NCBI GenBank assembly: GCA_001822075.1 | Contig: MHPK01000006.1 | Location: 124,977-183,898 of the forward strand | Length of the DNA stretch: 58,922 nt | Direction: 5' to 3' | Origin: Candidatus Staskawiczbacteria bacterium RIFOXYB1_FULL_38_37 | Lineage (GTDB): Bacteria > Patescibacteriota > Minisyncoccia > Minisyncoccales > Staskawiczbacteraceae | In this document: piece after piece, positions 1 through 58,922 of the stretch | Layout of the letters: each line of letters starts with the position of its first letter | Numbering within the stretch: position 1 is the first letter of the stretch | Notes under the pieces: model-generated | The model's database searches: none | What the model saw: only the letters and a program-made list of their open reading frames with translations | Told to the model about the DNA's origin: nothing | Position numbers and translations under genes: made by a program

Positions 1-471
1 CAAATTAATCGATATCAATGCCTCAATAGCAACCACACAACTCAAATCGCCGGCCAGCATTGCCATAGAATGGCAAAATTGACGTTGCTCAATGTTGGCT
101 TTAAGAATCCTGCTGGACCACTGCTCAAACATTTTGTGCATTGTGGGTCTGGCCCTTCGGATATCAGACAAGTCAATGATATCGTCGTGGATCAAGAAAA
201 AACTATGCAATAACTCAATGGCGACAGCCGCTGCAAAAACGTCTTCCATTTTGCCTCCGCCGCCAGCTTGATATCCCAACGCCACTAATGCCGCACGGAT
301 TCTTTTTCCGCCGCCAACTGAAAAATCGAAAATTTTTTCAGTTAGAAGGCGTCCCATGTCGCTAATTCTCGCGAGTTCTCCGGTTTTCTCATTGAGATAC
401 TTGCTGAAATAAGGCTCAAAAATCGCCCTGAACTCTTTTAAATACTGTTGGGCTTTCTCTATCGCTTTCAT
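1..471 (-). CDS. polyprenyl synthetase (trans-prenyltransferase), runs off window start
   Basis: Manual translation MKAIEKAQQY...GGGKRIRAAL...ELLHSFFLIHDDIIDLSDIRRARPTMH shows the GKRxR motif and first DDxxD motif; AAGGAG RBS upstream of ATG at 471; missing from ORF track because it is truncated. Confidence 0.9.
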   Translation of the reverse strand, partial: MKAIEKAQQYLKEFRAIFEPYFSKYLNEKTGELARISDMGRLLTEKIFDFSVGGGKRIRAALVALGYQAGGGGKMEDVFAAAVAIELLHSFFLIHDDIIDLSDIRRARPTMHKMFEQWSSRILKANIEQRQFCHSMAMLAGDLSCVVAIEALISINL

Positions 472-657
472 CTTGTTGCTCCTTTTCGTTTTGATCTCAG
501 AAATCTCTATTCACTTTTCAAAGCCGAGAAACATTCTCAGCGTACTGATTTTATTATACAACTATTAAATAAACAAGTCAAATTTTTGTCTAAAAAATCT
601 GCAAGCAATATAGCAAAAACCCCGCCTAGCGGGGCGCTTTTTTTGGTATATATAATT

Positions 658-1695
658 TTATGCTGTTTGAGCGCCTTTCAAAAAGTATTTTTCATTTTCG
701 TCTTTTGCAAAATACTTTTTGTTGTTTAAATTCATTAACACTGTATTTTTTGCAACTAATCTCTGGGCTAAAACCTCTTTTACAATTTCATCTTTATGAG
801 TTGCCTGTTTTTTATCTTTCAAAACTTTCACAATAACGTCTTTTATTGTTCCTGGCATATACCCCCATTCAGACAAAGCATAAGTTCCCCTTCCAACCAG
901 CACAAATCTTGAGTCTTTTATAAGTTCGTTATGCACTGTTTGGGGATAGGTTTTTTTGCCAACGTTGTATTCAAGCTGATCTATAAGCTTTGCCACTTCT
1001 GTAAAGTGCAAAGGCTTTTCATTCTTTTTGAAAGCCAAATAAGCTTTGTCCTTAACTCCTCTTGGCTTTATTTCAGGCCATTCAGTTAGGCCAAATTTTC
1101 CTTCTTTGTTTTCCTGGATATTTTTTGAAAGCTCAAGATAAGACAAAGCTGCCTGTTTTGCAAATCCATTTTTCAAAGCCAATGAAACAAACTCTTCTTT
1201 TGAAACAGGTTTTCCTATTTTCTTCATTTCGGAAACCAAAGAGTTTAAGTTGGCTATAACTTTGCTTTTGGCATCGGGCATAGTTGACCAAAAATAGCAG
1301 AAGTCTTTCTTCTCGCAAACTCTTGAGAACTGCTCTCCTAATGTGAGCAAAAATAAAACATATGGCTTTTGGCTTTTTCCGCCAAGCTCCTGCAAAACAG
1401 ATTCCTCTTTTTTAAATCCGCCCTGCTCCTGAAAATAATTAGCAAACTGGCCATAAATGCTGTCTATCAATTCGCCGTTTTGCTTTCTTATGTGGTTGAA
1501 TCCGGCTTCCTCTATTTGGCGGACCCTTTCTCTGGTTATGCCAAAAGACTTGCCTATTGATTCTAATGTTTCAGGATTGCTTGTTTTCACGCCAAATCTG
1601 CGATCAAAGATGTCTTTGGTCTTTTCAGAAAGGCCTTTTGTAAGCTTTTGATATATTTGCTTATAATTTAGCGTAGCGATATAATTGGTTTCCAT
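658..1695 (-). CDS. sigma-70 region 4 HTH plus HARE-HTH (RNAP delta-like) protein typical of CPR
   Basis: ETLESIGKSFGITRERVRQIE (sigma r4); C-terminal PLHFTEVA...TVHNELIKDSRFVLVGRGTYAL. Confidence 0.8.
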   Translation of the reverse strand: METNYIATLNYKQIYQKLTKGLSEKTKDIFDRRFGVKTSNPETLESIGKSFGITRERVRQIEEAGFNHIRKQNGELIDSIYGQFANYFQEQGGFKKEESVLQELGGKSQKPYVLFLLTLGEQFSRVCEKKDFCYFWSTMPDAKSKVIANLNSLVSEMKKIGKPVSKEEFVSLALKNGFAKQAALSYLELSKNIQENKEGKFGLTEWPEIKPRGVKDKAYLAFKKNEKPLHFTEVAKLIDQLEYNVGKKTYPQTVHNELIKDSRFVLVGRGTYALSEWGYMPGTIKDVIVKVLKDKKQATHKDEIVKEVLAQRLVAKNTVLMNLNNKKYFAKDENEKYFLKGAQTA

Positions 1696-1757
1696 ATGTT
1701 TTATTAACCCTGATGGGACTATTAATTATTTAAGTTTACCATATTAAAAACTCCTTG

Positions 1758-2669
1758 TCAAGTTTGTCGCATTGCCCCCCATTTATACCAGCTGACAAGC
1801 AAGGGGGACGCAATAAATATAGAAGAGTAGGCTCCCGAAGTAATGCCTATTATTAAAGCTAAAGAAAAATATTTTAGGGTTTCTCCTCCAAAAAAGAATA
1901 TGGCAATAAGCACTATTAATGTGCTAAACACCGTGCTCAAAGACCTGCCTAGTGTTTGGTTTAAGCTCCAGTTAACGGTTTCTTCAAACTGGCCCATTCC
2001 CTGCCTTAAAATGTTTTCTCTTATCCTGTCAAAAATAACAATGGTGTCGTGCACAGAAAATCCAAGCACTGTTAAAAGAGCAGCTATAATTGGAATTGTA
2101 ATTTCAACATTATACAACCTTCCCAAAATAGAAAAAACTCCAACGGGAATCAATATGTCGTGAAACAGGGCGATTAAAGAAGCAACTCCATATTTCCACG
2201 AATTTACAGGCCTTGAAACTTTTCTAAAAGCAAAAGCAATGTATAGAGTTATAGCCAGCAAAGCTAAAACAATTGCCAGCTCTGTTTTGTTTCTCAGCTC
2301 CTGGCCCACAGAAGGGCCGATATACTGAAAACTTTTTTCACTGGTTTTGGCAAGCTCATTTAATTTTGCCAATATCTGCTGATGGGTTGCTTCGTCAACG
2401 CCTATAAACTGCAAAATTGCTCCGTTAACTCCAATTGGCTGTATGCTAACCTGGCCCAAACCAAACTGAGAAAGAGCCTGCTCTATTACTTCGTTTGATG
2501 GCCTTTCTCCGCCAGCTGGCGGATTAAACTCAATCTGCATGCTACTGCCGCCCGCAAACTCAATTCCAAATTTTAACCCAAAAATAAACAAAGAAACAAT
2601 CGTGGCCAAAACCAAAATCCCAGAAATTATATAATAGATATTTGAATATTTAGTAAACTGTATGTTCAT
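1758..2669 (-). CDS. secF: protein translocase subunit SecF
   Basis: LKFGIEFAGG, GFSVHDTIVIFDRIRE, QTLGRSL, GAYSSIFIASPLL. Confidence 0.97.
   Translation of the reverse strand: MNIQFTKYSNIYYIISGILVLATIVSLFIFGLKFGIEFAGGSSMQIEFNPPAGGERPSNEVIEQALSQFGLGQVSIQPIGVNGAILQFIGVDEATHQQILAKLNELAKTSEKSFQYIGPSVGQELRNKTELAIVLALLAITLYIAFAFRKVSRPVNSWKYGVASLIALFHDILIPVGVFSILGRLYNVEITIPIIAALLTVLGFSVHDTIVIFDRIRENILRQGMGQFEETVNWSLNQTLGRSLSTVFSTLIVLIAIFFFGGETLKYFSLALIIGITSGAYSSIFIASPLLVSWYKWGAMRQT
2508..2523. repeat. 16-bp perfect palindrome TCCGCCAGCTGGCGGA (family A), in-frame in secF
   Basis: Identical copies at 18014-18029 and 27857-27872. Confidence 0.9.
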
Positions 2670-2677
2670 TTAATTAC

Positions 2678-2781
2678 TAATTTTAAATTTAAAATTTTAA
2701 TTGAATGCCCTAATCTCAAATGTTTAAAACATTCTATCATTTAGATTTCATTTAAAATTTAAAATTTGTTATTTAAAATTT
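2678..2781. repeat. 104-bp AT-rich intergenic repeat, copy 1 (secD-secF spacer)
   Basis: 4 mismatches over 104 bp to 27010-27113; diverged copy near 32168-32268. Confidence 0.9.
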
Positions 2782-4201
2782 ACAAAAGCCATTTAGCTTT
2801 TTCTGTCCACTTTCCTACGAATACCTGCAAAAATATCCTTGTTATAAATATGGCTGAAAACAAACTTATAATAATACCCAAAGCCAAAGTAAAAGCAAAC
2901 CCCTTAATAAATGAAGTTGCCACAAAAAATAAAATGGCGCACACAATCAAAGAATTAAAGTTTGAATCTCGAATAGACGACCAAGCTCTTCTAAACCCCT
3001 CATCAATTGCCTGAGACAAACCTTTTCCAGCTTTTATTTCTTCTTTCATTCTGGCAAAAATAAGAATATTTGCGTCAACTGCCATTCCTATAGAAAGTAT
3101 AAAACCTCCGATGCCAGCCAACGTTAACGTAACAGGAATTAATTTAAACAAAGAAAGCACAATGGCAACATAAATTATTAAAGCAAAAGAGGCTAAGAGC
3201 CCTGGCAGCCTATAAATTAAAACCATAAATACAACCACTGCCAAAAGCCCAAAAATTCCAGCCAGTAAAGATTTCTGCAAAGACGCATATCCTAAAGTAG
3301 GCCCCACGGTTTCTTGCGAAATCGGGCTTCCTATTTTTACAGGCAAAGCTCCAGAATTCAACCTTCTTGCGATTTCATTTGCTTTTTGGGTTGACATGTC
3401 TCCTGTAATAACAGCTTTGCCTCCTGAAATTTTTTCTTGCACGTTGGGAGCGTATAAATCGTTGACGTCAATTTTTCCATCTCCGTTTGTGTCAATAATA
3501 GAGGCTCCGTCAAGAAAAATGGCCAAGCTCTTGTTAACGTTTCTTTCTGTAATTTGTTCAAAAATTTTAGCTCCCTCGTCGTTAAAGCGCAGTTCTATCT
3601 GGGGCTTGTAAGTTGTGGGGTCAAAAATAACATTTGCTTTTGTAAGATATTTTCCTGTTAATTCTGTGGGCTTATAATAAGGATTTTGCAAAGCCAGCTC
3701 CCAGTTTTCAATGCTTGTAATATCTCCCCCCTCGTCCTGAACCGCTTGGACTTCTTTCATTTTATCTATAATCTGCTGGGCTTCCTCGGCTGTCCTTTCT
3801 TCATCAAACTCCAAATACGGAGTTTGGCCTATCATATCAATTGCCTGTTTTACATCTGTAACTCCGGGCAACTCAACTAAAAGCCTGTCTTGGCCCTGAA
3901 TTTGGACAACAGGCTCTGAAACCCCAAACATATTTACTCTTCTTTCAATTACATCTCGCAATCCTGCCATAGCTCCGGATTTATCTTCAACTGAACTCAA
4001 ATCTGCCTGGTAAATAAGCTGGACTCCGCCTTGCAGGTCAAGGCCCAAAATATATGGCTTTTCTGGAAAATGCCAAAGAGTCCAGCCAGCTTTGCTGTTT
4101 AAATAATCAATAGCCTTATTTACATAATTTGGGTATGAAAAAATCCCGGCTAAAACAGCCAAGATTAAAACTGCAATAAAAATATAATATTTCTGCTGCA
4201 T
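2780..4201 (-). CDS. secD: protein translocase subunit SecD
   Basis: LGLDLQGG, IERRVNMFGVSEP, IGMAVDANILIFARMKEE, IKGFAFTL. Confidence 0.97.
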   Translation of the reverse strand: MQQKYYIFIAVLILAVLAGIFSYPNYVNKAIDYLNSKAGWTLWHFPEKPYILGLDLQGGVQLIYQADLSSVEDKSGAMAGLRDVIERRVNMFGVSEPVVQIQGQDRLLVELPGVTDVKQAIDMIGQTPYLEFDEERTAEEAQQIIDKMKEVQAVQDEGGDITSIENWELALQNPYYKPTELTGKYLTKANVIFDPTTYKPQIELRFNDEGAKIFEQITERNVNKSLAIFLDGASIIDTNGDGKIDVNDLYAPNVQEKISGGKAVITGDMSTQKANEIARRLNSGALPVKIGSPISQETVGPTLGYASLQKSLLAGIFGLLAVVVFMVLIYRLPGLLASFALIIYVAIVLSLFKLIPVTLTLAGIGGFILSIGMAVDANILIFARMKEEIKAGKGLSQAIDEGFRRAWSSIRDSNFNSLIVCAILFFVATSFIKGFAFTLALGIIISLFSAIFITRIFLQVFVGKWTEKAKWLL

Positions 4202-4295
4202 TTAGCAAATTTGATTTAATAAAATTATTATATGCCTGATTTTCAAAATAGTCAACAATAAAAAAGCCCCGACGTTTCCCGTCGGGGTAGATTGT

Positions 4296-4817
4296 TTAAT
4301 CATTAATTTTTAAAAAATGCTTGAATGCTTTTTTAACAGCTTCCGCCTCGTCCGGAAACATTGCAATCATTGTTCTGTCTGGCACTATTTGGGCTTTTTT
4401 GGAGAAATTTCTAAAATCCCACACATAATCAAGCCCGCACTGAGTCAAAAATCTTATGCTTCCTGTAGAAGGTTCAAGCCTAATTAAGTTAAGCATATAA
4501 AAATCAACTTTTGCAGAAAAAATTACAACTTCTTTTTCTTCTGTTTTCTCGTGGAATACTTCAACTAAATCTTTATGACCCGGCCAAAAAGCATTAAGAA
4601 ACCTTGTGCCTAGCTCTTCTTCTGTTTCGCATCGAAGAGCTAATAAAAAAGTTTCATTTGGCCCCAGCTTTCCGAGCACTGTAACTTGGCATACTCCGGG
4701 CCATGATTGATAATCAGTTTCTTCAAAATTCCAAAATCCACGCTCTCTCAAAACTGCTGCAACGCCCAAATCCGGGACCTCTGTAACAAGAACTAATCCA
4801 ACACTTTTTTCGCACAT
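4296..4817 (-). CDS. NUDIX-like hypothetical protein
   Basis: Degenerate Nudix box ALRCETEEELG; start moved to ATG 4817, which follows AGGAGG; own terminator hairpin near 4262-4287. Confidence 0.55.
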   Translation of the reverse strand: MCEKSVGLVLVTEVPDLGVAAVLRERGFWNFEETDYQSWPGVCQVTVLGKLGPNETFLLALRCETEEELGTRFLNAFWPGHKDLVEVFHEKTEEKEVVIFSAKVDFYMLNLIRLEPSTGSIRFLTQCGLDYVWDFRNFSKKAQIVPDRTMIAMFPDEAEAVKKAFKHFLKIND

Positions 4818-4959
4818 TGCTATGCCTCCTGTGGTTAACAAAATTTCAATGAACAACGCCAATATAAATTTACCACTTTATCAAATTTTGTCCATACAAT
4901 CAAAAACACCCCAAACAATGTCTAGAGTGTTTTGAAATTCTACAGCAGGCTAATAAATT

Positions 4960-5997
4960 CTAAAAGTCTTCTTTTCCTGCGTCTCTGCGATCAGCATCTG
5001 TATGATTGCGGATTTTAACGCCCGTTTTCTTAGCTTTTTTTCTATTTTCGGCGTCAAGATAAATAAGTTTATCGGTTTTATCTAAAAATTCGTGAAATTC
5101 TGCTCTTACGCCGGCCATATATTTTTTATTGACTTCAAATGCTTGGGGATTTTCAAATGCTTCTTCGGGCCAATCGGCGCAAAAATGCAACATTGAATCA
5201 TATGCTCCTTTTACATCTTCTTTACTTGGAGGCATTCTGCCGAAACTATCAATCATCAAATGTTCTGGACATTCACTGGCACCTTCTGCAATCTCTCCGG
5301 TTTTTTCGTCAAAATCAAGCGCTGGCTGGATATACGGCAATTCTGTGTATTGTTTTTTGTCTCCAGTCTGTGCATAAATTCTTTTCCACCCTACATTATT
5401 CCAAAATTTTTCAGAAGTATGTGTGCATTCTCCCATCGCAAATTTTAACTGTTTGCTCTCCTCGCCCGCTCTTTTTGTTGCATCTATCAAAGCTGAAATA
5501 TAAGCTTCTCTTGCCAGTCCTTTTTTGCGCGACCCTCTGGCGCTTGCAGCATAGCCAACGTAATAGACCTGCTCGCCCGTCGGTTCGCCTTTTTCATTCT
5601 GGCAGTCCAAAGGGGCCCCACCAAAAACAGAAACTAATTTTCCTTTTTCATCCCTGACTGTGACAATCCTATAATTTGTATCTTCTGTGTCCCACGGAGT
5701 AACGCCGTCAACAGAAGAGCGTAAAATCTCTTCAGAATCAACCTCTTCTTCAGAAAAGGTTTTTTCAAGCAATTCCTGAACCTCACTTAAAGCCGGATCT
5801 TTGCCGTCTTCAATTACCTCTATCCTAAATTTTTTCCCTTCTGATTCAATTTCGCAATTAGCAGAAATTCCATCTGACCTTTTAAATTCACTCCCTTCCT
5901 GCATTTGCTTAATCGTTTTCCAGACCGACTGTTCTTCAGAGAGCTCGACTGATTGCTCCGGTTGAACTTCTTCTTGTTCTCTAAATATTTCTGCCAT
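4960..5997 (-). CDS. GNAT-like acetyltransferase
   Basis: YVGYAASARGSRKKGLAREAY acetyl-CoA-loop-like motif; SEKFWNNVGW. Confidence 0.55.
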   Translation of the reverse strand: MAEIFREQEEVQPEQSVELSEEQSVWKTIKQMQEGSEFKRSDGISANCEIESEGKKFRIEVIEDGKDPALSEVQELLEKTFSEEEVDSEEILRSSVDGVTPWDTEDTNYRIVTVRDEKGKLVSVFGGAPLDCQNEKGEPTGEQVYYVGYAASARGSRKKGLAREAYISALIDATKRAGEESKQLKFAMGECTHTSEKFWNNVGWKRIYAQTGDKKQYTELPYIQPALDFDEKTGEIAEGASECPEHLMIDSFGRMPPSKEDVKGAYDSMLHFCADWPEEAFENPQAFEVNKKYMAGVRAEFHEFLDKTDKLIYLDAENRKKAKKTGVKIRNHTDADRRDAGKEDF

Positions 5998-6003
5998 ATT
6001 TTT

Positions 6004-7215
6004 TTAATTTAATAATTTTGTAAACAAAAGAAATTTTGTTTTGTCTCCTTTTCCAAAAACTCCTGGCACTCCGTGCTTTGCTTTTTTAAATCCCCCCGCT
6101 CGCAAACCCTCATCTTCATTTTCATTATAAATCATTAATATGTCTTTGTCATTTCCTTTAGAAATTGATTTTATTCCAGACAAAAGATTTGCTTTTGCCG
6201 AAGCATCTTTGCCATTAGCTCCCAGCCAATAAACAAGACTGCAGTTATCGTATATTCCGTCAACATAAATAGCAAAACTTTCCGGCTGGCCGGAAGAATC
6301 CGTAAAAACGGCAGAATGTCCGGTAAAAATTGCGCCGGATCCTTTGTCTTGCTGTAAAAAAAGATCGAGGCACGCCATAAACTCTTCAAATCTTTCAGGT
6401 GAATAATTTTCTTTTGCAATTTGAATTATTTTTTCTTTGTTTTCTTCAGTAATTTCTGCAGGCTCTACTGTTTGTTCGGCGTCTTTCTCTTTGCTACAAT
6501 CGCAGTAATAAACATTTAAATCTCTTCTCGGTCCATAAAAATCTTTTACAGGAAATCCTTCTTTATATCCTGATTTTTGGTACATTTTTACAGCTTTTTC
6601 TGAAACCGACCAGTCGTCTGTTTCTACTTCAAAATGTTTTGCCCCTCTTGTTTTAGCTAAATTTTCTGTCCAATCCAAAAAATATTTTCCGAGCCCTGTC
6701 CCCTGCGCTTCTTTGCTCACAGAATACCAGCCCAACCCCATGTTTAAATTGTGCTTTTCTGTATCAAGGTGGTTTTTTGTGGAAAATCCCGCCCCGCCCT
6801 GTATATCTATTGTGTAAAGGCCAGTCATAGCTAGGGGCTTATCTTCTTGGTCTGTAGCAATATAATATTCAACATTCAAAAGCCCTGGCTTTCCTGTTTC
6901 TTTTTGCTCAAAATAAGCAGTTAAAGTTTCTCTAAGGTTTTCGAAAGAAACATCATCCCATGAATTTTTTAAACTTTCCAAAGTCGGTTCTAAAAAATCT
7001 TTTGTCAAAGCCCTTACTTTGATATCTGTTTCTATTTTTTCTCCTTTTTTTTCTGAAACTAATTTATGCGAAAACAAAACGTCCTCTGGGTGATTCAAAT
7101 ATTCCAAAATTTCTTCATTTGTAATATTACCCATCGCCATGCGTTCGTTTCTTTTTTCTGCAGATTCAAGCTGCTCTGGTTCGCTATGTGTGTTCGACTC
7201 AAATTTTTCTTGCAT
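6004..7215 (-). CDS. GNAT family acetyltransferase, probably two GNAT-like domains
   Basis: YSVSKEAQGTGLGKYFLD, AVKMYQKSGY; second degenerate domain ending LRAGGFKK. Confidence 0.8.
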   Translation of the reverse strand: MQEKFESNTHSEPEQLESAEKRNERMAMGNITNEEILEYLNHPEDVLFSHKLVSEKKGEKIETDIKVRALTKDFLEPTLESLKNSWDDVSFENLRETLTAYFEQKETGKPGLLNVEYYIATDQEDKPLAMTGLYTIDIQGGAGFSTKNHLDTEKHNLNMGLGWYSVSKEAQGTGLGKYFLDWTENLAKTRGAKHFEVETDDWSVSEKAVKMYQKSGYKEGFPVKDFYGPRRDLNVYYCDCSKEKDAEQTVEPAEITEENKEKIIQIAKENYSPERFEEFMACLDLFLQQDKGSGAIFTGHSAVFTDSSGQPESFAIYVDGIYDNCSLVYWLGANGKDASAKANLLSGIKSISKGNDKDILMIYNENEDEGLRAGGFKKAKHGVPGVFGKGDKTKFLLFTKLLN

Positions 7216-7226
7216 ATTTTTATAAT

Positions 7227-7796
7227 TTAAAGTTTTTCTAAAATTTTGAGTTCAAGATTATCTGTTTCTGTGTCGTAAATTGCAAAAGTGGGCTTATGAA
7301 ACTGACCCGCCAGCTCGCCTGGATTTATCATTCTGCACTCGCTTCCTCCTTCGCCATTCGGCTTCGGATGGACAAGTATTTTTTCTTCCCCGCTCGCAAC
7401 GCTTCGCGTAGCGATGCGGGCGAGCCATGGTCTGTGCGTGTGGCCATAAAAAACCACGTCAAATTTTCCTGACTGCGCCAATTTTTTTGCCATATCTGGA
7501 AAATGGGTAAAAGCTATTCGTTTTTTATCAATTTCTTTTTCAAAAACATCTTCATTTATTTCAACGCCGGGTATTTTATTATATTCTTCCAGCAAAATCT
7601 TAAAATCCTTGTCCATGTTTCCAAACACTCCAAAAAATTCTCCTTTAAAATCTGCCAGTGATTCTTTTAAGCTTTCCGGGTTTCCAATATCCCCGCAATG
7701 CAAAATTAACTGGATATTTTCTTTATTCAGCCAATCGACAACTTTTTTAAAATTAGCCACATTGCCGTGCGTGTCTGAAATAATTGCAAATTTCAT
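7227..7796 (-). CDS. YfcE/MJ0936-family metallophosphoesterase
   Basis: IISDTHGN, HCGDIG, GNMD, FTHFP, YGHTH, INPG; carries two palindromic in-frame inserts. Confidence 0.92.
   Translation of the reverse strand: MKFAIISDTHGNVANFKKVVDWLNKENIQLILHCGDIGNPESLKESLADFKGEFFGVFGNMDKDFKILLEEYNKIPGVEINEDVFEKEIDKKRIAFTHFPDMAKKLAQSGKFDVVFYGHTHRPWLARIATRSVASGEEKILVHPKPNGEGGSECRMINPGELAGQFHKPTFAIYDTETDNLELKILEKL
7345..7421. repeat. two adjacent GC-rich hairpin elements inside the phosphoesterase ORF (about 7345-7373 and 7389-7421)
   Basis: cctccttcgccattcggcttcggatggac and cccgctcgcaacgcttcgcgtagcgatgcgggc; both fold back and keep the frame. Confidence 0.7.
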
Positions 7797-8458
7797 AATA
7801 AACCTTTAATTTCTAATTCAAATCTTTTAAAAAAATCAACCATATAATTATGTCTTTCCTCGGCAATCTTTTTCCCAGTCTTTGTCAATATTTTTGATTT
7901 TACTTTTTTTAATTTAAAATAATATTCCAGCAAAGCCGAATCTTCTTTTGAATAGCTAAAATCTCTTGCATTTTTTACTAACTTTTTTTCGTTGCCAGTA
8001 TATAAGCAATTAGAGCCGGACGAACCGGCAAATAAAAAATCTCTGCCAACTCCCACCGCCCCAATTGAATCTAATTTATCTGCATCAAATAAAATTTTCG
8101 CTTCAATTGTCGCGGGTTTGTGGTCATTTCTAAACCTGTGAACTAAAATACAATGTTTTATATTTTCTATTGTTTCTTTATCTAAATTATATTTTTCCAA
8201 AATCTTTTCAGCCAGTTCAACTCCTTTTTCAGCGTGGCAGATTTTTCCTTTGCTCTGCATTTCTTCTCTACGCCCGACATCATGCAGATAAGCTGCTAAT
8301 TTTATAACATTAATGTCTGCTTTTTCTTTTTTAGCAATTCTTAAAGCTAAATTATAAACCCTTTCAACATGGCTCCAGTCATGGCATCCGGAAGCTGAAA
8401 CAAAAAATTCTTTTGCTTTTTCTTTTACTTCTTCAATAATTTTATTATTTATTTTCAT
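7793..8458 (-). CDS. HD-domain phosphohydrolase
   Basis: HDWSHVERV, AAYLHDVG, HAEKG, DADKLDSIGAVG. Confidence 0.92.
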   Translation of the reverse strand: MKINNKIIEEVKEKAKEFFVSASGCHDWSHVERVYNLALRIAKKEKADINVIKLAAYLHDVGRREEMQSKGKICHAEKGVELAEKILEKYNLDKETIENIKHCILVHRFRNDHKPATIEAKILFDADKLDSIGAVGVGRDFLFAGSSGSNCLYTGNEKKLVKNARDFSYSKEDSALLEYYFKLKKVKSKILTKTGKKIAEERHNYMVDFFKRFELEIKGLL

Positions 8459-8670
8459 ATTTCAATGTATTTAAACCTTAAAACTTTTTTACCGCCGAAT
8501 TCAACTTTTTCTGTAAACATTTTTAACGGACGAATCCATAATTCGCCTTCGCCGTACAAAGCTTTATAAACTACAAATTCCTCAAGGGTCTCCGAATGTT
8601 TTGCTGTACCTAAAACTTCATATTCTGCTCCCTTATAATGTTTATATTTTCCCGATTTAATTTTTACCAT
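8455..8670 (-). CDS. DUF1653 family protein
   Basis: GKYKHYKG..YEV...AKHSET.EE.VVY.ALYG...WIRP..MF. Confidence 0.9.
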   Translation of the reverse strand: MVKIKSGKYKHYKGAEYEVLGTAKHSETLEEFVVYKALYGEGELWIRPLKMFTEKVEFGGKKVLRFKYIEI

Positions 8671-8680
8671 AATATTAATA

Positions 8681-8712
8681 ACACTCTCTTATTCTCGAGA
8701 ATAAGAGAGTGT
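8681..8712. repeat. 32-bp perfect palindrome ACACTCTCTTATTCTCGAGAATAAGAGAGTGT
   Basis: Perfect self-complementarity; fills most of the spacer between the ArsR-like and DUF1653 genes. Confidence 0.9.
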
Positions 8713-8719
8713 ATAAAAT

Positions 8720-8995
8720 TTATAGTTTTCGGAATTCTCTGATAAATTTAACAAAAAATTTTCCGTATGGCGATAGATAATGCAAAACCATCTGTCCATT
8801 ATGACTTTTGTCTATCAAGCCGGCATTTACTAATTTTAACGTATGTCCAGAAATTGTTTTAAAATTACAATTCAAACTTTTTGAAATATTTTCAAGCGTT
8901 ATCCCTCCGGCATTCGCAACTAAAAACAAAATATCGATTCTTCTATGATTGGCAATCCCTTTTATATGTTTTTCAATTTGTTTTGAATTTTTCAT
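8720..8995 (-). CDS. ArsR-type winged-HTH regulator
   Basis: KGIANHRRIDIL...NFKTISGHTLKLVNAGLI. Confidence 0.8.
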   Translation of the reverse strand: MKNSKQIEKHIKGIANHRRIDILFLVANAGGITLENISKSLNCNFKTISGHTLKLVNAGLIDKSHNGQMVLHYLSPYGKFFVKFIREFRKL

Positions 8996-9013
8996 GCCAC
9001 ATTTTTCATGTTG

Positions 9014-9901
9014 TTATTTGCCCGCGACGCATTGGTTAAAATTATTTACCTGATTGTTATAATTTGAAATAAGCCGTTTTGTTTGTTCAGCTAAAAAATT
9101 ATAATTTTCAACTAGCTGGTTGTAGTCGTCAATCATTTGGCTGTAAGGCGCGGATTTTGAATTTGCGCTGTTAATTTCTTCTTTTTTTGCATCAATTTGC
9201 AAAGACAAATTAGCTAATTCCGTTTGATTATAATCTATGTTTATTTTTAAGCTTTCGTTGGGCTGAGAACAAGCAGACAAAGGAAGCCCAAATTCCTGCA
9301 CGCCAATCCATACAGTTTCACCCTCATATGTGCCCTTTATAATAGAAACACCGATTTCTGTGTACCTGTTGTTTAAAATATTTGCCCTGTGCCCCGGACT
9401 TGCCATCCAGTTTGAAACAACCTCCCTTTCGTTTTTAAAATTTCCAAGAATCAAATTTTCTCCTGTGGCTATGTAGCCATACCCAAAACTTTTTACCAAG
9501 TCTCCTGGAGCTTGGCCAGAGGGCGACACATGCTCAAAATACTGGTTTTTGAACATGTCTTGCGCTTTAGCTGAAGCTACCAAGCTTAAATATTGGTTTT
9601 CAGTTAAGGCTGGTAAATTATTTTCTGCTCTTTGTAAATTTGTTTGCTCAATAATTTTGCTTTTTAATAAAACAACATTATTGCTCTCGCCTCCGATTTT
9701 TAATGGCAAGGGATTAAAAATTTCTCTGCCCGCTTCCGCCATAACAGAACCTATGTCTGTTTTTTGAAAATCCTGTATCTGTTTGTTAATTTGCCAACTC
9801 GCAGAATTATAAAATTTTATGGCATCGTCCTTAAAATATATGCCTGCTCCAAAAGCTGAAACTATCAAAACCAAAATTATTATTTTGCTATATTTTCCCA
9901 T
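9014..9901 (-). CDS. CAP/SCP-domain secreted protein with C-terminal coiled coil
   Basis: YFEHVSP, GENL, WMASPGHRANIL, YTEIGV; N-terminal TM; start set at ATG 9901. Confidence 0.88.
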   Translation of the reverse strand: MGKYSKIIILVLIVSAFGAGIYFKDDAIKFYNSASWQINKQIQDFQKTDIGSVMAEAGREIFNPLPLKIGGESNNVVLLKSKIIEQTNLQRAENNLPALTENQYLSLVASAKAQDMFKNQYFEHVSPSGQAPGDLVKSFGYGYIATGENLILGNFKNEREVVSNWMASPGHRANILNNRYTEIGVSIIKGTYEGETVWIGVQEFGLPLSACSQPNESLKINIDYNQTELANLSLQIDAKKEEINSANSKSAPYSQMIDDYNQLVENYNFLAEQTKRLISNYNNQVNNFNQCVAGK

Positions 9902-10023
9902 ACATTTAATATTTGTATTTTTCCCTCCTTGCATTCTACTCCAAACTGCAACCTTACACGCGACATAAGTTAAAAATCATAATTCGAAAAATCCGCACCG
10001 ATTTTGGTGCGGATTTTACATCT

Positions 10024-10650
10024 TTACGCGTTTATTTTTCTCACTTCGACTTCCAAAAATTCTTCTATGTCTTTTTGCGAATACGTTTTAGCGAAAAATT
10101 CAATTGTAAAATCCTCCAAATCATCAAAATATACCAATTGAGATAAAAATAATTTTTCAGAAAAAGAATCACCGAATTTTTTTTCTGATTGGACGATAAT
10201 GTCTTTCAGAAAAAAATCTGACTTTAATATAAAAAATAAATCGACATAATCGCGCCACGCACCCCTTCTGCCGACAGTATGCGCTTTGTCTAAAGCAATG
10301 TCGCGCCAATCGAAAACTGAAAGATAGTCAGAAGATATTGTCTTATATAAAGACTTGTACGGGTAATAAATAAAACTAATTTTTACCTCATGGGGCAATG
10401 ATACAAAACTTAATTCATCTGAAGTATTGACAGTAATATTAATAGATTTAAAATGTTCTTTTATTTTATAAAGAAATTGCTTGGATATTGGTTTTGGCGT
10501 AAAAATATCAAAATCAAATGATTTTCGAAAAGCAAGCTGTAGCATTAAAGCCGTGCCGCCGCCCAAAACTCCGTATTTAGAGAAGTTTTTTAAAATTTCG
10601 AGACATTTTTTTTGATTGCCGTTCAAAAGCTCAAAATGAAGTTTTGACAT
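10024..10650 (-). CDS. AbiEii-family nucleotidyltransferase (type IV TA toxin-like)
   Basis: GGTALMLQLAFRKSFDFDIF; DKAHTVGRRGAWRDYVDL. Confidence 0.85.
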   Translation of the reverse strand: MSKLHFELLNGNQKKCLEILKNFSKYGVLGGGTALMLQLAFRKSFDFDIFTPKPISKQFLYKIKEHFKSINITVNTSDELSFVSLPHEVKISFIYYPYKSLYKTISSDYLSVFDWRDIALDKAHTVGRRGAWRDYVDLFFILKSDFFLKDIIVQSEKKFGDSFSEKLFLSQLVYFDDLEDFTIEFFAKTYSQKDIEEFLEVEVRKINA

Positions 10651-10930
10651 ATTTATTTGCGGATAAATCTTTCTCCTTTAAATTCAAAATAAAATTTTTG
10701 ATAAAATTGAAAACTGCTGGCGAATATATTCGTTTGGGATGATTAACAAATACGTCTATAATCTCTCTTGGTTTATAAATTTTAAAAAGATATTTTATTT
10801 GATTAATTTTCCCGTAACTTAAAACTTGGTGGATAATATAAATTTTATCTCCTTCAAGGTCGATATTTTTGATATCTTTGGACCATAAAATTCCCTGTCC
10901 AAAATTAGCTTTCAAAAAATTTTTTCGCAT
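10631..10930 (-). CDS. small partner of AbiEii toxin (DUF6922-like putative antitoxin)
   Basis: LWSKDIKNIDLEGDKIYIIHQVLSYG; overlaps the toxin start. Confidence 0.6.
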   Translation of the reverse strand: MRKNFLKANFGQGILWSKDIKNIDLEGDKIYIIHQVLSYGKINQIKYLFKIYKPREIIDVFVNHPKRIYSPAVFNFIKNFILNLKEKDLSANKYVKTSF

Positions 10931-11019
10931 TTCCTAATTTGGTTATATAAGTACATTTTGATTATATCATATCCATACATAAAATTCCAGCTTATCTTAC
11001 TCTTAAAGTGGATAATTTT

Positions 11020-11319
11020 TTAGATTATTTTTTGATCAAAAATTGCTCTGTCATCTCGCGATTCAAAGCCAAGCTCAGACATATACGCATCTATCGCGCA
11101 ATCTTCACAAAAATATTTTGGATTTTTACTGTAGCCATCTTTAACGGCACCGATAAATGGAATATTATTCATGCCACACTTATCGCAAGTATAATTCGTT
11201 CTCGGATGATCCGACAATTTTATATCGGGTCGCTTGAAATATTTGAGTTTAATTTGTGGTAAAATTGTATTTTTATAACTTTTTACAATAATTTTTATTT
11301 TTCTCTTTTGCTTTATCAA
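11020..11319 (-). CDS. hypothetical protein with two CxxC motifs
   Basis: CDKC and CEDC; true start uncertain. Confidence 0.4.
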   Translation of the reverse strand: MIKQKRKIKIIVKSYKNTILPQIKLKYFKRPDIKLSDHPRTNYTCDKCGMNNIPFIGAVKDGYSKNPKYFCEDCAIDAYMSELGFESRDDRAIFDQKII

Positions 11320-11458
11320 ACAATTTTTTAGTTTCTTCTAATGCCAACCCCTTTCCGCTTTCGTAAGCTTTTTTCATTCCCTGACAAATCGGGCAGTCAT
11401 CAAAATAGAATTCATCGGGATATTTATCTGTTTTAATTTCTTTATTTTTCTTTGTCAT
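11273..11458 (-). CDS. small hypothetical protein with CPIC motif
   Basis: Starts 1 bp after the AbiEii stop; FDDCPICQ. Confidence 0.6.
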   Translation of the reverse strand: MTKKNKEIKTDKYPDEFYFDDCPICQGMKKAYESGKGLALEETKKLFDKAKEKNKNYCKKL

Positions 11459-11459
11459 A

Positions 11460-12122
11460 CTATTTTATAATTTTGCTGGAAAGTTTTTTGGCCTCTGAAA
11501 TAAAAAATTCTTGCCAATCGTTTTCTTTAACGTCCGCCAACATCTTAGGAAAATCTTTTAATTCCTTTGCCTTCATGTATTGAGCACCTAATTGAATTGG
11601 ATCAATATAATTGCCGAATTTTATCTGTGCCTTTTTGACCAATTCGTCGAGATATAATTTCCTGTCTTTTTGCAAAATGAAATATAAATCAATAAAATCT
11701 CTGCTTCTTGGTTTTTGATAAATTGTAAAAACTTTATTCACGGCAATATCCAAAAGACTATCTATATACAAATCGCCTATCTTATTTTTTTTATCAATTC
11801 TCTCAAAAGGAAAAAAAGTAAACTCCATTTTAACTTTATCGCCATCTGCCAAATCAAGGAAAAATAAATTTCTGTTAAAGCTTTGTTGAAATTCCACTTT
11901 TTTTATTTTTGCCTCTTTTTTTATCTTTTCAAAAAAAACAGAAATACTTTGCGGGTCAAACTCTTTTTCAGAAAAAAAATCTAAATCCTCCGACAAGCGG
12001 TGATTCAAATAAAACTCAGCTAAAGCAGTGCCGCCCGTTAAATAAAAATTATCGCAAAGCGTTTTGTCTTTGCTTATTATTTTGAGAATATTTTGTTGAT
12101 TTTCCGATAAAATGCTCTTCAT
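11460..12122 (-). CDS. AbiEii-family nucleotidyltransferase (second copy)
   Basis: FYLTGGTALAEFYLNHRLSEDLDFF; NKVFTIYQKPRSRDFIDL. Confidence 0.9.
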   Translation of the reverse strand: MKSILSENQQNILKIISKDKTLCDNFYLTGGTALAEFYLNHRLSEDLDFFSEKEFDPQSISVFFEKIKKEAKIKKVEFQQSFNRNLFFLDLADGDKVKMEFTFFPFERIDKKNKIGDLYIDSLLDIAVNKVFTIYQKPRSRDFIDLYFILQKDRKLYLDELVKKAQIKFGNYIDPIQLGAQYMKAKELKDFPKMLADVKENDWQEFFISEAKKLSSKIIK

Positions 12123-12313
12123 TACTTTATGAATAAAGATAAAAATTTCCTTTTAGCAGGATCTATGTTTAAAATTTTCCAATATTTTTTAAGTTCTTTT
12201 CGTTTAATTTTTTTCCCACCCAAACCAAAATTCACCGTTTGCTCCAGCTTCCAAATGGCAAATTCTTCCTTATTCTTCCTTATTTTTTTTATGTCTACAG
12301 ACCAGTTTTTCAT
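12122..12313 (-). CDS. small putative antitoxin partner
   Basis: WKLEQTVNFGL; stop overlaps the toxin ATG. Confidence 0.6.
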   Translation of the reverse strand: MKNWSVDIKKIRKNKEEFAIWKLEQTVNFGLGGKKIKRKELKKYWKILNIDPAKRKFLSLFIK

Positions 12314-12331
12314 ACCTTATTATATCACATT

Positions 12332-14845
12332 TTAAGCGTTTTTACCATGGCACTTCTTATATTTTTTACCGCTACCGCACGGACACGGATCGTTTCTGCC
12401 GACTTCTTTTTTACCTGCCTGCCCAGGCAGGCCTGCTTCAACAGGTTTAAAATTTAGCATTGGCTTTTGTTGCCGGGGAATGCCGGATTTTAAAATATTT
12501 TCTGCAATGTTGGCATCAAGCATTGATAACAATTGCCCAAATGCTTTGTGCGCTTCATTTTTATATTCCACCAAAGGATCCCTGCCAGCATAAGCCCTTA
12601 ATTTTACAGAGTCTCTGACATGGTCCATGTAAGACAAATGGTCTTGCCATGCTAAATCCAAAACCCGCAAACTTACAGCCCTGCACAGCTGGTTAAAATT
12701 TTCCTCTCCCAATTCTTTTTCTTTCTCGCCCAAAGCCTGCAGAGCAGGCATTGTGGCGGGCCCGTCAAAATGGCTTTGGCTTTTGTCGGGTTTCTCAATT
12801 TTGTTAAAAATTTCCCAAATTTCTGTTTTGGGATTTACAAGAAACGCCATGCGCTTTTTGTAAATAATTTCTCTGTGCTTATTTATTACGTCATCATACT
12901 CTAATAAATGCTTTCTAGCGTCAAAATTAAACCCCTCAATTTTTGTTTGGGCAGATTCAATGGCCCCCGAAACCATGCCCGCTTGTATGGGCTGGTCTTC
13001 TGGCATGTTCAAAGCTGTCATTAAATTTTTTATTTTGTCTCCGCCAAAAATACGCATTAGGTCATCTTCCAAAGAAACAAAAAATTGCGTGGAGCCCGGG
13101 TCGCCCTGCCTGCCAGACCTGCCCCTTAACTGGTTGTCTATTCTTCTTGCGTCGTGCCTTTCTGTGCCAATTACATGAAGGCCGCCTAATTCCTTAACTC
13201 TTCGACCCTGCTCAGGGCTCGGTGGGTTCCCACCGAGAATAATATCAACTCCCCTGCCTGCCATATTAGTTGCAATGGTCACACCCCCTTGCTTTCCTGC
13301 CTGGGCTATAATTTCACCTTCTCTTTCATGATTTTTTGCATTCAATGTATTATGAGGTATGCCTTTTGTTTCTAAAAGCCTGCCAACGTATTCATTTTTT
13401 TCAACAGATCTGGTTCCCACTAAAATCGGCTGGCCTTTTTTGTTCAATTCTTCTATTTCTTTTACAAGAGCTTCAAACTTTCCTTTTTCTGTTTTGTAAA
13501 CTTTGTCAGCAGAATCTTTTCTTATCATTGGCTTGTTTGTAGGAATTGAAACAACTTCCAATTTGTAAACCTTGTCAAACTCTTCAGCTGAAGTTAAGGC
13601 GGTGCCTGTCATGCCAGACAATTTTTTGTACATTCTAAAATAATTCTGAAAAGTAATTGTGGCCATTGTTATTGATTCCGGCTTTACCTCGACTCCTTCT
13701 TTTGCCTCAACTGCTTGATGAAGCCCGGCAGACCAGCGGCGCCCGGGCAAAATTCTGCCTGTGAATTCATCTATAATTAAAATTTCTCCGTTTTTTACAG
13801 TGTAATCTCTGTCTTTCAAAAACAATGTTTTAGCCCTTAAGGCCGACTCTAACTGGTGGGTTGAGGCAATATCATTGTCTAACCACGGGTCAAAGCCCAA
13901 ACTTTTTACAATTTTGTTCTGGCCTTCTTCTGTAAAGGTTGCTGTTTTTAATTTTTCATCAATCTCGTAATCTATGTCTCTTTGCAGAGGAGACACGACT
14001 TTGGCAAACTTATAATATTTTTCCGTTGCTTCTTCGGCCCGCCCGGAAATAATTAACGGCACGCGAGCTTCGTCAATTAAAATTGAGTCAATTTCGTCAA
14101 CTATGGCAAAGTTGTGGCTTCGTTGCGCTTGTTGATTTTGTTCGTATGCCATATTGTCCCGCAAATAATCAAATCCAAATTCATTGTTTGTGCCGTAAGT
14201 AATGTCAGCTGCATAGGCTTCTTTTCTTGAAACCGGCTTTAAAAAATCCTGCACCACTTTAAACCCGCCCAATTCATCGCGCTCTTTGTCTAATTCGTCA
14301 GAATTTTGAATTTTGAATTTTGAATTTGTATAACCAGCATCATAGACATAGCCACTCTCGTTTGTAATACAGCCTACCGTCAAGCCAAGAAAATGATATA
14401 TCTGGCCCATCCAGACAGCATCTCTTTTTGCAAGGTAATCGTTAACAGTAATTATGTGCGCGCCCTTGCCCTCTAATGCATTTAAATATGCGGGCAGAGT
14501 GGCAGATAAAGTTTTTCCCTCTCCGGTTTTCATTTCAGCAATTTTACCCTGATGCAAAACAATTCCGCCAATTAGTTGTGAATCAAAATGGCGCTGGTTC
14601 AAGCTTCTTTTTGAGGCTTCTCTCACCAAAGCAAAAGCCTCTGGAAGAATGTCATCCAGCCCGCCCAAAGCCGCGGCATTGTTGCGGGCAAGCTTTTCTT
14701 TTAACTCGCTCGTTTTTTGCTTTAACTGCTCGTCTGAAAGCTTCTCAAACTCAGGTGAAAGCGAATTTATCTTATCAACTAAAGGCTGGAGGCTTTTGAC
14801 AAATTTTTCATTCGGGTCGCCAAAAATTTTATTAAAAATCGACAT
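12332..14845 (-). CDS. secA: preprotein translocase ATPase SecA
   Basis: EMKTGEGKT, VDEIDSILIDEARVPLIISG, NMAGRGVDI, QLRGRSGRQGDPG, C-terminal GRNDPCPCGSGKKYKKCHG. Confidence 0.99.
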   Translation of the reverse strand: MSIFNKIFGDPNEKFVKSLQPLVDKINSLSPEFEKLSDEQLKQKTSELKEKLARNNAAALGGLDDILPEAFALVREASKRSLNQRHFDSQLIGGIVLHQGKIAEMKTGEGKTLSATLPAYLNALEGKGAHIITVNDYLAKRDAVWMGQIYHFLGLTVGCITNESGYVYDAGYTNSKFKIQNSDELDKERDELGGFKVVQDFLKPVSRKEAYAADITYGTNNEFGFDYLRDNMAYEQNQQAQRSHNFAIVDEIDSILIDEARVPLIISGRAEEATEKYYKFAKVVSPLQRDIDYEIDEKLKTATFTEEGQNKIVKSLGFDPWLDNDIASTHQLESALRAKTLFLKDRDYTVKNGEILIIDEFTGRILPGRRWSAGLHQAVEAKEGVEVKPESITMATITFQNYFRMYKKLSGMTGTALTSAEEFDKVYKLEVVSIPTNKPMIRKDSADKVYKTEKGKFEALVKEIEELNKKGQPILVGTRSVEKNEYVGRLLETKGIPHNTLNAKNHEREGEIIAQAGKQGGVTIATNMAGRGVDIILGGNPPSPEQGRRVKELGGLHVIGTERHDARRIDNQLRGRSGRQGDPGSTQFFVSLEDDLMRIFGGDKIKNLMTALNMPEDQPIQAGMVSGAIESAQTKIEGFNFDARKHLLEYDDVINKHREIIYKKRMAFLVNPKTEIWEIFNKIEKPDKSQSHFDGPATMPALQALGEKEKELGEENFNQLCRAVSLRVLDLAWQDHLSYMDHVRDSVKLRAYAGRDPLVEYKNEAHKAFGQLLSMLDANIAENILKSGIPRQQKPMLNFKPVEAGLPGQAGKKEVGRNDPCPCGSGKKYKKCHGKNA
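12414..12431. repeat. 18-bp palindrome CCTGCCTGCSCAGGCAGG (family B), in-frame in secA
   Basis: Other copies at 16991-17008 and 26924-26941. Confidence 0.9.
12728..12793. repeat. about 66-bp two-hairpin element (family C), in-frame in secA
   Basis: Near-identical copy at 17065-17132 in an unrelated gene. Confidence 0.9.
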
Positions 14846-14932
14846 ATAAGTACCCTTATTCTACATCAAAACCGCCCTTCTGTAAACACACACAACAAAA
14901 CATTGGGAGATATGATCTCCCAATACATTTTA

Positions 14933-14998
14933 TTAAGTTAACACTTGTTAGCCTGTACTTACTATTGCGACGGCTTTTTGCCGTTCGGCAAAAAGCCG
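14933..14998. repeat. 66-bp structured direct repeat, copy 1
   Basis: 59/66 identical to 16139-16204; terminal hairpin shows a compensatory C-G/G-C change. Confidence 0.9.
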
Positions 14999-15026
14999 CA
15001 CATCTTTATTTTTTTGGCCTCACGTT

Positions 15027-15068
15027 AGGGTCACCGTTAGGGGTAACGTTACCCCTAACGGTGACCCT
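15027..15068. repeat. 42-bp perfect palindrome centred on GTAACGTTAC
   Basis: AGGGTCACCGTTAGGGGTAAC-GTTACCCCTAACGGTGACCCT. Confidence 0.9.
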
Positions 15069-15073
15069 TGCAT

Positions 15074-15101
15074 AAAAAAGCCCCTTGGGTGCCAAGGGGC
15101 T
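15074..15101 (-). terminator. intrinsic terminator of PEP-CTERM gene
   Basis: AGCCCCTTGG/CCAAGGGGCT stem followed by a T6 run on the minus strand. Confidence 0.8.
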
Positions 15102-15118
15102 AAAGCGACGAATCGCTA

Positions 15119-15940
15119 TCATTTGCGACAAAGAAGAAATCCACCAACAATCAGGCCAGTAACCAGCAACACAACCGTCGCAGGCTCAGGAATGTCAGTT
15201 GGCTGACCCGACCAGATATTGAACTCTGCAACATGTGGGTTAATATAGAACTCGACGAGATGACCGTCTACAATACCCTCAACAGCTTTGTAGTATTGTT
15301 GTCCAGACCAAACGAATCTTTTACTAAGGTTAAGGCGCAATCCAAGCCATTCAGGATAAAGCGAATCATCGAATTTCCCAAGAAATTCCGAGGCATCGTC
15401 TCCCCACGCAACCCCTTCAGGATTCGTTGTAAGGTTGAAGTTGCGCTGCTGATCGTTGAAAGTAATACTACCTGCAACCTCAATAGATATGTCTTGAGCT
15501 CTTATGGGTCCGCTAACCATCTCAAAGGTAAGATCCTGTGCTATCGGAAAAGGACCCCTAACAACATTGATATCTGAACTATATGTTGTCAGATAAAGCG
15601 TGAAAGGTATCTCCAACTGGTTGCCGAAGCCCATCTGATATGTGACATTATCAGATAGTGTAATCGTTTCATCCAGTTCGGTATGCATGCCGAGAAATGT
15701 GGTAGTCATTGCCTGCACATCAACATCCCACAAGGAATCTCCATTTGCTGGGACGTGATGCGACGGATCCCAAAAGGATCCTACACTGCCGTTCCAGGCT
15801 TCTGTCGCAATTCCGTCCACGTAGGACTGAATTTGACATCCGTAACCGTTGGATTCAGAGGTAAAGTGATACAAATCGGCAAAAGCCAAATTTGCGGCGG
15901 ACAACAAAACCAACAGGCAAACGAAAAATCTCGTCTTCAT
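15119..15940 (-). CDS. PEP-CTERM sorting-domain secreted protein
   Basis: N-terminal signal peptide; C-terminal IPEPATVVLLVTGLIVGGFLLCRK; AGGAG RBS. Confidence 0.85.
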   Translation of the reverse strand: MKTRFFVCLLVLLSAANLAFADLYHFTSESNGYGCQIQSYVDGIATEAWNGSVGSFWDPSHHVPANGDSLWDVDVQAMTTTFLGMHTELDETITLSDNVTYQMGFGNQLEIPFTLYLTTYSSDINVVRGPFPIAQDLTFEMVSGPIRAQDISIEVAGSITFNDQQRNFNLTTNPEGVAWGDDASEFLGKFDDSLYPEWLGLRLNLSKRFVWSGQQYYKAVEGIVDGHLVEFYINPHVAEFNIWSGQPTDIPEPATVVLLVTGLIVGGFLLCRK

Positions 15941-15990
15941 CGGTATTCTCCTGTAAAGGTACGTTGCAGCGAAGTTGCTGCAATAAAATT

Positions 15991-16019
15991 AGAATATGCC
16001 TAATATCAAAACTTGTCAA
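15991..16019 (-). promoter_or_regulatory. sigma70-like promoter of PEP-CTERM gene
   Basis: TTGACA-17bp-TATTCT on minus strand. Confidence 0.65.
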
Positions 16020-16021
16020 CC

Positions 16022-16078
16022 TCACGTGAGGGATCACGTGACATGGTACATACCTTGGTACATACCACAATACGTACC
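16022..16078. repeat. five 12-bp-phased units with ACGT/ACAT core
   Basis: tcacgtgaggga tcacgtgacatg gtacataccttg gtacataccaca atacgtacc. Confidence 0.7.
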
Positions 16079-16138
16079 AAACCAAAAAACAGGCTCCCCC
16101 GCCCATTTTTTATGGCTCAACCTCGTTGAGCCATATTT

Positions 16139-16204
16139 TTAAGTTAACACTTATTAACCTGCGCTTGCTATTGCGACGGGTTTTTGCCGTTCGGCAAAAA
16201 CCCG
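16139..16204. repeat. 66-bp structured direct repeat, copy 2
   Basis: See 14933-14998. Confidence 0.9.
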
Positions 16205-16248
16205 TCGAATTATGTAACTTCTTTTGGCAATATTAAACTGCTTGCTAT

Positions 16249-16728
16249 TTAATAATATAAATCTAGTTTTGAGCCGGGGGTGATGCCCAATTCTTCAATA
16301 ATTCCGGCATTTATTTCCAAAACGTATTTTGCCAAAGCTCCAGGGTTAATTGCAAGGCACTCTGCGCCCTCAAGACATGGCTGGCTGTTTTCAGCAATAA
16401 AAACAACTTCACCTAAACTGTTTATCCATATTATGTCTAAAGGGATTAAAGTGTTTCTCATCCAAAAAGGATATATACCCTCCTGCCCAAAAACAAAAAG
16501 CATGCCCTGGTCTTTTGGCAAAGAAAACCTGTACATTAGCCCTTTTTCTAATTCTTGTTTTGTTTTTGCCAATTCCACAAAAAAACAAGTTTCTTTATAG
16601 CAAACTTTAGATTGCAAATCATTTTCTAAAGAAGGAGCCAGCAAAATGCCTTTTATTTGAAAAAACAAAAAAGCCAAGCACAACAGAGCTGCAATAAAAA
16701 TTAAAATTTTGAAAACAAATTTTATCAT
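16249..16728 (-). CDS. DUF192 family protein
   Basis: VELAKT...EKGLMYR..LP..QGMLFVF, FWMRNTLIPLDIIWI, YVLEINAG. Confidence 0.92.
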   Translation of the reverse strand: MIKFVFKILIFIAALLCLAFLFFQIKGILLAPSLENDLQSKVCYKETCFFVELAKTKQELEKGLMYRFSLPKDQGMLFVFGQEGIYPFWMRNTLIPLDIIWINSLGEVVFIAENSQPCLEGAECLAINPGALAKYVLEINAGIIEELGITPGSKLDLYY

Positions 16729-17490
16729 TTATTTTGCGTTAAGTCTTTTTTGGACGGCTTCACTTTGCAGCTCAGTTAAAGCATTGTTTGCCACCCACTT
16801 GGCTGGCTTTGAATTTATTTTTTGGATTTCTTTGGCAAGCTTTATTGCCTTTTTGTTTAAATTTTTGTTTCTTTTGCCAATCTGGCGCAAAGCCCAGTTT
16901 ACAGCTTTTTTAACAAAATTTCTTTCATCGGTTGAAGCTTTTTTTATCAAAGGAAAAAATTTTAAAAAATCTTTGTCTTTCATTTTTTTACCTGCCTGCG
17001 CAGGCAGGCCATGCACAGCTAAACACGCTATGAGCGTGAAGGCGGTACGTCGTTGAAATTCCCCGCCCAAAGCCTGCGAAGCAGGCATTATGGCGGGCCC
17101 GTCTAAATGCCTTTTAGGCTTTTGTCGGGTTTTGGCCAATTCAAATACCTTTTTATAAATAAAACTTGCCTTATCAAACAAGCTTAAGCAGACCTGGTCA
17201 ACAACATCCCAAGAGTCAAAACCATTGATCCATTTATCCATTTGCTTTTCTGTCAGAAGCCCGGCATCTGCAATAAATCCGGCTAAAATTCTTGCCTCAT
17301 GTATTCCAGAATCAAAAAGTTTTAAAGCTAACTTATGGTCTTTTTTTATAATTTTTGCCAGTTTTCTTAATTCCGGAATCGGAATGCCAAAAACTTTTGT
17401 TTTTGGCCTAATGCCAAACCGCGCCATGCCTTCAGCATTGCGCGGATTCTTTAGAGATTTCAATTTTTTTATAACCTCTGAATAGTTCAT
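16729..17490 (-). CDS. DNA alkylation repair (AlkD-like) protein
   Basis: GIHEARILA, FDSWDVVDQVC, DERNFVKKAVNWALRQIGKRN; carries family B and C inserts. Confidence 0.9.
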   Translation of the reverse strand: MNYSEVIKKLKSLKNPRNAEGMARFGIRPKTKVFGIPIPELRKLAKIIKKDHKLALKLFDSGIHEARILAGFIADAGLLTEKQMDKWINGFDSWDVVDQVCLSLFDKASFIYKKVFELAKTRQKPKRHLDGPAIMPASQALGGEFQRRTAFTLIACLAVHGLPAQAGKKMKDKDFLKFFPLIKKASTDERNFVKKAVNWALRQIGKRNKNLNKKAIKLAKEIQKINSKPAKWVANNALTELQSEAVQKRLNAK

Positions 17491-18194
17491 TGCCAGACTG
17501 TATCAATTTTTGCTTTTTCTTCTGATTTTATAATCCACTTATCTTTATCTTGCGTAATAACAGCTTTGTCTGCTGTCCATATTCTTGATTTTTCCAAATC
17601 GCCAAATAAAATCACGTGTTCTTCTTTATCATCTAACGGGTTGTCAACTGACGCGCAAGCATAATAAGCAAGTTTTCCTTGTATAACAGGCCTTATGCCT
17701 GTAAAAGGCCTGCAATAAGACCCGTCTTCTAATTTTAGAAACCATGCCCAATTATCTTGCGTAAAATCCAGCAAAGAAGGCTGGGGCAATGGCTTTTCAA
17801 GCTCTATTAAAAAAGATTCTGGAGTTAAGGGGTTTGGCTGGCAAAAAACAAAAGCTGGGTCTTGCGTTTCAAAACACGGGTCAAAAATTTCATTTTTAAC
17901 TTGGCACCTAAAAGCATCCGGACGAAATGGGTCAGCTATAGAATATGAAAAGCATTCTCCTTGCTTTTTTTGCTGGGGTAAAACTTCAGGAATGCTAAAA
18001 GCTATTATATTAGTCCGCCAGCTGGCGGATTCTTTTACTGCATTTGAAATTCCAGAAAAAGAGGTGTTTTCTGATTGCGAAAAGCTTTCAGATTTTACTG
18101 CAAAATAAAAAAAGGCTATGCTAAGCGCTAAAATAATCAGCACTGCAAAAATGGTGATGACAATTGTTGATATAGAATGTCCTTTTTTGCTCAT
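17487..18194 (-). CDS. membrane-anchored Cys-containing hypothetical protein
   Basis: N-terminal TM; CFSYSIADPFRPDAFRC...DPCF; contains family A palindrome. Confidence 0.6.
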   Translation of the reverse strand: MSKKGHSISTIVITIFAVLIILALSIAFFYFAVKSESFSQSENTSFSGISNAVKESASWRTNIIAFSIPEVLPQQKKQGECFSYSIADPFRPDAFRCQVKNEIFDPCFETQDPAFVFCQPNPLTPESFLIELEKPLPQPSLLDFTQDNWAWFLKLEDGSYCRPFTGIRPVIQGKLAYYACASVDNPLDDKEEHVILFGDLEKSRIWTADKAVITQDKDKWIIKSEEKAKIDTVWQ

Positions 18195-18233
18195 ATTCTT
18201 TATTAATTGTATTACTTTTAAAAATCAAAACAA

Positions 18234-18265
18234 GACCCGTTAGAAGCTGCAGCTTCTAACGGGTC
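18234..18265. repeat. 32-bp perfect palindrome GACCCGTTAGAAGCTGCAGCTTCTAACGGGTC (family D)
   Basis: Shares the CCCGTTAGAAG arm with the inverted repeat at 55675-55775. Confidence 0.9.
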
Positions 18266-18289
18266 AAGCCACAAAATTTTTAAATTTAA

Positions 18290-19042
18290 CTATTTTTGAA
18301 CGTTTTCTTTTTTGTCCCCGTTTTCTTTTTTTGAAATAAACCACCAAACAATAGCCGCCAGCAAAATTATAATTATAAGCCAGACTATCCAATTAGAAAA
18401 AAATGAAGAAAACTGGCTTTCGCCCAAAGCCGCAGGTTGAGTTTCGGCATTATTTTCTTCCTGGGACGTTAAAATATCTTCTGTTTCTTCTTGCTGGGTT
18501 GTCTCTTCGCCCGTTATCTCCTGGCTTGTGTTATCCAGCCCCACTTCTGCGCTTGATAGCGGAGCTTGCTGCGCAACAGAAGCTGCTCCGGAAATTGCTG
18601 TTATATTATAAGTCCCGCTATTGCTGCCAGAATCTACTGCTGCATCTGAATCTAAAACACTGACATCTGAAAAAGATAAGCTTGCTTGGCCGGGGTTGAT
18701 TCCTTTTACAGATATTGCCATAAGATCTTGTAAAGCTGCGGCGCACTTTGGAATTCCCAAAACAAAACTTGGGCTTTGGCAATTTGGAGCTGTTTGAGCC
18801 ACCACTCCTGAACCAAGCGCAATATTTTGGCAGGATAAATTACCAAAATTTAAAACGCCTTTTGCTATGCATGCTTTATTCCCCGCTGGATCCAGCTGAA
18901 TTAAAACATCAAATGACGAACCAATATCTTTATTGCCAGACGAAGGCGCGACAGACAGCATACTGGTATCAGCTAAAGCAAATTGGCCAGCTGCCACGCA
19001 CCCTGCAATAATAAATAATGATAGTATGGTTATTTTTTTCAT
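18290..19042 (-). CDS. cohesin-like domain protein with C-terminal membrane anchor
   Basis: Signal peptide; LSVAPSSGNKDIGSSFDVLIQL...ASLSFSDVSV (cohesin-like); acidic linker; WIVWLIIIILLAAIVWWFISKK. Confidence 0.6.
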   Translation of the reverse strand: MKKITILSLFIIAGCVAAGQFALADTSMLSVAPSSGNKDIGSSFDVLIQLDPAGNKACIAKGVLNFGNLSCQNIALGSGVVAQTAPNCQSPSFVLGIPKCAAALQDLMAISVKGINPGQASLSFSDVSVLDSDAAVDSGSNSGTYNITAISGAASVAQQAPLSSAEVGLDNTSQEITGEETTQQEETEDILTSQEENNAETQPAALGESQFSSFFSNWIVWLIIIILLAAIVWWFISKKENGDKKENVQK

Positions 19043-19086
19043 GTAATTTTAATTTTTGTTTTAAATTTTAAAATTTAAAATCAATT

Positions 19087-22000
19087 TTACTCGCCCCAGT
19101 GAAGCATTAAAATAGCCATATCATATTCATCAATCTTTCCGTCATTATTTAAGTCAGCTGGCATAGAGCTATCTGTCTGGCCCCAAACAGATAACATTAA
19201 AGCAAGGTCTTGGTCGTCTACATTGCCATCGCGGTTGATATCGCCTATTTTTGCCACAGAAAAGGCTGCAGAAATTGTGTGATTTCCAGTTACATGCTCA
19301 AAAAAGTAAGAATCGACCGGACCAATAGAAATGCCGTCAACCAGCACATCTTTAATTTTATAAGCTTTGCTGGGCTCTATGCTAAAAAACTGACTGCTTA
19401 GAAACTGCACATGCACTTCGCCCAGCGGAGTCATAGACCCGCCTTCTCCGTGAGAAGCCAAAATTGTTGAATAATAGTTTACGCCCATAATTCCTGCGCC
19501 ATTTCCCGAAGTTTGCTCTGTCTGGCAGGTTGAAGAGCAGCCGTCTCCACCTGAAGTGTTTCCGTCATCGCACTGCTCGTCCGATTCCACGGCGCTATTT
19601 CCGCAAACAGGCTCTTCTGGTTGTGGATCTGCATGGCAGCTGTCATCGTACCAGTAGAAGCCAGCTGATTCGCAGTCTTCTTGGTTGTTATAATCTTCTG
19701 GCTGTGGCGGCACATATGGCAATTCATGGCAACTATTATTATACCAATAGAAACCAGCATTCTCGCAGTCTTCTTGATTATTGTAATCTTCTGGATTTGC
19801 AGGTGTTTCTGTTTGGCATGTTGAAGAGCAGCCGTCTCCGTTTGAAGTGTTTCCGTCATCGCACTGCTCGTCCGATTCCACGGCGCTATTTCCGCAAACA
19901 GGCTCTTCTGGTTGTGGATCTGCATGGCAGCTGTCATCGTACCAGTAGAAGCCAGCTGATTCGCAGTCTTCTTGGTTGTTATAATCTTCTGGCTGTGGCG
20001 GCACATATGGCAATTCATGGCAACTATTATTATACCAATAGAAACCAGCATTCTCGCAGTCTTCTTGATTATTGTAATCTTCTGGATTTGCAGGTGTTTC
20101 TGTTTGGCATGTTGAAGAGCAGCCGTCTCCGTTTGAAGTGTTTCCGTCATCGCACTGCTCATCTGTTTCCAATATATTATTTCCGCAAACAGGCGCAAAA
20201 CCGCAGCTGTCATTCAAACTGCCAGGCGTCCCAAGGTCTCCTAATCCATAGGGGGTTGTTGAAACGCACCAATTAGCGCCCACATTATTATCTAAAGCAG
20301 GATTTCCTAAAATTGTTGAAGCGCCAGTTGGGTCAGGGAATTCTGCGCCTCCGTCATAGTCTACTCTGTCAATTTCTGCGCTGTTGCAATCAAGTATAAT
20401 AGAGTCGCTTGCATTGCCAAGAGTCGTATTAGAATAAACATAATCTGGATTCAGCCCTCCGTTCAGGCTATAGTTTCCGTTTTTGGCAAAAACAGCATAA
20501 CCATTGGCTGATAAAATAAGCGATGTAATAGTATGAAGATTATTTAATTCATCTTTTATAACGCATCCTGATAAGTCAATATCATAATTTGTTGTGTTAT
20601 ACAGCTCAAACCATTCTCCATAAGTGTCCGAAACAGCGCCTGGATCCTGCATTATTTCATTTATCACAACATATCCGGGTTCTGGAGCTACAGGCTCCTC
20701 AGGATTCGGCTCTGCGTGGCAAGAATCATCATACCAATAGAAACCTGCATTCTCGCAGTCTTCTTGATTATTGTAATCTTCTGGATTTGCAGGTGTTTCT
20801 GTTTGGCATGTTGAAGAGCAGCCGTCTCCGTTTGAAGTGTTTCCGTCATCGCACTGCTCATCTGTTTCCAATATATTATTTCCGCAAACAGGCGCAAAAC
20901 CGCAGCTGTCATTCAAACTGCCAGGCGTCCCAAGGTCTCCTAATCCATAGGGGGTTGTTGAAACGCACCAATTAGCGCCCACATTATTATCTAAAGCAGG
21001 ATTTCCTAAAATTGTTGAAGCGCCAGTTGGGTCAGGGAATTCTGCGCCTCCGTCATAGTCTACTCTGTCAATTTCTGCGCTGTTGCAATCAAGTATAATA
21101 GAGTCGCTTGCATTGCCAAGAGTCGTATTAGAATAAACATAATCTGGATTCAGCCCTCCGTTCAGGCTATAGTTTCCGTTTTTGGCAAAAACAGCATAAC
21201 CATTGGCTGATAAAATAAGCGATGTAATAGTATGAAGATTATTTAATTCATCTTTTATAACGCATCCTGATAAGTCAATATCATAATTTGTTGTGTTATA
21301 CAGCTCAAACCATTCTCCATAAGTGTCCGAAACAGCGCCTGGATCCTGCATTATTTCATTTATCACAACATATCCGGGTTCTGGAGCTACAGGCTCCTCA
21401 GGATTCGGCTCTGCGTGGCAAGAATCATCATACCAATAGAAACCTGCATTCTCGCAGTCTTCTTGATTATTGTAATCTTCTGGATTTGCAGGTGTTTCTG
21501 TTTGGCATGTTGAAGAGCAGCCGTCTCCGTTTGAAGTGTTTCCGTCATCGCACTGCTCGCTTTCATCTAAAATTTCATTTCCGCAAACAGAAAAATAATT
21601 TGCAAAATCTTTTTCTGTTGAATTTTCTCCCTGGGACAATGTTAAAGCATAAAATCCTTCTGAAGGATAAGTTTGCAGCCATCCATTTTGATTTGTTTCT
21701 GAAATTGTATAACTGCCTGCCTCCAATCCTGCAAATGCATAAAATCCGTTTTCGTCTGTAGTCTGGGTTGCTGACGCGTCTCCAGACAAAACAATTTCCC
21801 AGCCATGCAAAGCTTCTTCTCCATCATCAATTTCTCCGTTATTATTTAAATCATTGTATTTATATCCTGAAATTGAAGCATATTGGCATATATCAGTTGA
21901 AATTTCCTGATAAATGCCTTCTAATCCGTCTCCATTTGAGGCATGGTGGTAATCTGCTCCTGTAATATCAGCTATATCTTGCAACATTGTTTCATTAATA

Positions 22001-22731
22001 TCAGAATTACTTCCCAACCCTATTGTAAATATCTTATAACCCAAATTTCCAGCTTCTGTTGCTTTTTGTATTGCATAAGCAACATCGTCAGAGTCTTCCC
22101 CGGAACCTAAACCGTTTGGCCTATTTGCCTTGCCGTCTGTTAATAAAATAATTGTTTTGGCTGCCTGGAGATTTGCATTCCCATTAAATTCCGCAATTGC
22201 AAATGAAATTGCGTCTCCAATATTTGTTGCCCCGCCCGTTACAGCAGAATCAATAGAATCAATAGCTGTTTTTGTGACGTTATGGTCTGAAGAAAGGCTT
22301 TTTGCCAGTTGGGCTGTGTCTGAAAAAGTAATCAAGCCCGACTGGTCTTGCGATTTTAAATTATCTAAAAATGATTTTGCTGCTGCTTTCGCTGACTCTA
22401 TTTTAGAAGGCGCAGGCGCCGTATATGCGGGCGAGCCGCACTGGATAGTGTCTGGTTTTGCTAAACATTCCTCTTCTGATAAACTGTCTTGGCTGTGGCC
22501 GACGCATTGCATGCTAGAATCAACCCATTCAAGCTCTTTCCAATTGCACTGGCTCTGGCTCCCCCCGTCTTCCATGCTGCCCGAAACATCCAAAACTAAA
22601 ATAACATCAACATCAACCTGGCACATATTGGCGCCTTCTGCCAATGCAATATTTTTAGGAAATAAAAAACCGGCCATCAGCATGCTGATAATCAGCCACA
22701 AAGCGGCCGTAAAATTTAAAAATGGCTTCAT
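19087..22731 (-). CDS. large secreted adhesin-like protein: vWA, SdrD-B-like, Cys-rich repeats, 2x lamin-tail domain, dockerin
   Basis: DVSGSM and LLTDG (vWA MIDAS); GYKYNDLNNNG (SdrD-B-like); CGN...EQCDDGN...GDGCSSTC repeats; VVINEIMQDP (LTD); GDINRDGNVD...ADLNNDGKID (dockerin). Confidence 0.85.
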   Translation of the reverse strand: MKPFLNFTAALWLIISMLMAGFLFPKNIALAEGANMCQVDVDVILVLDVSGSMEDGGSQSQCNWKELEWVDSSMQCVGHSQDSLSEEECLAKPDTIQCGSPAYTAPAPSKIESAKAAAKSFLDNLKSQDQSGLITFSDTAQLAKSLSSDHNVTKTAIDSIDSAVTGGATNIGDAISFAIAEFNGNANLQAAKTIILLTDGKANRPNGLGSGEDSDDVAYAIQKATEAGNLGYKIFTIGLGSNSDINETMLQDIADITGADYHHASNGDGLEGIYQEISTDICQYASISGYKYNDLNNNGEIDDGEEALHGWEIVLSGDASATQTTDENGFYAFAGLEAGSYTISETNQNGWLQTYPSEGFYALTLSQGENSTEKDFANYFSVCGNEILDESEQCDDGNTSNGDGCSSTCQTETPANPEDYNNQEDCENAGFYWYDDSCHAEPNPEEPVAPEPGYVVINEIMQDPGAVSDTYGEWFELYNTTNYDIDLSGCVIKDELNNLHTITSLILSANGYAVFAKNGNYSLNGGLNPDYVYSNTTLGNASDSIILDCNSAEIDRVDYDGGAEFPDPTGASTILGNPALDNNVGANWCVSTTPYGLGDLGTPGSLNDSCGFAPVCGNNILETDEQCDDGNTSNGDGCSSTCQTETPANPEDYNNQEDCENAGFYWYDDSCHAEPNPEEPVAPEPGYVVINEIMQDPGAVSDTYGEWFELYNTTNYDIDLSGCVIKDELNNLHTITSLILSANGYAVFAKNGNYSLNGGLNPDYVYSNTTLGNASDSIILDCNSAEIDRVDYDGGAEFPDPTGASTILGNPALDNNVGANWCVSTTPYGLGDLGTPGSLNDSCGFAPVCGNNILETDEQCDDGNTSNGDGCSSTCQTETPANPEDYNNQEDCENAGFYWYNNSCHELPYVPPQPEDYNNQEDCESAGFYWYDDSCHADPQPEEPVCGNSAVESDEQCDDGNTSNGDGCSSTCQTETPANPEDYNNQEDCENAGFYWYNNSCHELPYVPPQPEDYNNQEDCESAGFYWYDDSCHADPQPEEPVCGNSAVESDEQCDDGNTSGGDGCSSTCQTEQTSGNGAGIMGVNYYSTILASHGEGGSMTPLGEVHVQFLSSQFFSIEPSKAYKIKDVLVDGISIGPVDSYFFEHVTGNHTISAAFSVAKIGDINRDGNVDDQDLALMLSVWGQTDSSMPADLNNDGKIDEYDMAILMLHWGE

Positions 22732-22769
22732 ATTTATTTTGGGCCTGCTGGCCCGCTCAATATTATTAA

Positions 22770-23741
22770 TTAAAATAATCTCCTTATGTTGTTAAAAATT
22801 AATTTTCCTTTAGAAAAATTAACTCCATTTTTGCGTAAAATATCAAATGTAATTGCCAAGACCAGCAACATTCCTGCTATTACAAACCATCCTACAGCTA
22901 AATTTCCGCCTCCCAAAAATGAAACAGCTGCTATCCACATGCTATTTTGGAAATGTCCTATCAAAAATTTGAACGAATATGATTGTATTTCCTGTCCGTT
23001 TAAAATCACCTTAAGCTCGGCTGTATAATTTCCGTTTTCCTGGCCCGTTGTCTGCCATTCTATTGGAGAAACTTCTCTATTAGTATATGCCCTCACTGCT
23101 TCTTCTGACTCAGAATATGGAAAAATTGCATTATAAACAGTTTGGCTGTTTTTTATAATTTTCAGCTGTAAATCAGGTTTTACAGCAACATTTCCCTGGT
23201 TGTCGTACAAAACCCTTATTTTCAGCGGCTTTCCCTGCTGGACATCATATGTCAAAGGTATAAAACTTGCCTGCAATTTTACAATTTCTTTATCTGTCAC
23301 AGTTATTGTCACATCTCGTCCTATCTGCTGTGAAACGTTGACTGACGTTTCTTCGCTTTTAAGCTCCCTGTTTGAAGCCAAAAACACTAATAACTCTCCT
23401 GCATACTCGCCGTTCGGAGTATCATCGGGAATTTTAAATCTTACATTGACATTAGTGTATTGGTCTGCTGGCATTTTAATTTCTGTTATAGGATTTTCAA
23501 AATTTGTGTCATCTGCGCTAAAAAATACTGCCCAATCAGCAATCTGGCCTTCAGCCCTTAATCCATACTTTACTTCTTTTTGTTCTGAATTAAGCAAAGT
23601 AATTGTAGTTAATGCTTCTTGGCCCCTCAAAACGTCTTTAATAATAATCGGTTCTGTAATTTGCCCGATAGCAAAAACTGTTTGCGCTGAAATAAAGCTT
23701 AAAAATATAATTGTTATTAAAATTATTTTTAACTTGTTCAT
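22770..23741 (-). CDS. secreted, C-terminally anchored protein, DUF916/WxL-interacting-like architecture
   Basis: Signal peptide, two beta-rich domains (NQGNVAVKP), C-terminal TM; family assignment is inference. Confidence 0.45.
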   Translation of the reverse strand: MNKLKIILITIIFLSFISAQTVFAIGQITEPIIIKDVLRGQEALTTITLLNSEQKEVKYGLRAEGQIADWAVFFSADDTNFENPITEIKMPADQYTNVNVRFKIPDDTPNGEYAGELLVFLASNRELKSEETSVNVSQQIGRDVTITVTDKEIVKLQASFIPLTYDVQQGKPLKIRVLYDNQGNVAVKPDLQLKIIKNSQTVYNAIFPYSESEEAVRAYTNREVSPIEWQTTGQENGNYTAELKVILNGQEIQSYSFKFLIGHFQNSMWIAAVSFLGGGNLAVGWFVIAGMLLVLAITFDILRKNGVNFSKGKLIFNNIRRLF

Positions 23742-23898
23742 TGTTTTTATTTTTTATCTTTTTTTATCTTTATAGTGATTCTTATCACAACCAAAAAACC
23801 AAGTCAATACCGCCATCAATTCCTTGGACAAGCTTTAAGCAATTTTGCTTAAAACCTCTCCAAGGGGCCCCAAAGAGGCCCCGTTAGCAATCTGTTTA

Positions 23899-25029
23899 TT
23901 AATCGCTGCACGTTAAGTGCGAAACAGATGTGGCGCTCAGGGTCATGTTCCCTACGTAATAGTTTCCTGAATGAGTCGGCGGGAATTTGGAAATATCAAT
24001 TGAAAAATCCATTTCATTTAATTCTGACAAATCCAGCGGATTATTCAGTGTTTTTGTTTCTTCTGGCCAGTATTGAATAAATTCTGCGCTGCTTCCTACC
24101 CTTGCATCGTATTTTACGTTCCAGTTTCCATCAGTTTTTCCTAAACCCATATCATCCTGCGAAACCTTCATTTTTAACCTGGTGTTTCCAACGTTCCTAA
24201 CTGAAGCTTGGTTTTCGCCGGCAGGGCTGTTCCAGACCAAATCGCCATTAATTATTTTGTGGGTGTTAAGGCGGACATTTCCATAATTAATGGAATTAAA
24301 ATCTGCTTCAAAAGCAGTCACTGGAAGATAGGTAAAATGATTTTCCAATGTGCCCTGCAGGCCAACTTTGTCTTGTCCTATCGCCCACACCTTGTAATCA
24401 CCGGATGGGTCTTCGTAAGAAAGGTCTTTTGTGCCGCAATAAACAGCTGCTGTTTCCTTTTGCAATTCGCCGTCTGCTTTGCAAATTTCGTCGTAATCAT
24501 AATACTGTGGATCGGTGTTAAAAGTCGGTAAATTGTTGTTATTGCTTCTTACCCTGTTGCAGAAAAGCTCAATGCCGTCTGCTTTAGATAATTTATTCAA
24601 GCTGTCTTCTTGCATAAGCTCGCCACAGCCGTCACCGCTTTGATCTGGCAGTGCTACATGGTGCGCGCCCAAATCTATGTTTTCTGGGTAGAAAACATCT
24701 GAATAAACATTAATTACGTCAGACAATCCGTCTGGGTCGGTTACCACCGCGCACATTGCAATCTTTTTATTTACATCTTTGTGGCCTGATGGTAAAAATT
24801 GAGCGCCAGCTGACGCACTGTCATCCCTGTAATAATCAAGGGCGCTGGCATAAGCAACTCCCCGAGCATCAGCGCCATTGGCCTCCCACTTAGCTTTTAC
24901 AATTGGGGAGGCGCCTCCGGTAGTGTCTTGCGTCAAACCAGTGCCGACAGTTTCAGCTATTGCAAAGCTCGGGCCTACCAGCATAACCAACATTGCAAAT
25001 GTTAATAAACTTGCTATTAATTTTTTCAT
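23899..25029 (-). CDS. secreted hypothetical protein, possible surface structural subunit
   Basis: Signal peptide; SVRNVGNT; long leader with consensus-like promoter near 25225-25252. Confidence 0.55.
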   Translation of the reverse strand: MKKLIASLLTFAMLVMLVGPSFAIAETVGTGLTQDTTGGASPIVKAKWEANGADARGVAYASALDYYRDDSASAGAQFLPSGHKDVNKKIAMCAVVTDPDGLSDVINVYSDVFYPENIDLGAHHVALPDQSGDGCGELMQEDSLNKLSKADGIELFCNRVRSNNNNLPTFNTDPQYYDYDEICKADGELQKETAAVYCGTKDLSYEDPSGDYKVWAIGQDKVGLQGTLENHFTYLPVTAFEADFNSINYGNVRLNTHKIINGDLVWNSPAGENQASVRNVGNTRLKMKVSQDDMGLGKTDGNWNVKYDARVGSSAEFIQYWPEETKTLNNPLDLSELNEMDFSIDISKFPPTHSGNYYVGNMTLSATSVSHLTCSD

Positions 25030-25340
25030 GTTTTTTATTTTTTTTACTTATATTTTTTGTCCTATTTAATTTCCTTGGGTCGACCTATTAAACACTTTGT
25101 GTATTTAATTGTTCTGTTTTTTTCCAGAACCCAAATCCATTTTTTAGAATAAAAATATAAAAGACATAATAAAACAAGATACTAAAATGACCTATCTCGG
25201 TTAAAAAAACGCAACAGTATTATTTATTATAGAAATGTAAGAGCCCGTGTCAATACTCAATTTTTTCACACCTGTTAACAAACTAAGATAGGACAAAAAA
25301 GCCCGTGCCGGGCTTTCAAAAATTAATCTGTCAAATCGCT

Positions 25341-25601
25341 TTATTGCTCTACAATGCACCTTACTTCATTATTGGGCTTTACTTCAAGAAATCCTGATTT
25401 CACCGGAAAAAAATGCTCCCTTGGTCCTGAGCTTGTCGAAGGATTTGCCTCTACAACTTTTATAATTCCCGCAGTTAAAACTCCAATAAAAGTTTCGTGA
25501 TTGTCTAAAACAGTTATCTCTCCCATAATTGTTTTGCAATTTAAAAGCCGCGCTTCGCCCTGAAACAAAACTTTTTTTAATGAATAGATAGACAGCTTCA
25601 T
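25341..25601 (-). CDS. atpC: ATP synthase epsilon subunit (short, N-terminal domain only)
   Basis: GEITVLDNHETFIGVL..G; follows atpD. Confidence 0.85.
   Translation of the reverse strand: MKLSIYSLKKVLFQGEARLLNCKTIMGEITVLDNHETFIGVLTAGIIKVVEANPSTSSGPREHFFPVKSGFLEVKPNNEVRCIVEQ
25425..25443. repeat. family E element (CCTTCGAC-N-GCTCAGG), in-frame in atpC
   Basis: Encodes PSTSSG; related copies at 35943-35960 and 47619-47637. Confidence 0.75.
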
Positions 25602-25608
25602 AAAATTA

Positions 25609-27112
<1,504 letters not shown>

Positions 27113-27113
<1 letters not shown>

Positions 27114-28090
27114 TAGCTAAGCGCTTCGGCTCCCGCGCTTATCTCGCTTATTTCTGTTGTTATTCTGGCTTGGCGCGATTTATTATATTGTAAATTTAAT
27201 TTATTTCCCAAATCAGATGCGTTATCCGAAGCTGTTTTCATTGCCATTCTTCTGGCTGAATGTTCTGAAGCATTGGCCTCTAAAATTAAATGGTAAATTT
27301 GCATAAAAAATAAATGCTCCGCCAATTTTTCTAAAACTTTTTCCGGCTCGGGCTCAATAGTATATTCTTTTAATTTATTTTTATCTAAAGTAAAAGTTAT
27401 ATTGTGCTCTTTTATCAAGTCGGCAAACTTTCCGCGCTCGGGTATTATTTGTTTAATTGTGTCGGCTATATGACTGTAATCAATTGGCAAAACCCTTCTT
27501 ACATGGGGCTCCTGCTTTAAAGCAGACCTAAAATGCGTTGAAACAATAATTACTCTATCAAAATCTTTGTTTAAATAACCTTTTATTAAAAAATCAAACA
27601 ACGGCCTCACCTGCTCGGGAGTTGTATAATCTCCGGCTTCAACAAACTTTCTTAGTACCGTGGACTGGTCTACGGTACTGAACTTTTTTAAAAGATAATT
27701 ATATGCTTTTTCCCCGACTGCCGCAAAAACTTTTTCTTCATTTTCGTGCTTTTTATCTTCTTTAATATGCTTTTCAAATTTTTTAAAAACCGAACTGTTA
27801 AATGCTCCTGCCAATCCCTTGTCAGAAGAAACCAAAACAAATAAAACTTTTTTTATTCCGCCAGCTGGCGGATTTCTCCTGTCTTCAAACAACGGAGGCA
27901 GTTTTTGGTCTTCTAAGCTTGAAATCGTTGCCAAAAAATCTAATGCCGCAAAAGCATACGGCCTGGAGTCCAAAGCAATCTGCTGGGATTTTCTCATTTT
28001 TGTAGCCGAAACCAGCTCCATTGCTTTGGTAATTTGTCCTATGTTATTTACGCTTTTTAAACGTTTTTTGATATTCTGCGGTGATTCCAT
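27113..28090 (-). CDS. atpG: ATP synthase gamma subunit
   Basis: ITKAMELVSATK, SSDKGLAGAFN, ASEHSARRMAMKTASDNA, NKSRQARITTEI. Confidence 0.98.
27654..27679. repeat. 26-bp near-perfect palindrome in-frame in atpG (family F)
   Basis: AGTACCGTGGACTGGTCTACGGTACT, encodes STVDQSTV. Confidence 0.7.
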
Positions 28091-28098
28091 AATTAATT

Positions 28099-28148
28099 TT
28101 TATATCATTTTATCAACCACTTGACAACAGCCCTGTATTTGCTATACT
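28099..28148. promoter_or_regulatory. overlapping divergent promoters upstream of atpG (44-bp core repeated at 28498-28541)
   Basis: Minus: TTGTCA-17-TATAAA ending 8 bp before the atpG ATG; plus: TTGACA-16-TATACT. Confidence 0.6.
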
Positions 28149-28258
28149 TAACTTGCTGATATGAACCGTATAATTACGGGTCAAATCGGGTGTCAAACAA
28201 AGAGGATTCCGAAAGGGGTCTTTTTTGTTTGATAAATTTTCTGTGATATAATCAATTC

Positions 28259-28345
28259 GTGGACTCGGGCCCGTAATTGTATGTAGTTAACATATCGGTG
28301 TTGACACCCGATGAAGCGGGTGCAAATCCCGCCGGGTCCACGCCA
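28259..28345 (+). ncRNA. atypical tRNA-like RNA (pseudo-tRNA; anticodon not assignable)
   Basis: Acceptor GGGCCCG/CGGGTCC, T-arm GCGGG-TGCAAAT-CCCGC, aberrant D and anticodon arms; extended -10 upstream and terminator at 28345-28375. Confidence 0.6.
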
Positions 28346-28423
28346 AAAAATCTGTCATTTCCTGACGGATTTTTTGTTTAACTTTGTTTAATGTCGGGAC
28401 TTTTTTTATATTTTTAATTTGCC

Positions 28424-28479
28424 TCTATAAAAGAACTGATTACTTTTTTTATTTCTGCTTCGGTTTCGTCGGTGATTTG
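28424..28479. repeat. 56-bp duplicate of the atpA 3' end
   Basis: 55/56 identical to 29477-29532. Confidence 0.92.
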
Positions 28480-28602
28480 GCATTCGGTCTATATTCTTAT
28501 ATCATTTTATCTGCCTCTTGACAACAGCCCTGAATTTGCTAATATTATAGTATAACCATGAAAAAGACCCTTGTAAGGTTTCGTCCTTGCCGGGGGCTTT
28601 TT

Positions 28603-29094
28603 TTATTTGCCCTCTAACTTTCTTCGCTGGGTATCTAAATATAATAATGGTGTATTCTGTCTTCGTAATAAATAAGAACATTTATTGCTCGGTGATACAA
28701 CAGACAAAAGTGCTTTTTTATTTTTCAAAAATTCAACGAGCTCGGCATAATCCCCATCACTTGAAACAATAACTGCTTTGTCATATTTCTTTTCATAAAA
28801 ACCAGAAACTGCATCCAAAACAAGTATGGCGTCACAATTGCCCTTAACGGTTCCAACATCATCATAGCTTACTTGTTTATAAGTTAGAATAAACCCACAC
28901 TCCTGTAAGTATTTATAGAGTTCTTTGTATTTTGGAACCAATCCCAAAAATAAATAAGCTGTCTTAATTTCATATTTTTCTGCCAGCCAAACTCTAAATC
29001 TTTTATAATCCAATTTCCAACCCAAACTCGTAGTTCCTCTATGCAGGTTTGCTCCGTCAATATATGCAAAATTGTTTTCTTTCTTATTTTCCAT
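28603..29094 (-). CDS. NYN (LabA/DUF88) domain protein
   Basis: AYIDGANL, KGNCDAILVLDA, IVSSDGDYAELV. Confidence 0.92.
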   Translation of the reverse strand: MENKKENNFAYIDGANLHRGTTSLGWKLDYKRFRVWLAEKYEIKTAYLFLGLVPKYKELYKYLQECGFILTYKQVSYDDVGTVKGNCDAILVLDAVSGFYEKKYDKAVIVSSDGDYAELVEFLKNKKALLSVVSPSNKCSYLLRRQNTPLLYLDTQRRKLEGK

Positions 29095-29101
29095 TTTACT
29101 A

Positions 29102-29130
29102 TTGACAATTATTTATAACGGGTGTATAAT
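29102..29130 (+). promoter_or_regulatory. perfect consensus sigma70 promoter
   Basis: TTGACA-17bp-TATAAT. Confidence 0.8.
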
Positions 29131-29209
29131 TAGTATATAGGCTCGATTTAGCACTTTCCCATCACTCGTAGGCAGCTACGCCTTAAAATAGCGAAAGAGG
29201 ATCAAAGCC

Positions 29210-29410
29210 ATGTCAGGTATGAGTATGTTCCCGTCGTGGATTGGGATGGTTCCCAATGTCGTTATACAAATCGTCGTCACGTGCCCTGTCTGCTATGTGG
29301 AGTTTGCTCTGACAGGAGCGAAGTTGCGATGCCCAAACGAACATCTATACCCCAACGCAGAGGAGGCTCTTCGCAAGGCGGCGAAGGATCAAAGCAAAGA
29401 CGACAAATAA
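29210..29410 (+). CDS. small Zn-ribbon-like hypothetical protein
   Basis: CPVC...CPNEH; GAGG RBS, consensus promoter upstream, terminator near 29443-29468. Confidence 0.55.
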   Translation: MSGMSMFPSWIGMVPNVVIQIVVTCPVCYVEFALTGAKLRCPNEHLYPNAEEALRKAAKDQSKDDK

Positions 29411-29466
29411 GTCGTCGCGACCCGAGTATGTGGCTAACTGCTCCCCAACACATGTTGGGCTTTTTT

Positions 29467-30987
29467 TTACTGATTTTCTATAAAAGAACTGATTACTTTT
29501 TTTATTTCTGCTTCGGTTTCGTCTGTGATTTGTCTTTCTTTTTTGATTGTTTCCAATAAATCTTTATGCAAGTTTTCAATATATTCAAAAAACTTTTTCT
29601 CAATTTCTTGCATTTGTTCCGGCTGAAATTTATCAAAATATCCGTTTAGCGCCGCATATAAAACCAAAACCTGTTTTTCAAAACTTATTGGAGCTAAATC
29701 TGACTGCTTTAAAATTTCTGTAATTATTCTGCCTTTTTGAATTCTTTCTTTTGTGGCTTGGTCAACATCAGAAGCAAACTGCACGAATGTTTGCAATTCT
29801 CTAAATTGAGCAAGCTCTAATCTTAATTTTCCAGCAACTTTTTTCATTGCTTTTGTTTGCGCCGAACTGCCTACGCGCGAAACCGACAAACCAACGTTAA
29901 CCGCAGGCCTTGTTCCTTGATAAAATAAATCTGACTCTAAATAAATTTGTCCGTCTGTGATTGAAATTACGTTTGTGGGAATGTAAGCTGTAACGTCTCC
30001 CAGCTGTGTTTCAATAATTGGCAAAGCTGTTAAACTGCCCCCTCCCTTCTCCTTTGATAATTTGGCTGACCTTTCCAGCAATCTTGAATGCAAATAAAAT
30101 ACGTCGCCAGGATACGCTTCTCTTCCAGGTGGCCTTCTTAACAATAATGAAATTTGCCTGTATGCCCAGGCGTGCTTTGAAAGGTCGTCATAAATTACAA
30201 GGGCGTCTTTTCCTTTATCGCGAAAATATTCTCCAATTGCGCACCCGGCAAAAGGAGCCAAATACCAAAAAGCAGCCGGACTTGAAGCTGAGGCCGACAC
30301 AACAATTGTATATTCTAAAACGTTATTTTGTTTTAATGTCTCAACTATTTTTGCGATTTTTGATTCTTTTTGTCCTACTGCAACATAAATGCAAACCGGC
30401 CTATTTTCTTCTTTAAGTTGGTTTATAATTGTGTCTAAAACAATTGCTGTTTTTCCTGTCTGCCTGTCGCCGATTATAAGCTCCCTCTGCCCCCTGCCTA
30501 TAGGAATCATAGAGTCAATTGCTTTTATTCCTGTGTGCAAAGGATAATTAACCGATTCACGGGCCAAAACATTTGGCGCATCGTTTTCTAAATTATAAAA
30601 TTCTTTTTTATCTTTCTCGCTAAATATCGGCCCCTTGCCGTCCAAAACATTTCCCAAGGGGTCAATTACTCTGCCCAGCAATTGCTCGCCCACTTGCAAA
30701 GACAAAAGCTGGTTTGTTCTTTTTACTGTTTGTCCCGATTTAATATGAGAGGCCTCTCCTAAAACTAAAGCTCCAATAGAATCTTCTTCCAAATTAAGCG
30801 CTACGGCGAAGACCCGTTCTCCGCTGCTTTCTACAGATAAAACTTCCAAAGCTCCGGCATTTTTTAATCCGGATATTTTTAATATGCCGTCTCCGGCTTC
30901 AACAACCTTGCCGACTTCTTCCCATTCGGGATTGTCTTTATAGCCCTCAATGGACTTTTTTATTTTTTCTAAAATCTCATTTGACAT
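29467..30987 (-). CDS. atpA: ATP synthase alpha subunit
   Basis: [42 protein letters not shown]. Confidence 0.99.
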
Positions 30988-30989
30988 AT

Positions 30990-31361
30990 TTAAAATATAT
31001 TATTAATTTTCGTTAAAATTGTCTGGTCTAATTGTTTTTCGCTGTCAACTATTATTTTAATTCCTGCAATCAAATCTTTATTTATTTTTTCTTCAACAAT
31101 GTCTCCTTCATCAATAAACTTTAAAAGCATTTTTTTCTGGCCAGCAGATAATTTTCTGGCTGTTTCAAAAAAAACAGACTTTTTTCCGTTTTTCTTTGCC
31201 GATAAAAATTTGGCAGTGTTTAGAATTTCTTTTGCTTTTTTAATGTCACCCTGCCTTTCTAAAAGCCGTAGAAAACCCTGGGTTATCTGTTCTTCATTAA
31301 AATTTTTGTCAGATAAAATTTCAGCCAATGCTTTGGCATATTCTTTAGTTTTATACTTCAT
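30990..31361 (-). CDS. atpH: ATP synthase delta subunit (short CPR type)
   Basis: YAKAL at N-terminus; C-terminal [11 protein letters not shown]; operon position. Confidence 0.8.
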
Positions 31362-31851
31362 TTATTTCTGATACTGCTTTTTTAATAAGGGCATCGTCTA
31401 TTGCCTCGGGTTTTAATTCAACTGTTTTTATTATTGCTTTTTTAACCAGCTCGCCGGCTTGAGATAAAACAAGCTTTTTGTTTTCTTCCAGCTGTTTTTT
31501 AAGCTGATCCTGCAGTTCTTTCTGAAGCTGAACTTGTTTTTCTTCATTTTTCTTTTGCAATTCGCGCTCTAAAATTTTGGATTTTTCTTCGGTGTTTTTT
31601 ATTATATTTATAGATTCGGCTTCTGCCTCCTTAATTTTTCCTTTGGCTATGTTATCAACTTCTTTTAACCTTATACCCGCTTGTTCTGCTTTTTCTAAAC
31701 CCTCTTTTATTTTTTGGCTTCTTTCTTTTATAACTTTAATTAAGGGCTTGTAAACAAAAAATGTCAGCACGATTAAAATTACAAAAAAGTTAATCGCCTG
31801 CCATAAAAACAGGCTCCAATTTATTCCAAGTTGTTCTAAAAGCTCATTCAT
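31351..31851 (-). CDS. atpF: ATP synthase Fo b subunit
   Basis: LGINWSLFLWQAINF...KPL...ERSQKIKEGL. Confidence 0.92.
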   Translation of the reverse strand: MNELLEQLGINWSLFLWQAINFFVILIVLTFFVYKPLIKVIKERSQKIKEGLEKAEQAGIRLKEVDNIAKGKIKEAEAESINIIKNTEEKSKILERELQKKNEEKQVQLQKELQDQLKKQLEENKKLVLSQAGELVKKAIIKTVELKPEAIDDALIKKAVSEINEV

Positions 31852-31862
31852 GATTTCATCAA

Positions 31863-31921
31863 CGAATTACGAATCCATTACGAATTTACGAATTCGTACA
31901 TTCGTAGAAATTCGTAATTCG
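31863..31921. repeat. nested palindrome built from TACGAAT units (atpE-atpF spacer)
   Basis: 12-bp terminal IR CGAATTACGAAT/ATTCGTAATTCG; central TACGAATTCGTA. Confidence 0.85.
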
Positions 31922-31927
31922 ATGATG

Positions 31928-32158
31928 TTACACTACGAATTTTACTATCAACGAGACAACTAAAGCGTAAATAGCAATAGCTTCGGCAAAAGCAATAGCT
32001 AAAATAGCCATTGTTTGCACTTTTGAGGCTGATTCTGGGTTTCTGCCAATTGCTTTTAGGGCAGTTGAACCTATCCAGCCAATTGAAATTGCAGGGAAAA
32101 TTGTTCCCAATGCAATTGCCCCTACTACGGCTAACGTGCGAATTGATTCTGCATCCAT
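31928..32158 (-). CDS. atpE: ATP synthase Fo c subunit
   Basis: AIGRNPE; AFAEAIAIYAL (carboxylate Glu). Confidence 0.97.
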   Translation of the reverse strand: MDAESIRTLAVVGAIALGTIFPAISIGWIGSTALKAIGRNPESASKVQTMAILAIAFAEAIAIYALVVSLIVKFVV

Positions 32159-32167
32159 TTTTTTAAA

Positions 32168-32268
32168 AATTTTAAATTCTCAATTTTAAATTTTAAATGA
32201 AATATTTAATTTTAAAACATTTAATCATTCAAAATTGATTTAAAATTTGTTATTTATAATTTAAAATT
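32168..32268. repeat. diverged AT-rich intergenic repeat (atpB-atpE spacer)
   Basis: Shares TTTTAAATTCT and TAAAATTTGTTATTTA ends with copies 1 and 2; boundaries approximate. Confidence 0.6.
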
Positions 32269-32276
32269 AATATTAT

Positions 32277-33008
32277 TTAGTGTTCGTGTTCTGCAGTATG
32301 TAAAGAAATTGAAACCAGTGTAATCATTGCAAATATAAATGCCTGTATCAAACCGACAAAAATTTCCAAAAACAAAAATGGCAAGGGAATAAAATATGGC
32401 GCCAGAAAAAAAATAATGGTTAACAGAACTTCACCAGCAAAAACGTTTCCAAACAGCCTGAAAGTCAGAGAAATAATTTTTGCAATTTCAGAAATAATTT
32501 CCAATATGCCTATAAAAAAAGTTATCGGATTTTTAAAATTAAGATATTTTCCAAGGTGTTTGAATACCCCGACAGACGTCATTCCTATTATATTTGTAAC
32601 TATCACCGATATTACTGCAAACGCCAACGTAAAATTTAAATCACTGGCCGGAGAGCGAAAAAGAGGCACATGTTCTGAACCGTTATAAAAAGTTAAAGAG
32701 CCAACTCCGGGAAATATGCCCAAAAGGTTTGAAACTAATATAAAAATAAAAATTGTGGCAACTAATGGAAGATATTTTTCGGCTTTTTCCATAGAGCCGA
32801 GCACAGATTCCATTAGCCCAAGCAATGATTCCAGCCCCATTTCAACTGTGCCCTGCAATTTCCCCGGAATAATTTTTACCTTGCTTCTTATAACAACAGA
32901 AAAAACTATCAAAACAAAACCTGCAACCAAAGTCAGTAAAATAGCATTGGTAATATAAAACCCTCCTATATGAAATAATTCTTGCGCCCTTAATGATATT
33001 TCTTCCAT
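32277..33008 (-). CDS. atpB: ATP synthase Fo a subunit
   Basis: SLTFRLFGNVFAGE, GLIQAFIF. Confidence 0.97.
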   Translation of the reverse strand: MEEISLRAQELFHIGGFYITNAILLTLVAGFVLIVFSVVIRSKVKIIPGKLQGTVEMGLESLLGLMESVLGSMEKAEKYLPLVATIFIFILVSNLLGIFPGVGSLTFYNGSEHVPLFRSPASDLNFTLAFAVISVIVTNIIGMTSVGVFKHLGKYLNFKNPITFFIGILEIISEIAKIISLTFRLFGNVFAGEVLLTIIFFLAPYFIPLPFLFLEIFVGLIQAFIFAMITLVSISLHTAEHEH

Positions 33009-33104
33009 TTTTTAAGTTTTTGCAAAACAAAAAAATCAAGTTTTATTATACGCCTGTTTTTTATAAATTGCAATAGAAAAAAATTTGGAGAAAGCTTGGA
33101 ACAG

Positions 33105-33464
33105 CTAAAATTTAAAATTTTCGGCAAAAAAACCGATTAAAGGCAGAGGTTTTTCAACTCCGTTAACCGCATTTATAATGCCCATAATCAGCAATACGAT
33201 TATAGCTATATCTAAAATTGGAGCTATCAAAATGCCTATTACAGGAAGCGCGCTAATAATAAGCCATGCCAAAACTGCTGCAATAAAAAGCACCATCCCC
33301 TGCTTTACATGATATTTTACAAAAGGGTCATCTTTTGCATCTGTGAGCAAGGGAACAAAAAAAACTATGTAGGCTATTACAGCCATCATCGTATTTTTGC
33401 CTTTACCGGGTTTAGCTCCCGGCTGCTGGGACTGCTGGCCTGAGTTTTGAGTTGTTTGATCCAT
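33105..33464 (-). CDS. DUF4870-like membrane protein
   Basis: DPFVKYHVKQG; GIINAVNG.EKPLPLIG. Confidence 0.8.
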   Translation of the reverse strand: MDQTTQNSGQQSQQPGAKPGKGKNTMMAVIAYIVFFVPLLTDAKDDPFVKYHVKQGMVLFIAAVLAWLIISALPVIGILIAPILDIAIIVLLIMGIINAVNGVEKPLPLIGFFAENFKF

Positions 33465-33531
33465 ATATTTTAAACTTTAATTATAATTAGACTTATTTTA
33501 TTGTACTACAAATTCCATATTTATGCCTCTG

Positions 33532-34008
33532 TTAAAAAACAAAATTTATGCCCAAAGCTCCAAGATACATAACAGAAGCCACAATCATGCCAGAGCACAA
33601 AATTCCCAGAAAAATAGCAAAAACAGATTTCCAAAAAGGAAGGCCTAAAATATAAGCTGCTATTACCCCGCTCCAGGCGCCTGTAAACGGAAAAGGTATT
33701 GCCACAAAAATAAAAAGCGCCAAAAGTTTCCAGTCCCAATCTTCAAAATTGCTTTTTTGCTTTTTTTGGAACCTTTCAAAAAGCCAGTTCATAAACCGGT
33801 TAAAAAAATAAAACTTGTGGCTCAAATATTCAGAAAATTCTCTCAGAAAATAAAGAAACGGAATTACAGGCAGCATATTCCCAAAAATTCCAAGCAAAAG
33901 CGCCTTGTAAATCGGAAAATGATAATGCACAACAGCAAAAGGTATTGCCCCTCTTAGCTCAAGCACCGGAGACGCCCCTAAAAATATTGTAATAATTTCA
34001 GCTGACAT
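33532..34008 (-). CDS. putative small multi-drug export family membrane protein
   Basis: PVLELRGAIP; FVAIPFPFTGAWSG. Confidence 0.88.
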   Translation of the reverse strand: MSAEIITIFLGASPVLELRGAIPFAVVHYHFPIYKALLLGIFGNMLPVIPFLYFLREFSEYLSHKFYFFNRFMNWLFERFQKKQKSNFEDWDWKLLALFIFVAIPFPFTGAWSGVIAAYILGLPFWKSVFAIFLGILCSGMIVASVMYLGALGINFVF

Positions 34009-34035
34009 ATAAAATTATTATACCATAAAAAAACT

Positions 34036-34626
34036 TTATAGCTTCTTAAGGCCTGCGCCTATGATATAAAGCTCTTTGCTTTGTTTCATTACAGCTTTTG
34101 GCCTGAATCTTTTTGAAAAATCAAAATGCTTTTCAAGTTTTACAAAAAAATCTGCGGTTGACGAGCTGTCAAAAATTTTGCACACAAAGCTTCCTCCGGG
34201 CTTTAAAAATAATTTTACCAGCTCAAAAGCTTTTTCAACAAGCTCCAATGATTTTCCTGCGTCAACAAAAGCCACACCTGTTGTTTTGGGAGCCATATCA
34301 GAAACAACAATATCAAACACTTTGCCCTTAATATCTTGTTTTTCTAAATCAAAAACGCTTTTTTTTATAAAAACGATATTGTTTTTTAAAGGTATTTTTA
34401 TTTCTTCTGTATCAACGCCCACAACAAGCCCCGAATTCCCTATTTTTTCAGAAATATACAAAAGCCACGAACCAGGAGCTGAACCTAAATCTAAAACCCT
34501 GTGGCCATTTTTGAATATCTTATACTTTTTATCTATTTCTTTTAATTTATAAACAGACCTGGCAGGATAATTCTGTTTTTTCGCCAACTCTGTATAAAAT
34601 TCAGATTTTCTGCCTTTTCTGTACAT
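34036..34626 (-). CDS. rlmE: 23S rRNA Um2552 methyltransferase RlmE/FtsJ
   Basis: RSVYKLKEID, VLDLGSAPGSW, VSDMAP, FVCKIF, S+ELY. Confidence 0.93.
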   Translation of the reverse strand: MYRKGRKSEFYTELAKKQNYPARSVYKLKEIDKKYKIFKNGHRVLDLGSAPGSWLLYISEKIGNSGLVVGVDTEEIKIPLKNNIVFIKKSVFDLEKQDIKGKVFDIVVSDMAPKTTGVAFVDAGKSLELVEKAFELVKLFLKPGGSFVCKIFDSSSTADFFVKLEKHFDFSKRFRPKAVMKQSKELYIIGAGLKKL

Positions 34627-34633
34627 TATTTCT

Positions 34634-34798
34634 TTATTTCTTTTTCCAGTCTCTGATTATTACGCACCCTTTGCCGCGGGTAATTGCTAATTTCTGATGC
34701 TCTTTCCAATCCAAAGAAGCCACAATGTCTTTTGGCAAAGTCACATATATTGTGCCCCGTCCGGTTTTTGTCAGTTTTCTTATATTTTGATTTTTCAT
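34634..34798 (-). CDS. AbrB/MazE/SpoVT-family DNA-binding protein (54 aa, below ORF-track cutoff)
   Basis: Manual translation MKNQNIRKLTKTGRGTIYVTLPKDIVASLDWKEHQKLAITRGKGCVIIRDWKKK. Confidence 0.75.
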   Translation of the reverse strand: MKNQNIRKLTKTGRGTIYVTLPKDIVASLDWKEHQKLAITRGKGCVIIRDWKKK

Positions 34799-34806
34799 AG
34801 TTTTAG

Positions 34807-34840
34807 GTAACGTTACTTGTTACGTTACCTGTTACGTTAC
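34807..34840. promoter_or_regulatory. three 12-bp-phased GTWACGTTAC repeats upstream of the AbrB-like gene (candidate operator)
   Basis: Units start at 34807, 34819, 34831. Confidence 0.6.
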
Positions 34841-35053
34841 TTTCATTTATTTTACCACAAAACAAAAAACCGCCATATAGACGGCTAAAAGATTTGAATA
34901 AAAGGCTCCTGACACTTTTCTTTCCTTCACAATACTAACTCTTATAATGAACGACCGCTTTAATTAGGAGTTGATTATAGCAGTTTAATAGCAGTTTAGT
35001 TGTGTATGAAATAAAAAAGCTGTGTAGATTTTATCTGCGCAGCCATAGTTGTT

Positions 35054-35431
35054 TTAATCCCCCTCGTTTAAGGACGGATATTGCGCTCTCATTATAGCAT
35101 CACTCGGAGACAGGGGCACATCAATTTGAATGTCAGAAATATCAATGCCCAACTCCACGCATTTTGTATAAATGGCCTTCAAAAAATCGTGGCCGTCTTG
35201 TATTCTCATTGCATGAAGTTTTTCGCCGTCAGTTGTCGCTATCACGCGCCAGAAAAGGCTGGCCATATCTTCTGCAAAATTTTGCACTTCGCCTTTTCCG
35301 AGCGGTAAATCATAATACTCTTTCCATTGTTCTTCACCCGCCATTCCGTGCCACTCTTCAAAAATCATCTCTGATTCAAGGTTAACTTTTGACACTTCTC
35401 GCATAGCATCAATAAATTCGCCGTATTTCAT
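35054..35431 (-). CDS. hypothetical protein
   Basis: 125-aa ORF with AAGGAG RBS. Confidence 0.6.
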   Translation of the reverse strand: MKYGEFIDAMREVSKVNLESEMIFEEWHGMAGEEQWKEYYDLPLGKGEVQNFAEDMASLFWRVIATTDGEKLHAMRIQDGHDFLKAIYTKCVELGIDISDIQIDVPLSPSDAIMRAQYPSLNEGD

Positions 35432-35490
35432 CGCGCGTCTCCTTGGTTAAAAAAATTATTTTTCAAAAAGAAATGACTAGAAGCACAGCC

Positions 35491-35850
35491 CTAAAAAAGC
35501 TGGAGGCCTTCTTCTTCGGTTTTAACGATTTCAAAGTGCTTATTTAATCTTGTGATTGCGAAAACCTCGTATACTTCTGGGATAATCCCGCAAAATACGA
35601 GGCGACCTTGATGCGTCTTGACATTCTTTCCAAGAGCGATGAGTTTCCCAAACATAGCAGAAGACATAAACTCTACCATGCTGAAATTAATAAGAATTTT
35701 TGTGCGATTTTCTGTATCGACCAGTTCGAGGAGTCGTATCCCGATGTCTCTGATTTGTAGATCTTTAAAGATATGTCTACACACAAATGTCACAATCGTA
35801 ACATCTCCGATTTCTCGCAGCTCGAAATAATTTTCTTTTGCCGTTAACAT
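35491..35850 (-). CDS. STAS-domain anti-sigma factor antagonist
   Basis: ILINFSMVEFMSSAMFGKLI (phospho-Ser motif), VYEVFAITRL; AGGAGG RBS; promoter TTGACA-17-TACACT at 35913-35941. Confidence 0.9.
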   Translation of the reverse strand: MLTAKENYFELREIGDVTIVTFVCRHIFKDLQIRDIGIRLLELVDTENRTKILINFSMVEFMSSAMFGKLIALGKNVKTHQGRLVFCGIIPEVYEVFAITRLNKHFEIVKTEEEGLQLF

Positions 35851-36177
35851 GACAAAACCTCCTTGAAAAGAGCTGAAATTAGTTTTCCGAACGGAAAACT
35901 AAACTTAATTATAGTGTATATTTATTGTTTCCGTCTGTCAAACCCTTCGACGTGGCTCAGAGTAAACAAAAAGCCGTAACTAGTACGGTTAAAAGATTTT
36001 TAAAAAAGTCCTGACCCCATTCCAGCAGAGCTGATTAGAGCCATTCCAGCTGGTTAGAAACACGGCCCGTAAATTCTTCGCATCCTTGCGAGTTCTTTCT
36101 ACCACTTTTTCCATCGGGCTTCTCTTTGTCTCTTAGTTAAAAGTTTTTTCTTTGCCATTGCAGAGCTCCTAATTGAG

Positions 36178-36225
36178 GGGTCAGGGGGGATAAAGGGGTC
36201 AGGGTCAGGGGGGATAAAGGGGTCA
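36178..36225 (+). repeat. perfect 2x24-bp G-rich tandem repeat (G-quadruplex-capable, REP-like)
   Basis: (GGGTCAGGGGGGATAAAGGGGTCA)x2. Confidence 0.85.
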
Positions 36226-36326
36226 GGTACCTTTAACTTTTCTCTTTCTTATATTTATCCTATCAAAAAACCGCTCCCCCAGCCCTTGAAAATTTTGTTT
36301 TTGTTTAGTAATATAAAATTACACAT

Positions 36327-36631
36327 TCCGGTGTAGCTCAGCGGTAGAGCGACTCCCTGTGAAATAAGTATTGCAGCCTTCCACAGCAATGTGGAATGGA
36401 AAAACGAGGTGAATTCGGGGAAGTCCCGACGATGTCGCGGATAATCCCGAGCCAAGCCACGATTTTAAAAAAATCGCGGGAAGGTGTAGAGACTATCCTT
36501 TTTAGGAGTAGTCCCATCAAACGGGACGAAGCGCCTCGCACCCTTTAAGGGTGATGATATAGTCCACCCCCAATGGCAACATAGGGATAAGTGTAAGGAG
36601 TGGGTCGTAGGTTCGAATCCTACCACCGGAG
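36327..36631 (+). tRNA. trnN: tRNA-Asn(GTT) interrupted by an intron (exons 36327-36360 and 36594-36631)
   Basis: Joined exons give a canonical cloverleaf TCCGGTG/CACCGGA, anticodon loop CT-GTT-AA, G73; CCA not encoded. Confidence 0.93.
36361..36593 (+). ncRNA. 233-nt group I intron at tRNA position 35/36
   Basis: 5' exon ends in U, intron ends in G; core elements AATTCGGGGAA (P), AATCCCGAGC (Q), GTAGAGACTA (R), GATATAGTCC (S); no ORF. Confidence 0.9.
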
Positions 36632-36644
36632 CAAAGTGGGATTT

Positions 36645-36667
36645 GCCCCGCCAACGGCGGGGCTTTT
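36645..36667 (+). terminator. intrinsic terminator after tRNA-Asn
   Basis: GCCCCGCC-AAC-GGCGGGGC-TTTT. Confidence 0.8.
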
Positions 36668-36671
36668 CTCT

Positions 36672-37622
36672 TTATTTTATATCTTTTCTTTCAAGCACAT
36701 CAAAACCATCGGCGATTGCCTCGCATAAAAAGTCTTCCAACTGGCTTTGATCTTCTTTTGTTTGCGCCTTGTAGAGATACGTGTAGTAAAGCTGTTTCTG
36801 CTGCTGTTTGATTATTGCCGGAACAAAGTTGTATTTCAAAAGCATGGCAGTCATTAACAATCTGCCTACACGACCATTGCCGTCTGAAAATGGATGAATC
36901 TGCTCAAACTTGCTGTGGACTTTAGCTATCAACAAAATAATATCGTCTGTCTTGTTTGCCGCATCTTTCATAACAAGTAGCATTAATTTAGGAACGTTCA
37001 GATAATTGGCAGTGGGCAAATCTGTGCCCCTAATTCTTACTGCGTGGTCTCTGTATTTGCCTGCATCTGGGCGCACTCCGTTCATCAAAATGCTGTGCAA
37101 CTTAACAACCATTTCTTCGTTTATTTCTCCCATTTTAGAGATGTAGTCAAACAAATAATTCAAAGCTGTCTGATGGTTTTTTGCCTCCAGTTGTTCTGTT
37201 AAGCTTTTATTTGGCAGGGCAATATTATCAAAAATAACTGCGGCTGTGTCTTTTTCGTTCAACGTACTGCCTTCAATGCTGTTTGAGTTGTAAGTAAGCT
37301 TTAATATAAACTGGTCGCGGATATCCGGGTTTGTCAAAATCTCGCCAACAATATTTTTGTGTTGAAACGATTTTTGTTGCAATGCTTGTTTTTTTGCAGT
37401 CAAAACATCTGCCGGAATTATTTTCTGACCCGTGACTTCCAAAAACAATTCGTCTATTGTTGCCTGCATTTTTGCACGGGGAGTGGATTTGCCATTCCAC
37501 CAGCTGTTTAGGGTTGCAAAAGACACGTCAAACCTATGGGCCAGTTTGGCTTGAGTCAGTCCGAGCATCCTTCTTATAATTTCTAATTTTTGTTTTAATG
37601 TCATATAATGTGATATTATCAA
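36672..37622 (-). CDS. XRE-HTH plus Fic domain protein
   Basis: LTQAKLA...VSFATLNSWWNG; SNSIEG; HPFSDGNGRVGR; start may be 37604. Confidence 0.93.
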   Translation of the reverse strand: MIISHYMTLKQKLEIIRRMLGLTQAKLAHRFDVSFATLNSWWNGKSTPRAKMQATIDELFLEVTGQKIIPADVLTAKKQALQQKSFQHKNIVGEILTNPDIRDQFILKLTYNSNSIEGSTLNEKDTAAVIFDNIALPNKSLTEQLEAKNHQTALNYLFDYISKMGEINEEMVVKLHSILMNGVRPDAGKYRDHAVRIRGTDLPTANYLNVPKLMLLVMKDAANKTDDIILLIAKVHSKFEQIHPFSDGNGRVGRLLMTAMLLKYNFVPAIIKQQQKQLYYTYLYKAQTKEDQSQLEDFLCEAIADGFDVLERKDIK

Positions 37623-37664
37623 ACTTTATATAGTTAGTCAAATAGCGTAAAACTATATAAAGTT
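37622..37664. promoter_or_regulatory. 14-bp perfect inverted repeat over the fic promoter (candidate operator)
   Basis: AACTTTATATAGTT-15bp-AACTATATAAAGTT. Confidence 0.7.
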
Positions 37665-37700
37665 ATGATATACTGCAATAATATGACTAAGATGCATGGG

Positions 37701-37826
37701 TTATAATTTTTTGAACAAAAAGTTGAAAACAGGCGCTTTGTCTTCCAGCATATCCACGGCTGCGTTCAGTTCGTAGGATTTACTACAACCGCTTAGAATA
37801 ACAGTTCGAAGTTCACGCGCCGCGGT
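37701..37826 (-). pseudogene. 3' gene remnant containing the left 27-bp direct repeat
   Basis: Start-less open frame ...RELRTVILSGCSKSYELNAAVDMLEDKAPVFNFLFKKL*. Confidence 0.35.
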
Positions 37827-37856
37827 CTACGAAAATTAAATTTTTAATATTTGCCT

Positions 37857-38171
37857 TCATTGTACGTTAAATTTTTTTCCGAGAGTTGTTTGGAGTATGT
37901 CTAATGTGGCCAACACTGAAGGATTATTGGTGTTTTTTAGAATTAATTTGTCTCCGTAGATATTCAAAAGCGGAGTGAGAAATTCATCTCCCCATGAAGG
38001 CGAAAAGGTTAAAACACCTGTAAAATCAACCTCAACATTTTCGCCTTCTTTCATCTCTCTCAAAATTGGTTGTATTGCTAAGTACGCCTCTTTGCCCGTT
38101 TGCCTTGAGATTAATGTGGTTCCAATTTTTTTTAGTTCTATAATCATAAGTATGATATAAATGCTAAGCAA
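37857..38171 (-). CDS. DUF4325 STAS-like domain protein
   Basis: LISRQTGKEA, VDFTGVLTFSPSWGDEF; start may be slightly downstream. Confidence 0.8.
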   Translation of the reverse strand: MLSIYIILMIIELKKIGTTLISRQTGKEAYLAIQPILREMKEGENVEVDFTGVLTFSPSWGDEFLTPLLNIYGDKLILKNTNNPSVLATLDILQTTLGKKFNVQ

Positions 38172-38875
38172 CCGTGAAAATTATCTTTTGCGTTTGATAT
38201 TCTCAACTCGCTGCTCCCGGCATCTAAATTTAATTTTGCATCGCCTGTCTGGAAAAACAAATTTATTTGACCTTTTGAAATTACCCTTCTTACGTATTTC
38301 AGTCCGTTGCCACGCGCTTCTGGTGTTCTACCCGAAATAATTTCAGTAAAGGCAACTTGCAAGGCTTCTTTAAAATCTTTTAACTCAGGCTTAACTCTTT
38401 TTAATGTTTCCAATATGCCCAATCCCCTGTCTGCCAGCGCAATCTGATTTTTCTTTAATTCATATCCGAAAAAGATTCCGGGGATGTCTGGCCAATGCGC
38501 TATGTTGTGGTCATAGGAATTATTGCCTATTTCGCCGGCCACTGAAACAATCAAGGAGAAATAATCTTTAAGTTTTGGATCGTTTAACATTTCAGTTTCC
38601 ATTCTTATAAGCCTAGTGTTGAAGACCGAACTGTTTTGGCAGTAATAATTATTCGGAATTTCAGTGCCTTTTATAACCCAGTCATATGCCTGCTGAAACA
38701 TCTCACTGGATAACACTTCAACATCTATTTTTCTATAGTATCGATGGCCTCCGGGAGTTTTCCTTACAGGCGCCAACTTGCCGCTTTCGTCCCAACGTCG
38801 AAGCGTCATTAAGGTTACATTTAAAATCTTGGCGGCTTCGCCTATTGTTATCAAATTGTCGTTTTTCATAGTCAT
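38144..38875 (-). CDS. MerR-type HTH fused to GHKL-ATPase-like domain
   Basis: IGEAAKILNVTLMTLRRWDESG; EIGNNSYDH, ADRGLGI, RGNGL. Confidence 0.8.
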   Translation of the reverse strand: MTMKNDNLITIGEAAKILNVTLMTLRRWDESGKLAPVRKTPGGHRYYRKIDVEVLSSEMFQQAYDWVIKGTEIPNNYYCQNSSVFNTRLIRMETEMLNDPKLKDYFSLIVSVAGEIGNNSYDHNIAHWPDIPGIFFGYELKKNQIALADRGLGILETLKRVKPELKDFKEALQVAFTEIISGRTPEARGNGLKYVRRVISKGQINLFFQTGDAKLNLDAGSSELRISNAKDNFHGCLAFISYL

Positions 38876-38985
38876 TAATTAGAGTATATCATATATATAC
38901 ATTTTTTGCCAGAACCCCTATTTTTAGTCATTAAACCTATACATTTCGCTTATTATACGGTAAGATATTAATATAGATAATTTTT

Positions 38986-40278
38986 ATGACCCAAAATGAA
39001 ACGTTGGAGATTTTAAAGACGGGGCATAATGTGTTTTTGACTGGTCCGGCTGGAAGCGGAAAAACTTTTGTTTTAAATAAATACATAAAATATTTAAAGC
39101 AAAAAGGAACTAAGTTCGGCATTACTGCTTCAACCGGAATTGCCGCAACTCACATTGGCGGAGTTACTATACACTCCTGGTCTGGACTAGGAATTAAAGA
39201 TAAACTTTATGAAAAAGATTTAAAGAAAATTTTAAGAAAAAGTTATGTAAGAAAAAAGTTTAATGGAAATAAAGTTTTGATTATAGACGAAATTTCAATG
39301 CTGAACTCTTTTCAGTTTGATTCTTTAAATAAAATCTGCCAAATGTTTAAAATGAATAAAAAGCCATTTGGCGGAATGCAGATAGTTTGTTCGGGAGATT
39401 TTTTCCAGCTTCCGCCGATAAGAAGAAATGGCGATGAAAAATTTGTCACAGAATCAGAAGTTTGGAACAAAATGAATTTAAGGGTTTGTTATTTGGAAGA
39501 ACAACACAGGCAGCAGAATGATTGTTTGATAGATTTTTTGAATCATATCCGTGGCAATAATCCCGAAAAAGCAGAAGAAATTTTGAACACATTTGATTTT
39601 GACAAAAATAATTTTTCGGTAATTTTAACAAAGCTTTACACCCATAATGCAGACGTTGATGCAATAAATAACCGCGAACTGGAAAAAATAACCGGCGAAC
39701 CCGCAGTCTTTGATATGAGGTGGTCAGGGAATAAAAATGTTGTTAATTTGTTAAAACGCGGATGCCTGGCTCCGGAAAAACTGGCTCTTAAAAAGGGGGC
39801 TAAAGTAATGTTTATTAAAAACAATTTTGACGCAGGATACGTAAATGGAACATTGGGGGAAATTGCATATTTTGACGTAGATGACGGCCTGCCCGTTGTA
39901 TCAACTTATAGCGGCAAAACCATAAAAGCCGGATTTGCGACTTGGACTATTGAGGAAGATGAAAAAATTAAGGCGCAAGTAGACCAAATCCCTTTGCGTT
40001 TGGCTTGGGCAATTACAGTGCATAAAAGCCAAGGGATGAACCTTGATTCAGCAGAAATTGACCTTTCAAAGTGTTTTGAAGAAGGGATGGGATATGTGGC
40101 GTTATCAAGATTACGTTCGTTAAATGGTTTAAAGCTTAACGGGATAAATGGAATGGCGTTTGCCGTAAGTAACGAAGCAGTTGAACTGGATAAAAAATTG
40201 AAACTAATGTCGCAGATTGCGACTGAAGAGTTAAAGAGGCAATCAAAAGCTTCTGAAGAAGTTTCCAAAAAAATATGA
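38986..40278 (+). CDS. PIF1-like helicase
   Basis: TGPAGSGKT, IDEISML, GDFFQLPP, AITVHKSQG, YVALSR. Confidence 0.93.
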   Translation: MTQNETLEILKTGHNVFLTGPAGSGKTFVLNKYIKYLKQKGTKFGITASTGIAATHIGGVTIHSWSGLGIKDKLYEKDLKKILRKSYVRKKFNGNKVLIIDEISMLNSFQFDSLNKICQMFKMNKKPFGGMQIVCSGDFFQLPPIRRNGDEKFVTESEVWNKMNLRVCYLEEQHRQQNDCLIDFLNHIRGNNPEKAEEILNTFDFDKNNFSVILTKLYTHNADVDAINNRELEKITGEPAVFDMRWSGNKNVVNLLKRGCLAPEKLALKKGAKVMFIKNNFDAGYVNGTLGEIAYFDVDDGLPVVSTYSGKTIKAGFATWTIEEDEKIKAQVDQIPLRLAWAITVHKSQGMNLDSAEIDLSKCFEEGMGYVALSRLRSLNGLKLNGINGMAFAVSNEAVELDKKLKLMSQIATEELKRQSKASEEVSKKI

Positions 40279-40601
40279 AAATTGGCATTATTTTGCAATC
40301 TAATAAACCAGAACATATATGGAATGCGTTTCGTTTTTGCATAATATCATTAACCGCAAAACATTATGTTGAGATGTTTTTAATGAACGAAGGATCGGAG
40401 TTAGACGCGATAAAAGACACAGATGAGTTTGATATATCAAAAAAAGTGGCCGAGTTTAAGGAATTGGGCGGTAAAATATACGTCTGCGCCACCTGTCTGA
40501 AAATCAGGGGCAAGAAAGAAAACAAAGTTTGTCCTGTTTCCTCTATGTCTGATTTGTTAAAAATAGTGGAAAATTCAGATAAGGTTTTAGTATTCGGCTA
40601 G
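40275..40601 (+). CDS. DsrE family protein
   Basis: FLMNEGSE; CATCLKIRG; DKVLVF. Confidence 0.88.
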   Translation: MKIGIILQSNKPEHIWNAFRFCIISLTAKHYVEMFLMNEGSELDAIKDTDEFDISKKVAEFKELGGKIYVCATCLKIRGKKENKVCPVSSMSDLLKIVENSDKVLVFG

Positions 40602-40695
40602 TAGTCCGTTGTTGGAAATATCAATAACCGGCATTTTAACTTTTTTCTATGTGTTCTATAATAAATAAAACATTTAAATTATTAAAAATTGTATT

Positions 40696-41694
40696 ATGAA
40701 AATATCATTTTTTGAAACACAAGACTGGGAGGCAAATTATATAAAAAATAAACTAAAAGGGCATGCCCTTAGTTTTTATGACAAGCCGCTATCTTCAGAA
40801 ACAATAAAAAAGGCCGCTGATTGCGATATCTTTTCGGTTTTTATATATTCAAAAATCAACAAAGAAATTATAAGCAAACTCTCTGAAGTAAAACTAATCG
40901 CCACAAGGTCAACGGGCTTTGACCACATAGACATTAAAGAATGCAACAAAAAGAAAATAACGGTTTGCAGTGTTCCTTATTACGGTGAAAACACGGTAGC
41001 CGAGCACACATTTGCTTTAATTCTTTCTCTTTCCAGAAATATCCACAAAGCCTATGTTAGAACTCTAAAACAGGATTATTCTATTGAAGGGCTGAAAGGA
41101 TTTGACCTTAAAGGAAAAACCATTGGCGTTATTGGCGCCGGCCATATTGGTTTGCACGTAATTCGAGCGGCTAAGAGTTTTGGAATGAATGTTTTAGCTT
41201 GCGACGTTAATCAAGATGATTTTCTTAAAGAAGTTTTAGACTTTAAATATGCCCCATTAGAAGAATTGCTAAATAAGTCTGATATCATAACCCTGCATGT
41301 TCCTTATAACGAACGCACCCGCCATTTAATAAATAAAGACACTATTAAACAAATTAAAAAGGGCGCGCTCTTAATAAACACATCAAGGGGAGCAATTATT
41401 GACACAGACGCCTTGATTGAAGCCCTCGACAAAAAAATTCTGTCAGGAGCAGGCCTTGACGTGTTAGAGGGCGAGGAATTGATAAAAGAAGAAAAACAGC
41501 TTTTATCCGACCCTAAAAAAGCGGAGGTTTTTGGCCAGATAATAAAAGACCATATTTTGCTTAACAAAGACAATGTTGTTTTTACTCCGCATATAGCTTT
41601 TTACAGCCAGGAGGCGTTAGAAAGAATTTTGGACACTACCATTGAAAACATAAATTGTTTTGAAAAAGAAAAGCCACAAAACGTTGTGAAATAA
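40696..41694 (+). CDS. D-2-hydroxyacid dehydrogenase (D-lactate dehydrogenase-like)
   Basis: RSTGFDHID, GVIGAGHIG, LINTSRG, GLDVLEGE, TPHIAF. Confidence 0.93.
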   Translation: MKISFFETQDWEANYIKNKLKGHALSFYDKPLSSETIKKAADCDIFSVFIYSKINKEIISKLSEVKLIATRSTGFDHIDIKECNKKKITVCSVPYYGENTVAEHTFALILSLSRNIHKAYVRTLKQDYSIEGLKGFDLKGKTIGVIGAGHIGLHVIRAAKSFGMNVLACDVNQDDFLKEVLDFKYAPLEELLNKSDIITLHVPYNERTRHLINKDTIKQIKKGALLINTSRGAIIDTDALIEALDKKILSGAGLDVLEGEELIKEEKQLLSDPKKAEVFGQIIKDHILLNKDNVVFTPHIAFYSQEALERILDTTIENINCFEKEKPQNVVK

Positions 41695-41804
41695 AATTTA
41701 GATATAAAGCTTTCACCAAGAAAGATTTGATAGCTGGAAATTGGCCGAAATAAAGCACAAAAAACCAGCAATATAACTGGCTTTTTTATTTACAAATTAT
41801 GTAG

Positions 41805-42077
41805 GCTTATCCAATTGCCTTTAACTGGGCTGTTCAACACCCTTTACGGGGAAATGATGGGAAAACTGGTTATCGGTATACCGAATGGGGACTACCTTCC
41901 AGCTCGTGGCTGGAGGCGTTCCGAGATTTCGGAGAAGCTTCTGTTTTATATCCGATAGCTGGTCAAAAACCGCCTGTTCTTGAAGAAGTTCAGGAAATAG
42001 CGGACTTTTGCAGCGAGTTGATAGAGAACGACAAAGATGCTACAATCAACCAAAAGAAAGGAAACGGTGTATTATGA
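41805..42077 (+). pseudogene. 5'-truncated gene remnant
   Basis: 90-codon start-less open frame whose TGA overlaps the next ATG (ATGA). Confidence 0.5.
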
Positions 42078-42742
42078 TTACAATTTCTATCGACCAACAA
42101 CTTAAGGAGACCGCCCCGAATTTGGTTTTGGGGGTTGTTTCTGCTCCGGTGGAGGTGACGAAAAATTCACCGCCCCTTTGGGTGGAAATCAACAAGCGCA
42201 TCAAAGAGATCGAATCGGAAATCACGATGGCGTCTCTTTACAATGTTCCGCAAATCAAGGCCCTGAGGGATGCCTACAAGGCTCTCGGAAAGGATCCTGG
42301 TCGTTATAGAGGATCTCAGGAAGCTCTTGTGCGAAGGATATTGCAAGGGAAAGGATTGTATAAAATCAACACCATTGTTGACATCAACAATCTTGTTTCT
42401 CTTGAAACCCTGCATTCGGTCGGCGCCTATAATGTCGACAATATCAAGTCTCCAATGATTTTTCGGGTTGGAAAACCGGGAGAATCCTACAAAGGAATTG
42501 GCAAAGAAGTGATTAATATCGCCGAACTGCCTCTCTTTGCGGACGATGCGGGACCATTCGGAAGTCCGACAAGCGACTCTGAAAGAGCAATGATTACCAT
42601 GGATGCTAAAAACATCATGATTGTAATCATCTCCTTCACTGGTCAAGATCATTTGAGGGGACAGCTTCAACGTACTGCAAATCTTTTGTGCGATTACGCA
42701 GGAGCTCCAAGAGACAAAATTGAAACCGCGATTGTCGAATAG
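42074..42742 (+). CDS. stand-alone B3/B4 (PheRS beta-like editing) domain protein
   Basis: YKALGKDPGRYRGSQEALVRRI, INTIVDINN, GPFGSPTSDSER; start set at ATG 42074. Confidence 0.9.
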   Translation: MITISIDQQLKETAPNLVLGVVSAPVEVTKNSPPLWVEINKRIKEIESEITMASLYNVPQIKALRDAYKALGKDPGRYRGSQEALVRRILQGKGLYKINTIVDINNLVSLETLHSVGAYNVDNIKSPMIFRVGKPGESYKGIGKEVINIAELPLFADDAGPFGSPTSDSERAMITMDAKNIMIVIISFTGQDHLRGQLQRTANLLCDYAGAPRDKIETAIVE

Positions 42743-42751
42743 GAGGTCACC

Positions 42752-43468
42752 GTGACAAAGAAAAAAGATTTTTACGGAAACGGACAGGGGGATCGTTTAA
42801 TCGACCCCCTTTTTTATCCCAAGGGTATCAATCTTTTTTTGGAGGACGAGGAAAAACTTCTGAAATTGCTTGCGCCGTTCTTCGATCTGTTAATTGAGGT
42901 TGGGTGTATGCATGGTCGATATCTTTGTTGGGCCATAAGAAGAAAAAAGTCTTACATTGGCATCGACGTCGTTGAGCGGTACATCTCTGAAGGAGAGCAG
43001 AGGCTTGGTGAATTAAAAACGCCAAGTGACCAATGTCGTTTCATTTTAGGGAGCGCAGAAGATATTGCTGCTATAATACATCCGAATGATTTGGGTGTGG
43101 ATGTCAGGCGGTGTTTAGCCTTCTTTCCGTTCAATAGCTTCGGCAATATGCCAAATCCAAAATCGGTGGTAAAAAGCTTAGCACAGAGCGGATTGCCATT
43201 TTGCATAAGCTCCTATAGAATCTCACAGAAGGCAACGGAATGCCGGAAAAGGTATTATAGGAATTGTGGCTACGTTGGAATCAGAACTTCAAGAAGCCGA
43301 AGTGGAGTTCGATTTTCGTCTCCGGACGGATTGAGCACAATCGCATACGGCCCTACTTTTCTGAGAGAAATGTTTGCCACAAATAATATTGATGCAAGAT
43401 CAATGCCATTTTCGCAAGTTGGCATGGCGCATCTTTCGTCGAAATTATTCATGGCGGCTAACAAGTAA
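42752..43468 (+). CDS. class I SAM-dependent methyltransferase-like protein
   Basis: Motif I LIEVGCMHG, YIGIDVV, FNSFGNM; GTG start after AGGAGG. Confidence 0.65.
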   Translation: MTKKKDFYGNGQGDRLIDPLFYPKGINLFLEDEEKLLKLLAPFFDLLIEVGCMHGRYLCWAIRRKKSYIGIDVVERYISEGEQRLGELKTPSDQCRFILGSAEDIAAIIHPNDLGVDVRRCLAFFPFNSFGNMPNPKSVVKSLAQSGLPFCISSYRISQKATECRKRYYRNCGYVGIRTSRSRSGVRFSSPDGLSTIAYGPTFLREMFATNNIDARSMPFSQVGMAHLSSKLFMAANK

Positions 43469-43540
43469 ACGAACAGACGGGAGGCATACTAAAAATGTGT
43501 CTCCCTTTTTTATTCTAAAAAAATGGTATATATTTAGAAT

Positions 43541-44101
43541 ATGAATATTGAAGTAGAAATAAAAATTGAGATAAATAATTTTGAGAATATTAAAGCAAAG
43601 GTGGCAGCTATCGGGAAACTAGTAAAATCAATAAGACAAATTGATGATTATTTTATCCCCAGTCACAGGGATTTTTTTGCTCAAAAACCATGTCCGACAG
43701 AATGGCTACGCATAAGAACCAATCCTGATAAAGTAATTTTCGAATATGATAAGGCTGTAAATATGACAGTGAATGGCGATTACGATTATGCAGAGGAATA
43801 TGAAACAGCAATTTCTGAAGCAGATGAACTCAGAAAAATATTGAACTTTTTGGATTTCAAAAAAGTGGTGACAATTGATAAACAAAGGGAATATTGGGAT
43901 TGTGGAGACGTAGAAGTCGCACTAGATAAAATTGAAGGATTAGGTACTTTTATTGAGGCAGAAGCAAAAGGAGATTTTAAGGACGCCACACAAGCTAAGC
44001 ATGCCTGCCTTAAATTTTTAAAAGAATTAGGAATTGAAAACGCCGAAAACAGAGAAATTAAAAAAGGTTATCCCGTTTTGTTTTTAGAAAAAAATAATTA
44101 A
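43541..44101 (+). CDS. cyaB: CYTH-domain protein (class IV adenylate cyclase-like)
   Basis: IEVEIK, QIDDYF, LRIR, EEYET, K.RE.W, LGTFIEAE. Confidence 0.85.
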   Translation: MNIEVEIKIEINNFENIKAKVAAIGKLVKSIRQIDDYFIPSHRDFFAQKPCPTEWLRIRTNPDKVIFEYDKAVNMTVNGDYDYAEEYETAISEADELRKILNFLDFKKVVTIDKQREYWDCGDVEVALDKIEGLGTFIEAEAKGDFKDATQAKHACLKFLKELGIENAENREIKKGYPVLFLEKNN

Positions 44102-44151
44102 ATCGGAATTTTCCTTACAGCATATCCACGGCTGCGTCCAGTTCATTTGTT

Positions 44152-45939
44152 TTATCTTAAACTATAAAGCCCCCTGGCTATTATATAGAGCACTGAACCT
44201 AAAAATGTTCGAGGATTTAAAAACGAGCTTATGGGAGGCGGAGGAGGCGGTGGCGGAGGTTCGCTCGGAGCTGTCTGCTCTGTCGAAGGAGCTGAAGGAA
44301 CTTGCTCTCCTGGTATAAGACTGCCTCTTGAACCCGGCTCGCCCGATGGCGGCGGCGGAGGAGAAATATTTTCTCTAGATGGCGCGATTCCCGGCGCCAT
44401 TCCCTCTTGCAAAAGCATATTATTGGGTCCGGTTCCCGGCGCAAATTGTTGCTGTTGTTGCATGTTGGTTGAATCGCCAGGTGATGGCGGAGCCATTTGA
44501 GAACAATTATCTCCCACGCATTGCGTTGGCATTTCGCCTGGTTGCATAGGTTGATATTGGATATTTTGGCAATTATCCCCTTGGCACGGAGGTAGCCCCT
44601 GTTGCTGGCCATTGGGACCAGGATATTGCTGGCAATTTTGGGGATTAGATTCGCAATATGATTTGCATTCTTCAGGAGTTTTGCAACCGCCCGGACCTGT
44701 CTGCCCTGCAGGAGGTATCATACCGCTCTCTCCCGGTCTCCCTTCTTGTGGAGGACCAATTTTTTGAAAACACTCGCGCATTTTTTCGCCCATTTCTCTT
44801 GGGGGCATAAATCCGCTTTTCATTTTTTCAACCATATCTGCGCCAACTGCTGAATTAAGACACTCTTCTGCTTCGACCGGCATTTGTTCAAAAGACTGTT
44901 TAATTTGTTGCTGGCCTGCCTCCATTTTTTTTAAATCCTCTTCTGGTATCATTCCATTGTCTTTTGCAAAGTTAAAACAAGTTTGTTGATTGTCAGGGTT
45001 GTTACAAAATGTTTCGCATTCTTCTTTGCCTTTGCAATCGCCGGGGCCTTTTCCGCCTGTTTTACGAGCCATTTTTGCGTCTTCTTCTGTCATAAAACCA
45101 GCGGCCACGGCAAAATTCATACATTCCTTAAGGTGCTCTTCCTGTCCGCAATAAGCATCGCATTCTTCTCTTCCTTTGCAAGGAGGCGGTTTTACTCCTT
45201 TTTTAAGCGCTTGCAGCATTTTTTGCGAATCGGCTTTTTCTTGCTCTGACATAAACCCGGCTTCCATAGCAAAAGTCATACACACTTCCATATTGTCGGG
45301 ACTTGAGCAATATTCATCGCAGGCCTCTCTGCCTTTGCAGGGAGGAGGTTTTACGCCCCGCCTTACTGCCTGCAACATTTTTTGGACATCTTCTAATTCT
45401 TTGCCATGGATAAAACCTGCTTCAATGCCGAAAGCAATACATTCTTCCATATGCTCCGGTTCTTCGCAGTAAATATCGCATTGCTTTTTATTTCCGCAAG
45501 GAGGCGGTTTGGCGCCTCTTTTAATCGCGGCTTGGACTTTTTTGGCTTCTTCTAATTCTTCAGGCGGTATTAAATTATTATTTTCCGCAAAAGAAATACA
45601 CTCATCAATATGGTTTATATCATTGCAGTATGCTTCGCAGGAATCTTTTGCGGTACAGCCGCCGGGACCCTCAATTTCGTTTGACAGGAATTTTTTAGCA
45701 ACTTTAATTTCTTGTTCAGTCATAAGGTTATTTTTTTGCGCAAAATCCAAACAGCCGTCGCTATTTTTCGGTTTGTCGCAATATGATTTGCAATCCGCTT
45801 TATTTTCGCAATTGCCCAATTCTTCAACAGGGTATTGTATAGCCGACATTTGGTTAGATTCTTGGGCAATAATTTTGTCCACAAAGACAGCCAAGCCAAT
45901 TAACAAAAAAATTGTGATAATAAAATATTTTGTTTTCAT
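44152..45939 (-). CDS. secreted Cys-rich repeat protein with Pro/Gln-rich tail
   Basis: Seven or more C..K..C..YC..P.H...C repeats; signal peptide from ATG 45939. Confidence 0.75.
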   Translation of the reverse strand: MKTKYFIITIFLLIGLAVFVDKIIAQESNQMSAIQYPVEELGNCENKADCKSYCDKPKNSDGCLDFAQKNNLMTEQEIKVAKKFLSNEIEGPGGCTAKDSCEAYCNDINHIDECISFAENNNLIPPEELEEAKKVQAAIKRGAKPPPCGNKKQCDIYCEEPEHMEECIAFGIEAGFIHGKELEDVQKMLQAVRRGVKPPPCKGREACDEYCSSPDNMEVCMTFAMEAGFMSEQEKADSQKMLQALKKGVKPPPCKGREECDAYCGQEEHLKECMNFAVAAGFMTEEDAKMARKTGGKGPGDCKGKEECETFCNNPDNQQTCFNFAKDNGMIPEEDLKKMEAGQQQIKQSFEQMPVEAEECLNSAVGADMVEKMKSGFMPPREMGEKMRECFQKIGPPQEGRPGESGMIPPAGQTGPGGCKTPEECKSYCESNPQNCQQYPGPNGQQQGLPPCQGDNCQNIQYQPMQPGEMPTQCVGDNCSQMAPPSPGDSTNMQQQQQFAPGTGPNNMLLQEGMAPGIAPSRENISPPPPPSGEPGSRGSLIPGEQVPSAPSTEQTAPSEPPPPPPPPPISSFLNPRTFLGSVLYIIARGLYSLR

Positions 45940-45940
45940 A

Positions 45941-46201
45941 TTATTCAAAAGGATTAATTTTAATATCTTTGATGGGATTGGCCGCCTCGGCCGGGTTAAT
46001 GTCCGGTTTGTTTTCAAGGGGGTTTGTCCCCAGAGACGGCAAAACGCCCTTTGTCGCGCTATTAGTTATATCTTCTGCACTGCCGAAATCATTGGTTTTA
46101 ATTTTTTTATAATTAATCCAATAAAAATAGCCGCCCAAAATCAAAACAATCAGCAACACAGCTGAAACTGCTGATATTATTATAATCATTTTTTTATCCA
46201 T
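45941..46201 (-). CDS. small membrane-anchored hypothetical protein
   Basis: N-terminal TM; ends NPFE. Confidence 0.65.
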   Translation of the reverse strand: MDKKMIIIISAVSAVLLIVLILGGYFYWINYKKIKTNDFGSAEDITNSATKGVLPSLGTNPLENKPDINPAEAANPIKDIKINPFE

Positions 46202-46384
46202 AATTTGTTGTTTTAAAAATATTTTATGATTGCTCTATTGTAATAAATTTGAGGAAAGTTTTATATAGCGCGCGTGTGAATAACTCAAATATCAGAAACG
46301 TTTACAAAGCTTGTATTTATACAGAATAGTGTTATAATGATTAAGTAAGTTTCTATTAGATTTCTTTCTTAGGTTTTTACTGAA

Positions 46385-46435
46385 AATAAAAGTAAGCCGT
46401 GAGAGGAGAACTAGAGAGGTCGGCTTACTTTTATT
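46385..46435 (+). promoter_or_regulatory. 15-bp stem hairpin in the 5' UTR of the RRM gene
   Basis: AATAAAAGTAAGCCG/CGGCTTACTTTTATT with purine-rich loop. Confidence 0.65.
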
Positions 46436-46454
46436 AACTAAAATAAAAAAAATT

Positions 46455-46736
46455 ATGGCAAAAAAATTATATGTAGGCGGTCTGTCTTATGACACCACCG
46501 AAGCTACTTTGAAAGAGACATTTGCAGAAGCTGGAACAGTTGAATCGGCTACAATCATCATAGACAAGATGACCAACCGTTCAAAAGGTTTTGGATTTGT
46601 GGAAATGTCAACCGACGAAGAAGCCCAAAAAGCCATTGAAATGTTTGATGGCAAAGAACTTGATGGAAGAACTGTCAAAGTAAATGAAGCAAAACCAATG
46701 GAGCCAAGAGGCAACGGCGGCGGCAAACGTTGGTAA
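46455..46736 (+). CDS. RRM RNA-binding protein
   Basis: RNP2 LYVGGL; RNP1 KGFGFVEM. Confidence 0.97.
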   Translation: MAKKLYVGGLSYDTTEATLKETFAEAGTVESATIIIDKMTNRSKGFGFVEMSTDEEAQKAIEMFDGKELDGRTVKVNEAKPMEPRGNGGGKRW

Positions 46737-46816
46737 ACAAAATTGCTTATAAAAACAAAGGCGCGCAACCGCCTTTGTTTTTTTGCATAACTATACAATT
46801 TATGGTATGCTTAATT

Positions 46817-47077
46817 ATGATATTTATTAGCAAAGAACAATTTTTAGAAGAGCACAATAAGTTGTCGCCTCTTAATCTAAAAGCTACGCCAGCTTTGCTT
46901 AATCGTTTTAAAGAGGAAAAAAAGCCGCTTATAAAAGATAATGAATGGTGTTTAGACAAATTTAGAATCCCGTTTATTTTGTGGCTTACAGCAGCCAAAA
47001 AAGAACCTGAAAAAAAGATTTCTAAATCTAAAAAAGACGACGTATATAAAAATTATCCCGAAACCCACTACGATTAA
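46817..47077 (+). CDS. hypothetical protein
   Basis: Start set at MIFISKEQF, downstream of the RRM terminator near 46753-46783. Confidence 0.6.
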   Translation: MIFISKEQFLEEHNKLSPLNLKATPALLNRFKEEKKPLIKDNEWCLDKFRIPFILWLTAAKKEPEKKISKSKKDDVYKNYPETHYD

Positions 47078-47091
47078 AAATTATAGATAGA

Positions 47092-47133
47092 TAAATTAAA
47101 AACCAAAGATAATTATCTTTGGTTTTTAATTTA
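47092..47133. terminator. 42-bp perfect palindrome between convergent genes (bidirectional terminator-like)
   Basis: TAAATTAAAAACCAAAGATAA/TTATCTTTGGTTTTTAATTTA. Confidence 0.7.
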
Positions 47134-47155
47134 AAATTTCCTCTGGCAAATAGCC

Positions 47156-47359
47156 CTATTTCTTTTCCATTTTCATTGATACTACAGCCACATATATGGC
47201 TGACAACCCCACCAAGATATATACTACGCGGGATAATACAGACGATGCGCCAAAAAGAGTGGCGACAAGGTCAAAATTTGCAAGACCCACCAAGCCCCAG
47301 TTTAACCCGCCAACAATGACGAGAACCATGGCTATCCAGTCTATAACATTTAGTTTCAT
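47156..47359 (-). CDS. DUF378 family membrane protein
   Basis: LVIVGGLNWGLVG...DLVA.LFG...YILVG. Confidence 0.93.
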   Translation of the reverse strand: MKLNVIDWIAMVLVIVGGLNWGLVGLANFDLVATLFGASSVLSRVVYILVGLSAIYVAVVSMKMEKK

Positions 47360-47605
47360 ATTCTTTTTGTTTTAAAACTTAGCTTTTGCCTGATTCTAAA
47401 ACAATAATATTACTAAAATTTTCGACCTTTAGTCAAGTTGTTGTTTAGTTTTCTTTATTATAACACAAAAAAGCTTGTCAATACTGGGGATTATTTTTGA
47501 AAGAAGAAACAGCTTTTTTGATGGTTATAACACCCGGAATTGCTATGGCTGTGATAACTGTTGTTTATTCATATTTTGCTTATAGAAAATTAAATAAATA
47601 ATTTA

Positions 47606-47651
47606 CAAACTAAAAACGCCCTGAGCAAAGTCGAAGGACGTTTTTAGTTTG
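47606..47651 (-). terminator. 13-bp stem hairpin whose loop is a family E element
   Basis: CAAACTAAAAACG-[CCCTGAGCAAAGTCGAAGGA]-CGTTTTTAGTTTG. Confidence 0.7.
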
Positions 47652-47655
47652 CGTG

Positions 47656-47913
47656 TTAAGATAAGTGCTTTGAAACTAATTTTGTCATCTCAAACATATT
47701 CACAACTTTCTTGCCTCCGAAAACAGCTTTTAACTTATCGTCAGCGTTAATGTTGCGCTTGTTTTTTGGATCCTGCAAGCCGTTCTTTTTGATATACGCC
47801 CAAAGTTTTTTTACAACCTGAGAGCGCGGCATCGGACCCTTGCCCACTACAGCTTCCAAATCTGCGGTAAGCTTTAAAGGCTTCATAAAAGCCGAATTTG
47901 CTTTTCCTGGCAT
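47656..47913 (-). CDS. stand-alone SWIB/MDM2 domain protein
   Basis: LEAVVG.GPMPRSQVVKKLWAYIKKNGLQDPKNKR.INADDKL. Confidence 0.93.
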   Translation of the reverse strand: MPGKANSAFMKPLKLTADLEAVVGKGPMPRSQVVKKLWAYIKKNGLQDPKNKRNINADDKLKAVFGGKKVVNMFEMTKLVSKHLS

Positions 47914-48034
47914 ATTTTTTTCATCGGGTTAAATGCTTAAAAAGCAGCTAATTCCGACGTTTAATAGTTTTTTAATTTATACTGCCTATGTTTATTATAC
48001 CCTCGAAGAGAAGCCTTTGCAATAGTCGACCTAT

Positions 48035-48397
48035 TTATTTCAAGTCCATCTTTGCCTTAGCTTTGGCGACAACGTCATCAATATGCATTTGAGACTTTAC
48101 AAGATATTCAACATTCTCGCCTTCTTTCTCCTCGCTATCAACATTTGTCAAAAACATAACCGGGCACATTACGCCAGCTTCCCTTATTTTTTTTACCATT
48201 TGCTTGCCGTCAAGCTTTGGCAAAAGCATATCTGAGATAATCAGAGCCGGCTTTTCTTTTATGGCGGCCTCTGCCCCCTTCTCTCCGTCTGAAGCTGTAA
48301 TAACTGAAATTTTTTCTAAGCTAAAAACTTTCTTTAAGATAGAAAGAAAACTTTCTTCGTCTTCAACTATGAGTATTTTTTTATTAATGTTTTCCAT
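48035..48397 (-). CDS. single-domain response regulator
   Basis: ILIVEDE, ISDMLLPKLDG, FLTN. Confidence 0.9.
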   Translation of the reverse strand: MENINKKILIVEDEESFLSILKKVFSLEKISVITASDGEKGAEAAIKEKPALIISDMLLPKLDGKQMVKKIREAGVMCPVMFLTNVDSEEKEGENVEYLVKSQMHIDDVVAKAKAKMDLK

Positions 48398-48435
48398 ATA
48401 AAATCTTATCGCATATTCTATAAAAAATCAATATA

Positions 48436-48729
48436 TCAAAATGGATTTTCATAGTTTTCGTCTGCGGGCTCTTGCAGTTTTTCTTCTCTTTTTTGCCATT
48501 CTTCCAAAATTCCATGGTAATCGCTTTCTGAAAAATTCAAAGTGCTGCCATCAATCTGGGGTGTTTCTATTTCTGGCAAAAAAGCGTATTTATAATATAA
48601 GAAAGCTCCCGAAATTACTTCCGCTAAAATAACGCAAAGCAAAAACAGAAAGGCGCGCCTCCCAAAGTATAAACATATTTTTTTGAGGCGAAAAATTTTA
48701 AAAACTTTTGTGCAGGTTGGCAATTTCAT
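48436..48729 (-). CDS. hypothetical membrane protein at end of pilMNO operon
   Basis: Single TM; 3 bp downstream of the pilO-like stop. Confidence 0.55.
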   Translation of the reverse strand: MKLPTCTKVFKIFRLKKICLYFGRRAFLFLLCVILAEVISGAFLYYKYAFLPEIETPQIDGSTLNFSESDYHGILEEWQKREEKLQEPADENYENPF

Positions 48730-48732
48730 AAA

Positions 48733-49281
48733 TTATTTTTTTGCAAAAACATTTATTAAAAATACACTCTTTGTCTGATTGGTTTGTTTCTTGCCAGAAA
48801 GCTTGTCTTGGTATCTGCCGATATCTAAATTCTGTATTTTAATAAGATAAGGGCCTGCCTCTAATTTTTTGATAAAAGACAAATTATCCAAAAAATCTCC
48901 GTAAGATGACAGCCTAAAAATTATCAAAGGAGACTCTACGTTAGACAAGAAAGATGGAGATGAAATTTCCAGCCTTACTGAAGTTTCCTCGGCAGTATTT
49001 TCTAAAAATTTAATAAATTCAACGGGGTTTTGGACGTCAATAAACAAGCCGTCTATTTTATCTAAATTTTCTCTGTACTCTTGGTATTTTTGCTTGAAAG
49101 CTTCTGTGTCTTCAATCTCTTTTGCTATAATCAAAGATTTTTGTTTTTCAGAAACAAATTCTCGGGATTTATCGTAAATTTCTTTTAATGCAGGGTAAAT
49201 AAAAAACAAAACCATGCATAAAGCAATCAAAAAGAATGCTAAAATAATTATATAAATTTTTTTCTTAATTGCCATACTCAA
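48733..49281 (-). CDS. pilO: PilO-like protein
   Basis: N-terminal TM, coiled coil, ferredoxin-like C-terminus; position after pilM/pilN. Confidence 0.65.
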   Translation of the reverse strand: MSMAIKKKIYIIILAFFLIALCMVLFFIYPALKEIYDKSREFVSEKQKSLIIAKEIEDTEAFKQKYQEYRENLDKIDGLFIDVQNPVEFIKFLENTAEETSVRLEISSPSFLSNVESPLIIFRLSSYGDFLDNLSFIKKLEAGPYLIKIQNLDIGRYQDKLSGKKQTNQTKSVFLINVFAKK

Positions 49282-49813
49282 AAGTAAAACTAAAATTAGT
49301 ATTTACGGGGTTTATCCAGCTTTCAGTGGAAAAAGAAACATTTTTAAGCTTGCGCTCCTGCTTCACGTTTTTTTGAAATAATAAAAGATTTTCTCTATTA
49401 TCGGAGAATCCAAAGACAACTGCCTTGATTTTTCCAGGGGTATCTGACCTTTCTATATAAATTTTATCAAAAACTAATCCCTCGGGCCTCGGGACATCCA
49501 AAACAACATCAAACACATTTGTGAATGGTATTTCTTTTTTGTAAAAAGAAAACAATCCTGGCAGAATTTCATTATATTTCTCAATTATCTGCTTATATTC
49601 TAAAAAATCCGATGATTGGTATTCTGCTTCCACAGAATCTAAAACAAATTTTTGGCTATTGATTTGCGATAATATATAAAATTCTATTGATAATAATATT
49701 AAAATCAGGCATACCAAAGCTATTATAATTGAAACGGCAAAAACTATAACAAGATTCTTTGTCTGTTCTAATTTCAAAGATTTTTTTTCTTCTGGAGGCA
49801 AAAGATCAGTCAT
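49265..49813 (-). CDS. pilN: PilN-like protein
   Basis: MTDLLPPEEK start, TM, GFSDNRENLLLF; start set at ATG 49813. Confidence 0.65.
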   Translation of the reverse strand: MTDLLPPEEKKSLKLEQTKNLVIVFAVSIIIALVCLILILLSIEFYILSQINSQKFVLDSVEAEYQSSDFLEYKQIIEKYNEILPGLFSFYKKEIPFTNVFDVVLDVPRPEGLVFDKIYIERSDTPGKIKAVVFGFSDNRENLLLFQKNVKQERKLKNVSFSTESWINPVNTNFSFTFEYGN

Positions 49814-50915
49814 CAAGGTCTTCACATTTAATATTAATTCCTCTGCCAGCAAGTCCAAGCGCTGTAGTAAAAACCAAAAAATCAGCAGGATTAATTTTTG
49901 ATTTTTTTTCAAGGGGAGTGTTTGCAAAAGGGTCTCCTATCTCAGCTGGCAGAGAAAGCTCTTTTGATAAAAATTCCGGCAAGCCTTTTAACGTAGCTCC
50001 CCCGCCGCAAAGAATAATTTTTTTAATTCCGCTGGGCGTAAAAAGGTGCTCATGTGAGGCGTGGTCTTGGTAAAAATCTATGTATTTTTTAATTTGATTT
50101 ACAAGATTATTTAAAAGCTTCATTTGCGAGTCTGCAGCTTTTAAAGATTCTGCCGGCATTTTTTTATCAGAGTTCGCAATCCCGTATTTTATCTTAATTT
50201 CTTCTGCTTTTTCCGGGCTGATTTTTAAATCTTGCGCTATTGCCAAAGTAAGCTGGCCGGAAGAAATTGGGATTGAATATGTAAAACGTATTGAACGGCC
50301 GCAAAAAACTATAAAATCTGTTGTGTTCTCGCCTATGTCAATTATAGCCGCCGGAAATTCGGTTGTTTCGTTTTTTATAACTGCAGTTAACACTGATTGG
50401 GCTTCAACCTCCATTGCAATAGGTATAAGGCCGGCTGACTTTATGCAAGAAACGTATGGGTCTACAACTTTTTTGGGAGTCGCAACAACTAAAACATCTG
50501 TGTGGTCTAAGCTGTCTTTTATCGGAACTATAACTTTGAAATCCATATAAACTTCGCTTATTGGCAGAGGAATATAATTTTCTGCTTGAAAAATAACAGC
50601 TGATTTCAACTCTTTTTGCGACATCTTGGGCATCTGTATGACCTGTAAAAAAGATTCTTCTTCTGGCAAAGAAGCCACCACATATTTTGTGGTAATTCTT
50701 TTGCCCTTTGCAGTCTTGCGAGCAGATTTAATGGCCTCTGACAATGCTTTTTCGTCTTTTATTATCCCAGCCTCCACTATGCCTGGATTTATTTTTATTT
50801 TGTTATAAGAGTCTACGGCAAAATTCGCTCCGTTTTTAGAGAGCTTAATTATTTTTATAGAGGAATCATTTATATCCAGTCCAAAAGCATCATATTTTAA
50901 CTCTAAAAAAGCCAT
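49806..50915 (-). CDS. pilM: type IV pilus assembly protein PilM
   Basis: FGLDINDSSIKI, AENYIPLP, IDIGENTT, LCGGGATL. Confidence 0.93.
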   Translation of the reverse strand: MAFLELKYDAFGLDINDSSIKIIKLSKNGANFAVDSYNKIKINPGIVEAGIIKDEKALSEAIKSARKTAKGKRITTKYVVASLPEEESFLQVIQMPKMSQKELKSAVIFQAENYIPLPISEVYMDFKVIVPIKDSLDHTDVLVVATPKKVVDPYVSCIKSAGLIPIAMEVEAQSVLTAVIKNETTEFPAAIIDIGENTTDFIVFCGRSIRFTYSIPISSGQLTLAIAQDLKISPEKAEEIKIKYGIANSDKKMPAESLKAADSQMKLLNNLVNQIKKYIDFYQDHASHEHLFTPSGIKKIILCGGGATLKGLPEFLSKELSLPAEIGDPFANTPLEKKSKINPADFLVFTTALGLAGRGINIKCEDLDD

Positions 50916-50953
50916 TGATATTATTATATCACTAAAATTAAACTAATAAAAAT

Positions 50954-51898
50954 TTAGTCTTTTGCCATTATTATTTTTATTACGATAAAAACAATAAATA
51001 TCAAAACAATTAAAGATGATAATATTATCCAAAATAAATTAGAACCTTTGGCTTTTTCAGGGTCTTTTTCTGAAACTTTTTCTTTTGCCGATGATTTCTG
51101 AGTTTGGGAAAAAACATTTGCTGCTTTTTCCCCGTTTATAACTGAATAAACATCAAAAACCATAATGCGTCTGTTGCCCTTGTCTGACACAGAAAGAAAA
51201 TCTGTATCTGGGTCAAAAACAAGGCCCACCGGACCTGATAACTCAGAGCCCGAAGAGCCCGGGTCGTTTTCTGTAAAATCAGGCTGACCCAAAACATTTA
51301 CAGCGCTCTCTCCGTTGGCAATTAAAGAAACGTCAAAAATCATTATTCTGTTGTTGCCTGTGTCAGCTACGAAAAGCAAATCATTTACCGAGTCATAAGC
51401 AATGCCCTGCGGCATATTAAATTCTGAATCACTGGCGCCCGGGTCAAAAGTCACAAAATCAGGCTGACCCAAAACATGGTCTGGAATGTCATCTATCAAA
51501 GTGTCGTCATTATTAAGCTCAAAAACAAGAACACGGTTATTTTGAGGCTCAGCTGAAAAAAGCCGGTGGTGCTCTGTATCTATATAAGTGATGTTCCCGT
51601 TCAAAAGGTTATAAATTTCTTCATCGCTAAATCCGCCCATTTCATCTCCAGCATCTCCTCCGTTGTCTTCTCCGTTATCTCCAGGGTTTTCTGGATTTTC
51701 CTGAGGGTTTTCCGGCACCAGGGCAGAATAATCTATCGGAGGGTCGTTCTCGTTCCTGTCAATGTTACTGGAAACGTCTGGAGAAACGTCAGAAGGCATT
51801 GGCTGGATAGGAAAAAAATAATCATTTTTTGCAAAAACATTTGAAGAAAATAAAATCAGAAAAAATATTAACAAAAATAATATATTGGAATTTTTCAT
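50954..51898 (-). CDS. secreted NHL-repeat protein with C-terminal TM
   Basis: FNMPQGIAYD...LFVADTGNNRIMIF; VLGQPDF repeats. Confidence 0.8.
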   Translation of the reverse strand: MKNSNILFLLIFFLILFSSNVFAKNDYFFPIQPMPSDVSPDVSSNIDRNENDPPIDYSALVPENPQENPENPGDNGEDNGGDAGDEMGGFSDEEIYNLLNGNITYIDTEHHRLFSAEPQNNRVLVFELNNDDTLIDDIPDHVLGQPDFVTFDPGASDSEFNMPQGIAYDSVNDLLFVADTGNNRIMIFDVSLIANGESAVNVLGQPDFTENDPGSSGSELSGPVGLVFDPDTDFLSVSDKGNRRIMVFDVYSVINGEKAANVFSQTQKSSAKEKVSEKDPEKAKGSNLFWIILSSLIVLIFIVFIVIKIIMAKD

Positions 51899-51913
51899 AA
51901 TATTTATGCCTTT

Positions 51914-53299
51914 TTAATCGCTGACCCAGTTTAACATTTGGTACCCAGAACTTGAAATAGGAAAATTCGGCGGAGGTGAATATAAAAGATTGCTATCATA
52001 ATTAGAATAAGTGTTTCTGTATCCTGAAACAACGTTGCCCCAATAATTTACCCATGTCCATGTCCATTGCCCGAAAGTCATAATAGAGCCGTAAATTGTA
52101 ATGTTATCTTTGATATTGCCAGGCCAGTAAAAAAATTGGCAGGAGCCGTTTTGGGCAATCAAAGCCGCGTCAATTTCTAAGTCATTTGGGGCATAGTATG
52201 TCACAACAATATTTTTTTGAGAAATCAACCCCAAAACAGACGAGCCGTCTTTTGCGCTATAAACTATGTTATTGGGTATATATATTACAGGGGCTGTTGA
52301 AGGGCTGTATGGCAACACGGAGGCCGCAACAGTAACTCTTCCGTTCACTATTCCCTCCACCCATATATCGTCTTCAATATAAATTATTCCGTTTAAAGGC
52401 AGAGCATAATGGTCATAACCAGGTAAAATGTCTCTGGCGCTATAATCAACGTCTTCATTGTGGGCATTGCCTTCAACGTCCCAGCCAGTGGGGTTGCTCC
52501 TCAGATTTTTAACTTTATAAATGCTAACTGTGCCATCAGCATTAAACACCAGAGAATATCCTTTTTTATTGGAAGGAGGAAGATAGATTCCATTATCTTG
52601 AGCTGAGCTTTTCATGCCTGCTAAATCTGATGTTAAAGAAGCAAAATCTACTATTGGAACTGGAAACTGCCAAAAGCTTTGCACAGACGGCGGAGCTGAA
52701 CCCCATACTCCTGGCTTTAAGGCTGGGCAAGGCGGGCCTTGCGAAGAAGGGCAGGTGTATGTTTCTTTTGCTGACTGTATGGGGGCTGACCCAGTTCCGT
52801 CAAACCTTACTCCGTTATTTGAAAGCAGCTGTCCTCCAACATTTTCATTTCCTCCAATCCAAATAACGTCATTGCTCAAAAAAGCAAATTGGGCAAGCGA
52901 AGGAACTCCGTATTTTACAGTAATTGTTCTTTCAAGCCCCGTCTGCGCCTCAACTTTTCCGGTTGATTTTATTATGACAATTGTAGACCCAGTATCGGGA
53001 GACGTGATTTCAAGGCTAAATTCTCCAATTTTTTCCTGAGTGTCAAAATCTTTATAATCATGCACATAAGGGCCTGGCTGGCCGGTTCCGTCTTGATAAT
53101 CATCTGGAAAATGGGCTAAGTGCCATTGATAATAATTTATGCCAGCTTCTGCTATCTGAAAAGCTTGTTCTTTATTTATGGATGAGCGGAGTATATTGAG
53201 CTTTAACATAAAATCAGCCACCACAGGAAGCATCATCATCATAAAAACAGCAATTATGATTATAAGATATGCAATTATTGATCCTTTTTTTGTTTTCAT
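51914..53299 (-). CDS. PilX-like minor pilin
   Basis: KKGS N-terminus, AFQIAEAGINYY. Confidence 0.75.
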   Translation of the reverse strand: MKTKKGSIIAYLIIIIAVFMMMMLPVVADFMLKLNILRSSINKEQAFQIAEAGINYYQWHLAHFPDDYQDGTGQPGPYVHDYKDFDTQEKIGEFSLEITSPDTGSTIVIIKSTGKVEAQTGLERTITVKYGVPSLAQFAFLSNDVIWIGGNENVGGQLLSNNGVRFDGTGSAPIQSAKETYTCPSSQGPPCPALKPGVWGSAPPSVQSFWQFPVPIVDFASLTSDLAGMKSSAQDNGIYLPPSNKKGYSLVFNADGTVSIYKVKNLRSNPTGWDVEGNAHNEDVDYSARDILPGYDHYALPLNGIIYIEDDIWVEGIVNGRVTVAASVLPYSPSTAPVIYIPNNIVYSAKDGSSVLGLISQKNIVVTYYAPNDLEIDAALIAQNGSCQFFYWPGNIKDNITIYGSIMTFGQWTWTWVNYWGNVVSGYRNTYSNYDSNLLYSPPPNFPISSSGYQMLNWVSD

Positions 53300-53916
53300 T
53301 AATTTCCTAAATTATCCTTTAAATTTCTAATGGCGGCCCCGGCATTAACCAAAAAAGTTGAGCTGCCCTCTTCTGAAAGCCTTGGCGCCACCAAGCTTAT
53401 TTTTACAAATTTTACCGCAGTTAAATTTATTGGCTCTGAAAGCTCACTGCCAGAGCCGTTATAGTCGCCGTCGTAATAATAAAAAGCAGGGTCTGAACCA
53501 TTTTCTAAGCCCGTTAGCAATGTAGTCACATCTTCTGAAAGCAAATCATAAGTTAAGGGGCTTCCCGATGGAATTATCACGCCTTTGTATAAATTATTAT
53601 TTTCAACAAAATAACGGATTCTGTAAATAATTGTCGGACTTGAAGACCCATAATTAGAATAAAAAATTATTTGATTTTCGGTTGTATGATTCAATGCATA
53701 AGACCCATCATTTGCAACAGAAGCATTTCTAATCTCATTGGCAAAATCAGATGTCACTGCTCTTGCCTCGTCTATATTTTCCAAGGCTGACAAATTCTTT
53801 TCGGGATTTGAAAAAACATTCAAAAACATTGAAACCACCACAAATATAAGAACTGAAAAAAGGCATATTGATATTATCAATTCTATGATTGTGAATCCTG
53901 TTGGTGTTTTTTTCAT
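53299..53916 (-). CDS. type IV minor pilin (PilW/PulJ-like)
   Basis: GFTIIELII prepilin motif. Confidence 0.8.
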   Translation of the reverse strand: MKKTPTGFTIIELIISICLFSVLIFVVVSMFLNVFSNPEKNLSALENIDEARAVTSDFANEIRNASVANDGSYALNHTTENQIIFYSNYGSSSPTIIYRIRYFVENNNLYKGVIIPSGSPLTYDLLSEDVTTLLTGLENGSDPAFYYYDGDYNGSGSELSEPINLTAVKFVKISLVAPRLSEEGSSTFLVNAGAAIRNLKDNLGN

Positions 53917-53917
53917 T

Positions 53918-55732
53918 TTAATATTCTAAATAAGTTTCTAAAAATCCGTATCCTCCGATATGAATGTCATTTATTACTTTTGTCTGGTAGCCTGGCATAG
54001 AAATTATTATTTGGTAAGTATCTGAAGGCAAAAGCTCGGTGAATATAACCTGGCCTGGAGTGAAACAGCCAGAAATATAATTTAAATTAATGTTTGCTAA
54101 AACCGGAGTCTTGGAAGGGTCTTCTGTTGAAAGAAAAACCTTATAGCGCGCATAACGTTCGTTATTGTGGGCAGAGCTAATTGTAGCTCCAGGAACAGCA
54201 TAATAAGTTGAGCTTGTGCCGTCAGGGCCCAAAAAATTCCACGTTAAATTATCATTGTTTGTGGCAATCTGAAATTTAAGGCTTGCTGAAGGGTCCTGGG
54301 AGGCCGGCTGCCAATTCAAGGTTGTATAAGCTGTCAAATCAGTCCCTGTATCAAAAGTTGAAGATATCAAATAACCTGAAGCAACATAAAGGCCCCCATT
54401 TTCTGCGAGTTCTATGCCAGATGGCGCCGAATTATTTATATTTCCATCATCATCAAAATATCTTGCGGCATTAACAAAATCTTCCTGGCCTGAACCTCCT
54501 GACCAATCTTGCTGGCTCCAAACGTTTCCTCCTGTTATTTTTTCCATATTTACCGCAGGACTTGAGTTCACTAATTGCACTACAGCTCCCTCTATAGGGC
54601 TTTCTGTTGCAGAATCTTTCACTAAAACCAGCAAACTATTATTGGTTTTCGGCCCGAGTATCAAGCTGAAATTCTGGTTAATACCCGGCAACACAGAAGC
54701 TGGCTGGACAGGAGAAGTGCCGTAAACCATATAAGAACTTTCTTTCAATGTTGGAGTGTAATCATCCCATTCAATATCTTCTATCAAAACTTTTCCAATT
54801 GAATTTGAGGTGTAATCATTATCAAATTTTAAAACGTCAGGAGTGCCTATGAGCTTTGCGCCTTTGACATTAATTTCAACTCCTGAGATCGGCTGGCAAG
54901 CCTGGTCTTGCGTATTAAAAGATAAATCGCTCAATTGGTCGATTGAAAAACTGATATGAGTAACCTGGCCATTTGAAATAGTGGAGTCTGGTTTTATGGG
55001 ATTTGGGTTTTCTGGAGTAATAGAATAGGTCTGGTCTGAAGAAAAATTATCTTTTGTAGCTTCAATATGATATCCATTTACAGAATCTGGCAGACCCACT
55101 TCAATCCAATTTCCATTAGAATCGGCTGTTCTCGTAAGGTCAACATTTGGCTCAAGCAGGGTATTGATAATATGTATTTGAGCTCCGGGCACAGGTTCGC
55201 CCACAGAATTAAAAACTTCAATGGAAAGCGCTCCCCCGCTGTCCAAATCTTCTAAATTTTTGGGAACAACATTTGTTAAAAAACTATTTTCTCTGCCAGA
55301 ACCAATTGTTTTAATATAAAGCTTTACCTGCTTATAATCATTGGGGGCAGGGTCTGTGCCTAATAAAATAGTTCCGTCAGCCGGGTCGTCAATATAATTT
55401 ACCACATAATAAATTTGGTAATCTTTATTATCAAAAAAAATGTTAAGGGCATTGGGCAAATCCGGCAGATTGCCAGGGGGATTTCCGTTTACAGTGCCAA
55501 CTTGCGAATAAGGCAAATTACGAACGACTTCAAGGTACTGGCCAGCTAAAGAAGATATTGTTGTGCGCTCGCGGTAATATGCAATTCCGTTTATCATGGA
55601 AGTAAAAATCGCATATATTCCAGAACACAAAATAGCCACTATAGCCACAGCAACCAATATCTCAACAAGGGTAAACCCCGTTAGAAGTTTGCCGTCTTTA
55701 AAATATTTTTTTTTGGTTATTAAAAACTTCAT
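53918..55732 (-). CDS. large prepilin-type protein with carboxypeptidase-regulatory-like beta domains
   Basis: GFTLVEILVAVAI; PVPGAQIHI, PIEGAVV. Confidence 0.8.
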   Translation of the reverse strand: MKFLITKKKYFKDGKLLTGFTLVEILVAVAIVAILCSGIYAIFTSMINGIAYYRERTTISSLAGQYLEVVRNLPYSQVGTVNGNPPGNLPDLPNALNIFFDNKDYQIYYVVNYIDDPADGTILLGTDPAPNDYKQVKLYIKTIGSGRENSFLTNVVPKNLEDLDSGGALSIEVFNSVGEPVPGAQIHIINTLLEPNVDLTRTADSNGNWIEVGLPDSVNGYHIEATKDNFSSDQTYSITPENPNPIKPDSTISNGQVTHISFSIDQLSDLSFNTQDQACQPISGVEINVKGAKLIGTPDVLKFDNDYTSNSIGKVLIEDIEWDDYTPTLKESSYMVYGTSPVQPASVLPGINQNFSLILGPKTNNSLLVLVKDSATESPIEGAVVQLVNSSPAVNMEKITGGNVWSQQDWSGGSGQEDFVNAARYFDDDGNINNSAPSGIELAENGGLYVASGYLISSTFDTGTDLTAYTTLNWQPASQDPSASLKFQIATNNDNLTWNFLGPDGTSSTYYAVPGATISSAHNNERYARYKVFLSTEDPSKTPVLANINLNYISGCFTPGQVIFTELLPSDTYQIIISMPGYQTKVINDIHIGGYGFLETYLEY

Positions 55733-55775
55733 TGTTTTTCTGCGATGTTGTTGTCTTGCAAACTTCTAACGGGGT
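55675..55775. repeat. 18-bp perfect inverted repeat (family D arms) enclosing the pilin start codon
   Basis: ACCCCGTTAGAAGTTTGC at 55675-55692 and GCAAACTTCTAACGGGGT at 55758-55775. Confidence 0.9.
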
Positions 55776-55788
55776 AAACCCCCCCTTT

Positions 55789-57003
55789 TTACCTTATAGA
55801 TTGCAACGAGGAGTACATCGGCTCGATTATTGAGAATGCAAAAAATCCTACAGCCAAACCCAGCGCTATCAATAAAACCGGCTCTATTGCAGAAGAAAGC
55901 TTTGAAGTTGTTCTTATCAGCTCCTCTTCATAAAAATCAGCAAGAGTTTTTAACACGTTTGAAGTTTTTCCTGTTTCCTCGCCCACTTCTATCATTTCAA
56001 GCGCTCCCACAGGAAAAATGTCGCTGTAAGGCTGTAATGTTTTAGAAAGCCTCTCTCCTTTTTTTATTCTTTCTAAAGAGCCAGACAGAGCTTTTTTAAA
56101 ATAAAAATTACCCACAGTGCCGTGCACCACATCTAATGATTTTGTTAACGGCACTCCAGCCGACAAAAGAGAGCTTAAAGAACGTATAAAAATAGCGCAG
56201 TTGTTTTTTTTAACCAAAGACGAAATCAAGGGAATTCTCAAAAAAATTGTATCTAATGCGCGCTTGCCAGTTTTTGTTTTAGCCCACATCCATATTAAAA
56301 ATCCTAAAACAACAGGCGCAATTATCAAAAAGGGCCAATTTTTTACTGAAAAATCGCCCAAAGCAATTAATATCTTTGTATAAAAGGGAATTTCAGCGCC
56401 AACCCCCTTGAAAAAAGAATTTAAGCGAGGCAAAACCACCACAGCAACCACAGCTCCCACAGCTACCATCATTCCCAAAACAATACAGGGATAAATCATC
56501 GCCCCCTTTATTTCAGATTTTAAGCGGTGCTCTCTTTCCAAGTGCTGGGCTAAAATTTTTAATATATCCTCAAGCGTGCCAGATTCTTCTCCAACCTTAA
56601 CCATGCTCAAAAAAAACTGGGAAAAAATATCGGGGTATGAAGACAAAGATTCAGAAAGGCTTTTACCCTTATTGACCTGCTCTTTCACATTAAGCAGCGC
56701 ATTCTTCAATTTCTTGTTTTTGGCCTGCATAGAAAGCACCTCAAAACTGTTTACCAAAGAGAGACCGGTGGACACCATTACAGACAAGTTTCTTGTCATT
56801 AAAATCTTTTCTATTACAGGAACGTTTCCTAAAATAGATAAATTAAACAAATTTTTTCCCTTTGCTCCTTCTTGCAAAGCTGTAATCAAAATAAGATTGC
56901 TGTCCTTTAATTTTTGAAACAGTTCATGAGTGCTTTCAGCAATGGAATCTCCCTTAACTGTTTTTCCATCGGCAGTTTTTGCAGTATAAAAATATTTAGG
57001 CAT
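55789..57003 (-). CDS. pilC: type IV pilus platform protein PilC (GspF family)
   Basis: KVGEESGTLE, MIYPCIV, EVGEETG, IEPVL. Confidence 0.95.
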   Translation of the reverse strand: MPKYFYTAKTADGKTVKGDSIAESTHELFQKLKDSNLILITALQEGAKGKNLFNLSILGNVPVIEKILMTRNLSVMVSTGLSLVNSFEVLSMQAKNKKLKNALLNVKEQVNKGKSLSESLSSYPDIFSQFFLSMVKVGEESGTLEDILKILAQHLEREHRLKSEIKGAMIYPCIVLGMMVAVGAVVAVVVLPRLNSFFKGVGAEIPFYTKILIALGDFSVKNWPFLIIAPVVLGFLIWMWAKTKTGKRALDTIFLRIPLISSLVKKNNCAIFIRSLSSLLSAGVPLTKSLDVVHGTVGNFYFKKALSGSLERIKKGERLSKTLQPYSDIFPVGALEMIEVGEETGKTSNVLKTLADFYEEELIRTTSKLSSAIEPVLLIALGLAVGFFAFSIIEPMYSSLQSIR

Positions 57004-57005
57004 AA

Positions 57006-58766
57006 TTACTCTACAATAACTCTTAAAACTTCTTCTATTGAAGTAAGCCCTTGGGCGGCTTTTATAAAGCCGTCCTCAACCATTGTGCGCATTCCGTCTA
57101 ATATGGCTTGCTCTGCTATTTCGTTTGTCGCTGATTTTTTTACAATTAAAGTTTTTATTTTTTCAGTCACCGGCAGAACTTCAAAAATTCCTATTCTTCC
57201 TTTATATCCGTCCGGGCAGTCTTTTGAGGGCTTGGCTCTGAAAAAATTAACATCTTCTATTTTATCTTTTGCTTTTGCCAAGCCTTCTTTTTTTAAAATC
57301 TCTAAAATTTTATTTAAGTCGCAATATTTTGATAAATTTTTTAAATCAGCTTGTTTTAATTTGTAAGGCTCTTTCTCCTCATAAATTTTTCTGACAAGCC
57401 TTTGGGCTATTATCAAATTCAAGGTTGAAGAAATTAAAAAGGGTTCAGCTTTCATGTCAATAAGCCTGGGCATTGTTCCTGCGGCTGAAGTGGTGTGCAA
57501 AGTAGACAAAACCAAATGGCCTGTTAAAGCTGCATTAATTGCAAGCCCGGCTGTTTCGTCATCTCTAATTTCTCCCACCATAATAATATCAGGGTCCTGC
57601 CTCACCAGCACCCTGAGGCCGGCGGCAAACGTCAATCCTATTTTTGAATTCACCTGCGTCTGGTTTATTCTCGGCATTCTGTATTCAATAGGGTCTTCAA
57701 CAGTTGAAATATTTACATCGGGAGTGTTTAATATCTCCATCATTGTGTACAAAGTGGTTGTTTTTCCAGACCCCGTTGGCCCTACCACCAAAATCATTCC
57801 AGCCGGCCTTTCCAAATTATCTTGCACATATTCTAAAGCTTTGTCGGCAAGACCCAACCCCTCCAAAGTAGTTGCTTTTACGTCTTCTGCGAGCATTCTC
57901 ATTACAATTTTTTCTCCGTTATACACTGGCAAAACAGAAACCCTGACAGAATATTTAAAATATTCTGTCTCAATTTTAAACCTGCCATCTTGCGGAAGCC
58001 TGTGCTCGTCAAGCTTTAAATTAGAAAGCACTTTTATCCTGGCTACAATGCCGGGAGCCACAGAAACCGGGAGGGTCATCACAACGTGCAAAATTCCGTC
58101 AACTCTGTAGCGCACAATAACCTCTTTTTCCAAGGGTTCTATATGCACATCAGACGCTCTTTGCAAAATAGCGTGCTTTAGCAAAGTATCAACAACTTTT
58201 ATTATAGGAAGCTCTTCTGCGGCCTTCTGCAATCTTTCCTTGCCTCCGAAAATTTCAGCTATGCCTTCGTCTTTTATGTGCCTTACATCTTGGGTTTCCT
58301 CTTTAATAATTTCTTTGAATTCTGTTTCCAGAGTTTTTTGGTATTGCGCTAAAGCATTTTTTATACCGCTGGTTGTGGTAAGACAGGAAACTATTCTTAA
58401 AGAAGGATTGCTCTTTTGTATAAATTCAATGGTTCTTAAGTCTTCTGGGTCCAACATAGCAACCTCAAGCTTGTTGCCTTGTTTTTTAAAAGCAATAATA
58501 TTGTGCACTCTGGCTATGGGCTCTGGAATTATTTTTAAAATTTCCGCGGGAATTGCCTCTTTGTTTAAATTTATAAAAGGTATCCCAGACAGATGCGCCT
58601 TGATTTTTATAAACTCCTCTTCTGGCAAAAGCCCTGATGCAACCAAAATATCGCCAACTTTTCTGTTGCCTTCTTTGCTTTCTAACAGGGCTTTTTCAAA
58701 CTGCTTTTCTGAAACAAGCCCTGCGTCCAAAAGAAACTTTTTCAGTTTCTGTTCGTCAATTTTCAT
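57006..58766 (-). CDS. pilB: type IV pilus extension ATPase PilB (GspE family)
   Basis: ASDVHIEP, GPTGSGKTTTLY, EDPIEY, LVRQDPDIIMVGEIRD, LTGHLVLSTLHT. Confidence 0.95.
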   Translation of the reverse strand: MKIDEQKLKKFLLDAGLVSEKQFEKALLESKEGNRKVGDILVASGLLPEEEFIKIKAHLSGIPFINLNKEAIPAEILKIIPEPIARVHNIIAFKKQGNKLEVAMLDPEDLRTIEFIQKSNPSLRIVSCLTTTSGIKNALAQYQKTLETEFKEIIKEETQDVRHIKDEGIAEIFGGKERLQKAAEELPIIKVVDTLLKHAILQRASDVHIEPLEKEVIVRYRVDGILHVVMTLPVSVAPGIVARIKVLSNLKLDEHRLPQDGRFKIETEYFKYSVRVSVLPVYNGEKIVMRMLAEDVKATTLEGLGLADKALEYVQDNLERPAGMILVVGPTGSGKTTTLYTMMEILNTPDVNISTVEDPIEYRMPRINQTQVNSKIGLTFAAGLRVLVRQDPDIIMVGEIRDDETAGLAINAALTGHLVLSTLHTTSAAGTMPRLIDMKAEPFLISSTLNLIIAQRLVRKIYEEKEPYKLKQADLKNLSKYCDLNKILEILKKEGLAKAKDKIEDVNFFRAKPSKDCPDGYKGRIGIFEVLPVTEKIKTLIVKKSATNEIAEQAILDGMRTMVEDGFIKAAQGLTSIEEVLRVIVE

Positions 58767-58922
58767 TTGTTTATTTGTTTATTATAACACGCAAAGCATA
58801 ATCAAAAAACAATATGTTTTTCACACCCTATATATAAATAACTCACCGACTGACGCCGGTGAGTTATTCGGGTTTTAGAGCTAAATTTTAGTATAATATA
58901 CGTTTTTGCCGATTTTACCTAC

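Follow-up and report, generated by a model that had tools for sequence, protein, structure and literature searches.

The Rickettsia palindromic elements (RPEs), like other in-frame MITEs, are reportedly short palindromic selfish repeats, which persist translated within protein-coding genes. The Correia (NEMIS) elements of Neisseria are about 100-150 bp long, have terminal repeats and a short target duplication (TA), and are co-transcribed into long mRNA stems that can be cut by RNase III; most are located in non-coding DNA, and they work through promoters or processing. The Correia elements are not known to have a partner enzyme. REP units and REPINs are dispersed short palindromic repeats, inverted doublets of which frequently fold into long hairpins, and REP units are characterized by a conserved GTAG-type head, no target duplication and a tie to a Y1 (HUH) transposase. 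It has been reported that Ssn GIY-YIG nucleases (clade cd10448) cut single-stranded DNA beside their own NTS/SRM repeat, the unit of which is a hairpin of about 30 nt of the type ATTCCC-N8-GGGAAT (Chenal et al. 2025, PMC11893778). No target duplications, start-codon insertions or pilin-leader insertions were reported in that work (PMC11893778). In the literature on MITEs of Patescibacteria, on prepilins together with MITEs, and on GIY-YIG nucleases together with target-site duplication, no description of a case like the present one was found.

The window analyzed here is a stretch of 58,922 nt from the 762-kb genome of a member of the Patescibacteria (G000). It carries genes of an operon with the order pilB-pilC-pilin...pilM, in which the start of the pilin gene lies within a palindrome (Table 1). 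This palindrome is probably a non-autonomous hairpin element that was inserted long ago and has become fixed, and which now serves as the source of the start codon and leader of the pilin. The inverted arms noticed in the preliminary description were confirmed: the downstream arm reads ACCCCGTTAGAAGTTTGC on the plus strand and the upstream arm is its exact reverse complement over all 18 nt, with a 65-nt spacer containing the ATG between them. If 92% complementarity is allowed, each arm is 24 nt long (55669-55692 and 55758-55781), and two arm matches were observed compared with 0.05 expected from shuffles. The 11-nt direct repeat GGGTAAACCCC is also present as described, at 55669-55679 and 55772-55782. 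The downstream arm encodes GKLLTG (GGC AAA CTT CTA ACG GGG) and is followed by TTT ACC CTT GTT GAG (F-T-L-V-E), the GGG at the end of the arm encoding Gly-1 at the prepilin cleavage site. On the other side, a TAG in the upstream arm terminates the pilin reading frame 5' of the ATG, and the interior before the ATG is A-rich without a Shine-Dalgarno sequence. No promoter or terminator was found within the element, and an Rfam search returned only sub-threshold miRNA-hairpin noise.

Table 1 Features of the pilin locus and of the second copy of the repeat in the window
Feature	Position	Strand	Basis or remark
Element proper, 99 nt, CCCCGTTAGAAG...CTTCTAACGGGG	55676..55774	-	Gene-less hairpin of the CCCCGTTAGA terminal-repeat family
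Upstream (5') arm on mRNA, ACCCCGUUAGAAGUUUGC, untranslated	55758..55775	-	Inverted-repeat search, RNA fold
Downstream (3') arm on mRNA, GCAAACUUCUAACGGGGU, read as (G)KLLTG	55675..55692	-	Translation
Interior (loop), 65 nt, ATG at 55732-55730, leader codons 1-13	55693..55757	-	Homologous over full length to the L032 and L037 interiors
Target-site duplication, gene-side TTTA (Phe+1 and first base of Thr+2)	55672..55675	-	
Target-site duplication, upstream copy TTTA	55775..55778	-	
Ancestral leader-end relic, AAA(A)GGGGGGGTTTA, ..K-K-G-G/F in pilin frame, start-less	55775..55788	-	
Type IV pilin-like protein, 604 aa: class III signal peptide, N-terminal helix, CarboxypepD_reg-type domain	53918..55732	-	
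pilC (T2SSF platform protein)	55789..57003	-	
pilB (T2SSE assembly ATPase)	57006..58766	-	
Second window copy, minimal hairpin, CAAG-ACCCGTTAGAAGCTGCAGCTTCTAACGGGT-CAAG	18231..18268	.	CAAG duplication of 4 nt

The arms belong to a family of dispersed, gene-less hairpins of the form CCCCGTTAGA...TCTAACGGGG. The core of the family occurs as inverted pairs at 13-14 sites of the source genome (13 paired copies), and its exact 11-mers were found 24 times, compared with about 0.2 estimated from base composition. The family was present in 19 of 41 relatives, and a reversed-pattern control gave 0. All 73 copies from 20 genomes have the ends CCCCGTTAGA and TCTAACGGGG. Exact direct repeats of 4 nt border 48 of these 73 copies, against about 0.5% expected, and an inverted flank was seen in four only; the consensus of the target duplication is TNNA. 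The family thus shows terminal inverted repeats common to many short copies, a duplication fixed at 4 nt and, as described below, empty orthologous sites. Judged by these sequence features, which are those of MITEs, the element is a non-autonomous MITE-like terminal-repeat element. Furthermore, the duplications together with the empty and filled sites suggest that the family has been mobile. The element had earlier been called REPIN-like, and this holds in so far as its arms are part of a dispersed palindromic repeat family; however, there are no GTAG-type REP units, the element ends in CCCCGTTAGA, and a clear 4-bp target duplication is present. The related claim that the same arm forms a free palindrome elsewhere in the window needs a similar correction. 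A perfect palindrome of 32 nt exists at 18234-18265, between two minus-strand genes, but it has only the 11-nt core CCCGTTAGAAG in common with the arm and not the whole arm.

Another explanation is that the motif is not mobile DNA but a conserved host signal (for example, an RNA-processing stem, a DNA-uptake sequence or a pair of operators) which by chance overlaps the start of the pilin gene. A core of 10-12 nt with variable interiors is conserved between families of the order and even between phyla, and some arm pairs enclose tRNA genes, both of which would agree with a host signal. However, direct repeats flanking most copies would be unexpected for such a signal, filled and empty orthologous sites exist, and one copy lies in frame within a release-factor gene. 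Moreover, the density of about 1 per 30 kb and the nearly constant pairing are unlike those of uptake sequences, and no Rfam family was matched. The flank duplications, together with the low density and the pairing of nearly all copies, led to rejection of the DNA-uptake-sequence and operator-pair readings, and a host signal of any of these kinds is considered very improbable.

The insertion at the pilin start could be followed in orthologous genes. The same element is located at the same codon in the orthologues P0002 (L032) and P0005 (L037), and these copies are 75-80% identical over the full length of the element, compared with 62-72% for the adjoining pilin DNA. Since the filled sites have diverged to this extent, the insertion is old. 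To the left of the element in L037 the old start is still intact, reading TTG GAA AAG GGG TTT AC (MEKG/FT, the slash marking the cleavage site), and in the source genome a leader relic (KKGG/FT) stands immediately 3' of the pilC stop. The pilC-pilin junctions of G007, G010, G006, G023, G002 and G016 are without arms and the pilins have short leaders. The closest relatives P0001, P0003 and P0004 also have an empty site and a short leader; one example from the element-free orthologues is MKIDNFKKG/FTLIE. In the tree, P0001, P0003 and P0004 are nested in the clade of the source genome and P0002, which requires either that the 5' region was lost or replaced at least twice or that there were several gains. 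In P0001 and P0003, the empty sites were searched for a scar left by the element, and no convincing residual homology was seen past the first ~35 nt after pilC. The related genes came from a protein database and from contig look-ups, and a screen of metagenomes with the pilin yielded no closer relatives.

The pilin of the source genome has a leader of 19 aa, MKFLITKKKYFKDGKLLTG, and the expected prepilin features around its end (...LLTG/FTLVEILVAVAIVAIL): a terminal Gly, Phe+1, Glu+5 and a hydrophobic helix. The Pfam N_methyl match begins at residue 19 with 25.1 bits (cut-off 21.2), a prepilin peptidase gene (Peptidase_A24) is encoded in the genome, and cleavage of the leader is predicted at Gly19. 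The leaders of the other seven pilin-like genes of this genome are 4-11 aa long and end in KG. Start codon, leader and Gly-1 codon of the present gene all come from the element, which bears out the earlier proposal that it was domesticated as a pilin leader. Because no start codon remains without the element, the pilin gene is dependent on it, and the element has become indispensable as the provider of that codon.

The following history is proposed for the locus. Before the insertion, the pilin would have had a short leader of the usual M..KKG/FTL type. An element with terminal inverted repeats CCCCGTTAGA(A/G)... would have entered the TTTA within GGN-TTT-ACN (here GGG TTT ACC), which covers the codons of Gly-1, Phe+1 and Thr+2. 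The duplicated TTTA would have restored Phe-Thr, the last three bases of the element (GGG) would have supplied a new Gly-1, and the right repeat would be read as Leu-Thr-Gly in frame. The interior, of a subfamily of about 100 nt, would contribute an in-frame ATG and Lys-rich codons; translation would now start inside the element, by which the 19-residue leader is wholly encoded. This leader is presumably cut off by the prepilin peptidase of the genome, which would leave the mature pilin unchanged. The old leader would have decayed to a start-less stub, and the gene would have come to depend on the element for this reason. The mRNA stem of 18-24 bp would be a by-product of the terminal repeats, to be opened by elongating ribosomes; since the AUG is placed within the 65-nt loop and has about 40 nt free to either side, initiation would be possible.

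Similar insertions were found in other pilins. Among 401 genomes of the order, 10 genomes from 7 families have the right arm joined to F-T-L-(I/V)-E, at 12 sites in total, and the control gave 0. The pilins concerned are unrelated and range from 133 to 586 aa. An exact CCCCGTTAG partner arm was located 40-119 nt upstream at 8 of the 12 sites and a decayed arm at two more; thus pilins with LTG/FT leaders do carry the same DNA arm, usually with its upstream partner, as had been anticipated. At these sites, translation still begins at the original start and continues in frame through short copies, and long copies provide an internal ATG.

The pilin-leader case is an exaptation of the MITE/RPE type. 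Similar to the Rickettsia elements and to in-frame MITEs, copies of the CCCCGTTAGA family are read in frame in pilin leaders and in the release-factor gene. However, their sequence and host lineage are unrelated to those of the Rickettsia elements, they have a clear 4-bp TNNA duplication, and they appear to prefer start codons and prepilin cleavage codons. The pilin copy gives the start codon and a whole signal peptide, which is predicted to be removed later without leaving a loop in the mature protein. The locus illustrates how selfish DNA can survive within the genes of an extremely compact genome: its seat is a part of the protein that is discarded, and the processing site is rebuilt. It also offers a natural experiment on the variability of class III signal peptides, with 19 residues ending in LTG compared with 4-11 ending in KG. 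For annotation, the element accounts for mis-starts and truncations of such pilin genes by gene callers.

Because the arms are inverted repeats around a start codon, it had been suggested that they act as recombination sites, and that the pilin is turned off and on by inverting the spacer or excising the element. The perfect 18-bp arms and the 4-bp direct repeats around the element are the features that such a switch would use. However, the orientation is identical in the source genome, L032 and L037 despite only 61-74% protein identity. An exact PilC was found in 95 collection blocks and the 604-aa ORF adjoins it in 24 of 24 contigs examined, three representative contigs being 100% identical over 5466 nt; the occurrence of both orientations, which marks an invertible switch, was not observed among the assemblies examined. 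The segment of 65 bp is also very short for an invertase-type synapsis. Excision would leave TAA GGT AAA AAG GGG GGG TTT, which has no start codon, and would thus be an irreversible knockout instead of a switch. In addition, sister copies in the same genome occupy the start codons of dnaN, rnhA, miaA and fba, for which phase variation is out of the question, and all seven start-codon copies have a single orientation relative to the gene. With one orientation in three diverged lineages and in all strain assemblies examined, switching by inversion or excision is not supported and must be regarded as extremely improbable.

When the minus-strand RNA is folded, the AUG comes to lie in the loop closed by a long stem (-45.2 kcal/mol, z = -4.8), which was matched by 0 of 200 shuffles, and the stems of the three orthologous copies range from -32 to -59 kcal/mol (z -6.8 to -10.6). 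The terminal repeats, the short duplication and the long mRNA stem are shared with the Correia elements, whereas the CCCCGTTAGA family differs from them in having gene-bearing forms that encode a GIY-YIG nuclease. Control of translation by the hairpin, as the preliminary description proposed, is possible. The stem may have been selected as a cis-regulatory RNA device, either as an RNase III target through which the pilin message would be uncoupled or destroyed, or as a throttle that might make pilin synthesis dependent on ribosomes arriving from pilC, on temperature or on a stem-melting factor. Besides the stability of the three stems, this would fit the invariant arm cores, the pilC stop 8 nt ahead of the extended stem, and the RNase III encoded in the genome. 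The same stems, however, occur on the starts of dnaN, rnhA, miaA and fba, genes whose expression is required. A paralogue in G298 has kept the element-derived leader and right arm without the left arm, and G235 and G232 have decayed left arms but pilin genes that are still open. A regulatory device is thus rather unlikely, and the mRNA stem appears to be nearly neutral. Nevertheless, the untranslated left arm is identical at 18 of 18 positions between the source genome and L037, compared with only ~80% for the interiors, and L032 has two compensatory arm changes, made on both sides. These facts suggest that the stem or the repeat is perhaps constrained and that describing it as a neutral by-product may be too simple; the covariation is weak, coming from three sequences only, and recognition by the nuclease of the family would explain the arm conservation equally well.

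Gene-bearing relatives of the element were sought by a contig scan for arms separated by a gap of 265-295 nt. Units of about 300 bp with CCCCGTTAGA arms occur in many phyla and enclose a GIY-YIG gene of about 85 aa (84-93 aa); the protein (Pfam E about 1e-16) was present between the arms in about 45 of 80 units examined. The closest PDB relatives of these nucleases are UPF0213 proteins. The arrangement resembles the Ssn/SRM system (PMC11893778), in which a small single-domain GIY-YIG gene is likewise framed by a repeat that is also scattered in gene-less form. By eye, the CCCCGTTAGA family differs in being a terminal inverted-repeat pair around a variable interior. The source genome has four small GIY-YIG genes (81-87 aa, beside tRNA genes), but these have other flanks and none lies between the arms, which leaves the source genome without an identified partner. 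An IS1380/piggyBac-like transposase, to which the CC... ends and an AT-rich duplication of 4 bp had pointed, was rejected: PF13701 is absent from the source genome and gave no match above the cut-off in 40 relatives.

The biology of repeat families linked to small GIY-YIG nucleases is only starting to appear in print, and the pilin locus adds to such a family a well-documented copy that is old and inherited. It may tentatively be proposed that a cross-phylum hairpin transposon, with the ~85-aa GIY-YIG nuclease as its sole gene, prefers to land in prepilin cleavage codons (GGN-TTY-ACN) and ATG-AAN starts or has its safe harbours there. If the nuclease does mobilise the units, they would represent a new class of duplication-forming transposon, among the smallest known, and pilin genes like that at 53918..55732 would be hosts made dependent on a transposon. 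Twelve of the arm-enclosed GIY-YIG proteins end in ...LTG within the right arm, in the same frame as the pilin leader. The right end seems shaped for its landing sites: it reads Leu-Thr-Gly in the nuclease frame, and its last G(s) rebuild a Gly-1 codon or a GTG start.

The 604-aa pilin-like protein begins with MKFLITKKKYFKDGKLLTG|FTLVEILVAVAIVAIL (| marks the predicted prepilin cleavage), and its N_methyl match in Pfam spans residues 19-40 and exceeds the cut-off. By Pfam annotation pilM lies downstream of its gene, and the genome (G000) also encodes a Peptidase_A24 prepilin peptidase. The window corresponds to G000 C6:124977-183898, and the names of homologues suggest a Patescibacteria host, probably Staskawiczbacteria-like. 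The leaders of the remaining seven pilin-like genes of G000 have 4-11 aa. A palindrome covers the pilin start: the 18-nt word ACCCCGTTAGAAGTTTGC occurs on both strands (0.05 matches expected from shuffles), the arms reach up to 24 nt at 92% complementarity, the 65 nt in between contain the ATG, and an 11-nt direct repeat GGGTAAACCCC overlaps both outer ends. The RNA was predicted to fold into a long stem with the AUG in its loop (-45.2 kcal/mol, z -4.8). The arms, spacer ATG and direct repeat of the preliminary description were thus all confirmed by repeat search, shuffles and RNA folding. A G7 run between the pilC stop and the element extends the stem, and likewise occurs in the unrelated pilin copy of a related genome (G012); since it is outside any G000 ORF, length slippage would shift no frame.

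Coordinates of the pilin operon, element copies and GIY-YIG genes (window positions unless a contig or locus is named)
Feature	Position	Strand	Detail
pilB	57006-58766	minus	Pfam T2SSE
pilC	55789-57003	minus	Pfam T2SSF
Pilin-like ORF, 604 aa	53918-55732	minus	Pfam N_methyl + CarboxypepD_reg; ATG at 55732
Pilin element	55676-55774		
18-nt arms	55675-55692; 55758-55775	plus; minus	
G7 run	55779-55785	minus	
Second window copy	18231-18268		palindrome 18234-18265
Release-factor copy	G000:C6:78143-78171		
Start-codon subfamily, ~100 nt	G000 C2:59839; C4:15659; C4:64822; C6:43999; C6:52586; C6:106000		
tRNA genes wrapped by arm pairs	G000:C4:96108-96255; G023:C1:564323-564427		
GIY-YIG genes, 81-87 aa	G000 C1:13715-13918; C6:75339-75548; C7:51023-51223; C4:39018-39212		
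Element at P0005 locus	L037:1400-1640		contig ERZ27254749

The arms belong to a dispersed family. Inverted pairs of the core CCCCGTTAGA and its complement were found at 13-14 places in G000 (762 kb, 37% G+C, 7 contigs) with a spacing of 19-137 nt, and exact 11-mers of the core number 24 against about 0.2 estimated from base composition. Of 41 related genomes, 19 have the paired core, some of them in other families of the order; the reversed-pattern control gave zero. Interiors are very variable, from 3-nt loops up to about 110 nt. For the flank analysis, 60 copies fetched from relatives were pooled with those of G000 (n=73). An exact 4-nt direct repeat surrounds CCCC...GGGG in 48 of the 73 copies, compared with about 0.5% by chance, and an inverted flank in only four; the duplicated word has the consensus T-N-N-A (T 93%, A 93%). 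Judged from sequence, these flank repeats are the signature of a transposon-like insertion. They do not support the REPIN label used previously and point to a MITE-like element instead; such flanks are not the mark of a REP/REPIN unit, an operator or an uptake sequence. The 11-nt direct repeat at the pilin is made up of a TTTA duplication, the C/G runs at the element's termini and the G and C already present in the target.

The second window copy is a minimal form, a 32-nt perfect palindrome with a CAAG duplication on both sides, in which a C-to-A change in one arm is matched by G-to-T in the other (ACCC...GGGT). It was earlier described as formed by the pilin arm; the palindrome is real, but only the 11-nt core CCCGTTAGAAG is held in common with that arm. 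It is located between two minus-strand genes and has no T-run; its stem might play an attenuator or terminator-like role.

When the element and one TTTA are removed from the pilin, pilC-TAA-AAAGGGGGGGTTTACCCTTGTTGAG is left, and the frame reads TAA GGT AAA AAG GGG GGG TTT ACC (stop-G-K-K-G-G|F-T), recognizable as the tail of an ordinary short leader without a start codon. The pilC-adjoining orthologues in six related genomes have short leaders (MKIDNFKKG|FTLIE, MFQKG|ITLIE, MEQKG|FTIVE, MMKKAFG|FTLIE, MNFQFSISKQRSRGG|FSLVE) and no arms. Among the best 120 homologues in a large protein collection, only P0002 (leader MQLLTSSKKYSKNGKSLTG|FSLIE; 73% identity to the query) and P0005 (...MKSSIFAKRYFKDGKLLTG|LTLVE; 61%) share the long leader, and their DNA carries the element at the identical codon. 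Full-length identity among the three element copies is 75-80%, against 62-72% for the initial 150 nt of the DNA encoding mature pilin, so the insertion is about as old as these lineages. All three copies are predicted to fold with the AUG in the loop. At the P0005 locus the former start is intact left of the element, TTG GAA AAG GGG TTT AC (MEKG|FT), and an unrelated GC-rich palindrome of 31 nt, GGCAAAAGTCCAGCTGGACTTTTGCC, is nested in the interior; the gene caller chose a left-arm TTG as start of this ORF and so made the leader too long.

The nearest relatives P0001, P0003 and P0004 (73-74% identity to the query) have an empty site and short leaders. The tree nests all three within the G000-P0002 clade (support 100/100 and 99/95), with P0005 outside, and therefore loss, replacement or gain of the 5' region occurred more than once; no element scar was visible at the empty sites. 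At the P0003/P0004 loci (L038-L042) the leader frame is open (..IFNIKNKIKNAKG|FTLIE) without ATG, GTG or TTG past the in-frame stop, and ATT or ATA may serve as start codon in these pilins, whose ORFs were cut by gene callers to begin within the mature helix.

Family membership, the TTTA duplication and the empty and filled orthologous sites bear out the proposal that a repeat was domesticated as pilin leader, and identify the repeat as a MITE-like hairpin element that belongs to the CCCCGTTAGA family. The element inserted into the TTTA of the Gly-1/Phe+1/Thr+2 codons, rebuilt the predicted prepilin cleavage site, and is now the source of the ATG and the entire leader. The pilin copy is old and inherited, and its gene now depends on it. 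It falls into a known kind of repeat, in-frame or exapted MITEs such as RPEs.

Similar events were found in other pilins. A search for the right arm joined to codons for F-(T/S)-L-(I/V)-E, run over 401 genomes of the order, gave 12 sites in 10 genomes and 7 families (control 0), all in unrelated pilins of 133-586 aa. As for the upstream partner arm, the survey proposed earlier found it exact (CCCCGTTAG, 40-119 nt upstream) in 8 of the 12 and decayed in two more (L047, L054). Where present, the left arm usually reads GGN-TTY-A|CCCCGTTAGA, so that the left junction is G-F-T-P-L-E and the right one L-T-G|F-T-L. Short copies (54-90 nt with duplication) have lengths divisible by three, and translation from the original ATG runs straight through them, as in MFKNLNKNKGFTPLEILGAGKKDKESKSLTG|FTLIE; longer copies (G000, G003, G012, G298) have the ATG within the element, the old starts having decayed. 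A G298 paralogue keeps the element-derived leader and right arm without a left arm, and the left arms of the G235 and G232 copies are decayed; the hairpin is thus unnecessary for an open, apparently functional gene.

In the pooled set, the Phe+1 codon of a pilin is the exact site of 6 of 73 copies, and only 8 of the roughly 70,900 TNNA words in G000 are such sites. Start codons hold 18 of the 73, in the form ATGAA-[element]-G|TGAA, where the present start is a GTG from the element's last G and the duplication; in G000 they include dnaN, rnhA, miaA and a fba-like gene. In silico deletion of the element and one duplication brings back ATG-AAN, plus the upstream stop where genes overlap. The ~100-nt start-codon subfamily contains a truncated third arm (AACGGGG), able to pair with the left arm in place of the right, and a second hairpin with a promoter-like box TTGTCT-N18-TATATAAAG facing the downstream gene. 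One G000 copy lies in frame within a peptide chain release factor gene; its 29-nt hairpin and TTTA duplication (33 nt) add approximately ..NPVRDDVSNGV.. to the protein, with the conserved VLPE motif on one side and DL(K/R)I on the other. Two arm pairs wrap complete tRNA genes, and in G023 the arms lengthen into a ~19 bp stem immediately around the tRNA.

Inversion or excision of the element had been suggested as a DNA switch for the pilin, which is not supported. Three lineages agree in the element's orientation, the spacer is just 65 bp, excision would take away the sole start codon, and essential genes carry sister copies. The index places the identical PilC protein in 95 collection blocks, and the 604-aa ORF adjoins pilC in 24 of 24 contigs examined, three representatives being identical over 5466 nt. 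The RNA stem may have a regulatory role: it is very stable, the cores of the arms do not vary, two of the three changed arm positions at the P0002 locus (L032) are compensated on the opposite arm, RNase III is encoded in G000, and 8 nt separate the stem from the pilC stop. However, because arm-less and arm-decayed pilins exist and copies also sit on essential genes, a near-neutral by-product is the simpler reading of the stem and was ranked above regulation. Neither a promoter or terminator nor an Rfam family was found within the pilin element.

Gene-bearing relatives were sought by scanning one genome of each species for a pair of arms separated by 265-295 nt. The 115 stretches obtained belong to Patescibacteria, Omnitrophota, Planctomycetota, Bacteroidota, Proteobacteria, Nitrospirota and others, and roughly 45 of 80 units examined encode a GIY-YIG protein of 84-93 aa (Pfam E about 1e-16), twelve of which end in ...LTG within the right arm, the frame used by the pilin. 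UPF0213 proteins are the best solved relatives of these arm-framed proteins. The 10-nt termini CCCCGTTAGA/TCTAACGGGG are identical in ~300-bp GIY-YIG units (L126-L205) from phyla as far apart as Omnitrophota, Planctomycetota, Bacteroidota, Proteobacteria and Patescibacteria; only 17 of 80 such units have an exact 4-nt repeat at their flanks, a lower share than among short copies. Among published systems the closest is the Ssn family, whose small GIY-YIG nucleases are framed by their own hairpin repeats and cut these as single-stranded DNA (PMC11893778). The gene-bearing units suggest a link between the pilin element's family and Ssn-like nucleases. That paper describes no terminal inverted repeats with target duplications and no start-codon or pilin-leader insertions (PMC11893778); our literature search for such elements at these sites also found no description. 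None of the four small GIY-YIG genes of G000 is flanked by CCCCGTTAGA-family arms, their own arms being different, and no IS1380-type transposase was found in this genome, so the mobilising enzyme is one that we infer. These four genes adjoin tRNA genes, and at least three lie directly upstream of a tRNA gene with its first bases duplicated on the far side of the GIY-YIG gene.
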